Assembly (NCBI GenBank): GCA_047495785.1
Contig: JBLDXI010000032.1
Location: 2,418,001 to 2,482,000, forward strand
Source: Lepidodermella squamata
Lineage: Eukaryota; Animalia; Gastrotricha
DNA: 64,000 nt
Direction of reading: 5' to 3'
Below are positions 1 through 64,000 of this stretch, piece after piece. The translations under genes were made by a program, and so were the position numbers. The notes under the pieces were generated by a model that was given only the letters and a program-made list of their open reading frames with translations, had not been told where the DNA came from and ran no database searches. The stretch's first letter is position 1. Every line of letters begins with the position of its first letter.

Positions 1-2292
1 TACGATGATTTTCAGAACTCTTGCAAGACATTATCGAGCAGAAGCCAAATGAGGCTGTTGGAGTTGAAAACGTGATTATTGTCGACAATCTGCCCATCGT
101 CCCACCGGAAAAGAAGTCCAAGCTGTACAACGCGATTGTTAAGCTATTCGATAAAATTGGCCCAGTGAAAAGCAACTTCTTTCCTGATGATGCTAGTGGT
201 CAAACAAAGGGGTAATTGTCATGACATTTGATGTTAGGGCGATATGAATTTTTGCTTCAACTTGCAGATACGTATTCCTGGAGTTCGAAAACAAAGACGT
301 AGCCCAGGCTGCCTTAGTGGCCGTGAACGGTTTCAGGCTCGATAGGCAACACACCTTGGTTGCAAACATGTTCACTGATATTGAAAAGTAACTCCATCAT
401 CCATGCTGTGACGTGGATTGATTTTTTCCATTGATTTTAGGTTCCAGAACGTTGACGAAAATTTCGTTCGCCCTGAGCCGTTGCCCTATCGGAATCATGG
501 AAACTTGTACAGCTGGCTTCAGCAACCCGACGCTTATGATCAGTTGGTCACTGTTAGCAAGTCCGACGAAATGGTCACGATTTTCCAAAGTGCTCGCAAA
601 AATCTTGTCAAAATTATTGACAAAAGACGTTGGACAGAGACGGATTACGTCGTTTGGTCGCCATCTGGAAAGTACCTAGGCACCGTTCATCAAAAAGGTG
701 TTGCCCTGTGGGGAAGTGAAGACTTTCACCAGATCGCTCGTTTTGCTCACAATAATTGCAAGTCGCTCGAATTTTCGACATGTGAGCGCTTTATTATCAC
801 CTTCCGTCGGCCAACCAGTGTTGCCGAAGATCCTGGATCAGTTATTGTGTGGGAAATCAGGGATCAATCGAACAGACGTCAGTTCAAATCTGACGGATAT
901 CAGGATAACTCCGGATTTAAATGGAACGCCAACGGATCTTACCTTGCTAGATGCATGCCCGATTCGTCTAAAATTGCAATTTACGAGACGAAAACATTCA
1001 GCCTTCTCGACAAACGACCCCTCGATGTCCCTCACGTTCGAGAAATCGAATGGAATCCTGTTTATGACCAGCTTGCCTGCTGGTGCGCGGAGGCTGGCCA
1101 AACACCTGCTCGTATTCTCATCTTCGGTCTTCCTTCCAAGAATGAATTGCGTTCTGTGAACGTTTTCACGGCGATTGGCTGCCAGCTTTTCTGGCATCCT
1201 GAAGGCACCTACATGGCCGCTAAGGTCGACAAATATTCTAAAATTAAAAAAGACGGCGGTCAAACCAAGTATACTGTAAGCTATTTCTTGCTTCGTTGTA
1301 ATGTCAGGCTTTACACTACTTATTAACAGGGTCTCAGTCAGAATCTTCATATTTTCTGGTGCAAGGCCCGAGAGAAGGACATTCCTGTCGAACTTGTTGA
1401 ATTGAAGGGTCCTTTGAATGCTCTCAACTGGGAACCAGCGGGCGGTAACAGGTTCGCAGTTTCGATTGGAGAAACCGACACCGAAGTCATCGTCTATCGT
1501 GTTGCGGCCTCTAAGGTCGAAATCCAAGTTTCGCTACCCATGACTCAAGTCCGGGTTCGTTGCAACGGCGTTTTCTGGTCACCGGCAGGTGGCGTCTTTG
1601 TGATAACTGCCAAGGACGGATCGATGGAGTTCTACGACGCAAACGAGTGCCAGGTCATGTCGTCCGAGGCGAAACAAAACAAGCCTGCCTTCTACGAATG
1701 GGACCCGACTGGTCGGTACTTCATGTCTGCCAGCTTGGTTCACAAGAACACGATCGAAAACGGCTTGATCATCTGGTCGGCAACCGGTCGCAAGGTCGCT
1801 GAGCTGAAGAAGGATGGCCTGTCTTTCTGCAAGTGGCGCCCGCGCCCGCCATCTCTCCTGCCCCCAGACCAGCAAGCTGAGCTGAAGAAAAACCTCAAGA
1901 AATACACGAAACGCTTCGACGAAGAGGACAGGAAAAAGCTCAGCAAAGCCACAAAGGTAACTTCTATATTCAGGTCAGAATTCTCGGATTATTAAGGTGG
2001 AATTTTTCTCTATTCTAGGAGCAACTCGAAGTGCGCCGCGCCAAAATGGATGAGTACATCAAGTGGCGCAAATACCTCGTTGATCAGCGTGATCAGCTGT
2101 TGGCTGAAGTCGATGGTTAGTTCTTGGTTCTTTGAATTTCTTTATTTGATCTGTGATTTTCTTCTCTCAGAGGAAGTTGGCTACATCGCGCATTTGTTGA
2201 CGGCCGAGCGGGAAAAGCAGTTGGTGGATGGAGGTTACGTTGAAGAAACCCGGGAAGTTCTCGAAAACGTTGACGAGGAACTGGCGCAATAG
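1..2292 (+). CDS. EIF3B: Translation initiation factor 3 subunit B (5'-partial, multi-exon)
   Basis: RRM segment (NVIIVDNLPIV; spliced TKG|YVFLEF across intron 212-267), beta-propeller motifs (WTETDYVVWSPSGKYL, WDPTGRYF) and WRPRPPSLL...LKKNLKKY. Short GT-AG introns; stop TAG at 2290-2292. Confidence 0.96.
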
Positions 2293-2619
2293 AGTGGCTA
2301 TATAGACACTGCAAATTCAACTCGTTTCAGCTGGCCATGCATGTGTGTCCAACTACTAAATTAGTACAGCTACTGTTACTGACGCTTTAATTGATTTTTC
2401 AATATATAAAGTCAAATTCACCATAAATGTGCTAAAAGATGTAATACAAAGCCGGTTATTATTGGCACGGCGCGCCGCTGCTCACGTGGTGTGTAAAAAT
2501 AATATTCTGTATGTGTGTGTTCCGTCATTCCATTGCGCGGCGTTGTGACAAGGTGATTGTGAAACAGAAATCGTGCCCAATCGTGATTTGACATTGTTAT
2601 TTTCAAACTGGTTGCCTCG

Positions 2620-5285
2620 CTAATTATAGTTTTCTTCCAGCAAAATGACAATTTCTTTCACGCGGTTGGTGATTGTAGTTTCTGTTTCAGTCAGTCGGTC
2701 GGTGGTTTGGTGAAGTGAACGAGCTTTGGGTATTGAAAATCTGAAAATATTAATAATAATAAGCGTATAAGAATAAAGAGGAAGGTTTCGGTGCCTGATG
2801 TTTCCTTTCGATTTCACGCTATGCTGAGTATTTACAAGAGCCGTCCGTACGCTAGAGGTGTCACGATTGTGTTGACCTGATCATGGAAAATTACTGCATT
2901 TGAAGTGCAAATTGCTATTTCGGAAAATTTACGAGCAATAGCAGCCGCAAGTGGGAGGTGTAGCGTAGAAAATTTGGCATTATTTCGGCGCGAAATCGCT
3001 CAGTAAAAATGAACTCAACCGCAAATTGCAGTGAGATTTCCGGGAAACCCGTCAGGACAAAGCAAATCAGGACAAATGCCAACGTGTTCCTGTTGAAATA
3101 GAAAGTAACTTTCAGAATTGATAAAAAGTGGAAATAGTAACTGTTCCTACGACTGGTTTTCAAAATTTTACCCATTATATGGCAAATCTCAATTTGGTTT
3201 CTAATTAATTCATGGAACTTGATCAGGGTTGAACTGGCGGAGTTCAATACAGTGAAAGTTGTTTAAACCGGACCGGTCTAAACCGGACTTTCTCTAAACC
3301 GGACGATTTCGGGTGGCTCGATCCGAAAATGTGGACTTTACATTATAATTTTATTGTCTAAACCGGACTCTCTAAACCGGACTGGTGTATAAACCGGACG
3401 GATTTGGGGCTCGAAGTCCGGTTTATGCAATAAAAAGGCCAATTTTCTATATAATTTTGAAGAAAGTGCCAGCCCCTGCCTGACAAGAGTAGCCTCAAAA
3501 TTTCGAAAAAAATTTAACTTCCAAATTATTGCGAATATAGCTGAATATGTTGATTATTTATATTAAAATTGTCAATTCCGTACTCAAAAACTATTACTTA
3601 GCTTGTAAAACTTGAAAATTCCATGAATTTTACGTGGTATTTCCTATACCGGACTCAGTCCGGTTTAAAATAATTCGGACTTTCTCTAAACCGGACGATT
3701 TTGCCTGGCACGACCTTAGTCCGGTTTAGACAACTTTCACTGTATTTAATATCATCCAAATTCCTAATTTCTTCGGTTCATGAATATAATTAAAACGTAC
3801 ACAAGGCGTCTGCGGTTGATGAGGATATCTGTCTCATCCATAAAACGTTGACGATTTTTAGGATTAGCTGGTTCTGTTTCTGAAACTCGGAAAACATATT
3901 CGTTGTGGTCATGGACCTCACTCAGCCGCTTTATGTTTTGACTAGATCGACGGATGTATCGATTGTCGTGACCATGGTTCATAATTGCAATAGTAGAAAA
4001 TCGCTGCGGTAGTAGGTTATACTCGCTAACACTGGAAATTCTTTTAAAGTTCGGCCCGATGGTATCGTCACTTGGTCGCAAAGAGTTCACGGTCTGACTA
4101 TAATGAGTGTTGGAAAACTGAACAGTTGAAGCATTCGCCAATGTTTTTGCGACTGAGATCCGCTTCAAGCATACGCGCAAAACGGCGATACTTTTCGCGA
4201 AGAGGAAAAGACAAGCGGCAGATAACGGAACCCACAACCCAGCGACAGGCGTCTGAATAGCCGAGGCTTGGCATTTCAGGGCCTTGCGGCAGTAATTTTG
4301 AACCGTTGTAGCAGATTCAAATGTGACCGCCCAAGCATCGTCCAGCTTTGTTGAATATTTACCATCTTTCGCAGGTAGGCAAGTGGCCTCAGACAAGCCT
4401 GTAGGCGACGCTAGACCAAGAACTGAGCATAACGTGCTGACAAAAATGACAAAAATCAAGCCAATAAATGACGCAAGCTTCATAGACGCAGTTAATTGCG
4501 GTGCGGAAAATCTGCGACGACGGACGGCCGAGACAGCTGGTTTACAAATGGCGACGTAATTTTCGACAGTTAACGCAAACATGGCGCACATCACAACTAA
4601 TTGCCAGAATGATGTAACTCCGCGCTCGTGAAGCACCCTCACACAAGGAATCCAAGCTCCTAAGCTGAGGCCGTAAAGTGTTAGAGAAGCCAGTTCAACT
4701 ACGTGGCTCGCGCTAACTAACGAATTTACGACAGCCATTGCTCCTACGAAAATTCTCTGGGCTGAGAAGTTCTGCAGGACGCCATCTGGGCGACGAGACA
4801 GGACAGCGACAAAAAATAGGACAATATTGAGAAGAAATCCTAGCGTTGATAGGATGAGGTAGATGAATTCGAAATCGTTGACTCTATAGAAACTGCTTGT
4901 CAAGTTACTAGCGTGATGTGGAGTTGCAGCATTGGACGCAAGCTTCCATGTCACATCGCGAGCTAATTCGTCCGCTCGACTGGCAAATTGTCTGTACTCG
5001 TTCGCTGGTAGGGAAACTTTTAAGCCAGCTTTCGGTGTTACGAAGTTATCGTTGTAAAATAGCGGTTGAAGCATTACTCAAAAATCAAGGATACGTCTGT
5101 AGCTTTTTACCTATAACTGAACAAGCGCCCTGGGGCTCGAGACGTTTTTCAATTGTGATAATGTAAGCGTCAATTTTCATGACTGATCCATCATGCGCGA
5201 ATGCATTCAATTTCACAGAAGTAGTCCGAGAATAAACACCTACGTGACGAAGCCAGGTAAGTTCATTTGAGAGTAGTGAAACCAT
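2620..5285 (-). CDS. Divergent rhodopsin-class GPCR, about 5 exons, with a MITE in one intron
   Basis: TM1-TM5 lie in ORF 3764-5074 (GFLLNIVL; TM3 ALTVENYVAICKP). The TM6 exon is at ~2936-3090 (NTLAFVLICFVLTGFPE), the TM7 exon at ~2836-2876 (VNTIVTPLAYG), and the last exon ends at 2620. The start codon is uncertain. Confidence 0.8.
3250..3742. mobile_element. MITE of Tc1/mariner-pogo type, copy 1
   Basis: TA on both sides (3248-49, 3743-44); TIR CAGTGAAAGTTGT(T/C)TAAACCGGAC; about 11 internal TAAACCGGAC subrepeats; no coding capacity; near-identical inverted copy at 27660-28145. Confidence 0.95.
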
Positions 5286-5401
5286 TTATAAAAGCTTAGG
5301 ATAATTAAATGTGCACTTTACTCATCTTGGACGATCATAATATTATAGATAGCATCAGAGAGCATTAATTTACACCGGCATGGCATTGATTTTGAAAGCT
5401 T

Positions 5402-6739
5402 TTAGTTAGGAGCCTTGAACTTCGCAACCCGAAGTCGAAGCAGGGATAGACGCTTTTTGGCCGCCGCATTTTGCACCTGGTCGTTGCTGTCTCCGCATTC
5501 GTCAACGGCTGTTTTAAGCGACGACTGCTCCTTTTTCTCAGCAATAATGTCCTGCCGAAATTAGGGGTTTGAATTTTACTTTTTCAACTTAAGTTTTCAA
5601 GTTACCTTGAGCGGCTTCTCCGGAAGTCCTTCGCACTTGTTCATCCAAGGTTGAGAGACAACTTGGGCAAAAGAGAGGCGCTTCTCTGGACAGGGTTCTA
5701 GTAAACCAGATATAAGTTCCAGGAGGTCGCTGTCGATGTAAGGCGAAATTTCCTCGGGAATCTTGGTCCATTCCTTACGCGTCTGCTTATCAATAAGCTT
5801 TGAGTCTGCTTCTTCGAAGGGAACAGTTCCAACAACCATTTCAAACAAAATGCAGCCCAGTGACCAAGTGTCTAATACAACGGTTAAATGCGTGATGATT
5901 TAAAGAAACTGGCTAACCTGCAATTTTCGGACAATATCGTTTATTGCCGATTACTTCGGGAGCTGCATAACACAAAGATCCACTGCAAAATAAAACAGAG
6001 CGCTGATCATTCAATTGAAATTAAAAATAATTACCACCAAGTATCCGACATTAATCTTCGGCCATTCTTTGATGGTCGAACTTTGCGTGAAAATCCAAGA
6101 TCTGCCAACTTGACATTTCCATCTTGATCAAGCAGTACATTCGCGGACTTGAGGTCTCGATGCACGATCTTCGAAGATCACGGAAAGTTTGAGCCGATTT
6201 TTAAATTTAATTCCTGGTAAAAACTCACGTTCATGGAATGAATATGCCTCACGACTTGAAGCAATTGGCCGAAGATTCGCCGGCAGTAACTTGGTGTCAT
6301 CGCTCCGTATTCCGCAATAACATCCTCCAAGCTGCCGCATTTGGCCCAGTCCATGACAATGAAAACACGGCCGACAGCTTCGAAGACGTCGTAAACCTTG
6401 ACGAAGTACTTGTGGCGGACTTCACGCAGAATTTCAAGCTCTCGTGGCAGAAACTTTTCGACTAGTTCCGAAGAATCGCTCTTCTTGTTGATGACTTTGA
6501 TGGCAAGCTCGCAACTCTTGTTGTAGACCCGCGTTGCGCGCCTGAAATCGCGACAAAAATATATCACCGCTCTTCAATCAACTCTCAATGGAAACTCACC
6601 AAACTTTTGCGCTCGAACCCTCTCCTATCAAACCTTTAAGTATGTAGCCTCGCAGGCGAAGTTCAGTTTGGACGCGACTTCGCCTGTCCAGCGTGATAGG
6701 TACCGGCGTTTCTGCTACGGAATGCTGGGCTTGCTCCAT
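5402..6739 (-). CDS. Testis-specific serine/threonine kinase-like (TSSK family), 6 exons
   Basis: Spliced model gives [14 protein letters not shown], the TSSK hallmark [42 protein letters not shown] and [13 protein letters not shown] 6739, TAA 5402. Confidence 0.88.
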
Positions 6740-7444
6740 GTGAATAAAGTTTGAATAAGGGATTTTTAATAGAAAACTAAAATAGCTGCGTACAAATATG
6801 AATAGTTTAATTCTGGATCATTTCATTAAGCTGGATCTTTTGATTTGCTGATATTCCGCAAATTGATTAATTGTTACCGTCTAATACTGAATAACTTTTT
6901 TCATGTACCTAGTAACTGAGTTGGAGCAGTAGAATTTTCGAGGACAATCTCTGCAAAACTATGAAATACCGGAATATTCACAGTTAAAGTTTTCGCGTCC
7001 TCCGAACTCGGATTAGCTCGGATCGCGATGGTCTTGGATTAGCGAATCGACTGTTATTTCAAAAGTTGCGGGATACAACATTTATATGCATTGCTTTCAG
7101 GAAATGTTCCTAAAGCTTTAGCGACATGACCTCCGACTTGATAATGTACGGCGACAAATCACAAAACAAATTCATCCGCCCAACTGAAACTGCTATTGTA
7201 ACCTAAATGACTAATTCCAAACACCCTTTTGATACGTGTTGTGTAGTATTTGTGCCGCCACCGCTTACTGTTGACATGCTACAGCTATTTTGCCATCACG
7301 ACTCGAACGTCAGAAGCTACGATTCATCGCTTTCTTCATGAAAAAAACTCTCGCACGTTACACGCATTGTATTTAATGCACAAACAGTTCACATCTGCAG
7401 TCTATATTGGATCTATGAAGAAATTACCTGCTTGAAAAGAAAAC

Positions 7445-9584
7445 ATGATAGCAAGACTTTCCTGTCTCATAATCTTGGCTGCCTGTTATGCTCATGTTAC
7501 GAATGGCCAAGGTCAAATCGATAACACGTTTTGCCCAACCTGCCCAAAGGAATGCCTAATATGGTGCGTTCGAGTCGTTAACAACACATCGCCTTGTGAG
7601 GTAGTCAAAACTAAAACAAATGACCGATGCAAACAGATGAAATGCATCAATTTCTACTGCGGATACCCAACTGCTTTGTTCTGCTCGGCAGCCGGAGTCG
7701 TCGACCGCAATTGTTCAGTGCCGAGTTCTTTGTTCGACGGCATGCCCGAAAGCTGCGGAGCATGGTTTAATTCACAAGTGAGATTCTTCATTGATATCAG
7801 TTTTTCAGACTAATTTTTTTTCTAGTGCAAAGTTGCATCCGCATTGCCACCAAATCCGCCATTCGCCCTAGCTGGACCAGACGATTCAACAGATGAACCG
7901 AGCAGCACTCCTGTTCCGCCTCGAAGACCAACCCCGCCCCATGAAGCAGGCTGTCCGGGCTGTCCTGATGCATGTGGTTCATTGTGCACTCAAACAATGG
8001 CATTCGTCGCCCCTTGTCAAATTTCTGTGACGAAACCGGATATTGATCAAGAGAAATGCAAACCGGAGCAATGCCACAATTCCTACTGTTACTCGCCCCA
8101 TGAGTTTTACTGCAACGACCAGGGGGAAGTCGACATCAATTGTTCGAAAGACCAAACAATGATCCAACTCTTCGCGAACTCATCCGATGCTTGCCGAAAC
8201 TGGTACTTCGGACAGGTAAGTCTCATCCTTAATGTATGGTGATTCGTTTACAGTGTCCTGTTTACAGTGTAGAAAGCGGCCGCCACCTTCTCGAGATAAC
8301 TGGACAACAGGCGTACCCAAGGAGAGACCTTCAAGACTCCCAGTGCAAAGTTTAGCCGGACCGGATGATCAAGATGCAAAACAGGACGTTCCGCAACCGG
8401 CTGATACGGCCAAGTTCTGTGAGCCGTCATGTCCTGCATCTTGCGGCGACCTATGCACTGCAAGTGAATCTTCGGGCGAGGACGTTTGCAACGCAGTGAA
8501 GACGCAATATCCTGAATGCTCTGAGCTGCACTGTAATAACATGATGTGCAAGACTCCATTCGCCATATTTTGCACTGAAGACTACAAAGTTAATGCGCAA
8601 TGCTCAACTCAGCGACCGGGAGCCATACAGTTTCTAAATTCGACCTCTGAGGAGTGTCGCAATTGGTTCGCAGGATTGGTTAGCTTTGCCTTTCCTACAC
8701 AATTCTTGTACAAATTTGTCTTTACTTATAGTGTGTACCTCGAAGGACCAAAATGCCCAACTCAGAGCCAAGACCAACACGCCAGCCGCCAAACAACAAC
8801 AGACCTGAAGAGCACAAGTGCGACGAAACCTGCCCGTCGCAATGCGGCCGGATGTGCAGGATGGTGAATGCGTTTGTTGCACCTTGCCGGCCCCGTTCTT
8901 CAGCGGAATGCCCTGCGGAAAAGTGCCAGAACTTTTATTGCAACACACCGTTCGCCCTATTCTGCAAGGCTAACCAAGAAATCGATCGAAACTGTACAGA
9001 CCCAGCCGCTTCAATGTTCATAGATTCGGATATACCTGCTTGCCGCGAATGGATAGTCAATAAGGTGAGAAATTTACAATTCATGAAATTTACAATTGTT
9101 AACAAATCATTTTTTACAGTGTAAGGCCAGCGGAACTATGCTTTCGGAGCCGACAAAATCTTTGGTAAAACGGGAAGCTGCTGTTGAGGACGAATCGACC
9201 ACAATTCGAACCTCTCCAAAACTCAACCGGATAATAGTCGGTCGAACTCCCCGACCATTACGCCCGTTACGATTTAGGCCATGTACAAATGATTGCCCAG
9301 TAGCTGAATGCGGCGAGAATTTGTGTAGACTTAGCGAAGCTGTCAGATCTCCATGCTTGCCGTTCCCGAGTGACGCCTCGCCCCAGTGCCCACCAACCAA
9401 CTGTTTGGACTTGTATTGCGGAGCTCCTTTCGCTCTCTATTGCCAAGCTAACGGAGAAATCGACACGAATTGCACGAATAATGAAATCGCAAATCAATAC
9501 CTTTCAAGCAATAGCACAGTATGCTCGGCTTGGCTTTTACAAAAATGTCAGAGCTTTATTTCAAGCAAGCTTGAAGGAGATTGA
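7445..9584 (+). CDS. Secreted protein with five tandem 12-Cys modules (family not recognised)
   Basis: Signal peptide MIARLSCLIILAACYAHVTNG; five exons, each carrying one module; four phase-0 introns immediately before the last Cys of modules 1-4; stop at 9584. Confidence 0.88.
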
Positions 9585-9912
9585 CTTTGTTTCTAAGCTG
9601 ATTAAAGAGAAGCTAAAACGTGAAAAATAAACATAGCTATATATTTGCATTGTACACCGTATAAGTTTGGTTATCTAATTGAGAGTTAGGAAGCTTCGGC
9701 ATCCAAAAACGCAAGGAAAATCCGCTGTTCTCTATCATCACTAAAAGAGGAAAACTTGAAAATTCAGCGAATTTATTCCGAAGATTGTTTATTGCACTCA
9801 ATCAAGCTGGACTACTTATACCAGCGGCAAAAATATAAAGGAAGATGAAGGCTGAATAGGTCTTCGCTTCAATCGAAAGACCTGGATGTTCCCGTGTAAC
9901 TTGAACAATCCT

Positions 9913-12247
9913 TCATTTAGGTGGCACCGAGCTCACTTGAGTTTGCTGGAGAGAGTAATGCAGAGGTTCTTCGAATATAGTCAACAGAAATACAACTGTA
10001 AATCCTAAGATGAGTCCAACATGCTGAAGAAACAAGTGTTTCCAGAAATTGGATTTGATATGCAACAGCTCTGGCATCTTCAGGGAACATGAGGAGAAAG
10101 GTTTCAAAGAGTAAGAAGGATAAGCGACATGAACATACCAGTTCACACAATGCGTGGTGAAGAAAGACGCCGGCAATAAAAATGTACACCCATCTACGGG
10201 CGTAATCGTCAGTCGAAACTCCGAGCCCAATGAATAGGCCAATGAAGGTCAGCAGAGTCTGCCCAGCGTGCCAAGTCAAAGCTCCTCTCCATGTTACCCC
10301 TGTTGATAGCAGATTCGCGAAATCACCGATTTCGTACGGCATTTTTTGGAAAAACTACAAACATTACAAATTCTATCAGACAAAAGGAAGCTTCTAACAC
10401 GTTTACCACAGCGAAAGAGGTTGGTAGGCCGCTAACTAGACTGGTGGAAAATGCCGTTCCTAATGCAAGAAAGCAATAAGTCCATGCAATAGTAAAACGT
10501 TAGCAACTCTTACCTATTGCAATACCGTCCATAACCTGAACATCAATTAGTTATTCAATATAGAGCAATCAGTAACCTTATTTGAAACTTACGCTATGAG
10601 TTGCCTCGGCGAAAATTATGACCCAGCCAAATCCTTTCTTCGGCAAACAGCCTTGAAAAACAAAACACTCGGTACAAAATATATCAGGTGCCAATTGCTG
10701 CTATTTCAAACCTCTGAAATAAGATTTGATGCCCATGACACAAGCTGAAAGTGCGACAATTGGAAGCAAAATTAGGCCAAATTTGAAGCTAGCATACTTT
10801 CAAAGCATTCATCACCGACAGAGGATGCAACTCGGCCATCGTGACGGCCTCGTGGGCCTATGGTAACTTTCCGCTTGACCTTATCCAAATCCTGATAGAA
10901 TGAAAAAGGATTTAGTCATTGAATACTGAAGATGTTGCAATGCTGCAATGTTATTTGCCGCTGTCAACCCACAATTATACCTTCGACGTTTGTCTGGAAG
11001 GAAACAAAGTATAAGCACCATTAGCACCTTCCAGGCCAAAATGCAGAGCGATTGGATTTGATGGTGGCTGCGTAAAAATGGGGATTCATTTCGGTCGTGT
11101 GTTAGTATTACGATAAAACTTTCGAACCATTACATTTCCATCGATGAGCTCAACTCGCGAGGAAGATGATCGCCGAAACACATGTCCCATCGAAATGCTG
11201 TTACTCCGTCGTATTGGTGCAGGACTCACGTTTTTACTCCCGCCTTGTTGTGCTTCTTGACCGGTATCATTGACAACAACTTCTGGAACCGATGCTTCGG
11301 GCTCAGTTGCAGATAACCTGACAGAACGGACACGCTGTAGCAACAACCTGCCAAGATTGGCCAGCCTGTTAGCCTTCCTTTCGCCTTTATCCTTCGTTCG
11401 ATCACGGGAGCGCACCGCATGGGATCGTATGGCATGTTGATGCTCGTTGACGTGACCCCGTGTTGCTATCAGCATTTCGAACCTTACGAGTTCCAAAATT
11501 TATTTAAAGCGAATAGGGAAATTCGGTAAACTTACATGTATAGAATGTAAATTGGCAGCAGCATAACGATTTGCTTTATGACCTTCGTGCTGACATCTAC
11601 CTCCCCACTAACAGGATTTTTCCTCATTTTTCGAAGGCCAAACGCCTTTGGTATAAGATGCAGCGTTGTGTCGCAGAGTAGAGTTGACATTGCAAGCGCC
11701 CTAGCATAACAACACTGTAAAAAAGCATTGTGTTAAGAAATTATCAGTGGCTAACATTATTGCTGTCATGATAAATGGATACTTCGGATTGTCGTGTTTA
11801 GGAATTATGAAGAACAGGCCGATTGGGAAGACGCAGATTACGGTTACCGACAGAACGCCGTAGCCATATCTCTCACCATCCGATGCTAATTTCGATTCGA
11901 CATATTCATCCTCTAATGGGCTACTCGCGTCAGAAAAATTGCTCGAACATCGATCCAACTGATCGAACGCCGCCTTGAGGAGTGTTTGATCCTCGAAAGA
12001 GGGGCACGTTGTAGATGAATTGCAGCCGCTTCCATAAGCGGTCTTTATGATAAACAAGGATTTTTCGCAAGCCTTGACGATTGGAAATGAAAGCAGAATG
12101 AGAGAGCCGAGAATATTTCTGCAATATTCCTACCGTCAAGTTGCCGATACTGGCAGCAGGAGTGTATGCGAAGACAGGCTTAAAGGTTGTAATTACGAGC
12201 AAGCATGACAATAAGACGAAACAAGAATCGTTAAGAAACACTTTCAT
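9913..12247 (-). CDS. ZIP/SLC39 (LIV-1-type) metal transporter-like, paralog A, degenerate metal motif
   Basis: Signal peptide; ERYGYGVLSVTVI; ALAMSTLLCDTTLHLIP; TM4 EATHS|VMDGIAIG; TM5 FFQKMPYEIGDF; TM7 GVFLHHALCEL|MPELL. Confidence 0.88.
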
Positions 12248-12929
12248 CGAAGTAGATTTTCTGGTTGCATAAGTACCTATCATATCGACCATCACAGATT
12301 TGTCATAACGAAAAGAATGGATTTTTATTACTCTGGACATCAGGTGAGAAGTAAGGGGCTTTGAAGTTACGAGATTATTCCTTTGAAAGTTGTTTAGAAT
12401 CAAAAAGTGATGTTGTTCAAAAAAAGGTAAACATTGGCGCGGCAAAAACTTACTTGCATTGAAAGAAACGTCGGCAACCTATGCAAGTCCACTTCATCAA
12501 ACCTTAAGTTACTTTGGGGTTCGGGGTCAAACTACTGTTATTTGAGTTTCATTGGCGGTGGAGGGTTGCCCATATCTCATAATCTCATCGTGTTTGGCAT
12601 CATTAAGAGTAATTATTTACCATATGTTTTTTCGTATAATAAGCTTCATCCACGCATCTTATCTCAGGTTAGCATCGTGTTATCACCCAAATGATCTAAC
12701 AAAGCGGTATAAGAGTTAGTTGTAGGTTACAGCTCTTAGTTTTATATGTTCTTCATTAGAGTCACGTGCGTGATAACTCTCTTCTGGTGATAAAAACAAA
12801 ACCGTTTCGGTAAGAGATTTAGGATTAGCCAAATGGATGCTCCCTTAAGATTTCATTCGCTTTATTGCAATCACCGGATTAAGCAGAGCTGCTGTACGAA
12901 AATAATTCACCAGATATTACATCGCAAAG

Positions 12930-15347
12930 TTAATTTGCGCCGTGATGTTTTTGTGATTGATGGATGGTGAAGTGCAGCGGTTCTTCGAATATTGCCAAGA
13001 AGAAAATAACCGCAAATCCACAGAAAATTCCGACTTGCTGAAACATGAGATGCTTCCAAAAGTGTGATCGAATATGCAACAGCTCAGGCAACTAAAAACC
13101 GAAGCAATAGAGAACTTAAACATGAAAGATAAATCAAAACTTACGAACTCACATAGGGCATGGTGCAAGAAAACCCCGGCGATAAAAATATAGACCCATT
13201 GCCGAGCATAGTCATCCGTCGATACGCCGAGACCAATAAAAAGTCCAACGAAGGAAAGAAACGACTGGCAAAAGTGCCAAGTCAGCGCGCCTCGCCATGA
13301 CACACCAGTTGTCATTAGAGCTGCAAAGTCTCCCATTTCGAAAGGGATTTCTTGGAAGAACTAATTAAAAAATCAGGGATCAGACAGGGGATCGATGATC
13401 AATTCATACCACGGCGAAGGAACTAGAGAGTCCGCTAAGCAAGCTGGTAGAAAAAGCAGTTCCTATAGATGAGACACTTGCTGATTTATTCGACGACAAT
13501 TGAAGATGAAATTTACCAAGGGCGATACCGTCCAATATCTATAGAAAATCGATGGAATAGAAATCATTTGGGTGAAAATCCACAAGATTTACGCTATGAG
13601 CAGACTCTGTTATGATGATGACCCAGCCGAATTGCTTCTTTGGCTTCATTTCTTATTTCAGGCAGTCGGATAATGAAATTGTATTTGGAAAATGAAAGAT
13701 CCGAAAAGCATACCTTCGCCGAATGCTTTCGCATGGCTCCAACAACCTTTAGCAAAGACGGTAAATATCTACACTGAGCTAATAAGTCTCATATACCTTG
13801 GACTCGTTCGCTTTCCAAGAATACAGAAAATCGGCTCTTTCTACGGCCAGTGATTTCAGCCGCTTCGACTTTGATTGCATCTGTCGACATATTTTCGCTC
13901 TTCGTAACATCACCCGCAGCATCAGGCATGTGTTCTTGAATGTCATTTTCCTCAAGGGGAAGATATTTATAGGGATTCGACGTTAGCTAATTTTCCATTC
14001 CCTACTTCAATCGACTCCAACTGAGAATGCATTGACGGGGTATGATCCGCAATAAAGCTGCCTTCATGATGGTGATCCCCGATGACAAAGGTCACCGGGC
14101 TTGCTTTCTCCTGTCAGGTGAGAAAATTCCTTACCGGATGATGAAATAATCCGACACAAACCTCCATTTTAGCTGCGTATTGTGCAACGTGACCCATCGA
14201 GATACTGATACTACGTCTCATATCTCTGCTGTTGATACCGATCGGCGCAGGACGATCCAACCATGTGTCTTTCCTCTCAACGGTTACAGTCGCTTTTTTG
14301 TCCAGGAACATGTTGTTCAGTGAAAAAACTTTGCTCAGCCTGCGGTCGCCGTAGCTCCGACCAGGTATGTAGATTTGATTCCCTTCCTCAACTTCTTCGC
14401 CGCCTTTTTCTTGAGTAGCGTTGTTTATGTGCTCCCTTGTTCCAACAATCATCTCAAGCCTGTTCGAATTGCCAAAATTAAGCATAGCTTTAAGAGCAAA
14501 TAAGAGCTCTTAACAAGTAGAGGATGTAGATCGGCAGAACTAAAACGACTTGCTTCATAACTTCGTTGCTTACGTGAACCGTTCCGGATTTCGGGACTTT
14601 CTTCAAGCTTTTCAGTCCCAGCGCCTAAAAAATGTGATATGTTATAGATAACAGTGAAGCAACGAAATGGCTTACCTTAGGAATGACATGCAAAGCAACA
14701 TCGCAGACGAGAGTTGACATGGCTAGAGCTCTTTTTCGAAATACACCATTTTTAGCAGTTGCAAAAGTTATACAGTAGCTTACATAAGGGTCATCATCAC
14801 GAAGGGGTACTTTGGGCTATCAGGCTTTGGTATAATGAAGAACAAGCCAACAGGTACAAGGCTGATTACTGATACTGCTAGAACTCCATAGCCGTATCGT
14901 TCTGATAGCGTTTCAAACACTTTTGTATCCATGAATTCTTCATTCTGGTCCACTGCTAAAATGTCGCTGCAAAGGTCGTAATTTGTTACAACAGGTAGCA
15001 AGTTGTGGCCTGAGAGTGCTGGGCACAATCTGGATAAATTTTGAATTGCAACGCGGGCGTTTTCATCCACGTCGAACGTATCAATGATCGCCATGGCTTG
15101 GCGGCAATGCTGGGAAATTCAAGAAATAGAATTTTTGTTGCTACTAAACGCTAACTCATACTGTCTCGTTGATCGATCGGTTGGTTTCAGGTTCTGAAAA
15201 ATACTATCATTTATTACCGTGACAAAATGATAACAGTACTGAAAAACCAGCTAATGATGTATTTCCAGCCACTCCCAGCTCTGTAAGAACCAGTTCAAGA
15301 TAGATAAGGACGCTTATGACATTCGAAGTCAAATGCGAGTCTGCCAT
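12930..15347 (-). CDS. ZIP/SLC39 (LIV-1-type) metal transporter-like, paralog B, degenerate metal motif
   Basis: Ectodomain LCPAL motif; ERYGYGVLAVSVI; TM4 ESAHS|ILDGIALG; TM5 FFQEIPFEMGDF; TM7 GVFLHHALCEF|LPELL. C-terminal exon layout is shared with paralog A. Confidence 0.88.
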
Positions 15348-17520
15348 ATAGCGACAGGTAAACTATATTGGAGGAAAAAAGACCGTCACAACTTTCTATT
15401 GTAGATCACAGAATCATGTAGGTAGTAATTGCATTTTTAGCATATAATTCGTCATTGATACCATCAAAGACTTGAGGCTTAATTCATAAAATTATCAAAA
15501 GAATGGTTCATTCAAAACTCTACACTATTCAGTTTGCCATGATGAGTTCGTTCATAGTTCGAAATACTGAGCAATACAATAGTACAACCTAATGAAAAAT
15601 GCCAAGGACTGTTACCTGGTGTGGAAAACAACAAAGTGCCTTGTGTTTTTGTAGCCAATTACCACTATAAAGGAGGCGTATACCAGCACATATCTCTCTA
15701 ATTGGTGCGAATTACGTGTTGCTGCTACAGTGAGGCATCATAAACGTGTTTTTCGGTTAGTTTTGCCTGAGCATTCTGGTGATGATCTTTGAAATCGAGT
15801 ATAAGTAACCTTTGGAATGAAGCTGGAACTTAGCTGGAACATGGCACGATCAAATTGAAGCTTATGTTCATATCTCCCCATCCTGATTCGTCACCTCTTT
15901 TCTCTTCTTAGGGGACAATTCTTCATGTATCCAGCGTGTCTTCATGTCTCCAAGTGAATTGATATTTTTCCGGTGATGGTCGTCATTTACACAAAAGCTA
16001 AAAAAAGAAGCAGGGTGAAGGTTTGTCTACCAGACACAAAAAACGCAATGACCGGACGCGGCGGCTATTCAGCCCCCGTCTTTTATCAAGATTCGGACAA
16101 TTCAGCACTTTTCTAAAAAGCACAATAGGTGTGTCCAGCTTAGTGTCGTCTGAACGTTCAGAAAACGACGACGTTCTTTGTACCGTGTAACTCAATCTGC
16201 TTACCGGCAATTTTGCGTACACAAGAGCTTGGCACAGGCCGGGTCCAATTGTTCTATTTGAAACATCATATGAGCTAATTATATTTTGCCTGAATCATCA
16301 GCCTTCAGTGCACTTGACAGATGCAGTGTGTCTCAAGTCTAGCATAAGCATACCAAGATTTTTTTCAGATTTATTATCCTCTGAGTTCTAGAACGCCTGT
16401 TACTGTCCTTAACGAAGGATATTTTCACGATAATTTTTTAATAGGTGAGGGTCTGCCAATTACGCGGTGTGGTTTCACATTTTTAAGGCATGCTCATGTC
16501 CTCATCATAAGCCGCCGTAGCCGCAGATGTGAAAATGTGTTCCTACGGCAAACACGCAACAAAATTATTTTCAAACAACAAGATCGTAATAATATTTTGC
16601 CATTTTTTCTCACATAATTTAAGGTGCGCGTGAAATTCATAGTCTCGCGTGCGCTCTGCTGAGATGTCTCCGCAGCGCGGCACGTGGAACTATTTAGCGC
16701 AAGTCCATTTTTATCACTCATCTCTCTCGGTATTATTCAAAAGTGTCAGCAATAAATAGGACTAATTTATACCCAAATCCGCGGTTATGTTTTTGTTTAT
16801 TTGTTCACCTGTGTGCGCCGTTTTGCCGTCTCGCCATCCGCCTTAGAGCGGCTTACCTCTCGAAAGGGACACATATTAAAGTGAGTCGCGGAGTACGGAT
16901 TGGAAATTATAATAATATTAGCACGACGTATGAGACGATGATTCCCCAGTTTTTGCGCATTACTTGCATATGTTTTTATTGTTCCTCCAATGACTATTTA
17001 CATGTGTGTTTTCATCATCAGAGCCGCCGCCGTCACCGCGCGCGACAGAAAAGATGCCGGAACATGCACCGCTGTTTGTTATTTGTTGCGTGTACGAACG
17101 AGTGAGCGCGCCAGCAGAGAAAAATGCCCATGGCAGTCGCACAACTGCCTGCGTTTATGTGTGTGCGTATGTCACCCTCCTTTTGACCCAAAGGCGCGCG
17201 CGCACATGCCTATAGTGTATTTTTTACGCGCGTCTCCGGAAAACACGCGCTCGACGGCTAAAACATAATTACATGCGACGACTTGGGTTATTTCAGCTAA
17301 GCTGCGGAAATGGCTTGAATCGCAATAATGTTTAACGTAAATGTGCAAAAATGAGTTAATAATAGCAATAATAATAATATTATACTTTGAAACTATCCCA
17401 CTTTCCAGACCTAATTCATCTTATATACCGCTGCTTTATTGTAGCGACATTTGATCTCACCTGCCATTATAATGACTCATTCTAACTTTCCGAACTTCTA
17501 GGTTGCCTTACGCCACAAGA

Positions 17521-18221
17521 ATGGATTTAAGGGAGATAGTTGCGATTTCTGCGTTATTTGTTGTATTCATCATCTCGCAAGTCGAATCCCAGGCCTGCCC
17601 ATCATCATGCCCGACAGTTAAATCAGCATCCGCGTGCCAGACCGCGGCAAATCGCAATAAAACTTCGACTTGCGGAACGTGCCGGGAATCCGGGTGCTTG
17701 CGGGCGATTGCTTACTATTGCAGTGCAGATGGCCGTCTGGACTCTAACTGCACCTCTGATGCAGATCTTGGCGCTTTCCGCAATGTCTCGACTTGCTGGA
17801 CTTGGATTCAAAGCCAGGTACGACACCTATTGAACTCAGCCTAAAATATGAATAATGCCGGTCATTTTTTTAGTGCGCTTCTGCTCGCGTGAATCAAACT
17901 TTGAATTCGGTTAACGTTACTTCGACCTCGAGTACTTCAGCGGCAACTACGACAACAACTGCCGCACCGGCAGCTTCAGCATCCACGGCAGCTACAACAG
18001 TAGCTTCTGTGGCTCAGCAGACCACAACGACTGCGGTTAATAAGACAGCGGATAGTGCAACTACGGCCCAGGCGAGAAATTTAGCACCAAATGCGAACTC
18101 TTCGGCCACAACCGCAAAGCCGCGGACTGTTACTGAAGCTTCGAAGAGTTCCGGTGCTGAATTCGTCCCAACCCTATTCCTCAGTGCCCTCGTCCCAGCC
18201 CTCAGTTTTCTGCGAGTGTAA
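17521..18221 (+). CDS. Predicted GPI-anchored protein: one 10-Cys module + Thr/Ala/Ser mucin stalk
   Basis: Signal peptide; YYCSADGRLDSNC...CWTWIQSQ|C matches the module of 7445-9584, with the same intron position (~17818-17873); T/A/S-rich stalk; C-terminal SSG + hydrophobic tail (AEFVPTLFLSALVPALSFLRV). Confidence 0.82.
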
Positions 18222-18696
18222 ATCAAGGAAAGATGCTTGTAGAGTTTTAGATTAATTAAGTATGCTGGTGTCGAAATTTGCTGCAAACAATGATCAGTTC
18301 TATTCTAGAAATTACTCTTCGACCTTTTCTTGTTTGAAGACAAGCCATTTTTTCGAAAATTTCATACTCAGTCGTTCCCCAGCTAGATGGTTAAAATATT
18401 CCTAATATTTCTGCTTAGGGGCTTTAGGAAGCTGTTAAACAGCAGTGTTTTGAGATGATCGATTTTCGGGCTCTCGCATTCAACAAAATCTACGCCGCCT
18501 TAACCTGATTTACTTGTTACTTTTTTTCTAGAGTATAGTATCATTCTGTGTACTATATCTTACCGCAACTGTTATTATTATTATTATTTTAATTGATTCG
18601 ACAAACAAGTTATATTAATTATTTGGATTTATTGTTTCTACGTCACTTCAGAAGAAAATTAAATGGATGGAAATGACCATTTTGCGATCCGTTATT

Positions 18697-19665
18697 TTAG
18701 TCGAACTCGGGCGCCTTGCAAACCTGTGGGAATATTTATCTCAGTATATTTTTCTCCGAAAAATGATTTAGATGAACTCACCTGACCGCAACCGTGGGGG
18801 CAGCACAGGCTGTCGCCGTCGCAGTGCTCATGCGAAGCGCATGTCATAACGCAAGGGCCGAAAGTCGGGGCCTTCGGGCAGTGGCCAGATTCTAGTTTCA
18901 TAAAAAAAAAACGATCGAATTTTCAGAAAAATTCACATTTTTACGGCTACTCACTCAATGGGAGAACGCCAGTTTTGCAAGTCTTGCCGCATCCGTTGCT
19001 GTTAAAATGAAGTCAACTCTGAAATGGTTCTGGACTAATTTAAGTCGAATTTCTTACCCGCAGCACTTCTTGTTACCGTTGCTGATGAAAAGCGGCTGAC
19101 CGCCGTTGCAATCATCGTCGGTTTCGCACTCGTTGACGCAAATGCCAACGGTTTCAGACAGGTCAGCCTTCGGGCATGAGTACCTGGTGGGGAAGTCACG
19201 CTTGCCAATGGTCGACTCGTCAACGGTGGGCTTAACGGGGTCGGTGCACTGGTGACCGCAGCCGTTGCTATGGAACAAAGACGTCAGCAAAAAATATATC
19301 GAAATAAAGGGTAAATTTTACCTGCAGCAAAGTTGTCCCTTAGCTTCGCAGTTGTTGCACATCTCAGCGCAGAGTCCGAATTGATGAGAACTTGGCTTGG
19401 GGCAGACACCGTAGACGGCAGGCTTGACCTCGGCCATCGCAATCGATTCGTGCTCAGGCACACCGCATTGAACTCGCTTGTTGTTGACGTAGTAGAAAGC
19501 ATGGCATCCGCCGCAGTAGTTGGAGCGGCATTCAGCATCAGGGAAGCCAGGGCAGCCCTTAGACACTGAGCATGGATCAACGAAGCAGTTGACAATATTG
19601 GAACACGGCCTTTCAAGACTAGCCGAGGCTGAAGCAACAAAAAGGGCGGCGACAATGAACAGCAT
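18697..19665 (-). CDS. Secreted CFVDPC/NYCGGC module + three WAP (four-disulfide core) domains
   Basis: Signal peptide; CFVDPC...CRSNYCGGC; three CP...C...C...CCxxGCGxxC units over 5 exons; ends VCKAPEFD*. Confidence 0.88.
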
Positions 19666-20063
19666 TTTATATTTTAGATGAAGAAATATTCAACGTGCTA
19701 GATATTTGCGCTGAGGCGTATTTATACCCTGTTTGGAACTTGCGACTTTGTACCTGGTGAGATAAGACTGGAAAAATAGTTTCAAAAAGCAGGCATGAGA
19801 AACCACCTGTTTACCTCGATCGAAAAAAAATGGTCTGAACTAGGGCGCAATTCCATAAATAACGTAATTAATTTGCGATAAGCCGAAAATTGCTAAATAA
19901 TAGCCTCACGTTATAAGCAGGTTACACCTTCGAATGGTCTCGAATATTCAAATTACTGGACAGATAAACAGTCGCATTCAATAACATTTTATTCCAGTAA
20001 AATATTAATTATCCATTACCCAATTATTCGTAATAGAGTTGGGAAAAGTTCTCACAATGTTGA

Positions 20064-20671
20064 TCATTGAGCCGCCTGGTTTACAGATCGGTACGGGCGA
20101 CCCGGAGTTCGGCCTACATAGAAAATTAAATGATTAATTAGGGATTTGAAATTCAAAATGAGAAAGGTCCTACATTCATGGCCACAGCCATTTGAGCAGC
20201 AGATTTGTTGTCCAGGGCAGTCGTAATGGTTTCGACATCTCTCGATACATGGGCCGAAGAAGTTAGGAGGGACAATCGGGCAGGTGCCGAATTTGTTGCA
20301 TCTCCCAGTGGGAATACCAAACTGGTCGAGATAAACCGGATAACAGCCACCGCAGGAATTGGGCACGCATCGGAAAGCGAACGCTAGAAAATTAAGAGGA
20401 AATTTATGAGTAAACTAAAAAATGGATTCGCGAAGGTGAACTTACGGCATGGCGGCAGTGACAGACATGGATCGACAAAGCATTGAACGAAAGGAATTCC
20501 AGGCGCACAAGGCCCTTGATTGCCCAATCCGAATGGTGGGGGGCGATTACCGCCGAAGGGCGGCAGGCCAATTGGTGGAAAGGCACCACCACCAAACGGT
20601 GTTATTACCCCAGGCTGAGCATTAGCACCGAAAATACAATAGATCAGAGAAGCTGTGATGAAAAGACTCAT
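20064..20671 (-). CDS. Secreted Pro/Gly/Phe-rich head + CFVDPC module + WAP domain
   Basis: Signal peptide then QPGVITPFGGGAFPPIGLPPFGG; CFVDPC; CIERCRNHYDCPGQQICCSNGCGHEC; 3 exons. Confidence 0.88.
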
Positions 20672-21054
20672 GTTCGCGCAATTTTGCTTAAAATCTGTTG
20701 ACTGAAAAAAAACAAATTCAGTTTGTAATGATTGAAAATTTCATCCAGGGAACTCCATTTTTTGCTAATTTAATCTAATTTCGAATTCCGATTGCCGCGC
20801 ATCTGAATATAATTAATTGGCAATCCAGCCAGCTATTCAAGGAAAATAAATTAATCGAAATTATTGGAAATTAATCTCTATCTGAATGAGAAATGTTTTT
20901 TGAGTTTTCAGTTGACGACAAATGAGGCATTATAGTTTGGAAAAATAACCAATTTTATTTCATCATAAATCGAAGAATGCAAAATAACCAGCCATTTCTC
21001 TTTGATTTAAGTTATTTGTTCAATTTTTGAAGTTTTTCGAAGCAATTTCAGCGC

Positions 21055-21800
21055 CTAGTCAGTCACAGCATTCACCGAGCGGTAAGGGCGATTTGGGTTA
21101 CGGCCTGAAATTAAAAATATAATAAAACGATAAAATTTCAAACGCCTAAGAAAAATAAAATACAATCGTGACCGCAGCCGTTCGAGCAGCAAATTTGTTG
21201 ACCAGGACAGTCCCAGTGGTATCGGCATCGCTCGATGCAAATTCCGTAGACGCCAGGACGCACGACGGGGCAAGTGCCAAACTTGTTGCATCGACCAACC
21301 TGCATACCGTACCTGTCATACCAGACAGGGTAGCAGCCTCCGCAGTAGTTGGGCTCGCATCGGTAGGCGTAAGCTGAATGAAATTAAAAGATGAAGTCAG
21401 TCAGTGAAGTCAGTAAATAATCGATTGAATTACGGCAAGGCGGTGCTACGGTACAAGGGTTCACAAAACAGTTAACCAACGGAATACCCGGTGGGCATAC
21501 TCCGCCTCCTACACCACCGCCTGGCGGGCGACCGGGCGGACGACCTCCCGGCGGTCTACCCCCACCTGGGTACCCCGGCGGTCTACCCCCACCTGGGTAC
21601 CCCGGCGGTCTACCCCCACCTGGGTACCCCGGCGGTCTACCTCCACCTGGGTACCCCGGGGGTCGGCCTCCAACTGGCGGACGTTCGCCACTTCCACTTC
21701 CATATGGCGGCCTACCAGGAGGCCTTCGCCCACCGGGCTGGGCAAACGCATCATGAAGGCCCAAGAGCAGTATAACAACTGATGATATCATAAGTTTCAT
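21055..21800 (-). CDS. Secreted Gly/Pro/Arg-repeat head + CFVNPC module + WAP domain (crustin-like layout)
   Basis: Signal peptide; (PPGYPGGGR) repeats; CFVNPC; CIERCRYHWDCPGQQICCSNGCGHDC; 3 exons. Closest paralog of 20064-20671. Confidence 0.88.
21547..21654. repeat. Coding minisatellite, 4 x 27 bp
   Basis: Unit CCCGGCGGTCTACCCCCACCTGGGTAC; three perfect copies and one with a single substitution; encodes PPGYPGGGR on the minus strand. Confidence 0.95.
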
Positions 21801-22072
21801 CTTGAATTTTTGATAGCAGACTAGATTCTTGATAATTTAGCATCAAATTTCGCGTTTTAAGTAGACCAGAGGCCCTTGCTGAGTTGTAAATTCCTCAGTA
21901 TATCGGGGTCGAAGTTTATTATGGCACAATGTTTAATTGGCTTCAAATTAAACTGCGCCATTAAAATAACGAGTCGCTTTTATTGAAAATAGCCGGAAAT
22001 TACAAAGCAGTCAAAAATGCCATGTTGAATAATTGAATGAAAATTTAAGGTTAAAAATGCAGTGGATGGCTG

Positions 22073-22624
22073 TTAGCTTTCCTCCGCGTTAAGTCCGATG
22101 AGAGGGAACAAATCGCGGACTGGTATTTTGCCTGTTTCGAAACGGAGCTAATGAACAATTTAAAGAAGCATCAAGCAATCGTCTTACATTCCCGGCCGCA
22201 TCCGTTCGAACAGCACTTTTGTCGACCTGGGCACTCTAAATCGGAGTCACATTTGTTGATGCATATGCCGGCTTGTCCTTCTTCCAACCCAGGGCACTTG
22301 CCGAATTTGGAGCACTGCGGCAAGAAGTTACCATGCTTTGAAAAGTACAAGGCGTGGCAACCTCCGCAGTAATACGGAATGCATTTAGCTGCAAGAGCTG
22401 GACAAAATAATAAAAATGGAATTTATATCAAATCAAGTGCGATACGACTTACGACACTTGGTCTCCATTGAATCGCACGGGTTAACAAAACATTGGACAG
22501 GTGGAAATCCACGAGGACATCGATTCGACGACGAAAATCCTGCCGCTGAAACGTCAGGATCCACCTCGGCAAACGCGCAAGTTATCGCGCTTGACAAACC
22601 AAGAATGGCGAAAATTGTAAGCAT
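22073..22624 (-). CDS. Secreted CFVNPC module + single WAP domain
   Basis: Signal peptide; CPRGFPPVQCFVNPC; YYCGGC; CINKCDSDLECPGRQKCCSNGCGREC; same intron positions as the two neighbouring paralogs. Confidence 0.88.
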
Positions 22625-23074
22625 TTTTTAATTAAAACAACCGAAATTGGCGCAGTTTTAGGATGATGCTAAAATTACTACGTCCATGACTTTAAATAGA
22701 ATTCGAAGTCATCAAAGTTTCTGCGTCTTTGAACACCTTGAATTACAATGCAACCTCGAACCGAACTCAAACCTAGAGATTAACATTTTTCGCGAACTTG
22801 AACTCTCAGGTGTTTTATCCTAGGCCTCGAGAAAGCAATTACAAAAGATATACAGATATGATGTATGAGATTTGTTATGAGATATACAAAAGGTACATTG
22901 AATGCATCCTCAATTCATTATTTATTCAAGCCGAAAAAATAATGTTTTGAGTACACGTGGTCTGCTCTATAAAGATGCCATAATATAAAACACGAACATC
23001 AGAACGACGTACATAAGGTCTACAGCAATCCACCTAAAATGTTTGACATTTTTTGGAAAGGAATCGCGCACAAT

Positions 23075-23936
23075 TTATCGCCGCTGTTGTTGGAAAAATC
23101 GCCCGCCGTTGAACGGCGCCAATGTCACTGGAACGAACTGGTCACCTCGTCCAGCCGCGTTGACGCCTGCCGGCAATTTACAATTACTAGCGCATGCCGC
23201 TTGCGTGTCGAAAGCATTTGACGTCAAATAGTTGCCGTTGACGAATTTACAGTCCGCAAATCGCTCGCATGCGAAGTTGACGCACCGATAGCGAATAGGC
23301 TGCGACTGGCAGAAGGAGGCTGGGCTTAGGTTTTGCGGCAAACTCGGGCTGCCAGAATCTACGACGCAAACTGGCAAGAAAGACCATTGACTGTTCTCAC
23401 ATACAACCTAAAATTATCATCAACTAGAGGATTCTTCCTCCTTAATAATATGAAAATACCTGGCTATTTCCAACCATTTTGAAGCCGTCGTTGCATGCGA
23501 ACTCGTAAGTCACCTTCTGATCCTGTTGTTGCTGTTGCTGCTGTTGCATCGGTTGGCCGAAGAAGTTGAAGAAATTGTTGTTATTCATGTTGTTGTTAAC
23601 ATTATTGTTAGTGTTAGTGTTCGATGAACTTTTCAAATATGCGTTCAGAATTCGGGGCGCAGTTTGGCAGCTAGTGTCGGTGGTTCCCTGAGGAGCTACC
23701 TGAGGAGCAGCCTGAGGAGCTGGGGCAGGTTGCGGCGGTTGTACCTGCTGAGGTTGCTGCTGCTGTTGTTGAGGTTGCTGCTGCTGCTGAGGTTGCTGTT
23801 GGAATAAATTTCCAACAAACGGAATCGTCTGAGGCATCTGAGGCATGAATTGGCTCCAAAAATCGTTCTGCCCAAGCGCTGTCTCAAGTAACCCCAATAG
23901 GAGAAGTGCTTTTTTAAGGCTGATTAGAAGATGCAT
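23075..23936 (-). CDS. Secreted Q/N-rich protein with a Sushi/CCP domain and a Kunitz-like domain
   Basis: Signal peptide; polyQ/Pro tract; CQTAPRILNA...YEFACNDGFKMVGNSQ|VVCENSQWSFLPVC (CCP); then RYRCVNFACERFADC...NAFDTQAACASNC (Kunitz-like); one intron at ~23408-23459. Confidence 0.75.
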
Positions 23937-24383
23937 CGCAGTTTTCAGGTTTAATTTTTTAAGCTAAAATGTGAATGAGCTTTTTTTGTGAGTAGACTGC
24001 TCGGAAAAAGCGCATCGCATTGTTTCAAAGGTGCTTTGTTTAAGGTGATATTTTTGCTAGAACAAGTGTAAAACATGCTCAAGGCAATAAACCGTCCATG
24101 CGGCTATACAAGCGGCTAAACGCATCTACTCATTAGATCTTGTAATAATTCACGACAGCTCTTGAAGATTTGCGGTTTCCTCCATCACCTTTTTCGTAGC
24201 TATTGTGATGACAATAGACTATTGAAGTAGCACAATAGACACTAGCAGGAATCTCGTAAGCAAGGAAATGCTTGTAAGTATGTTTTGTACTCATAAAAGA
24301 AGTATTTCGTTTTTTATTTCGAATTTCGAGAACAAATAATGTGAGCAATACTGATTTATATTGTAGAATTACAGCGGAACATA

Positions 24384-25817
24384 TCAGTGAACAGTGGTGA
24401 CGGCGGGCCGAAAGAATGGCATGGGCGCTCGAGTTCTGCGAACCGTAGGCCGTGCGAAAGCTTGCGGAGATGGGAAAACTGTCACTTTGTCTCCTAAACA
24501 AAATTCTCAAATATTTTTCCAGCTCTTGAACCGAAAACTTGCTTTTGATTTTTTGCTTATATAGAGCAAAGCAGACGACAAGGACTATTACGGTGGCTAC
24601 AAGAAATCCACAGCCAACGCCGACCAGAACCTGGAAAGACAGCAAAACTAGGAACAGAGAGCTTGCCCTGAAGATTTCCTTACCCAAATCCATTGCTTTT
24701 TGCAGACAAAATCGTTCTGACCTGCGCATTCGTCATAGGAATAAGTGGTGCCCAAAAACGCTGAATCAGAGAAGTTCAGAGTAAAAGGAATATTTGAACA
24801 TAAAAAACGACAAACTTTGCGTAAAAGTAGACGTTGAGGCGCTGCTGTTTGCGGACCCTCCAGTGCCAGTAGTTGATGACCCGCCTATGCCTGAGGTTGA
24901 CGATGAACTAGTTAGTATTGATCTAGTAGTAGTGCTAGAAGTTCTCGTCGTACTTTGTGTTGTGGTGCTGGTGGTAACCGATGCATCGACATTGATTATA
25001 AGAGTCCTATTAATGACGTTGGGCGAGCCAACAGTTGGCTAAAAAGAGAGATTATATAATAGTAAAGCATTTCCTATTTTGTTCATCCTTACATTATCTT
25101 GAGCCCTGAGGATGATTGTGTGATTGGTGTTGGCTAACCATGGAGGACTGCGGTACAAACTGAGATCTGGACTAGTTCCATTTGAATCATAAGCCACGTA
25201 ATCATTAACACCAGGCGTGACCGGTTGCCCATCGATCGACACGACTGAATACGTCACCCTACCATCCGTAGTTTTATCGAAGTCCGCATCCGTTGCCGGG
25301 GTTGACAGTAGGTATTGTAAGGCGGATGTATCCCTAATAACGTAGTAATTTGGAATGGATGGGTCCCAAACTGGCTTATTGAGATTTCGTCCGGCGAAAT
25401 TGATGTTCAAACTGCTGTAGGCCACGTTACCATTGGCATCGCGGCAACTCATAGTGCAGCCGGGAATGAACTGGCTGTTCAAGTTACTATTGAGGGAGTA
25501 AGGCTTTGCCAGAACTATTACGGTATCACTGAAAGAGATCAATCTTTGCAGGATGATTATAGCTGAACAGTTTTAACTGACTTGATTGTCTGAAAATAAC
25601 TAGCACCATTGCTCAGGGGGCATGAATCTAACGAAACTGTGATAGGCGGAGTGCCGATACATTCATTGGCGGCATCAAACGCAATACCAGTTCCAATGTC
25701 ATTTTCGCCAACTACTCGGCTGAAGTACTCACCCGAGTTCCACGTCTGGCCATTAACTGGTTTCAGCAGTTGACAAATTTGAGACACGGCGAAGACTAAT
25801 GCTACAGGGAAGGTCAT
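24384..25817 (-). CDS. Two-repeat cadherin-like type I membrane protein, paralog 1
   Basis: Signal peptide; Cys-containing first repeat; NKPVW linker; ATDADFDKTTDGRVTYSV...ILRAQDN|P; S/T stalk; CAGQNDFVCKKQWIW; TM. The last exon depends on a GC donor, so the 3' end is uncertain. Confidence 0.8.
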
Positions 25818-25998
25818 TTGGCGTCGAAACAACCATTGAATCCATATGCGCACCTCTCGGATCTTTCTATGAATGCCTTCAACTACACACCCCTATTCAT
25901 CATCTCCATGGTGCTTTCAAGTGCAAAACAAATAGAGAGAGAGGTACATTTCATTTATTCTTTTTAAACCCGTTTTCACAGGTTATGAATGGGATAAA

Positions 25999-27369
25999 TC
26001 ATCGCCGCGGAGGGTTAGCAGGGGGTCTTCGCTTGTTGGAGACGCCGCCGCCGACTTTGGCGCTTCTCCGATTAGTTTGAGCTTCTACAGGTCCGACTCC
26101 ATTGTAAACACCTTTTCTGTCTCGAAGATACGTTAAGAGGACCACAACAATTCCTGCCAATAAGAGCAGGCATCCGCCTCCGAGAACCAGCCAGATCCAA
26201 TTGTCATTACATATCAGAATTTTGACTCCAGCGCATGATGACGATGATACGGTTGTTGCGGCTATCGCACCAGGTTGGGTCGTCCCAAGAGTCGAAGTCG
26301 ACGGTGTTGTACTAGTTGTTGAAGATGTGGTTGTGCTGATTGCAATTGTTGGATACGTAAAAGTATTCGCTCCTGCCGTAAAATTCAAAGTCTCGAAGAT
26401 GACATTTGGCGTCCCTTCTATCGGCTAGCAATAAATATTGAAAGATAAAGAAAATTAGGTGAATAAATGCATTGAAATATACATTATCCCGGGCCTGGAC
26501 AACAACGCTGTGGTCGGTGTTAGGTGGCCACGGAGGAGGGTTGTATATCCCGAGTCGCGAGCTGTTGCCGCCTTCATCGTATAGAAAGTAGTCATTGAGG
26601 TAAGCCGGAACACCATCGACACTCACAACTGAGTAAGTCACCCGACCTCCATACATCGTATCGACATCGTCATCTATTGCTACCGTATCCACTATGAATT
26701 GAGCTAAAAAAAAACGAAAATTCTGTTAGCAGTTTTGCTATCATAAGGGATATTCTTACTTGGCTCCAAACTTTCCAAATAAACGTATCGCGGAAAATCG
26801 TTGGACCATCGCGGACTGCGTGTATTCCCGCCTAGTACAATGATATTTAGCCCAGTAGCGGCTGAGGCTCCAGTTTCATCGGAGCACACAACTGTGCAGT
26901 CTGGGATGAATGAGCTGTATCTGATAAGGCTGTAAGGGCTCGACAACACCACTTTGTTGAACCTGAAAAACAAGATTTGTTCAAATTTGTCTTTTTAATT
27001 ATAGCTTGTTACGAACGTTACGCCGAAAAATGATACCACGCCGTAAGGGCAGTCCGTAATCGCTGAAGAAACCCATAAAATTCCGTAAAAAATATATTGG
27101 AATTCAAAATTAGAAGATGTTACAGATTGAGACGGCTCCTGTTGTATCGTAACACTCGGGGTCAGTGGTTCCAATAAGAGGATCGAAAATCAAACCACCC
27201 TGCAATTATCTTGCTTGAAAATTCGATTCAAGATAAGGCTATTGCTTACTATATTGGTTTCTCGCACCGGAAAGCCGTAGTATGAAGCTGACTTCCATGT
27301 TGGAGCCGCTGAAATGAAAGATACCGCTTCTGCCAACAGCCAAGCAGCAAAAACGCGGATCACTAGCAT
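25999..27369 (-). CDS. Two-repeat cadherin-like type I membrane protein, paralog 2
   Basis: MLVIRVFAAWLLAEAVSFISA|APTWKSASYYG; AIDDDVDTMYGGRVTYSV...VQARDN; T-rich stalk; CAGVKILICNDNWIW; TM; short basic/Pro tail. Confidence 0.83.
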
Positions 27370-27659
27370 CACGTTAGCGATTCCCTAGCCATTGGCGCAA
27401 AATAAATGGGAATTAAATGCAAAGACGAAGACGCTCGCAGTATTCATTTCTATTCATTACACAGGCCTGCTTTGATTCAGAGACGATGAATGGAATCCAA
27501 GGAAAATAGTAACGCATTCAAAGGTTTTGCGTCGCGACACCTTATGTTCGATATTACGTGCTCCTGAAATCGGGTGGTTGCTGATTAAAAACTCATTTGG
27601 TTTCCCGTTCAGCTGGCTCTTAGGCTGGATTGCCTCTGAATGTCCCTATCATCACAATA

Positions 27660-28145
27660 CAGTTGTCTAAACCGGACTAAGGTCGTGCCAGGCAAAATCG
27701 TCCGGTTTAGAGAAAGTCCGAATTATTTTAAACCGGACTGAGTCCGGTATAGGAAATACCACGTGAAATTCGTGGAATTGTCAAGTTTTACAAGCTAAGT
27801 AACAGTTTTTAAGTACGGAATCGACAATTTTAATATAAATAATCAACATATTCAGCTATATTCGCAATAATTTGGAAGTTACATTTTTTTGAAATTTTGA
27901 GGCTACTCTTGTCAGGCAATTGCTGGCACTTTCTTCAAAATTATATAGAAAATTGGCCTTTTTATTGCATAAACCGGACTTCGGGCCCCAAATCCGTCCG
28001 GTTTATACACCAGCCCGGTTTAGAGCGTCCGGTTTAGACAATAAAATTATAATGCAAAGTCCACACTTTCGGATCGAGCCACCCGAAATCGTCCGGTTTA
28101 GAGAAAGTCCGGTTTAGACCGGTCCGGTTTAAACAACTTTCACTG
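27660..28145. mobile_element. MITE copy 2, inverted relative to copy 1
   Basis: Reverse complement of 3250-3742 with scattered substitutions; TA-flanked; the left TIR has a 6 nt deletion (CAGTTGTCT instead of CAGTGAAAGTTGTCT). Confidence 0.95.
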
Positions 28146-28267
28146 TATATCGTCGGCTGTTTATCACCGAAATTTATTAAAAACAGCAGAAGAGTTACAA
28201 AAATAGGTACAGGAAAGTATTTTTATGCGACCGAGAAATTCATGATTTTGAAGAAAATATGGATTGG

Positions 28268-29780
28268 CTATCTTGGCAAGCCATTGTAGAAATTTCCGCC
28301 GTAATAATTGATGTAATTAGGGTCCGGCGCCATTTCTGGGTGGTACATTGATGGGTTGTACATTTGATGCGGATAACCAGGCGGCGCCCCTTCACCAGGA
28401 GGTTTTCGCCGCGGGCCAACATTTTTCCTATAGGAAAATCTCAATTATTGAATGTCACGTGATCAAATCGAGTATCTCACCTCCTGTTTTTGTCTCGAAG
28501 GTACAAGCCAATTGCTAACCCACCTCCGGCTAACACCATGAGTAAACCAAGGCCAACAACGAGCTGATAACAAAACTGATCATTTCAAAATTTCAAAATT
28601 AATCAAGTATCCTGACCCAAATCCAGTTGTTGTTGCAGAGCATGATGTTGTCGCCACAGGAAGAAGGGGTTGTCGAGCTTGCTGCCTGCGCAGCCGCGGA
28701 AGTTGACAAAGCCACGGTGGTCGTTGTTTCTGTAGCTACGCTCTGGGTGGACTGAGTTGAGAACGGGAGAGTTACACTGCCCGTCAAAGTTATTGCATCG
28801 ATGGCAACATTTATGGTGATTGTTTTCGTGATGACGTTAGATGTTCCTGATCGAGGCTGGTTAAATGAAGAAGTACGTCAACTAAACCCCTTTGAGCCAT
28901 ATAGGATTGCGCTTACATTATCCTTTGCGCTGATTATTACTAGATGCGAAGATCCAACAGCCCAGTTCGGACTGTTGTAGATGTTCAGTCGGGAACTATT
29001 ACCGTCATTTTCGTAAACCAGAACTCCACCGCTGGGCGGGAATCCGTCGATACTTGAAACTGAATACGTCACGAATCCATCCGTGGTTTTATCGATGTCT
29101 AAATCATAGGCCGGAGTATCCACCACAAATTGAACTTTCCACAAAAAAATTAGATTAATTCGGCATAAATTCATTGAATAAAATTTTACGTGGTTCCAAG
29201 GTTGTCAATGTAATGTTTGTCGGGAAGGTGTTGTTCCAAACTGGCGCTTGAGTGTTCGCACCCAGAATTTGAATCGTTAGCGAGGTATACGCCACTGAAT
29301 TCGAACTATCAGCACAGGCTACTATGCAGTCAGGAATTATCGCGCTATTATTTATAAGCGTATACTGCTGGGCCAGAACAATTTTGTTGTCGACTCTATA
29401 GATAATAAAAAAGGAGGCTCCAAGTGGTCAGAAAACTGTAAAATCTCACGTTACACCGAAGTAATTCGTATTGAATGGGCATGTCAAGAGATCTGATGTT
29501 AAGGACTCCTTCATATTTCAGAAAATTAGGTTGGATATGAATGACTTACCTATTTGTACAGGTAAAAGTAAATTATAGCACTCTCCGGTTCCCATCGGGT
29601 CAAATAGGACACTTCCCTAAAAATTGAATTATTTCACATAAGGTCTATGGATTCAAGATCGCTTACCACACTGGTTTCTGATACTAAATTGCTGAAGTAC
29701 TGCCCTGATTTCCACATGGGTGCGGAACAGACCAACAGCGCCTCGCCCAGAATAATCAAAACCGTTACAATATTCCTCAT
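28268..29780 (-). CDS. Two-repeat cadherin-like type I membrane protein, paralog 3
   Basis: MRNIVTVLIILGEALLVCS|APMWKSGQYFS; AYDLDIDKTTDGFVTYSV...ISAKDN; CGDNIMLCNNNWIW; TM; Tyr/Pro-rich tail ending DPNYINYYGGNFYNGLPR*. Confidence 0.83.
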
Positions 29781-30209
29781 CGTTTTTGCTGATTCGTCAC
29801 ATTTTCACGAGAACTAATTTTGAAGAATGATAATACCTAGTTAGTTTTTACACGCTGCGTACGTGCACGCCTCCTCAATAGCTGAATGAAATTTCTTAGC
29901 GACCACAGAAAAGTGGCTTCTTTCAGGCTTTAAAAAAGTCTGATGAAGCTCCGTGGCTATTCATCAAACTAAAATAATAATAATTTTTAACAAGAGAGGA
30001 AATCTGAAGCAAATCAATCAAAAAACTGGGGGAAGCCATTAAAACAATTTTTGTAACAATATCTTCATGTTTCAACGTTGCAATTGGTGGAAAGGAAAGC
30101 TCTCCTGCTCAGAGAATTACCTAACACACTTTTTTAATCAAAAACAACTATGACAAGATCAGTTTTATTTTTATATACAAAAATTGAACAAAATCTGCGC
30201 TGCATTATT

Positions 30210-31742
30210 TCAAAAACGGGGCGTAGGTCGAGGTGTAATGTACTTCTGCCTTTCCCCATTGTACATTTCCATGAACGGATTTCGGCCTCGAGACTCCTGC
30301 TGCGCCATGTAATCTTCGATCGGAGGTCGGTACTCGTAGTGGGGCGCCTCAGGGCCTGGTGGAGGCCTTCGGTATCGGGCTGGTTGGGGATACTTGACAG
30401 CATCAGGGGCAACCCTATTCAAGTAACTAGTTCATTAGATCGTTTTTTTCTTTTTTCCTTAACCTACCCTCGATTTTGTTTCATGCAATAGGCTATTCCA
30501 ACAATTCCAACAACAAGCAGAACAAAACCACCGATTGCGACGATAAGCTAAAAATGTCATTTGATTACGTTTTAGATAATCCGTACAGTGAAGTGAACAT
30601 ACCCAAATCCAATTGTTTCCGCATATCAAAAGTCGAATGCCCCCGCAATCGTCATTTGTTTGGGACGATTGGGAAGTTTTAGTGGTTGAAGATGTTCCTG
30701 TGCCCACGGTACTTGTCGCTGTGCCAGTGTAGTAAATGATCGTAGTGCTAGCGAATAGACTCCCGGTGTAAGAGCTGTCAGTCGGAATATAGACTATAGT
30801 TAGGGTCGTAGCCGTAGACTTTCTCTTGATCGACGATAAAGGCTATAATGAATAAAAGTTTCATAACAAGCGTAGAGCTTCAGCATTTATTTACGTTATC
30901 TTGCGCCAAAATTACAACTTGATGAACGCTGTCTTGGGCCCATCCAGGATCGCGCGTCAAATACAGATTAGGCGTCGCGCCGTTTTTGTCGTAGGACAGA
31001 TAATCGTTGCTGGATGTTACTGCCGACCCATCTATCGTGCTGATGGTGTAAGTCACCAATCCAGACGTCTCCTGATCGAGGTCGTTGTCGTAGGCAGGAG
31101 TGCTAACGACCAACATTGGAAAATAGACCGTATTCAGTTTTACTAAACGCGGCCAAGAACTGTTCCAAACTGGTACGTAATAGTTGCCAGTTACGAAAGA
31201 AATCGTCAAACTGGTGTAGGCAGTCGTTCCTAAGCTATCCGTACACGCTAACGTACAATCTGGCAGCATCGAGCTGTGGCCAGTTACATTCAGGTAATAA
31301 GCCTTGCCGAGAATAACCTTGTAATCACTCCTATTTTGATAAAATAGATTATTGCTAGAGGCGGTCCCATGAAAAATAGCCTACGTTATATTGAAGTAAC
31401 TATCGGCATCTCCGATTCGACACGAAACTAGCGAAATCGTTATCTCGCCAGTGATGTAGAAACACTGAGGATTGCTTCCACTGATACCTGTGAAAATAAA
31501 CCGAACATTTCCTCTACTCACCAGTTAAATTAGGCTGATATAACGTACCAGGGTCAAATATTGTGGAACCCTGAAAAATTTCAGGTCAAGTTTTTGTGAA
31601 TATTAATGCAATTCGCATGACTTACAACAGCATCTTCTGCAATAGGTATTCCGTAGTATGAGGAACTCTGCCAAATTTGAGCTATGAATGACGGCACGCC
31701 GCAGTAGATGAGCGCTAAAATTAGTAGGAATCGATTTGCCAT
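30210..31742 (-). CDS. Two-repeat cadherin-like type I membrane protein, paralog 4
   Basis: MANRFLLILALIYCGVPSFIA|QIWQSSSYYG; 22 nt micro-exon GSTIFDP; AYDNDLDQETSGLVTYTI...ILAQDN; CGGIRLLICGNNWIW; TM; Tyr/Pro tail. Confidence 0.83.
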
Positions 31743-32076
31743 AATATTTTACTGCATTCGATAAAACGAAACGGCGAATCGAACACCCTATAACCTCACC
31801 TGCTCACATTTTTTTTCAGAAACGTGGATTGTGTAATGGTTTCAATTCATTTCTATTGAGCTATCATGAATGGAAGGGAAGTTGCTAGGCCCAGTTGAAT
31901 AGACCGGTCGCCACGCACCAACAAGTACAAACACGTATGACATCTCTATCGGCTCATCTTTGATCTCAGGACCGAAATCGATAACTCAGGAGTTAATATA
32001 ATTAAAACAGATAAAAATTGAACATATTATTATTTTTATTGCTATGTAAAAAACAGAAAGGCAAATAATTATAAAA

Positions 32077-33682
32077 TCATCTTCGAGAGCTGTTGATATA
32101 GTTGGGATCTCTCGGAGGGCCTCTAGTGGAGTTGGGGATAGCGACGCTGTTTCTAGGCGTGTTAAAGTTATTACTCGGCGGTCTTGCGCTATTTTGAGGT
32201 GGATTGTTGCCGACCGGGTTGTTGTAAGACCCAGGCTGTTGAGGTGGCTGCTGCGATGGCCTGGCACTTGGGGGAGGTTGGCCCGCATTGCTCGGGCGTT
32301 GTTGAGCTGGTGCTCGCATTTCTTGGGGCGCCGGCTTTTTTACGCCATCTTCAGCATTGACAGAGTTACTTCTGCTCAAATTTTAATCGATAAATTCGAA
32401 AATCAATTCATTAAATTAAGCAACGAACCCATATTTTCGAAGACAAACCACTGCGACAATTATCAAAATTATTAAAGAAACCAAGCACGCGCAACCAACA
32501 GCCAACTTATAGCGAGGAAAATTTCAAAAAAATTCATTTTTATAGTCGGAGTTTCTTACCCAAATCCAGTTATTTCCGCAAACAATGCTGTCTGCAGATG
32601 AGCCCCACGTGTCGCAGCCCTTTTTGGTTGTTGTAGACGCGATGATAGCTCGTGGCGCGGTAACATAATAGACTGTAGTTGATGGAGTTGTTGGGAAGAT
32701 AATCACTGGGCCAACTGAAACTCCATTTGCTACGGTAACCGTGATTTCTCTTGTAATCACATTTGCAGTCTTGTTAATCGGCTGAAAAATGGCATAAAAA
32801 TATATGCTAAAATTTGAAATGCTTCATCTACGTTGTCTTTCGCGCCAATCACGACCGAATGAACGGAGCCGGACAGCCACGGTAAAGTGTAGATGACCAT
32901 CAGATCGGGACTGCGGCCGTTGTCGGCATATTGCAAGAAATCGTTCACGCCTATAATCACCGGCTGCTTGTCGATAGAGCTAACGAAATATGTTATCCGT
33001 CCATTCGTTTCCTTGTCCAGATCTGGGTCATCGGCTGGGGTCGTCATGAGTAATTGGGGCGGTTGCAACGAGTCAACCTCGAGAACGGTTGGGAAGGTGC
33101 TTTAAAAGAGTGTTTAATTTGATGAAAATAATCTCAAAAAAGCTGGTTAATCTCACTTATTCCACACTGGCGGTTGGTTTAGAGTGCTGTAAATCAAAAT
33201 TGTTAAGGTGGTCGTCTCTGCCGCGCCCGTTTCGTCGGAGCATGATATCACACAGTCTGGTACGGTTTGGCTGAAGCCCGCTAGCTTCGAAAGTGGGTAA
33301 GCCTTCGCGAGAATTATTTTGCGTCCGTCACCACTAAAATTATAAAATTTGCTAAAATGTCCCTTTGGTTCACTTTTACAAACCTAGTAGCGAAATAATC
33401 GGCAACAGCGGTGGGACACGAAACAACAGCGATTGTGACTGTCCCTTGGGTGCCGTAGCATTCCACTCCTTTTGCATTTCCAATCCCAGGATCGAAAATT
33501 ATCGCCCCCTTTCAAATTAAATGTCTTCAGCTTCAAACTTTGACCTAGATAAATACGCCGGATTGACTTACAACTTGGTCATCGCCTACAGGATTGCCGT
33601 AGTAAGCGGGCGCTCGCCATTCGACTCCGCCGATTATCTCAAACCAGGAACCAAAGAGCAGCAAGTAAAGTGCCACGTTCAT
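32077..33682 (-). CDS. Two-repeat cadherin-like type I membrane protein, paralog 5
   Basis: MNVALYLLLFGSWFEIIGG|VEWRAPAYYG; ADDPDLDKETNGRITYFV...IGAKDN; CDTWGSSADSIVCGNNWIW; TM; P/Q/N tail ending DPNYINSSRR*. Confidence 0.83.
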
Positions 33683-34699
33683 TCCGAAATCGTCATGAAC
33701 TCCTCAAGAAAACCGTGTGCAGTAAACAGGACTCACGTTGCTATGCTAGATGCGCCCATAGCGAGATGACATTCAATGCAAAAAACACCCACCTGAATGG
33801 CGCATTTAAGCGCATGAAAGGCGGATTGTGAATAAGTCATTTTTACCGCATTCTTTTTGCCGTCAATAACTCAAAATTGAAATACCGATTGCTTCCTGTA
33901 TAGAAAAGGCGAAATTTCGTCGATTGTAGCGTTTTATTTTCCATCACTTGCGTTTCACGAACGTATCAGTTTTCTTCACTTCATAACAATAACAGTAATC
34001 AGTAATAGTAGCAAGAAACAATTATGATAGTAAAGATGCGTTCAGGCAAATAATGAGTAGTAATTTTTTCCTTCGAGCTGTAAGAGACCTTTCACAGGCC
34101 TCAACACCGGTTTTAGGCGTATCGGCTGCGCCTGTTTATAGACAATTTTGGTACCAGATGAATCAAGAATTTTCGAGGAATATCTTGAAATATGATGCAT
34201 AAGATTTGGAACAGAGAGCTATTTGACTGTATTTGACTTGATTCAACTACTCTAAAACGGCTACTATTGATGGAAACAGAAACAAAGCTTAAATTATTTG
34301 TAAAAAGCCACAATATTGAACGAAAACGAACGCGTGTGTGGAAACGCAATTTATCATCGCCATCATTTAAAAACAGAATTGAGCTAATTTTTCATTTTCT
34401 GCAATGATAAAGTAAACCACATTTTTCATCAAAGCAATGGCATTTTATCAAAATAATTTGTTTCGTGATTTTGTACAAGAAACTGGCAACATGCTCGATT
34501 AAATACGCCCGCATAGATAGATATTACACAGCTTTGACCAAGAAATCGGCGTAATAACATCGCGAACATTAACATCATCATCACACTTAGAGTTATCATT
34601 ATTATTTCATTCTTCAGTTTTGTGATCACATTATAAGCCTGTCGGAAAACACGCTTGTTATTTATTTTATGGTTTTTCGTAAACAAATGATTGCAGGGG

Positions 34700-36833
34700 C
34701 TATTGTTTTTTCGCACTTGGCCGTTTTGGTTCGACATCTACGGTCGAAGCTGCTGATATCGAGTCACCCAGGCTGGAAGAGGAGTAGCCTTTACTACTCG
34801 CTTTTTCATTACCAGAACCGCCTCGTTTGCTTGTTTCTACCGCTAACCGGTCATTGGGCGGGGCGACGCTGTCATTGCCACCCACGATTGATGTGGGTTC
34901 GGCGTCGCTTGAGAAGTAATAGGTCCAAACTGCGTTTATTTCGTGCACCCACTCAAGCGCGAAGCCTTCGCGGTCGATTAGGTAATACGTCCGATTCGGG
35001 ACGTGGATGAAGAAAACTTTGAAGTCTTTCGGTTCTGTTCTCAACTCTTTCCCGAACGGAATTTCGCCTTTTAGAACCCCCCGTTCGGCATCTACGTAAA
35101 ATAGCCTCGGGCCTTCGGTGAGAAGAAACATGCGCCGACGAGCAAACAGGCCCTGATTTCAAAGGAATAATTTTCAGTTCGAACTCATGAAACTAAAATT
35201 CAACATACAACACGTTTGTCGAGGAAGCCAGCTTTGAGGATAAGATTGCCTTCAACGTGTTTATGGTAAATATTGTCCTTTGCTTGGGCGCTAAGCCGGG
35301 CCGCTCTTTCCTGACTTGAAAGCCGTAAATGCCGACCAATGCTAAGCAAGCTGTTAAAACTGCTGGTTTGACAAGGCTCGATGATAATTTCCCGCGCTTC
35401 CCCACTCGAATTCATTGGGGCGACGAACTGAAACAGTAGCCTCTGAAGGTGTGTGTCATCGAAGCCAGGCTATGACAGGCGATAGTAATAATATAGACAG
35501 CCGTTATTGAGTGTAAAATGAGTTCTAAGTTTAAGTTAAGGCGGCTCTAACTCACAGGAACATTGTCTTCGTCGGTATCAACGGCATGCAATGGTGCCAC
35601 AACAGCGTTATCGCCCTTCCGTAGAGAGGGCGGCTTCGATTGGGGTAATTGTTCCCAATCTATACCAGAGAAAAATGAATGGCCTCGTAAGACTGGATAG
35701 CCACCAGTTTCAAGAACACCCAGTCGCTGCGTAGGGTCGGGGACCTTGAATTGGCATCGGCATAAAAACAATATTTAACAAATGGGTGTTTAACTCACCA
35801 ACAACTTTTGCACCAGATCTTTAGCGGCGGGGTTGAAATCATCGGGGAAAGAATAATCGAGTGAATTAATGCGTTGGAAAATGAAAAACTCAGTCCTTTA
35901 ACACAATATATTAAGCGTAGATGCGCAAGAATCAGGTCTCTTTGACTTACTCTCCATAGAAAGGCCATTTCCCGGTTAAAAGCTGGTATACTATACAACC
36001 AAGGCCCCAGAGGTCAGACCCGAAAGACGAAGGTTTGCCAGTCAGCACCTCGGGAGAGACATACTGTGCCGTACCGACGAATGATTTGGTGCGATACATG
36101 TTAGCCGACATCGCAGCTGGACCTCGGCCACTTGACGGATCGCGAGGTTTATTATTGGCCTCTGGGCCCGATGGAGCTGCGCTCGGAGGTTTCTTTATGT
36201 CGACTGAGTTCATGTCCTTATCAAATAATTTGACTGAGCCGAAATCGCAGAGCATTATATGCATGTCTCGGCGGATTAAGATATTTTCGGGTTTCAAATC
36301 CCTAAATTTGTTGTGAAAATTAACCAATTAATTAATATTCATAATAGTAAATACCTGTGGACAATGTGACAACCATTAGGCAAGCCATGGTGCAGATATT
36401 CCAAAGCGTGGACGATTTCTGCAGTGTAATGGCGGGCTTGATCGAGGGAAAATTTTCCGAGTTCACGAATGTAATTGAGCAAATCTCCATTCGGTGCGTA
36501 AGTCAAGACGAAATACAACCTTTCGTCGTCTTGAAACGTAGAATATAATGTAGTGATGAAAGGATGATGCCCAGCATTACACCAGTTTAGGGCTTCTTTC
36601 TCGCGCATCACATATTCGATTTTATTTTCCTTGATAATGTGATGCTTATCGCAAACTTTGATTGCAACTTCATGATTAGTTTCAGCATCTTTGCAGTAAT
36701 AGACATTGGAAAATGATCCATCACCGATAATACGGAGAAACTTGTAAAACTGCTTTGAATTTCGACGAGGTGGCTCATCTGCGCCGCTGTCATTAACCGC
36801 AACAGGATCGACAGGCGATGTAACCACAGACAT
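34700..36833 (-). CDS. PDPK1: 3-phosphoinositide-dependent protein kinase 1
   Basis: IGDGSFSNV, AIKVCDKHHIIKENK, HR|DLKPENIL, SFVGTAQYVSPE; C-terminal PH domain GLFARRRMFLLTEGPRLFYVD...FFIHVPNRTYYL. Confidence 0.96.
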
Positions 36834-36938
36834 GTCAATCCTTATTAACAGTCTACGACAAAATAAAAATGAAAATTATCCCTGACTTAGTTCCTTCCGA
36901 CAAATAAAAAACAGCTTTATCATTTATACTGCAACTAT

Positions 36939-37382
36939 TCAAGGCAAAAACTTCGGGACAACAACGTAGCCATGCTTTTCCATGCCCCATCGACGTTGAT
37001 AAGGCTCGTATGCTTCTTTTTCCTGCCCATTTTCAGGTGCATAATACTTGGGTCGACGATAGAGCGGCGAAACCATGCGAAATATGTTATGGGCATGTCC
37101 AGCGAAATGCGTCGCTACGTGATGCCTTGTACGCTGAATTTCTTCAGGGGTGCGACGGTAAAGACGCCGATGAGTTCCGGGTTTAGCATGAATGAACATC
37201 CCATGATTCAACCGTTTGAAACGCTCAGCGACATCATCAAGACTTTCTTCTCTTCCTTCAAGCGAGTACCACTCCTTCCAAGGAACGTCACCCCATGCGT
37301 GACGCAACCTAATGTTCGCAGCGAAAGCGGAAGCGCTGGGCAGAAGAGCGCGAGAAGAGTTTATACCAATAATAGACAACAT
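36939..37382 (-). CDS. MRPL35: Mitochondrial ribosomal protein L35
   Basis: Transit-peptide-like N-terminus; VAERFKRLNHGMFIHAKPGTHRRLYRRTPE...PYQRR resembles metazoan mRpL35 (RFxRLxxGxWxRxxxG). Confidence 0.8.
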   Translation of the reverse strand: MLSIIGINSSRALLPSASAFAANIRLRHAWGDVPWKEWYSLEGREESLDDVAERFKRLNHGMFIHAKPGTHRRLYRRTPEEIQRTRHHVATHFAGHAHNIFRMVSPLYRRPKYYAPENGQEKEAYEPYQRRWGMEKHGYVVVPKFLP

Positions 37383-38189
37383 AGATAAGCTATAAGAAAA
37401 TAAAAACCGAAAAGGGCGTGTCACAAGCCGGACATTGATTAAAAATGTTCACATCATCCCAAATCCCAACCAAAGCAATATCAAAGCAATAGATAATGAA
37501 ATCCCTCAGCCCCGATCCCCGATGGAGAAAAACACCCGGTGGTTGAAAATCAGCGTTCTTGGCATCGGAGGGCTTGGATAATGGGTAAACAATCTTTGGT
37601 CGAAGATCGAGCTAAAGTCAGCGTAGCCTTAGACCAAAATCCGCAAAACAATGGACCGGAACCGAGGTAGAAATAAGTCTTCAGATCAACAGACCAGCGT
37701 CGAATCCTTAATCCGTCAAGGATAGCAAAAGCTGGCAAAGCTGCGACAAGTTTTCTGTTTCCCGATGATGTCATTAACGTCAAAAAACTAAAACTAAAAA
37801 TCGCCAAAAAATATTGCCAAAATTTTTAGCACAATGTTTTTCGCGTATTATAATTATAAAACATTCGAATAATAATTTATTTATAGTTTTTCATTTATTA
37901 GTGCGAGCATGATAAATGTTTACAAAAAGTTATGAAAAGTTTTGCCGCTAACCCTCCGGTCTTGGAGTGAGTTCCACGTGACCAGGCCCTTAACTGTAGT
38001 TGATCAGCTTTGCTGTTTTTGCCGCTGTTCATGTTTGTTCATGCTCAGTCGTTCGCTTCAGCATTCAGCAGCCGCTCTATCGCGAAATAGATTACTTATG
38101 CCGTTGATCAGGATGAGTTCCTAATTAACCACAGGGCGTTCCAGATTCTTTTTCGTCGGGGCGCCAGTCTACGTTTGTCGAAGCCTTTT

Positions 38190-38515
38190 TCATCCCCGCT
38201 TCTCTAATTCAACCTTGGCTTGGCTGGGAGTCAGGTCCTTGCTGACGAAGACGTTCTTCCAGCCTTTAACTTTGCGTAGCTTTGGAGCATTCTCAAGAAA
38301 GGGCTTTTTGTTAGACCCATACCTAAGTTGAGCGATGATTTTGGGCGGCAAATCGTCTTTGGTGTTGACAATGATGTTCTTTCGGCATAAGTATGCGGTC
38401 ATTTACATCAAACCCCTCGATGCCCATACAATTGACTAGGTCGTTTAGGACCCTGAGCTTGTTGCCACCCGGGACAGATATGCCAGTTAAAAGCAAGTCG
38501 TTCGCCCTATCACGT
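38190..38515 (-). mobile_element. Decayed non-LTR retrotransposon ORF1-like fragment
   Basis: Frameshifted peptides RANDLLLTGIS and IIAQL...FLENAPKLRKVKGWKNVFVSKDLTPSQ, resembling CR1/L2/Jockey-group ORF1 motifs. Confidence 0.55.
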
Positions 38516-39176
38516 GGGATAGGACCTCGTGCACGGCATTGATGACACGCCCATTGTCATTGACCTCCTGAAAGTTTAGCTTACGATTACGTTTCGATTA
38601 CGTTGTCGGTGTTGTCGGCGCAATCTTCCTTGATTTCCTCAACAAATTGTCGTACTGCTGAGTGACCAGATCGATACGCAGAGTATTCAAAGAAATCAGA
38701 AAATCCTGTAGCACATTATTAGCAAAATCTGCCGACTGCGGGAATGTCATATTAATTCACTATCAATTTGATTTCACATGTTTTGGGCGTTTCTGGAATT
38801 GTTAGGTGCCTCAAATGAGAGCTATTTCCAATTTTTATCGTCTTCAATATGCCTCCTCCAATCATCGGTAGAAGTGCCCTCTGAAGTTGGAGGAATTGGA
38901 GGAGGCTTCAATGTTGTCATCTGCTGGTCTGAAATTGATTTTGGACGTAACTTTCATTTTTCTCAAACGACATCTAACCCCAGAGGATGCCGTTTATTGG
39001 AAGCTGATTTTTTCTGGCAGTATGGTACTTGGGACCACGGCTAGAACTTGCGTGACATAATCTTGAAAAATTGCTGGTAGCCTCGCTTATATGAGCGATC
39101 TGCTGTGCCTTTTACCTTCGTGAAGGAATTCTCAAAAACTGTTTTCCTTATTTTTTTACGCAAGCCGATGCACACA

Positions 39177-39280
39177 TACGCATGCGCAGAAAGTACATAG
39201 CACGGGGACCCCATTCAGAAACTTTTTCTGTGTGGAAAAGTGAGATTTCGCCAGGCAGACAGAGTGATAGCCACGTGGCT
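39177..39280. promoter_or_regulatory. Candidate DDX47 promoter elements: NRF1-like palindrome and extended E-box
   Basis: TACGCATGCGCA at 39177-39188 (one mismatch to TGCGCATGCGCA) and a perfect 12 bp palindrome AGCCACGTGGCT at 39269-39280, 150-250 nt upstream of the ATG. Confidence 0.45.
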
Positions 39281-39425
39281 TACTAATCCATTTACGGTAC
39301 TAAATTTTTACCATTGTTACTAAATTGCTTTTATCATTCTGTAAAAATATATTAACTCAACTGGTGCAAATGTTACCTTCAGCCTTTGTATTATAATTTT
39401 ATTGTGCATTTAGTGTTATTTTAAA

Positions 39426-41106
39426 ATGACGTCGGCTTCGGAGATCGAGGCGGAGTCGGATAATAAGAAAACTTTTAAGGATTTGGTAAGAATTTCTTGT
39501 CGTGATTTGGTCATCAATAACCATTTTTTCACAGGGTGTTTGCGATCCTCTATGCGAAGCTATCGAGAAACTCAAGTGGTCTAGCCCGTCTAAAATCCAG
39601 GAGGAATCTATACCACTCGCACTGCAAGGTAGGCGACATTACCTGAAATATTTTTGTGAAACTGTTTTCTGTTTCAAAAGGTAGAGACATCATTGGATTG
39701 GCTGAAACTGGAAGTGGCAAAACGGGAGCATTCGCTATACCAATTTTGCAAGCATTGCTTGATAACCCGCAGCGAATTTTCGCTCTGGTGCTTACTCCAA
39801 CTCGTGAACTGGCATTCCAAATTTCTGAGCAGTTTACTGCTCTTGGCGCCTCAATTGGGCTGAAATGCGCTGTCGTTGTTGGTGGCATAGACATGATGAC
39901 CCAGTCGCTTCAGCTTGCGAAAAAGCCTCATATTATTATTGGTACGTTTCATCTCGAGAGTTGAAGGAAATTTGAAGGCATTACTTTTAGCAACCCCGGG
40001 ACGTTTGGTTGATCATTTGGAGCACACCAAAGGCTTTACCCTGCGAACAATCAAATACTTGGTGCTAGATGAAGCTGATCGAATTTTGAACATGGACTTC
40101 GAGCAGGAGTTGGACAAGATTCTCCAAATCGTACCGAGAGACCGGCATACTTTCTTATATTCAGCAACAATGACGCGTAAAGTTGATCGATTGCAACGAG
40201 CGTCGTTACGCGACCCCGTAAAAGTGGAAGTTAGCTCAAAATACCAAACAGTCGAAAAGTTATGCCAACATTATGCATTTGTTCCTGCTAAATTCAAGGT
40301 AAAATCGCCTTGTTATTATATCCGATGGCCTTATCACATTAATTTCAGGATTTATACCTGGTTTATATTCTGAACGAGTTGGCGGGTAATTCAACCATCA
40401 TCTTCTGTAGCACTTGCGCGGCTACTCAACGTATCACGTTAATGCTGCGCAATCTTGGACTGGCCGCCGTTCCGTTGAGTGGACAAATGAGCCAAGACAA
40501 GCGCCTTGGTGCTTTGGCAAAGTTTAAAGGTCAATCTCGTTCGATCTTAGTCGCGACTGACGTTGCTAGCCGGTTCGTTTTTCGTTTGAAAAATATGAAT
40601 ATTGCTCTTACTGATCTTTCGTTTCAGAGGTCTTGACATTCCACATGTTGACGTTGTCATCAACTTCGATATTCCAACGCATTCGAAAGACTACATTCAC
40701 AGGGTTAGTGTTCTATAGTTTTGAATAACGCCTTTCACCGGCTATATTGATGTAGGTTGGTCGCACTGCTCGTGCTGGTCGATCGGGTAAATCTATCACA
40801 TTCGTGACTCAGTACGATATTGAGCTGTTTCAACGAATTGAGCAATTGATTGGTTTGAAAATGGAGCAATATCCTACTGTTGAAGAGGAGGTAATGGTGC
40901 TAGCAGACCGAGTTGGCGAGGCTCAAAGATACGCCAAACTCGAAATGGCAGAAAAAGATCAAAAGCGCAAGGAAGGTAGGAAACGAAAGGCGAAAGCGGG
41001 CGAAGATGACGATGACGACACTGAGACAAATATTGGAGTGCGCAAGAAGTTGTCGAAGAAAACGAATAATAAGAAATCTTCCAATAAAAAGAAAAGTTCT
41101 CATTGA
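39426..41106 (+). CDS. DDX47: DEAD-box RNA helicase DDX47/Rrp3
   Basis: [51 protein letters not shown]|[11 protein letters not shown]; basic C-terminal tail; 7 exons. Confidence 0.96.
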
Positions 41107-41224
41107 AACCTCGCTGAAACTGTTTTTATTCGAAAGTATATTACCGGAACTAGCAATAATAAATTTGTTGAGGTTGGTATAATTTCTTGTTTTGTTTTTA
41201 TCATTTGGATTAGTTACTTTAACG

Positions 41225-42529
41225 ATGTTGTTGAACAAATTATGTCGGCGGTTCATTCAAACCTCGGCCGTAGCACGCAAAAGAACTGCCGAGGTTTACG
41301 TGCAACAAGCGAAGCAGTTTTTAGAGGAAAAGCAACTCTTTGAAGACCTAGCGAAAACAGAATCGATGACTAAAGAAACTTTCATCAAAGTCATCGATAT
41401 TTACCTTGAGCGGCAGAAACTGCACCGGAGGGGTCATATCGAGTTCTTACAGGCTGCGATTTTGCAGATGCAAAAATATGGCGTTCAGCGTGATTTGGAT
41501 GTCTACAAGAAGCTTTTCGAAGTTTTCCCAGGAGGTGGCAAAATCAGGAGTGAGAACGTTTGGCAAACCGAGTTCAAACATTTTCCTAGGCAGCAAGATA
41601 CCGCTATCGAATTGCTGTGTTTGATGGAGAAAAATGGTAAGAAAAAGGAGCAAAAGTAGAATTCTTAAAATCCTTCTTAACATTTTTTAGCTGTACAGCC
41701 GGATGATGAAATCGGTTATATTTTGGCGGATATTTTCGGCCAAGAAGCGCATGCGTTTTCTAAATTCCAGCGGATGATGTACTGGATGCCTAAAATTAGA
41801 GGTTCGAATCCGTGGCCTTTTCCAGCCGAAGGAATCCCAGACGACGACGCAGAATTGGCGCGAGTTATGCTAAAGCGCATGTGCCCCGATCCTTTCAATG
41901 AAACGACCGTTATCCGACATACTGAGCCTGGTTTTAGTGAAATAATCACCCCAGAAGATGGCTTTATCGCCTGGGCTCAGAGCAAAAAGCAACGCTCGTT
42001 ACTTGAGTCCCACCCCGAATCTCAACCGTTGTTCGTCGAAGGGCCACACTTTGTCTTCACTCGGCATAAAATGCTGAATTATTTCGTGCTGAGATCAGAC
42101 CCGCCACGTGGCACCCCGCACAACTTCCACGGAAAAATTTCTATATCGAACGTAGAAGCTAATTTCAATTTTATGGATTATTTCTACGGTAAAGGAACTG
42201 CTGTCCAAACTGCTAGTTTAAACGAGCCGCCGAGCGTGCATGAGCAAGAAGACGGCGTTAATTTCGCGATTGCTATAACTGGTTCGTCGTCGAAATCTTC
42301 GGCTGCTACCTGGATTCGTTTGCTGCAAACAATTGGTGGGAATCCGAAATTGGCCGATTTTTCGCTCATTTTCCGCATATTTTCAACGCCACCGCCTGGT
42401 CCGGACTCGCAGGATCAGGATATTCAAAAGTGGCTCGAGGAGCCTCAGCTAAGAATACCAGCTGGTCAGCCTGATAGCGCGACTCAACTGCGAGGCACAG
42501 TTATGATTGAATCATCGAAACCCCAATAA
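41225..42529 (+). CDS. ECSIT: ECSIT (complex I assembly factor / Toll pathway intermediate)
   Basis: HRRGHIEFL, YGVQRDLDVYKKLFEVFP, HFPRQQDTAIELL..MEKN, MMYWMPK, FVEGP, VHEQEDG; one intron at 41637-41690. Confidence 0.93.
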
Positions 42530-42593
42530 AGAGAATTTATTTGATATTTTATTAAAAACGGAAAACAAGAGAAATAAAACGAATAATTTGTGC

Positions 42594-44807
42594 CTAGAAT
42601 CTCATTCGTTTTTTGCCGAGAATGTATAAGAAAGGGTTCAAAATGCCGTTGGTGTAACCGAGCCAGAGAGAAGCGCGGAATAGAAATTGCGGTACCGGGG
42701 TATCGATGACGAAGTACAGAATGAAAAGCGTAAAAAACGGAAACCAGCACGTTACGCAGACGAAAGTACTAGCCGTTGTGCGGAGAGCCTTAGCTCTCGC
42801 GTGTTCAAAACACACTCGGTGGTTCGATTCGACACAGATCTTTTGCTGCAAGTACGACGTAAATGTCGGCTGGCTTTCCTGTTCAGTCGAAATTTGGCGG
42901 CTCGTAATAAGAGCCTGCGTATCAGAACCTGATTGGCAATTCTCGAACACGCTGTTTACGTCAACACTGCTTCCACTTTCAACACTTGTATTACTTCGAG
43001 TCGTCGCTTTGCCAGTGTCTCTTTTCGGTTGTAACGTGGTGTAACAGCTGAGGATACTTGAGTTAACACAGCGCTTGGCGTAGTCGGACTTCCCCACCAC
43101 ATGAGTTTCGACCAAAGCTGGAACTGGCAGGGTTGTCGCAACCAAATCGGCACGTAGCTTCAACGGGACAGATTGACGGCTTCGGCTTTTCAATAATTCA
43201 CTCCTAGTGCACGGTAGTCGGGTAGGCATGGCCAATAGTGCGGCCGTTTTCACCACGTCTTGTTCGGACACGGCAGAGTCTGTCATTAGAGACGAACACA
43301 TCGTTGTTTCGCTCTTGTTTCGCTCTCGCATACATCCGCCTGGAAATTCGTGGCAATGTTTCGATGTTTTCTCGATGTTTGTCGATGTGTAGCTGCTTTG
43401 GTTACAATACGTAGGTGGAACAAAGTTGGCGTTTCTGATCGGCAGACATTTCTTGATGAAATTAGTTTGTGTTCTTATCCGAGCCGGAGATTTGACTGAA
43501 AAAAGTTCAATAAGATATAGGTATTAGAGATTATATTGGTACCAATTGAAATTTTAATGATCATTTCAACTTTCGGTGTTCCACAATTTCCGAACCCATC
43601 ACTATGAGTTCTCGAGTGACAGCTTTTTAGTTTCTCGAGGTAAAAAATTTCAATAATCGAAGCAACATCGTGTAGCCATTTTTACGGCCAATGGTTTAGC
43701 ATTCAGAGCCGAAATCGATTCCTATTAACTAGTAGATGAGCTATTTGGAAGTATTTAGTGCCAGAATTGGAATGCTACATAGCAACCCACTTGGGTCTTA
43801 AGGTTACCCAATATAAGGCTTTCCATCCTGCAAAGTATCGTCAACAAGTAGGAAAGGGAAAAATTTCAGAAATTCACTAGCAAATTTCTGAGTTTTTTAG
43901 GTATATTTTATATACCATAGACCTCAAAAGTATATACAAAAAACTCACATGGCATCGAAGCACTGCACTTGACTAGTGGCTGGCGCCACGGTAGAGCGAT
44001 GGCGTTGAACACGACATGTCTGTGATACAGCTCGTCATAAATTACCTCGCATTGCTTACATCGGCTTGACTGGAAGGAGTGGAAGGTGATACGGGCAATC
44101 AGAAGCAACATGACAGTTGTCGGTACGTAGAATGAAACAGTAGTCGAGGCAATAACGAACGTTGATGTCACGGCTGTTTGGCAATCGAAGAGGAGCGGCG
44201 ACGCAACGGATCCGCTGACGATGACAAAAACGCACGTGTACAACATGAAGCGATGGCGAAAATGTTCCAGGTTATTTCCGCACATCGTCAGGTACTTCTC
44301 GAAGCACATGCCCAGCTGGTGTAGAATCGATAGCGTGCATAGAAAAACGTCTGCTGTCGACCAAAATTCGCAAAAATACGACAAAGACATGACCATGTCG
44401 CTTTGATGCAAATCAACCATAAAATGGATAGGCATGATGACTAAGGCCAGTAGTAGGTCAACGATGCTTTGCGACATAGCCAACTGGCAGCTGACCTCTC
44501 GATAGAGTTTCCGACGTATTGCGATCAAAATTAAAATGAAGTTGAACGCTATTGTTGAAACTATTACAGCGGACGCAAAACAGATGATCGGTATGTTGAC
44601 TTCATCCTCGGTGGAACTTGACGCGACCTCATCTTGAATCTCATCGTCAATTTTTTCGGCGGAGCTGATGCCAATGTTAGGAAGGTAAATGTTGGAACGC
44701 CGGCTTGGGCTTGATAGGTTGTAGTAAGTAAGAACCTCATCTTCGTCGCCGTCGACTATGTTTTCGATGACTTGAAGCAGCAATTCTGAATCCTGAAGCT
44801 TCTCCAT
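42594..44807 (-). CDS. Biogenic-amine-type class A GPCR (divergent)
   Basis: TM2 DLLLALVIMP; TM3 CEFWSTADVFLCTLSILH (Asp3.32); TM5 SFYVP; TM6 CWFPFF; TM7 WLGYTNGILNPFLY. Exon structure in the third intracellular loop is uncertain. Confidence 0.88.
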
Positions 44808-47174
44808 GAATCTTGCGATCTAAAATATGTCCATGCCTAGAAAAAGCCACATAATTAGACCTTGATATTTATTCAAGCGAAAATCCAGCCCATCAAACTC
44901 TGATGATCAACCGTAAAATTGTACTGCGGAGTAAAAAAATCTCACAGCAATGTCTCTATCTCTCTAATCTAATGAGACTATTTCGATACACACTAACGGA
45001 CATACCGTAATAATTTAATTTGGCATGCGCACTAAAATAACATGCGATACCTAGGTATTATTTTATTTTAGTGAGAAGAAGGCAGAAGGCAAAATCGTAA
45101 ATCACTACTAACTCGGCTGTGAAAATATTAAAAAAAAACTAGTAAAATATATTCGCAGGAATTTTGATTGTAGTCTACGCTAATTTCGGCTGATATAAAG
45201 GCTGTAGAACATGGATAGGATCCGTTAGTTTTTTTCCAAAGCAACCAACTGAGCCTTGCGCATTAAAAATTGTATCATGTGCAATTTTCCCAGGTTCGAT
45301 CTGAATTTATTGCCTACTTCGCGCTGATTTCATATCTGAAATCCGTAACTTGACGTCTGTCGTACCGTTTTTAAGATAATTAAGATTGACCACGCGCGCA
45401 TAAAAAAAAAGCGTGATCCCAACCCTCCCAATCCACTCCCCTTTCAAAGATCCAACTTCGATCAGCCTAACACTAGTGGCACTAATTTTAGATTTCCTGC
45501 TTTTCTTGTCTAAAAATCGGATGGGAAGTAACTGCGCTGTACTTCAAGAGAGCAGTAAAATATTAAAGAAAATTATTGCGCATAACTTAATTGCATACTT
45601 GCCACAAATCACGTTCTCAATCAAAGAAATAGCCGCTGAGTCGCACACTTCAACCGCGACTTGAGATTCTTGAAAATCTCAACTGAAAATCTCAACTCGA
45701 GTTGGCACGTGCTTTTTGATCGCAATTAAAATACTGCGCGCTGCATCCATGGACGCTTCAGCCTTGCCTCCACCGAGGCAACTTCAATCCTTAGCCGCCT
45801 AATCGATTGCCTGAGCCTCGAAGAGATTTTTTGAGTCAAGATAATGCAGTATTTAGTAGCTTGGCGATAAGATTTCTGCCACCACCTAGTATAGTTTTGC
45901 TCAGCTTCAGGCCTAAATTTAGCAAATGATTAATCATTAAGCAGCTGGGGAATTAACGTTAAATGACCAATAAACCTCTAGATGACACACTTTTACCCCA
46001 AAAATTCTATCAGAAAAATTCTACAAGAAATATTCTACCTGAGGGGGGATTGAGAAGAATTCAACTTCGCCTGGTTGTCTGGATCCATTAAAATTTCTTA
46101 GGAAAATATTGGATTTCGCGTATAGCTGATATGCTTATTCAACCTTTAATAGCCCACAGCAGTATTTGGAGATGATTAAATTGAGAAGTAAAATCTCCAA
46201 CATTTCCGTCTAGTGTTTAGGCTAAGTTGTTTTAATTTGCCCTGGCATTCTACTTTGACTATAGCTCAAACTTGGAGAAATGAGCTTCATTTGCACATTG
46301 AATGAAGAGATACATAAGGGTGAGAAACTAGGATGTATCTATACTCCAGGCAAGTGATGGCAAATGACGTCAGAAAACTTTAGAGTTGGGAACAAAACGT
46401 ATGTTGATCGCGCCAGGCAAAACAATAAATGATTTATATAAAAATCTGACAGTGCACTGTCTCAGGCAGTTCGAAATTGAACCATTGACGTATCCTCGCC
46501 AAAAACTGTAACTAATGAATATTAACGAGCACTAAGTGGCGGCAAAACGCTTTCTCCAGAGCTGTTATTTTGTCCAAAGTATATTCGAAATCACCGCAAA
46601 GTGTTAACTTTGTAGAGCTTTGATAATATTTGGTGTTCCATATCGGAAGCTAAAAGATATTCAAGAGAAAAATCTGAATATAAAATTATTATTTCCGGTC
46701 AACGTGTTGCTAGTTGACGACACCCTAAAAATCGAAGAAAAATACTCGAAAAACACGAGTTATCAAGCGTAATTGAATGGGCACTGGCGAAGAGCATGCA
46801 CCCTCTGTTTTTCGTAAGAACATGTCGCATGTCGTGTTAAATCGTTCAGGATTCGTATTTCACCACATCACCCCCTCGCCCTCGTCATACCACACGCGAG
46901 TCATACCTCTAATTAAGGGAGTGATTTCCCTCATGTGGAGAACTTCGCCATTTCGTCATCAACAGACGTCGCTGCCGGTAATTTTCAGCTGGTGAACGAA
47001 GTTAAAATAAAAGCCGGTCTATTTTAGATTTTATTTTTTTATTGCGTAATATTTAGTTAATATTCAAGTGGCATAAGGCGGTTAATATCACGGTAATATA
47101 ACACGGAACCAAGTGCATTTATCACAGTTTATCGTAGGTAAAACTCTAAAGAGGTAATTTTTTCAAATGCGAGT

Positions 47175-49955
47175 TCAGCTCGACAAAAACGAGGCCAGTT
47201 CGTCAAGATACTGCGTATTGCGGTGTTTATGACGAACAGATGCAACACGTTCCGTTAGCAGGGCTTTATTCAATCGGGAGCACGTTTTCAGAACATCGCA
47301 AACCGCTGCCTGAATTCGAGGGTCGGAATCGTCCAGGTGAATCAGCAACGTATCGTAGATGAACGACACATGGGCGCCGTAAGTTCCAGCGTCGTAGTTT
47401 TCATCAAAGCTCTCAATGTAGGCTTTAAAAGCGTCGGCTAGCGTGATTCGAACTTCGTCGTTCACATCGTCGAATCGTTTGAGCAAATCAATGTATAGCG
47501 AATGAAGCTTATCTTGGCCGTATTCTTTGCCAACGCGCTGGAACAGCACTTTGAGCACTCTGATCGTGACTAGTCGCGTGTTGCGTTGATCGTCCGATAT
47601 CAGCGACATCAACTGCTTGAGCAGTTCGTCTTTCAATTTCAACAAATTCTCGTGACTCAGCAGGTTTGATTGGACAAAAACCGCCCAAAGGCAAGAAATT
47701 GCAGAGAGGCGAATCGCCTCCGCGGTGCGACCCGGTTTCCAGACGAAATTCGGCAACAAGCCATCTCGAACTATCATATGGGCGTAAGGCGCGAAAGCTC
47801 CTGTCGAATCAAATGTTTCGCTTGCTTTCAGACACAGTTTCGACAATAAAGTGAAAAGCGATAGTCTCAACTCAGCGTCTTTTTCTGGCTTCAGATTGGT
47901 GATAATCAAGTTAACAACGCTTGATAAATGGCAACCAAGGGCTCGGCCTGAGTGATACAGCAGGGCTTCGAATATTAAACGTTGGGGGCTATGTTTGTTC
48001 CATAAATCGTGGCCACTCGTCAACATTTCCAACATACGTCCCATGTGTTTATCGAAAGCGTATTGCCTGCCATCATCTGAGCTATTGCCGCCTTCAATAG
48101 CACTGAGAGAACTTCCTAGATTATCAAGATGATTCATTATTTCCAGCTGTTGACTTGATGCATTGTTGTTTCCGGATATCATTGCCAATGAAGTAACAAA
48201 CATGTTGAACAGATCGAAAGATATCTCATTATAGTTTTGTGGGGAAGCAACTGATAAAATTGCCGCGCCAGAAGCAATTATTTGCGTTTGGCAAGACACC
48301 TAAAAATACTCAGTCTGTATATCAGATCGAGCTTTTTAACCAAAAAAAACTTACGTCCAGAGTGTGAAATACATCAGCATTCGTTAACGTTCCCATTATT
48401 TGTTTGAGAGCTTTACCCGTCAACTGAGCTGTATCAGATCCCCGCAAAAGTGCAGCGAGAACAATTAAAGAAGCCAATCCGCCATGCGAAAGTTTAACGT
48501 GGTCCAAAGCAAGTGGAGTCCAAACTTCGACAGGTACAAAATAGGATAGTCCTTCAGTAGCTTTTATCGCCTGTAATAATTCCTGAAGAATTATTCAAAA
48601 TCAAAACTGAAGTCACATACCAATTCGACCACGACTTTCTCATCATCCATTACTGCCTTTAGCAAGGAATTGAGTAAAGCAACCAAGTGCTGAGTAACTG
48701 CATCTTCTCCATTGACGAAAAGCCAAAATAAAAGCTGGACGGACTTTATTCTGGTCTCTAGAATCCAATCTGTGATATCATTCGACAACGCAGGTAAAAT
48801 GCGATGCAATTGTCGTTGAATTAACGTGCGGCAGCCCAAGTTTGGCCGGCTGACTAAAATATTCATTTATTTATTCAACTACGTAAGCTAAAACGAAATA
48901 TAAGGCTCACCTCCTGCCGGATAGTGGGATGGCGTTGGGGATGGAAAGTCAAGTTTATCCTTCAAATCGTTTTCATTTTCCTTCTCGAATTTCAATCCTT
49001 TCAAAACGTAATATCAATGAATAGGTATTTACCGCAAGAAATTAACATACCAACGTCATTCCAATACTGAAAAGACAGCTCCTTGATTTCATCTGCTTCG
49101 TCCGAAAATCCTGTCATCAGCAAAGGAATCAGCCTGTGGAAAAATGAGTATCTATCTGGAAGATCCAACAGCCAGTCACCAGTGAGTTGGATAACTGTTC
49201 TTCGGACGAGTGGAGCTTGATCAAATAGCCTTTGCGCCAAATGAGGAACAACGTCGTCTACGGACTTATTATTCCCGAATTGAACAACATTGGCAACAGC
49301 TTTAATCGCCTCGACTCGAACTTTAGAATGTTGATGGCTGATCGCAGTCAAGAGAGGAGGAACCAAATTTTCAGAATGCTGATGGAAATGCCGCGGCAAA
49401 CTCCGAGCTAACATGGAAGCGCACATGCAGCTTGCTTTCTTCACTTCAGGAGATTTGTCAACTATAGACCTGTTCAAAATTATGACCATGTCACTGAGGA
49501 AAGGAAATAGCTGCGGTTCTGAAGATTTTCCCATAGTATTTTGAATTAGTTCGATTAGCTGCAGTCGCAATTCCTCAGAAGGTTCCAAGACCTACAAGAG
49601 CAACGGTTTAGTGAGTATGACAGTTGTTTACAGCGGAAAACAAAGTTACATCTTGCTGCCCGATTCGCTTGGCCAGAAAAGGCACTAATGCTCGAAGGAT
49701 GTCTCCGATATTGGTGTATTCTTTATTCAGCATTACACTAATAATGCCGATAGCTTGCTCTCGAATTCTCTCAGTTGGATCAGATAGAATTGTCATCAAA
49801 GCTTTGAGAAGCTCATCGACATCAATAGCAGTCAGCTTATCTTGGACGAGGTCATCTTTCACCAGAGAGAGCGCTTTCCCCTTCTGGAATTTATCGCCTT
49901 CAATTAATAATGACAGCTGCCTGCCAAATCCAAAGCTCGTGATTTGCTGCGACAT
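47175..49955 (-). CDS. DNAAF5: Dynein axonemal assembly factor 5 (HEATR2)
   Basis: HEAT repeats with [53 protein letters not shown] and [11 protein letters not shown]. Confidence 0.93.
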
Positions 49956-50356
49956 CAGCAAAACGATTCAGTGGCACCGATAACTGATAAGTGAGACTTT
50001 AATAAATCTTTAACACAGCGGCTGAAAGATGCTGGATGAAAACGGCGTCAGTCGCATGCTTGAAGCGAACCAAGGACGCACCAGGCCCATAAAAATAACA
50101 AATGTTCAATTAGTGTCATTCCTAATGTTTATTCATATTTTATGAGATTATATTTTTTATCGGTCAAAAACTACGCGCTCCATATTCAAAATTTTCAACT
50201 CTCCGTGAAATTCAACTTGGAAGTCCGTACCTTAGCTCTCATGTAGCCCTTGCATGATGCCATTTGCCAGAAATTTCCTATCGCCCATATAGTATCGCCC
50301 GAAGTACACTAGATCCGAGAACCCGTAGTAAATGTTGATACTACGAGAATGTTCGA

Positions 50357-51504
50357 CATTATTTATTATTCTTATTCCTTATTCCTTCTTTTCATTAATG
50401 ACTTGCCATCCTGTGTGAAATCTTGCATTATTCGATTATTTGCTGACGATGTTAAGATTTACCCCAAATTGGGTACAAATCCAGCTGATATACATCAGGA
50501 TATTAACTCTATCTATTCTTTTTTCACTTCCCACCAACTATCAGTTAATCTTAAAAAATGTTTCATTCTTCGTCTTGGATCCAAGAACTTACTCCATAAC
50601 CATCTACTCGGTTCTCACATTATCAACTCGGTGACAGAAACTAGCGATCTTGGCGTCATCATAGATAGCAGGTTGACCTTCTCGTCTCACTGCAACCAAC
50701 TATACGCTAAAAGCCGTCGCCTTTGTGGTTTGATCCTGAACTCTTTTTCCACCAGAAATCACTCAGTTCTAATTCGTGCTTTCAATTCTTATGTCTTACC
50801 CAACCTACTATATGCCTCATGCGTCTGGCAGCCTTATTTAATCAAGCATCGTAATCTTTTAGAAAAGTGCTTAAAAAACTTCACATCTAGATTTATATCT
50901 CCCCCTATGACTCCCCTCGACTATATTCAGAGGCTGGCTAAGTTTGAATTGCTATCCTTAAACCAAAGATGGTTAGTTCGCGATCTTACGATGGCGTTCA
51001 AAATAATTAATAATATGTCTCATCCTCTAGAATTCGATACTTTCTTTCTCAAACCTAATCTCTCTACTACTCGACATCATTCTAATAACAAATTAACAAT
51101 TCCTCAACATTCACTTTGCCCTAGGGGCTTTAGCTTTGCTATTAGAACTGCCAAATTATGGAACCTTCTACCTGCCTCTATCACTAACATTACTTCGATA
51201 AATCTTTTTGTTAACTCGTGCAAAAAATTTATATTCGAAGAATGGCCTGTCCTTACAAATTTGGCCTTAGTTAAATAAAACTAATTATTATTTTAATCAC
51301 CTTATCTAATGTATGCGTGCCTTGCGCGCATCATCCTATATAAACATTCTTATATGCTGTGTACGGTCGCCTTACTTCTGCGCTCGATCCTCTTTTTGCC
51401 CATTTATAAATCCATTCCTAAATACTGTTATTCTTTTATAAAATTAAAAAAAAATGGTGCAATCAGAAGGAAAACAATAAAATGATGATGATGATGATGA
51501 TGAC
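50357..51504 (+). mobile_element. 5'-truncated LINE (CR1/L2-like RT C-terminal part) with (GAT)n tail and 9 bp TSD
   Basis: Open frame LFINDLP..LFADDVKIY..KC..DLGVIIDSRLTF..YASCVWQPY to stop at 51278; A-rich tract then (ATG/GAT)n at ~51481-51503; AATGTTCGA at both 50348-50356 and 51505-51513. Confidence 0.92.
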
Positions 51505-52418
51505 AATGTTCGAAAATCCGCAATAATCATGTCGATTGATATAGGGACCTGACTTTGCGCAGTTGGGGCTTTCCAGTCTAACGCCAAATACATGCTTACC
51601 CCGTAATCCTCAAATTATTGTGGCCCATTACCTCTAATTTTGATGCCCTTTTCATCAGTGGATGAAGGTTGAAGCCGAAAACGGTTCAAAAGAGATGTCA
51701 GAACGCAAAATCAAGGCACACAATGTTGTATCTTTCTCGCACAAATATCTAGCTAAAATCCACAATCTATATATACCTAGGTGGTCCGCTGCTATACGCA
51801 ATAGAGAATTGAAACGAAGATTAGCTAATATGATAAATCCTGCGTAATAATATATTATCTGTGGAAACACACAAACTCGATAATTGAGAATTGAGAAATA
51901 CTTTTCCTTGCAGCATTGAAAGGGTTTACGTCTAAATATTGCCCATGCTGTGCAATTTTTGTACACGAAAGCTCTACAAGGTGGTTTGGATGCACGTCAT
52001 CGGAAGCAGTTAAAGAGGCTGATCAGTTATGTTGACCCCATAAGCATTGAATGCCTCAAGTCGTAAACGAATTCGATCAACATTTTTACCTCAATGTTGC
52101 ACGAACAACGTGGGTGCCGTCCCTCTGAACTCTGAAGGAGTCTTCCAGGCTTTATTCCCATGGCGATTTCAGATGGAATCCGACAAAAACTATCTCCAGG
52201 CTATTCCCGATAGAAAATTCTCAAATTAGCCGCAGATGCAGACCATGGTTAATACTAATAATAGGAATAGTCAAATCATTATGAAAATGCAGACTTTATT
52301 ATGGCGACATTATGTTGACTTCTTCCGTACACTAAAGGACCAAGTGTCTAATTTCACCAAATAATTCAATTCTCTTTCGGTAATAGTTAGGTACCTACCT
52401 ACACTGTTATTATTGCAG

Positions 52419-52898
52419 CTGATGGACGCGATAACAGCGGGTACTAACTTGGAAAGTGCAGCGTCCTCCATTACAATTCAGCAGATGAAGCTTTTCGCTG
52501 ATCTAGAAGAAATGCTGAGTCTTCTAACAAATCTTTCTACCGATGAAAGAACTGTCGAAATGATAACAGCTCATTATGAGAAACTCATCAGCAATTTTTC
52601 GCAACAGATAGCCGAATCAGAGTCTAATCAGCGTAATCTGAACTCGCGCGTTGCTCAACTGCAGCATGGTAAGCAGTTTTGTGAATTACTATTTACTGTC
52701 AACATAATTCGTGAACAGAACTCGACGGACTGACTGCCACTAAGAAAAAACTGGATTCGCAAGTAGACACTATACGAAAAGGGGAAGCCGAGCGTACCAG
52801 GTAAACTATGAGCACTTTATCGCCATCTACAAATCATGATTCGTTGCAGATTGATCGCAAATTTTCGCTCCAGATTCGGTCCTAGCGAAAGAAAATGA
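52419..52898 (+). CDS. 3' exons of an unknown coiled-coil protein
   Basis: Three exons joined by short GT-AG introns stay in frame (..NSRVAQLQH|ELDGLTATKKKLDSQVDTIRKGEAERTR|LIANFRSRFGPSERK*). 5' end not resolved. Confidence 0.5.
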
Positions 52899-53336
52899 AA
52901 ATGCTGCCAACTAATTATTGATTTTTTCATGGAATTTTTTCCTATGTATTCGAACGATACAAATCGGAACGATAAAAATGACACGCGAACCCAGCAAAAT
53001 AAACGATTCAACAAATTGCATAGATTTACTAGCTATTTATTCCTTCCATCAGTAACACTGGGTGTTAATTACCGGCAATAAACCAGAGTGTTCCCAACAT
53101 TCAAAACAAAACAATTCAGTAGTCATAAATCTTGGTTTCGCACAACACTATCAGCTGAATGTGAAATTCAGAGAGCGCACAGAGCCAAAGCCAAAATAAC
53201 TGTGCAATAATAATAAGGTTTATAGCATTTCAAAGTGAAATTGAACGTCATTATGTTTTTAATGTCAGTTTCAGTCAAAGCCTACGCTATTGCTAATAAC
53301 GCGCGATTAAGTTGTTGTGTCAGCCGTAAGAAGCGA

Positions 53337-55737
53337 TCAAGCCTTGATGAAATGCCACTTGCTTACTATAAATTACAGACAAAAGTTTATAACAAAATAT
53401 AGCAAAAACGCTGTTACCTTCTTCGGGGATCGGTAAATGCTCAGCGGCAGGAGTCAGCTAATTATGCGGATGATTAAAAGATTAACCACTACGTATACCT
53501 AAGCTTCAGCTATACCTGAGAGCGCAGATCAGCGCAGTCTTCAGCGGAGACTTTCGCATTGCTGTCGGCAACAGTTGCATTTGCACTGTAGATGAAACAA
53601 AATGAAAGCTAACGCAGACAAATTCAAAATAAATTACATGGCGATGCCATTGCAGTTTGCGCTGCCTTGAATAAGGCTCTTCCAACATTCGTGGCATTTG
53701 TCGATGATGCTCAAGGCGAAATCCTGTTTGTAACAATGTATAGGTAGGTATGATTCATCGATCAAAAGTATAGCTAGTACCCTCGATTTTGGTTTGCCTT
53801 CGAATGCAAACTTGTTTTCAGGTTTGCCGTCTGGAATTTTGTAAAGGCGGAACCAGTCATATGAAGCCTGAAGAATCGATAATTGTCATTCAAATAAATC
53901 AATAAGCGAATCTTTTGTTACCTTCAACAAGCCAGGGAAATGAGTTTCAATGTCTTCCAGGTCTGAATATGTAACGTGTGATCAGCTTATTTAAAAGCCA
54001 AAAAGAATACAAACCATTCAGCTTATCGGCCAGTGGGTCAGTTACATCAATCGCCAACATTTTCCAGTCCGTTTCACCTTCATCGATAAGAGCAAAGGTG
54101 CCGAGAACTTTAACCTGGACAACGCTGCCCGTTTTGTGGACCTTGAAATAAATAGGTATTCAAAGATAATCGGGTCAAACATAAAAGATCACTACCTTTG
54201 ACCCAATCTCGCAAACATCGACGGGATCGTTATCGCCTTTTGCCCCAGTGTTTTCGTCTACGTGGCCGGGATCTTCCCATGTCTTCATATGAATTTCAGA
54301 TTAATTGCACGAAAAACTAACTTTCGTTTCAACTAACCTGAGGCAGAGCACCGTAATTCCAGATGTAGCCAATATAAGGGAAAACGTTGTGAACGAAACG
54401 CGGCTTGCCTTTTTTAACATCTTGTTTAATGGGGTTGAATTTTTCCTCCTTGCTTATCTACAAAAAATAGCACAATTTCGGTCATTAAATAGAAGTTAAA
54501 TTGGCAATAAACCTCGAATTTCGCGTTTGACCAACGGGAAACTTCAACGACCATGTTGAAAACTCGATCCTCTTTTGAAACATGGAGGGGAATATCGTGG
54601 AAGGGAGATACAGTCTGACCATTGCTTTCTATAAAAATTACAAGGAAGTATACGTTAGAAACAAGCAAAATTGTCTCGTACTGTTTTTATGCTACCGGTT
54701 AATGCTACCTGTTAAAAATTAGGTAAGATTTATGTCCGTCTAACCGGGATCTTATCCATATGCAATTCATATTCTAACTGAGCGTAAGTTTCAGCTCATA
54801 GTACGAGTCCTATTGCCATCGAGACCGATCTATTCGAATACACGTCGATTTAAGATTTAATATTTGTTGACAAGCATCGTATTGAAAGTCGGTTTTCGAG
54901 CTTGGATAATCACATTTTTGGCAGCGATATTTTCAATTTTTCTAATTTATAGTGTTAGGAAGGGAAAATCACCGGGATTTGGTGTTACTTCCGCGCCGCA
55001 AGATCCACACGTGTATTATCCGCACATAGGTCATCAGTGCAAGTATATTTCATCTCAAGAATTAGATACATGATTTTGAAATCTTCCCGAGGTCTGCGCG
55101 GAAAAACCTTGTGCGGAAATTTCCATGCGCGGAAGTACCAATGCACCATCACCAGATGTCCGGTCTGAAAAGGTTTTCTCGTAACAAATGGTGATGACGA
55201 AATTGACATAGCCCTACGAATTCGGTGAGGACAATGGGAATTTATTTCTTATTTAAAAATTTAAAAACAGCAAGGCAGAAAGGCAGAAACTTGACATAGG
55301 TATGCTCAGGAATCTATACCTATCATATCATGTTCATATCAATGTCAATGAGGATTTCACTAGGTTTAAGATAAATTGTCACACTGGCAACTGCAAGAAT
55401 CCTCAACCCTCTCAAAAATAGCATTTGGAGTGGGACATGGAGCATATAAACAAAGAAATTAAGAAGAACGACTAAAACAGACAAAAGTGAAAAGGAGCGG
55501 AAGCTAAATCGGAAGCGGAAATGAAACAAACTCACCGAAGTACACTTTGTAGTCCGTGCCATAGCGGGCACCCGTTTCGAAGTTGCCGTAGCTAGCGTGG
55601 CCGTTTTTCATTTTCAGGAGGTGATGCGCAGTGAAAAGATGGCGCTGGCTTGAGACACACGAGGATGCACACCTGGCAAACTTGGGTAAGAGGAAAGATG
55701 ACGTGCACACGAAACGCTTCAAGAAATATCCCTGCAT
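53337..55737 (-). CDS. PPA: Family I inorganic pyrophosphatase with mitochondrial-type presequence
   Basis: [29 protein letters not shown]|[41 protein letters not shown]; ends WHFIKA*. Confidence 0.95.
54988..55135. mobile_element. Small decayed MITE-like element in PPA intron 1
   Basis: TA|CTTCCGCGC ... GCGCGGAAG|TA, with further degenerate TCCGCAC subrepeats mirrored on both arms. Confidence 0.45.
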
Positions 55738-56765
55738 TTTTAGCTTTCAGCTGGAAACCACGTGATTGGCTGATCGAATAAATGTTATCAATTTCGTTAT
55801 GACATTTAAATTTCTGTATATCGTGCCAACTGTATTTTTGTAAAACTTAATATCTATTTCCGCGGTAATCACGAAAATCTTGGAGTTGAGAATCGAAAGT
55901 CAGGGCTTGCAAATCTAAGTAGTTGAAGTTCTTGGGCATCTTGCCTCGGTTGGTGAAATCGGCCCGCTTCCAGCAACCGCAACAATCGCAAATCGCAAGT
56001 GGAAGCTCAGGTGACAGGTAAAAACCTTTATCCGCTAAAGTCCTCGCACTTGGGTTCCTACAAAGGCGACTTTGCATAACCTATCACCTGCTGAAATGAG
56101 AGGTTCCTGAGTGAATCTTTACGTTTTATGTTGCAATTTTCAGTGACAGCCCCGTGAAAATAAGCATAACGCAGTACGCAGTAAGGTATAGGAAAGTTCT
56201 AATGTCTGATGTCTGAGATCCTCCTTTCTTAGGCCCATTGCCTATTGACAGGAGGAAGTAGTATAGGTTGGTTATTTGGTTAAAAGAGCAACAACTAGCC
56301 TCAAAGCTCAAAGTACCTGATTTTCTGCTATTCATTTGCCGTTTCGCGATCTTCCTTTGATTGTCATATAGTTTGTAGTTTCCAATCGAGGATCATTGAT
56401 TTTGGCATCGATCATGGAATAAAGGTGAAAATCTGGAAAGTTTGGAAGTTTTGTGGAGTTACATTCCTCCTTCCTCGAGGCTCAACATTCATGACTCATA
56501 GCCCCCAATGATTTGGATGTCGCTCTTTAACTCACTTCAGCACACTTTCACTATGAAGAAATTCGTCACGTAACCATAGAGTTTCGTTACTTATATCAAT
56601 TTTTGTTACATTGGAAGCTCATTTAACGCAAATATCTATGAACAAGCCACTTCATTCTTTCGTTACAGTCGATTTTCGTTATATTAGAGTTTGCACTATT
56701 GAAAGTGTCATGTATATCTATAATTTACCTATTGAATTGTTATATTTGTAGGTATTGTATTGAAA

Positions 56766-56981
56766 ATGTTGTCTCTGAGTGCTGCTCAGCTGCGTCAGCG
56801 CTGGATGTATCGTGCTAAATTCTTTGGCGGCTTCGCTGGAGCCTTTTTGTTGGGCTGGTACCTAGATCAGGAACAGGAGGAACGATTCGCTGCGTTTCGC
56901 AATCGCTCTCGTCTATACGGGGAACGCCATCTACCCGACGGTCGTCCAACTTGGGGGCAGGATGTTTGGCGATTGGGCTAA
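56766..56981 (+). CDS. NDUFB1: NADH dehydrogenase 1 beta subcomplex subunit 1 (MNLL)
   Basis: Single TM followed by GWYLDQEQEERFAAFRNRSRLYG...PTW, matching the NDUFB1 pattern GxYLDxxxxERxxxFRNKSxL...W. Confidence 0.85.
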   Translation: MLSLSAAQLRQRWMYRAKFFGGFAGAFLLGWYLDQEQEERFAAFRNRSRLYGERHLPDGRPTWGQDVWRLG

Positions 56982-57187
56982 TCTGGAAAGTTATGCGATT
57001 GTAAATTGACTATTTCATTGCCCAGCGTTCGACCAGAATATTATTTCTAATTCATTGTATTTCCCCATCAGCGATAGTCATTCATCACCTGTTGCTGCCG
57101 GCTTGTTTCGAATAAATAAAATTGAAACCGCGGATTTCTGAACATTTTTTTTATCTTTAGAGATTTTTGAGCATTGTAGTGGATTGC

Positions 57188-58785
57188 ATGACTTCGCATG
57201 TTATTTCGCTATCAGATCTCAACTATGAGGAGAAGTCGTCACCTGATCACGTAACTATTATTGCAGTCCCTGAACGGCGCGGTGTCGTAATCAAACACGT
57301 GGAATATGCGATAACCAGCAAGGTTAGAACGATGTTCATTGCTTTATGCTATATCGCTTTAATAAAATCAATTTCAGAAACATGGCGCACAAGTTCACCG
57401 GAGATACAAAGATTTTTTAGTATTCCGGGAGCTGCTTCTGCTGCGATTCTCCTACCGAGTGATTCCCAAATTGCCGCCGAAAAAGTTGAACAGTGAGCAT
57501 ATGAATGTTAAGAGTGCCATTGCATTATTTTTTTTTCTTCCATAGTTTCATCAGATTCCGAGCTCACGGAAGAGAGGCGCAAAAGCCTCCAGAGGTTTTT
57601 GAATTTTATCGTTCGGCACCCGGTCATGTCCTCGGATGTTTTGGTGAAGCATTTTCTTACCGTCCAAGAGAGAGTGAGGAATTAAAGTCGTTTGAAGATG
57701 CAGAGTAATGTTGTAAATATTTTAGGATATCTACCAAACGATGAAAGCTCAGTTTTCAGCTCTCCCTGATGAGTTTTTTGTTCATCCTGGATCTTTGAAA
57801 GCTCAGGTAAGCTGGCCTGCGTCTTTCCTTGAAAATTTTAAATACCTTTATCGTTTCCAGACTTTGATTCACGAAAGCACTGCCCAAGATTACAAGAAAC
57901 ATCGAGAAAATATTAATAACATATTGATAGCTGTTAGCAAACTGCATGATTTGCTCTCTGCTCGAATCAGTCGATTACAATCTGAGGCTGATGATTTAAA
58001 AGAATTCGAAAAATTGCTTCAAGAGCTGGCTGGCTCAACGGGTTCAACGCCTGCCAATTCTCCACAAACGGAAACCTCTCCATCAACACAAATCATGGGC
58101 GATTCGAAGTCTTTGATGGCGAGCCTTCCAAAGTGGCTTAACGATGGCGAGTTGGCAATGCTTGACAACACCCGCTTGAACGTTTCCAGAGTTAGCCCTC
58201 GTTTTACATCGCTTGCCACCTGTATGTCTCAGAAAATTGGATCTGAGGAATCGGATGTTTTGGATAGAGTCAGCCTACTCATTGACGTCATCAACGGCTA
58301 CCAAGAGCTATGCCAACGGCACGAAAAAGGCGTTACAAGTGAACACCACAGGGCGATCAGACAGTTGAATAATATTAAAAGATTAACTTCGCAAAGTGCT
58401 CCTGGTTTAGCCGAATCGCAGCAAAATCTTGAGGCCATCGAACGTACTGTTCACCAGGTTGGTTTTATTGAATTTTGAAAATAGCGATGGCAATTTCGAA
58501 TTTCTTTCATAGCAAGAAGCGGAGATCGCAACTATCGAACAGCGGAACGCTTTTGCCCTGTACTGCGTCCAAGAAGAAACTCGTTTAGTTTATTGTCATT
58601 TGGCGCTGCTGAGCGGAATTTTGGCGAATCTCGCCTCTGCGAACAACGAAAATTTGGGTGAGCTAGCGACTATATGGCGCGAAATTCGCATTTACGTGCT
58701 GCCGGACGTGCGCGATACTCGCCCAGCATCTTCGTCAGCATCGCCCGCTCGGCGGCCGTTGAATGGTCAAACACTGAGGAAATGA
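57188..58785 (+). CDS. SNX8: Sorting nexin 8 (PX-BAR)
   Basis: KHVEYAITSK|..VHRRYKDF..LLLRFSYRVIPKLPPKK; ERRKSLQRFLNFIVRHP; ELCQRHEKGV; RNAFALYCVQEETRLV. Confidence 0.9.
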
Positions 58786-59322
58786 ATAATAAACTTCTGC
58801 TCACAATTTAATGAATGCAATTGCACTGTTGTTATCGTTTATTTTTGACGATTCCCGATTTAGCTGCTGAATATTTGTGATTTTCTGTCCTCAGTTGAAC
58901 TTGGATTAGCGCGATGTAACGGAAATTCTCACCCACCTTAAAGCTGTGTCACCTCTTACTCTGAAATTACTTTCTTTATACTGCTATAATTGATATCGTA
59001 CCTTGTCTCATACCAGTGATCAACGGCTCCGGGATCAATCTAAGCTTCTCCAGTATTTTGTTTAATTTTATGAATATCTTATTGAATAATTGCGCGATTT
59101 GCCGATTGTGTTGTGATGATTTTCTGACAGAGGGAAACCTCAATCTTGAACTTGCAATTGAATTTGTAACACGTCCACTATTTCCTCACATTGATTTTGC
59201 CAGGTTGTGTTATAATCTGATGATTCTTGCTACGCTGAAGGAAATGAATTATTTATTTGCGAAAAACCAACATTCAATTAATAATAAAAGCTCGGATTTA
59301 TTGGGCAAGCAACAATGATTTG

Positions 59323-62300
59323 TTAAAGACTGGGTAAAACTCGAGTTGAAAGATCCAATGGCGGTGCCGTGTTTTCAACAACTTGATCTACTAACGATTT
59401 GAGCAGAGCTTCAATATCTTTATCAGCATCAGCAGAGGCCACATTTGCGGCAGAAATTGACATTCGCCGGCTAGCTCGCTCGGCTTTATCTGCTTTCGCC
59501 TTCTGCTGTTTCTCCTGTTGTATCAAATTCTGGCAAAATCGCTCGACTTCGCTGGCTGTCGGCGGGCTGAACTGATCTTCGCCCGTCTTGAATTCATTAC
59601 CGATTTGGGCAGAGCAGTAACAGCCGATCAAAAGATTAGTCGCGCGCTCGACTAGCGATGAGAAACCGCCTCGAACGATAGACTGTTGGAGACGGTAAAC
59701 CTCAAGCAGTTTTTCCTTCGGGCAAGGAATGTCGATAGGGATTGTCGAACTCAACAGAGCCAATGCATACTCCAAAGATTTGCTAGAGAAACACAAGGTT
59801 CGGTAAATTAAAAAAATGAAATCGGTAAATTTACCTTGTTAAGCTGGATTGATCGCTTTCTCGCAGATACTTGCGACCACCAGAAGCCTGTCTGGCGAGC
59901 TGAGCTTGGGCAGCCATTAGCAGCTTCAAAGCGTCCGGATTTGAGTTGTTCGAGAAGAGAAATTTTAGAAGTAGGCGAACGCACCTGGCCGAATACAAAT
60001 ATGAAATAATGAAAAAGACAAATATTTCAACTGTTACTTCTCGGTGTGAGCGAAAAACGTTCCTCTTCGGTCGAAATCAGGATGGGTCGAACGCCAAAAT
60101 CCAGTCAACATCGCACCAACGGAACCGCTTTGAATTTTACGAGGGTCGAACAAAGAAGCTCCGAATTTGAGACTGGAAAACGGATTTTTGTCATCTTCCT
60201 CTTCAGGAAACGGCCAACCCAACAGGACGTGGCCACACAGCGCCGAGTTACGCAGCAGGGGATGGTAGAAGAACGCATGGGCCATTCGATATCGGCTTTT
60301 GAAGTGCTCCGGGAAACGTGTCGAACAGAATGCCAAAGCTTGGATGCAAATATGGGCCAACTCTTGGGTTTTGTTTTGCCACACATTTTGAACTTCAGGC
60401 TTGGCGAAGTCAGTAAATGCCGGGAAAGCCGTAAATCGACCGGAATAGACCCGTGAGAGAAGCGAAATAAGCTTATCAACCTCTGAAATTTCACTCGAAT
60501 CAGCGTTTAAGGTGGATAAATATTTGAGGATGTCAGCGTGAATTCGGTAGAATAGCTCGAAGCATTCAACTGCAAGCCGAGGGGCGTTTTGCGATGTTAT
60601 AGTCCTGCCCGGGAAAACAGCATCATGCTCGAACAACAGCTCTAAAGCCTCGACAAATTTCTCCACGCTATAAGCTACACCGTGGCCCAATTTGCTACCA
60701 ATTTTGCCCAGCATGTACAAGCAAAACCAGCGATCTGATGGTGGATCAATGTCGGTACTAGCATTAGCTTGGGAGAACAGGTCCGACATGAATTTCAGCA
60801 AATCTTCAATGCCTGGATTTTCGGCCTCGACAAATTTAGCAACGACAGCGCTACATGTGAACTCAGAGGTAATTGAAGTCTTTCTTCTTTTTTCCTTGCA
60901 ATTCTCAACCCTGCGGAGAAGGGTGAAGATTTCAGTGACGAACGATCCAAATTCCATGAGAAGTTTCCCGTTCTCCAGTTCGAGATCGTGAGCCATCCGG
61001 AAACTTCGTACAACCGGTTGGATCAAATCAGGATCACATAATGCCGCGTCTAGATCACATTGATCCAACGTTTGACTGATGGAACTTTGCCAGGCCAACG
61101 CCATTCCAGCCCAAGCGTCGAAAAGCGTTGGCTGGAATCGAATCGCCATCTTGTAGTGATCCAACGCCAAATCGTAATCGGTATTTTTAACTACGTGATC
61201 AGCCTGAAGATAGCAAATCGTTGCGTAATGGTTTTGATCCACATCCGAGGTGTGATTAGCCTTCAAGCTAGCGACTTTCTCGCGGAATTTCCTTGCTTTC
61301 TCCATAGAATTATCGCTCAAATACTCGTCAAGATCGGCCTCGCATATAGCCGGTTTCGCGGGTGATAGCGTCAATAATTTTTTCAGAAAATTCCCAAATT
61401 CGGCCGAAATGCTGTCGCCCTTAAACGAGTCATAGGCTGGCAATTCAGCCGGTTTGTAGTACATGAACAACTTCACACCAGTTGACCACGTTAGGCCAGG
61501 CGTTGAAATTTGCTTGCAAGAAGGGTGTTCGAAGACTTGAGTAGCCTTGGCGCGAACACGGCGCAGGGTAACGCCAAGTTGGCATAACACGCATTGATCA
61601 ATCTGCTTTTCGACAAAGTTCCTCGCAGCTTTTGTCATGCCTTCCTCGGTCGCGGCTGGGCTTTGAATGAACTGGATAAGCCGGTCTCGGATCAGTTCCA
61701 AATAGTCGCAGTCATCAATGCGGCAAATCCCGCCGCCACTGCTGGCTAATAAATCATGGACTAAAAAGAGGAACCGGACACTCAATGGCAATTTCGCGAA
61801 ATCAGAGTCTTCATCAGAATCGAAACTGTCACTGGACGATTCATCAAAGTCGACTGCCTTTTTCGCGTCCGAATCGCCTGCCGAAGAAAAATCAAGTTTC
61901 AGCGAGCCAATCGATCGATTTCCGAATTCGCTCAAGTGTTCGTAGCATTTGCAGATCGAAATAATTAAACCATTAATTTTGAATGGTAATATTGAAGTTG
62001 CCTCCAAAGCATTGAAAACCGATTCGGAGAACGAGATTAGGAGTTTGGCGAAAGTACTGCGATGAGTAGCGACTATTTTGTCGAAAAATTCCGAGCACAA
62101 TGTCCACACACTGAAAACAAGGCGTTTAAACATTGGAATCTGCTTGCCATTTGTCAAGATTTTGTAAAGACAATTCAGAAGGGAAATGGCAAATTCCGAG
62201 CCATTTTCTTTCGAGCAGCGCATTAAAGCTTCAAGGTAGATGAGAGCGTAGTTGGCTAAATCAGAGGCAACGATAAGATCCAAGTTGGACGGCTCGAAAA

Positions 62301-64000
62301 TATCGCCACTTTCTTCGCAACTGGCGGCAATTTTCGCGCAAATCTCCTCCCAGTTTTTCGACTCGAAAGTCTCGGAAAGGCCACGAAGTTGTTCATAGCA
62401 ATGGGTCCATTTCATTTCCATCAAAATGTCCTCGCGCGGCCATAACGGCCGGCGAAATACGTGCCCAAGATACAGTGATGTGAATTCATGCGCATCGTTC
62501 AACACTGAACGGCACGATGAAGATGCCATTTGCATGAGTTGGAAGTTATGCGTGACTTTACTCAGCCGAAAAAACAGAAGGCAATGCCGAATTTTGTCAA
62601 TTCGCCGCTGTTCTACTGTCCCGCGATACTTCAGAGACGGAACTAAAATGCTCGGCATGGTTACGCAATCTATTTCATTGGTCAGATCTAGCTTGACCGG
62701 GGGCGACGTGAAGCTTGCTAAATAGTTTTGATCCTCAGTGGTTGGCGTCAGAAATTCGACAACAGCTTCCAGGAAAACTCGAACTATTTCGCAAACGGAA
62801 ATGTTGTAATAGTCATCAAGCGCATTGAACGGTTTCACGTCTTCGAACTTTCGGAACTGTTCGTATAACAGGCAGAAACCAATGCAATCATCTTTATCCC
62901 AAATGTGGGTAGTCGATAACTGGACTAGCCGATCAAGGGCAATTTTGACCAATTGCCTTAAACACTCGCCCTTCTGACTCCAAGCGTCGATTTCTTCGAA
63001 TAAATCAACGTCAGCCAGTTTAGGTCTCGAGGGCCCGTCTTCACCGTTGGTCGAAGCCTGCGATGTCGATAATCTACGTTGAGAGCCTACGCTCGCAGGT
63101 TGATCGCAAGTTTCAGCCTGGTCACATAGGCCTTTTAATTGAGCAATGTACTTCAATACTTTCGCCCTTCCGCCTGGAGTGCTCGAAAGCTGACTTCCAG
63201 GTTTCGACTGCGACAAATTCGCGGTATTTCTCGACGCTCGAGTGCTTTGTTGAGGGGTAGTTGGCATACGCTGTGAGCCAGTTTGAACCGATGCGCGGGC
63301 ATCATCGACTGCCGACGGCTCTTCTTTCAAAATTTTGAAAGGAGAGTCCAGGTAATTTGATTTTTCATTTACAGCCTCATCGCATGCTTTGGCTAGGTAT
63401 CGGCAAATTTCCAGGACAGTCACTTTCCGGTCGGTTTGAACTTGAAGTTTAGTCGACGGAAGAAAATCAGACGGTTGAGAGGGGACAATCGATGATATAA
63501 TTTCAATGTGGTGTTTACTGATATTTTCACATTCAGTAATAATCTGCGAATAACATGAATTTTGCAAAATGGATCAACTATTTTGTTGATTTTTTACCCT
63601 CTGGTCAAATAATTGCTTGTCAAGCAAACTGGCACTCTCTTTGATTGATCGATTGTATTTGACGATAGTAGGTTCCCGTTTCAATATTTCGAGGCATAGC
63701 GTATGACCAGCGACGAACAGCGAATTTTCAGCAATTCCTTGCAGACAATAAGAGATGCAATCTGAAATTCATAAGAAATCATTTAGCATACTTATTTAAT
63801 ACCGCAAACTTGCCGTCGTAAAGGCCGATAACAAACAGGCATTGGCATAGTTTGATGAGTGAAGCCCAGTGCATTCCTGGGCAATTGGCCACAGCCTGTT
63901 GCCTCGTAAATTATGTTTCGAATCTCAGTTGAACGATTTTCTTACCTCTTTAAATACTGGAAATGCTTCGTACACTGTTCGGGTTTTAATCAGCAAGCAG
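59323..64000 (-). CDS. CABIN1: CABIN1 (HIRA chaperone complex subunit), 5'-partial
   Basis: HWASLIKL..., YLQADH, FDAWAGMALA, WFCLYMLGK, FELFYRIHADILK, CSTRFPEHFKSRYRMA and GFWR..DFDRRGTF correspond to conserved CABIN1 blocks. Confidence 0.88.

Follow-up and report, generated by a model that had tools for sequence, protein, structure and literature searches.

A tandem array of five two-repeat cadherin-superfamily genes in the gastrotrich Lepidodermella squamata

Introduction

Calsyntenins (alcadeins) are, in the accounts cited here, known members of the cadherin superfamily with exactly two cadherin repeats (PMC8917637, PMC7663743), and a mucin-like domain is found in the cadherin CDHR5 (PMC8691648). 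A literature search on two-repeat, mucin-stalked and rotifer cadherins returned only these two as analogues of the locus described here, a gene array within a 64,000-nucleotide stretch of Lepidodermella squamata contig JBLDXI010000032.1 (the window). The calsyntenins match its products in repeat number, but carry LamG/LNS after the repeats and an acidic kinesin-binding tail, whereas here the repeats are followed by a low-complexity stalk only. CDHR5 is similar in being a type I protein whose tip repeats are followed by a mucin-like region rich in Ser and Thr, a membrane helix and a short tail that lacks a catenin-binding domain (PMC8691648); its EC1 disulfide and its binding through the first one or two repeats (PMC8691648) can be added to the comparison. 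It differs by its four repeats (two here), its canonical EC1-2 calcium linker and the lack of a C..C.NNWIW loop. Orthology to CDHR5 was not detected, the best profile and structure matches being other cadherins.

EC1-2 is the minimal adhesive unit in several studied cadherins (PMC8691648). The EC1-EC2 tip is likewise the binding unit of classical (type I/II) cadherins, to which the conserved Trp near the predicted mature N-terminus of the present proteins can be compared; their five repeats, prodomain, full calcium linkers and catenin-binding tail (PF01049) have no counterpart here. Clustered protocadherins share tandem paralogous cadherin-type ectodomains and the lack of a catenin-binding domain, but have six repeats, variable exons spliced to shared constant exons, and dozens of isoforms from stochastic promoter choice, in contrast to five complete stand-alone genes. 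The best profile and structural match was PCDH15 (structurally, EC2 of the relative P0007 on EC7), which has eleven repeats and a membrane-adjacent domain; the likeness lies at the level of the repeat and not of the whole protein. PCDH15 also has partial or calcium-free linkers.

Experimental

Exons were searched singly, and full domains were represented by contiguous natural open reading frames from relatives. Joined exons served for counts of length, frame and stop codons, which were made by script, and never for a search or a fold. The cDNA check (run X1) took in P1–P3.

Results and discussion

Five complete head-to-tail paralogs (P1–P5, 363–425 codons each) occupy positions 24384–33682 of the window on the minus strand, from the ATG of P5 at 33682 to the stop codon of P1 at 24386–24384. 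P5 (32077..33682, 425 aa) has seven exons, 33682–33572, 33508–33384, 33333–33157, 33099–32832, 32781–32560, 32505–32429 and 32374–32077, with GT-AG introns of 50–63 nt and no internal stop; the acceptor of its last exon is ambiguous between 32374, 32371 and 32368. P4 (30210..31742, 400 aa) likewise has seven, 31742–31626, 31570–31549, 31487–31385, 31330–30895, 30842–30603, 30547–30468 and 30414–30210. The eight exons of P3 (28268..29780, 376 aa) are 29780–29667, 29616–29550, 29492–29450, 29395–29190, 29134–28917, 28856–28617, 28563–28481 and 28427–28268. Six exons each were modelled for P2 (25999..27369, 363 aa; 27369–27250, 27199–27124, 27062–27017, 26962–26760, 26703–26483, 26424–25999) and P1 (24384..25817, 389 aa; 25817–25582, 25528–25093, 25038–24816, 24760–24684, 24630–24543, 24493–24384). 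All five reading frames are intact, and the introns measure 49–63 nt and are GT-AG throughout except for the last intron of P1, which lies in the tail and is GC-AG.

Coordinates and exon models thus agree with the original prediction of five head-to-tail minus-strand genes built on one plan, with an intron after A.DN in all five and another after WIW in four. P2 lacks the latter, as well as an intron after the membrane helix. A second intron common to all five follows YF..T in phase 2, and the exon 3' of the DN intron encodes the last strand of EC2. The paralogs match one another at E values of 1e-8 to 1e-29 with 38–53% identity, so their likeness is not due to chance. Neighbouring units lie close together, with about 180 nt separating P2 from P1 and 340–900 nt in the other spacers. 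The P3–P2 spacer contains a dispersed repeat of about 488 bp that lies outside the family (27661..28148); the genome carries at least 50 copies of it, with identities of up to 97%, and DNA run X2, from a related organism, showed an empty site at 27659/28149. An ECSIT exon neighbours the array, and its sole match was a metagenome protein with 65% identity.

The common plan comprises a signal peptide, EC1, EC2, a Ser/Thr stalk, a juxtamembrane Cys loop, a membrane helix and a short Pro/Tyr-rich tail. The signal peptide runs directly into EC1, a prodomain being absent, and the predicted mature N-terminus is followed within a few residues by a conserved Trp, at the P.F/W start position of a repeat. 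EC1 is a degenerate cadherin repeat with four conserved Cys, two of them in the F strand (C...C.D) and two upstream, and is joined directly by an N..P.W linker to EC2, which carries the motifs A.D.D.D..G.VTY and A.DN. Exon 2 of P1 (25093..25527, minus strand; first row of profile A1) encodes the second half of EC1 (LAK.Y.L, C...C.D, G strand, N..PVW) and EC2 strands A–F, ending in A.DN; exon 4 of P4 (30895..31329, minus strand; EC2 alignment A4) covers the same span as a single exon. The stalk after EC2 is Ser/Thr-rich, mucin-like, of low complexity and 40–60 residues long, and Pfam gave no match on the stalk exons, LamG/LNS between repeats and membrane not being found.

At the membrane surface, exon models and motif scans placed the disulfide-type C..C.NNWIW loop, on the minus strand in each case, at 32560..32616 in P5 (ending CGNNWIW, then a phase-0 intron), 30603..30647 in P4 (CGNNWIW) and 28617..28658 in P3 (CNNNWIW). 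In P2 the loop (26191..26235, CNDNWIW) is followed without a break by the helix that crosses the membrane (26190 to about 26125), and the P1 exon model has it at 24684..24728, ending CKKQWIW. All features named in the original prediction, that is the four Cys, N..P.W, A.D.D.D..G.VTY, A.DN, the stalk, C.(N/D)NWIW and the helix, were present. The tails (40–100 residues) had been called short and divergent, without a catenin-binding domain; Pfam indeed gave no match on those of P3, P4 and P5, PF01049 included. Short as they are, the tails keep some traces of relationship: DPNYIN occurs in both P3 and P5, and P4 has RY..PPPG and NPFM.MY in common with its ortholog.

The description of EC2 as a recognisable cadherin repeat held for profile and hhalign comparisons but not for Pfam: neither the 16 exon pieces nor two relatives, P0007 and P0001, matched PF00028 at E values up to 1 or 10. 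The model scores up to 78 bits on other genes of the same genome. With the five-paralog profile, the 21 best matches among solved structures were all cadherins (PCDH15, E 9e-9; Pcdh gamma A9, E 2.6e-6; PCDH10 aligned over positions 37–145), and a search of 1.84 billion proteins gave 401 matches, almost all giant cadherins. Aligned by hhalign with 18 genuine repeats, EC2 (window-only alignment A4) reached a probability of 91% and E 1e-6, and EC1 77% and E 2e-5, with 96 columns in register; a profile-profile run of A7 against A4 aligned only their shared overlap. In the Atlas feature search, the ten best clusters for P1 exon 2 were all cadherin.

Folding of the P1 exon alone with AlphaFold was poor (pLDDT 49.6), this piece lacking one half of EC1 and the final strand of EC2. 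The AlphaFold model of P0007 EC2 (pLDDT 70–94) is cadherin-like: Foldseek against the PDB gave only cadherins as best matches, and in a structure search without Foldseek the top 50 were all cadherin repeats (Z 10–12.1, 16–30% identity), with an rmsd of 2.1 Å over 99 residues and 26% identity on PCDH15 EC7. For EC1, AlphaFold gave no confident fold, and the fold assignment rests on the ESM Atlas model of P0007 EC1 (TM 0.69–0.73 against cadherins) and on the profile alignment. P0007 itself matches CELSR1 at E 1.8e-11 and keeps the canonical YDLE and DENDWAPEF. Profiles, hhalign, the fold of the relative and the direct N..P.W junction place both extracellular modules in the cadherin superfamily, as predicted. 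The proteins are type I membrane glycoproteins of this superfamily with a minimal two-repeat ectodomain, and architecture and cadherin homology as described here are held with high confidence.

The canonical calcium linker reads XEX-DXD-D(R/Y)(D/E)-XDX-DXNDN (PMC8691648). By alignment, four of the five paralogs retain XEX (D in P5), and every one retains the DXD (D.D.D) and XDX (A.DN) of EC2. Missing from all five, and from the orthologs too, are both acids of D(R/Y)(D/E) as well as D100 and D103 of DXNDN, whose central N survives in 4/5; in the relative P0007 the set is complete (YDLE, DENDW). Judged from these residues, the sole EC1-EC2 linker, with three of five motifs retained and D(R/Y)(D/E) and DXNDN lost, would be expected to bind calcium at most partially, and calcium-dependent adhesion cannot be assumed.

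The family has only five copies in the genome. A genome-wide scan for the C.(N/D)NWIW pattern, proposed with the original prediction, found the four expected sites and one on C10, which lies in a cytoplasmic loop of a Cys-loop channel gene and was judged a chance occurrence. A word-based protein search with the family alignment retrieved only P0007 and P0001, and two scans of JGI metagenome contigs found no relatives. Relatives were found only on three metagenome contigs, and gene order is kept on one of them, L009, which carries orthologs including that of P5 (P0005, 54% identity). The P4 ortholog, P0001, is 53% identical over EC1b-EC2, with tails 38% identical (E 7e-7), and a P1-type ortholog, P0008 on L008, is 39% identical. 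Gene content differs between relatives, the sixth type, P0007, being absent from this genome. We infer that the array arose from old tandem duplications predating the split from a related species. The family is a strongly diverged, lineage-restricted, undescribed and unusually small branch of the cadherin superfamily, much as had been proposed.

In run X1, cDNA contigs showed at least 11 modelled introns of P1–P3 among the joints listed: six of seven in P3, seen as CT..AC joints and with the exon 2/3 boundary set from reads, 26759–26704 and 27016–26963 in P2, and four of five in P1, including the GC-AG tail intron. The same contigs confirmed the end of P1 where it had first been placed. No joint linking two units occurred among the 12 listed of 24 cDNA joints (P1–P3), cDNA depth falls to about 0–3 in the P3–P2 spacer, and adaptor-tagged cDNA ends occur in exon 1 of both P1 and P3. 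Each unit is a gene of its own, not part of one long cadherin.

These data bear on three readings of the array itself. The five units might be exons of one long multi-repeat cadherin, or, as in clustered protocadherins, might be linked to shared constant exons through read-through transcripts or alternative splicing; the short spacers, and the partial coverage of the P2–P1 spacer by cDNA contigs, would suit this, but every unit has its own signal peptide, membrane helix, tail and in-frame stop, a shared downstream exon is absent, and the listed cDNA joints of P1–P3, the depth and the tagged ends just given all stand against it. This reading is close to refuted. The comparison with clustered protocadherins that had been suggested is not supported by the gene layout, each of the five genes having its own helix, tail and stop and no shared constant exons. 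That the array is decaying or non-functional, for which high divergence and nothing else speaks, is just as improbable in the face of five intact frames with canonical splice sites, three genes spliced in cDNA, and orthologs of about 53% identity that keep Cys pattern, motifs and gene order. Slightly less remote, yet still very improbable, is another kind of Ig-like sandwich (dystroglycan-type, bacterial Ig or other) whose motifs mimic those of cadherins: the Pfam cadherin model finds nothing, and beta sandwiches readily give middling structural scores, but sequence profiles alone retrieve almost only cadherins, the alignments keep the motif positions in register, and the 50 best structural matches are cadherin repeats without exception.

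What the proteins do is less firmly placed. The best explanation of the whole, which we consider somewhat probable, is that of minimal cadherin-superfamily glycoproteins with a putative adhesive tip, derived from old tandem duplications. The stalk would lift the EC1-EC2 tip above the cell coat, the tip would bind a partner on another cell or surface, homophilically or heterophilically, and the tail motifs NPF, PPxY and DPNYIN would connect the products with endocytic or adaptor machinery; a function in adhesion or recognition is proposed tentatively. With the same architecture, the products may instead be mucin-stalked receptors or barrier proteins that bind a ligand other than a cadherin (matrix, cuticle or secreted coat, microbe, toxin or gamete) and whose tail motifs would drive uptake. 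The degenerate calcium linker, the long O-glycosylation-type stalk together with endocytic-type NPF and Tyr motifs, and a gene content that varies (the P0007 type is absent here), as suits environment-facing families, would all fit, but in known cadherins the partner of the EC1-EC2 tip is mostly another cadherin (PMC8691648), and this alternative appears rather unlikely. More doubtful still is a self-sufficient minimal cadherin, in which the two repeats of the tip would suffice for trans binding specific to each paralog, with calcium playing little or no part, through either an antiparallel overlap of EC1-EC2 or a swap of the N-terminal strand that bears the conserved Trp; five or more paralogs would then make up a small surface code by which a microscopic animal recognises cells or self.

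Conclusions

The array shows that surveys based on Pfam overlook entire branches of the cadherin superfamily in animal lineages that have been little sampled. Should the array prove merely another lineage-specific expansion of surface receptors, its value would lie mainly in annotation. If the paralogs do bind each other, no smaller transmembrane adhesion unit of the cadherin type would be known in nature, and they would offer a compact system in which to ask what partner recognition demands of a cadherin tip and how far decay of the calcium linker can go.

Gene models and transcript evidence

Exon models of the five tandem paralogs (P1–P5) were built by three-frame reading and a splice-site scan, followed by read-based correction. 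As originally predicted, five genes lie head to tail on the minus strand between window positions 24384 and 33682, each with an intact ORF: P5 (33682–32077, 425 aa), P4 (31742–30210, 400 aa), P3 (29780–28268, 376 aa), P2 (27369–25999, 363 aa) and P1 (25817–24384, 389 aa). Each unit contains 5–7 introns of 49–63 nt, all GT-AG apart from a single GC-AG intron in the tail of P1. The predicted sharing of introns was found, with that after A.DN (phase 0) present in all five genes and that after WIW (phase 0) in all except P2. All five also have an intron after YF..T (phase 2), and P3, P4 and P5 share a phase 2 intron past the membrane helix.

Reads of two runs were aligned to window 24100–30099, corresponding to P1–P3. 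The first, X1, consists of cDNA contigs with template-switch adaptor ends and exclusively CT..AC joints; the second, X2, comes from a related organism and consists of unspliced DNA; contigs of either run give no reliable readout of expression level or transcript ends. X1 confirmed 11 introns and placed the P3 exon 2/3 junction at 29550/29492. In the P1 cytoplasmic tail, two cDNA contigs contained the GC-AG intron (24494–24542, donor GCAAGT), and the P1 stop therefore lies where it had been predicted. A single long cadherin spanning the units is practically excluded, since each of the five possesses its own signal peptide and in-frame stop, none of the 12 joints listed (of 24 in X1, P1–P3) connects one unit to another, and cDNA depth drops to 0–3 in the P3–P2 spacer. 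Adaptor-tagged cDNA ends were located within exon 1 of both P1 and P3. The suggested likeness to clustered protocadherins did not hold for gene organisation, the units being stand-alone genes.

Identity of the extracellular repeats

The proposed protein plan was recovered in the exon models: signal peptide, four-Cys first repeat (EC1), N..P.W linker, second repeat (EC2), stalk, WIW loop and membrane helix. Exons were searched singly, whole domains were represented by uninterrupted natural ORFs of relatives, and fold models were taken from the metagenomic relative P0007, in which both repeats lie within one natural ORF. Pfam PF00028 matched neither any exon piece of P1–P5 nor the contiguous relatives; the same model matches at least 54 ordinary cadherin repeats elsewhere in the genome. 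The assignment to cadherins comes from more sensitive comparisons. A profile of the five paralogs only, spanning the second half of EC1 and EC2, retrieved cadherins and almost nothing else from solved structures (the best 21 matches were all cadherins), with PCDH15 at 9e-9, Pcdh gamma A9 at 2.6e-6, PCDH19 at 7.8e-6 and PCDH10 aligned over positions 37–145. Against 1.84 billion representatives, the 401 matches comprised four short family members and giant multi-repeat cadherins, and 18 genuine repeats from three of the latter were used for profile–profile comparison. EC2, from window sequences only, matched these with a probability of 91% (E 1e-6), and EC1, from exon pieces and contiguous ORFs of relatives, with 77% (E 2e-5), the two staying in register over 96 columns between Y..V.EN..G and the N..P.W linker.

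For EC2 of P0007, the AlphaFold model was confident (pLDDT 70–94), the best Foldseek matches were all cadherins (E about 5e-6), and a Foldseek-independent structure search returned only cadherin repeats among its top 50 (Z 10–12.1), with an rmsd of 2.1 Å over 99 residues and 26% identity to PCDH15 EC7. As the structural match covers the strand encoded past the DN intron, the last EC2 strand lies in the next exon. AlphaFold did not give a confident fold for EC1; in the ESM Atlas's own model of P0007, however, residues 22–140 matched ten cadherin clusters (TM 0.69–0.73). Language-model features of a P1 exon and of P0007 EC1 also led to cadherin clusters and are regarded as leads only. One Atlas cluster bears the label Rotifera, which may hint at a rotifer as host. 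Despite the silence of Pfam, the sensitive sequence and model-based tests agree, and a two-repeat cadherin architecture is well supported.

Calcium linker and other protein features

The canonical cadherin linker reads XEX-DXD-D(R/Y)(D/E)-XDX-DXNDN (PMC8691648). In the EC1–EC2 linker, the only inter-repeat linker of P1–P5, DXD (D.D.D) and XDX (A.DN) of EC2 are retained in all five paralogs and XEX of EC1 in four, with D in P5. Both acids of D(R/Y)(D/E) in EC1 are gone throughout (Y-S/T/Y/P-L-N/I/S), as are both Asp of DXNDN (G.N...PVW), and the orthologs in the related species show the same degeneration. Judged from these residues, P1–P5 probably bind one calcium ion at most. The more distant P0007, which as a single query matches CELSR1 (1.8e-11), retains YDLE and DENDWAPEF, and for this reason the ancestor was probably a canonical calcium-binding cadherin.

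Of the four invariant EC1 Cys, two occupy positions of the F-strand motif (C...C.D) that otherwise hold the core residue and Ala. C-terminal to EC2 follow a Ser/Thr/Pro-rich stalk of 40–60 residues, the juxtamembrane loop C-x(6-11)-C-x-(N/D)-N-W-I-W (CKKQWIW in P1) and the membrane helix, succeeded by basic residues. The cytoplasmic tails gave no Pfam match. RY..PPPG and NPFM.MY are common to the P4 tail and its ortholog (38% identity, E 7e-7), DPNYIN occurs close to the C-terminus of P3 and P5, and PPGY in the P3 tail; these motifs may be EH, WW or SH2-type ligands. All members carry a Trp 2–4 residues past the likely signal cleavage site, equivalent to the aromatic of the repeat's P.F/W start; its swapping between molecules, by analogy with classical cadherins, would be pure speculation.

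Copies, relatives and gene turnover

Searches of the genome (121 Mb, 151 contigs) with P1, P0007 and a nucleotide pattern encoding C.(N/D)NWIW yielded these five family copies only. The pattern occurred at the array sites and, by chance, as CCDNWIW in the cytoplasmic loop of an ion-channel gene (C10:1805000–1814999, ORF 5842–7056, Cys-loop-channel type by eye). Two pairs of ordinary cadherin loci with identical or nearly identical Pfam scores, C21:2375116–2378575/C25:2421475–2424924 and C9:1955327–1960874/C24:1153804–1158088, lie on different contigs and represent either segmental duplicates or haplotypes that were retained; the array has no second copy of that kind.

Among public proteins, four family members were found, all on metagenome contigs of two ENA assemblies; JGI metagenomes, scanned twice, contained no member. 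On contig L009, orthologs of P5 (54% identity) and P4 (53%) are followed by the beginning of a third gene, with order and orientation as in the window, and the duplications therefore predate that species split. On L008, P0007, a sixth type with a fully canonical calcium linker, and a P1-type ortholog lie head to head (1527–2642, plus; 1453–2, minus). P0007 has no ortholog in the window's genome; gene content thus turns over. Mean paralog identity was 42% for the latter half of EC1 and 47% for EC2, a gap too small to indicate on its own that EC1 determines specificity.

Other elements of the window

A dispersed repeat of ~488 bp lies between P3 and P2 (27661–28148), with a second copy at 3247–3735; the genome contains at least 50 copies, of which many are 90–97% identical. 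The repeat's last 28 bases match in inverted orientation, which suggests a MITE-like element with terminal inverted repeats. The insertion at 27661–28148 is recent, as X2 shows the empty site (joint 27659/28149). Adjoining the array, a minus-strand ORF (23442–23936) begins with what resembles a signal peptide, contains long runs of Gln/Asn and ends in a C-terminus weakly similar to Sushi (E 0.33); it is unrelated to the family. Long minus-strand ORFs at 60034–63567 (1177 aa) and 3764–5074 (436 aa) gave no Pfam match. The window's lowest-GC stretch, where GC skew is strongly negative, weakly matches reverse transcriptase at 50349–51278 (PF00078, E 2.7e-4, below gathering score) and may contain the remains of a retroelement.

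Relation to known systems and possible function

The closest architectures are those of CDHR5, with four repeats and a mucin domain as against two repeats and a stalk in P1–P5, and of the calsyntenins, with two repeats and LamG. Orthology to either was not found, and a literature search for two-repeat or mucin-stalked cadherins and for rotifer cadherins returned no description of this design. Unlike the architecture, the function of P1–P5 is not well supported. In both PCDH24 and CDHR5 the smallest unit capable of adhesion is a pair of N-terminal repeats, and a mucin-like domain is present in CDHR5 as well (PMC8691648); by analogy, it would be reasonable for these proteins to act through a two-repeat binding tip carried on a stalk, and a role as heterophilic receptors would agree with the data equally well.
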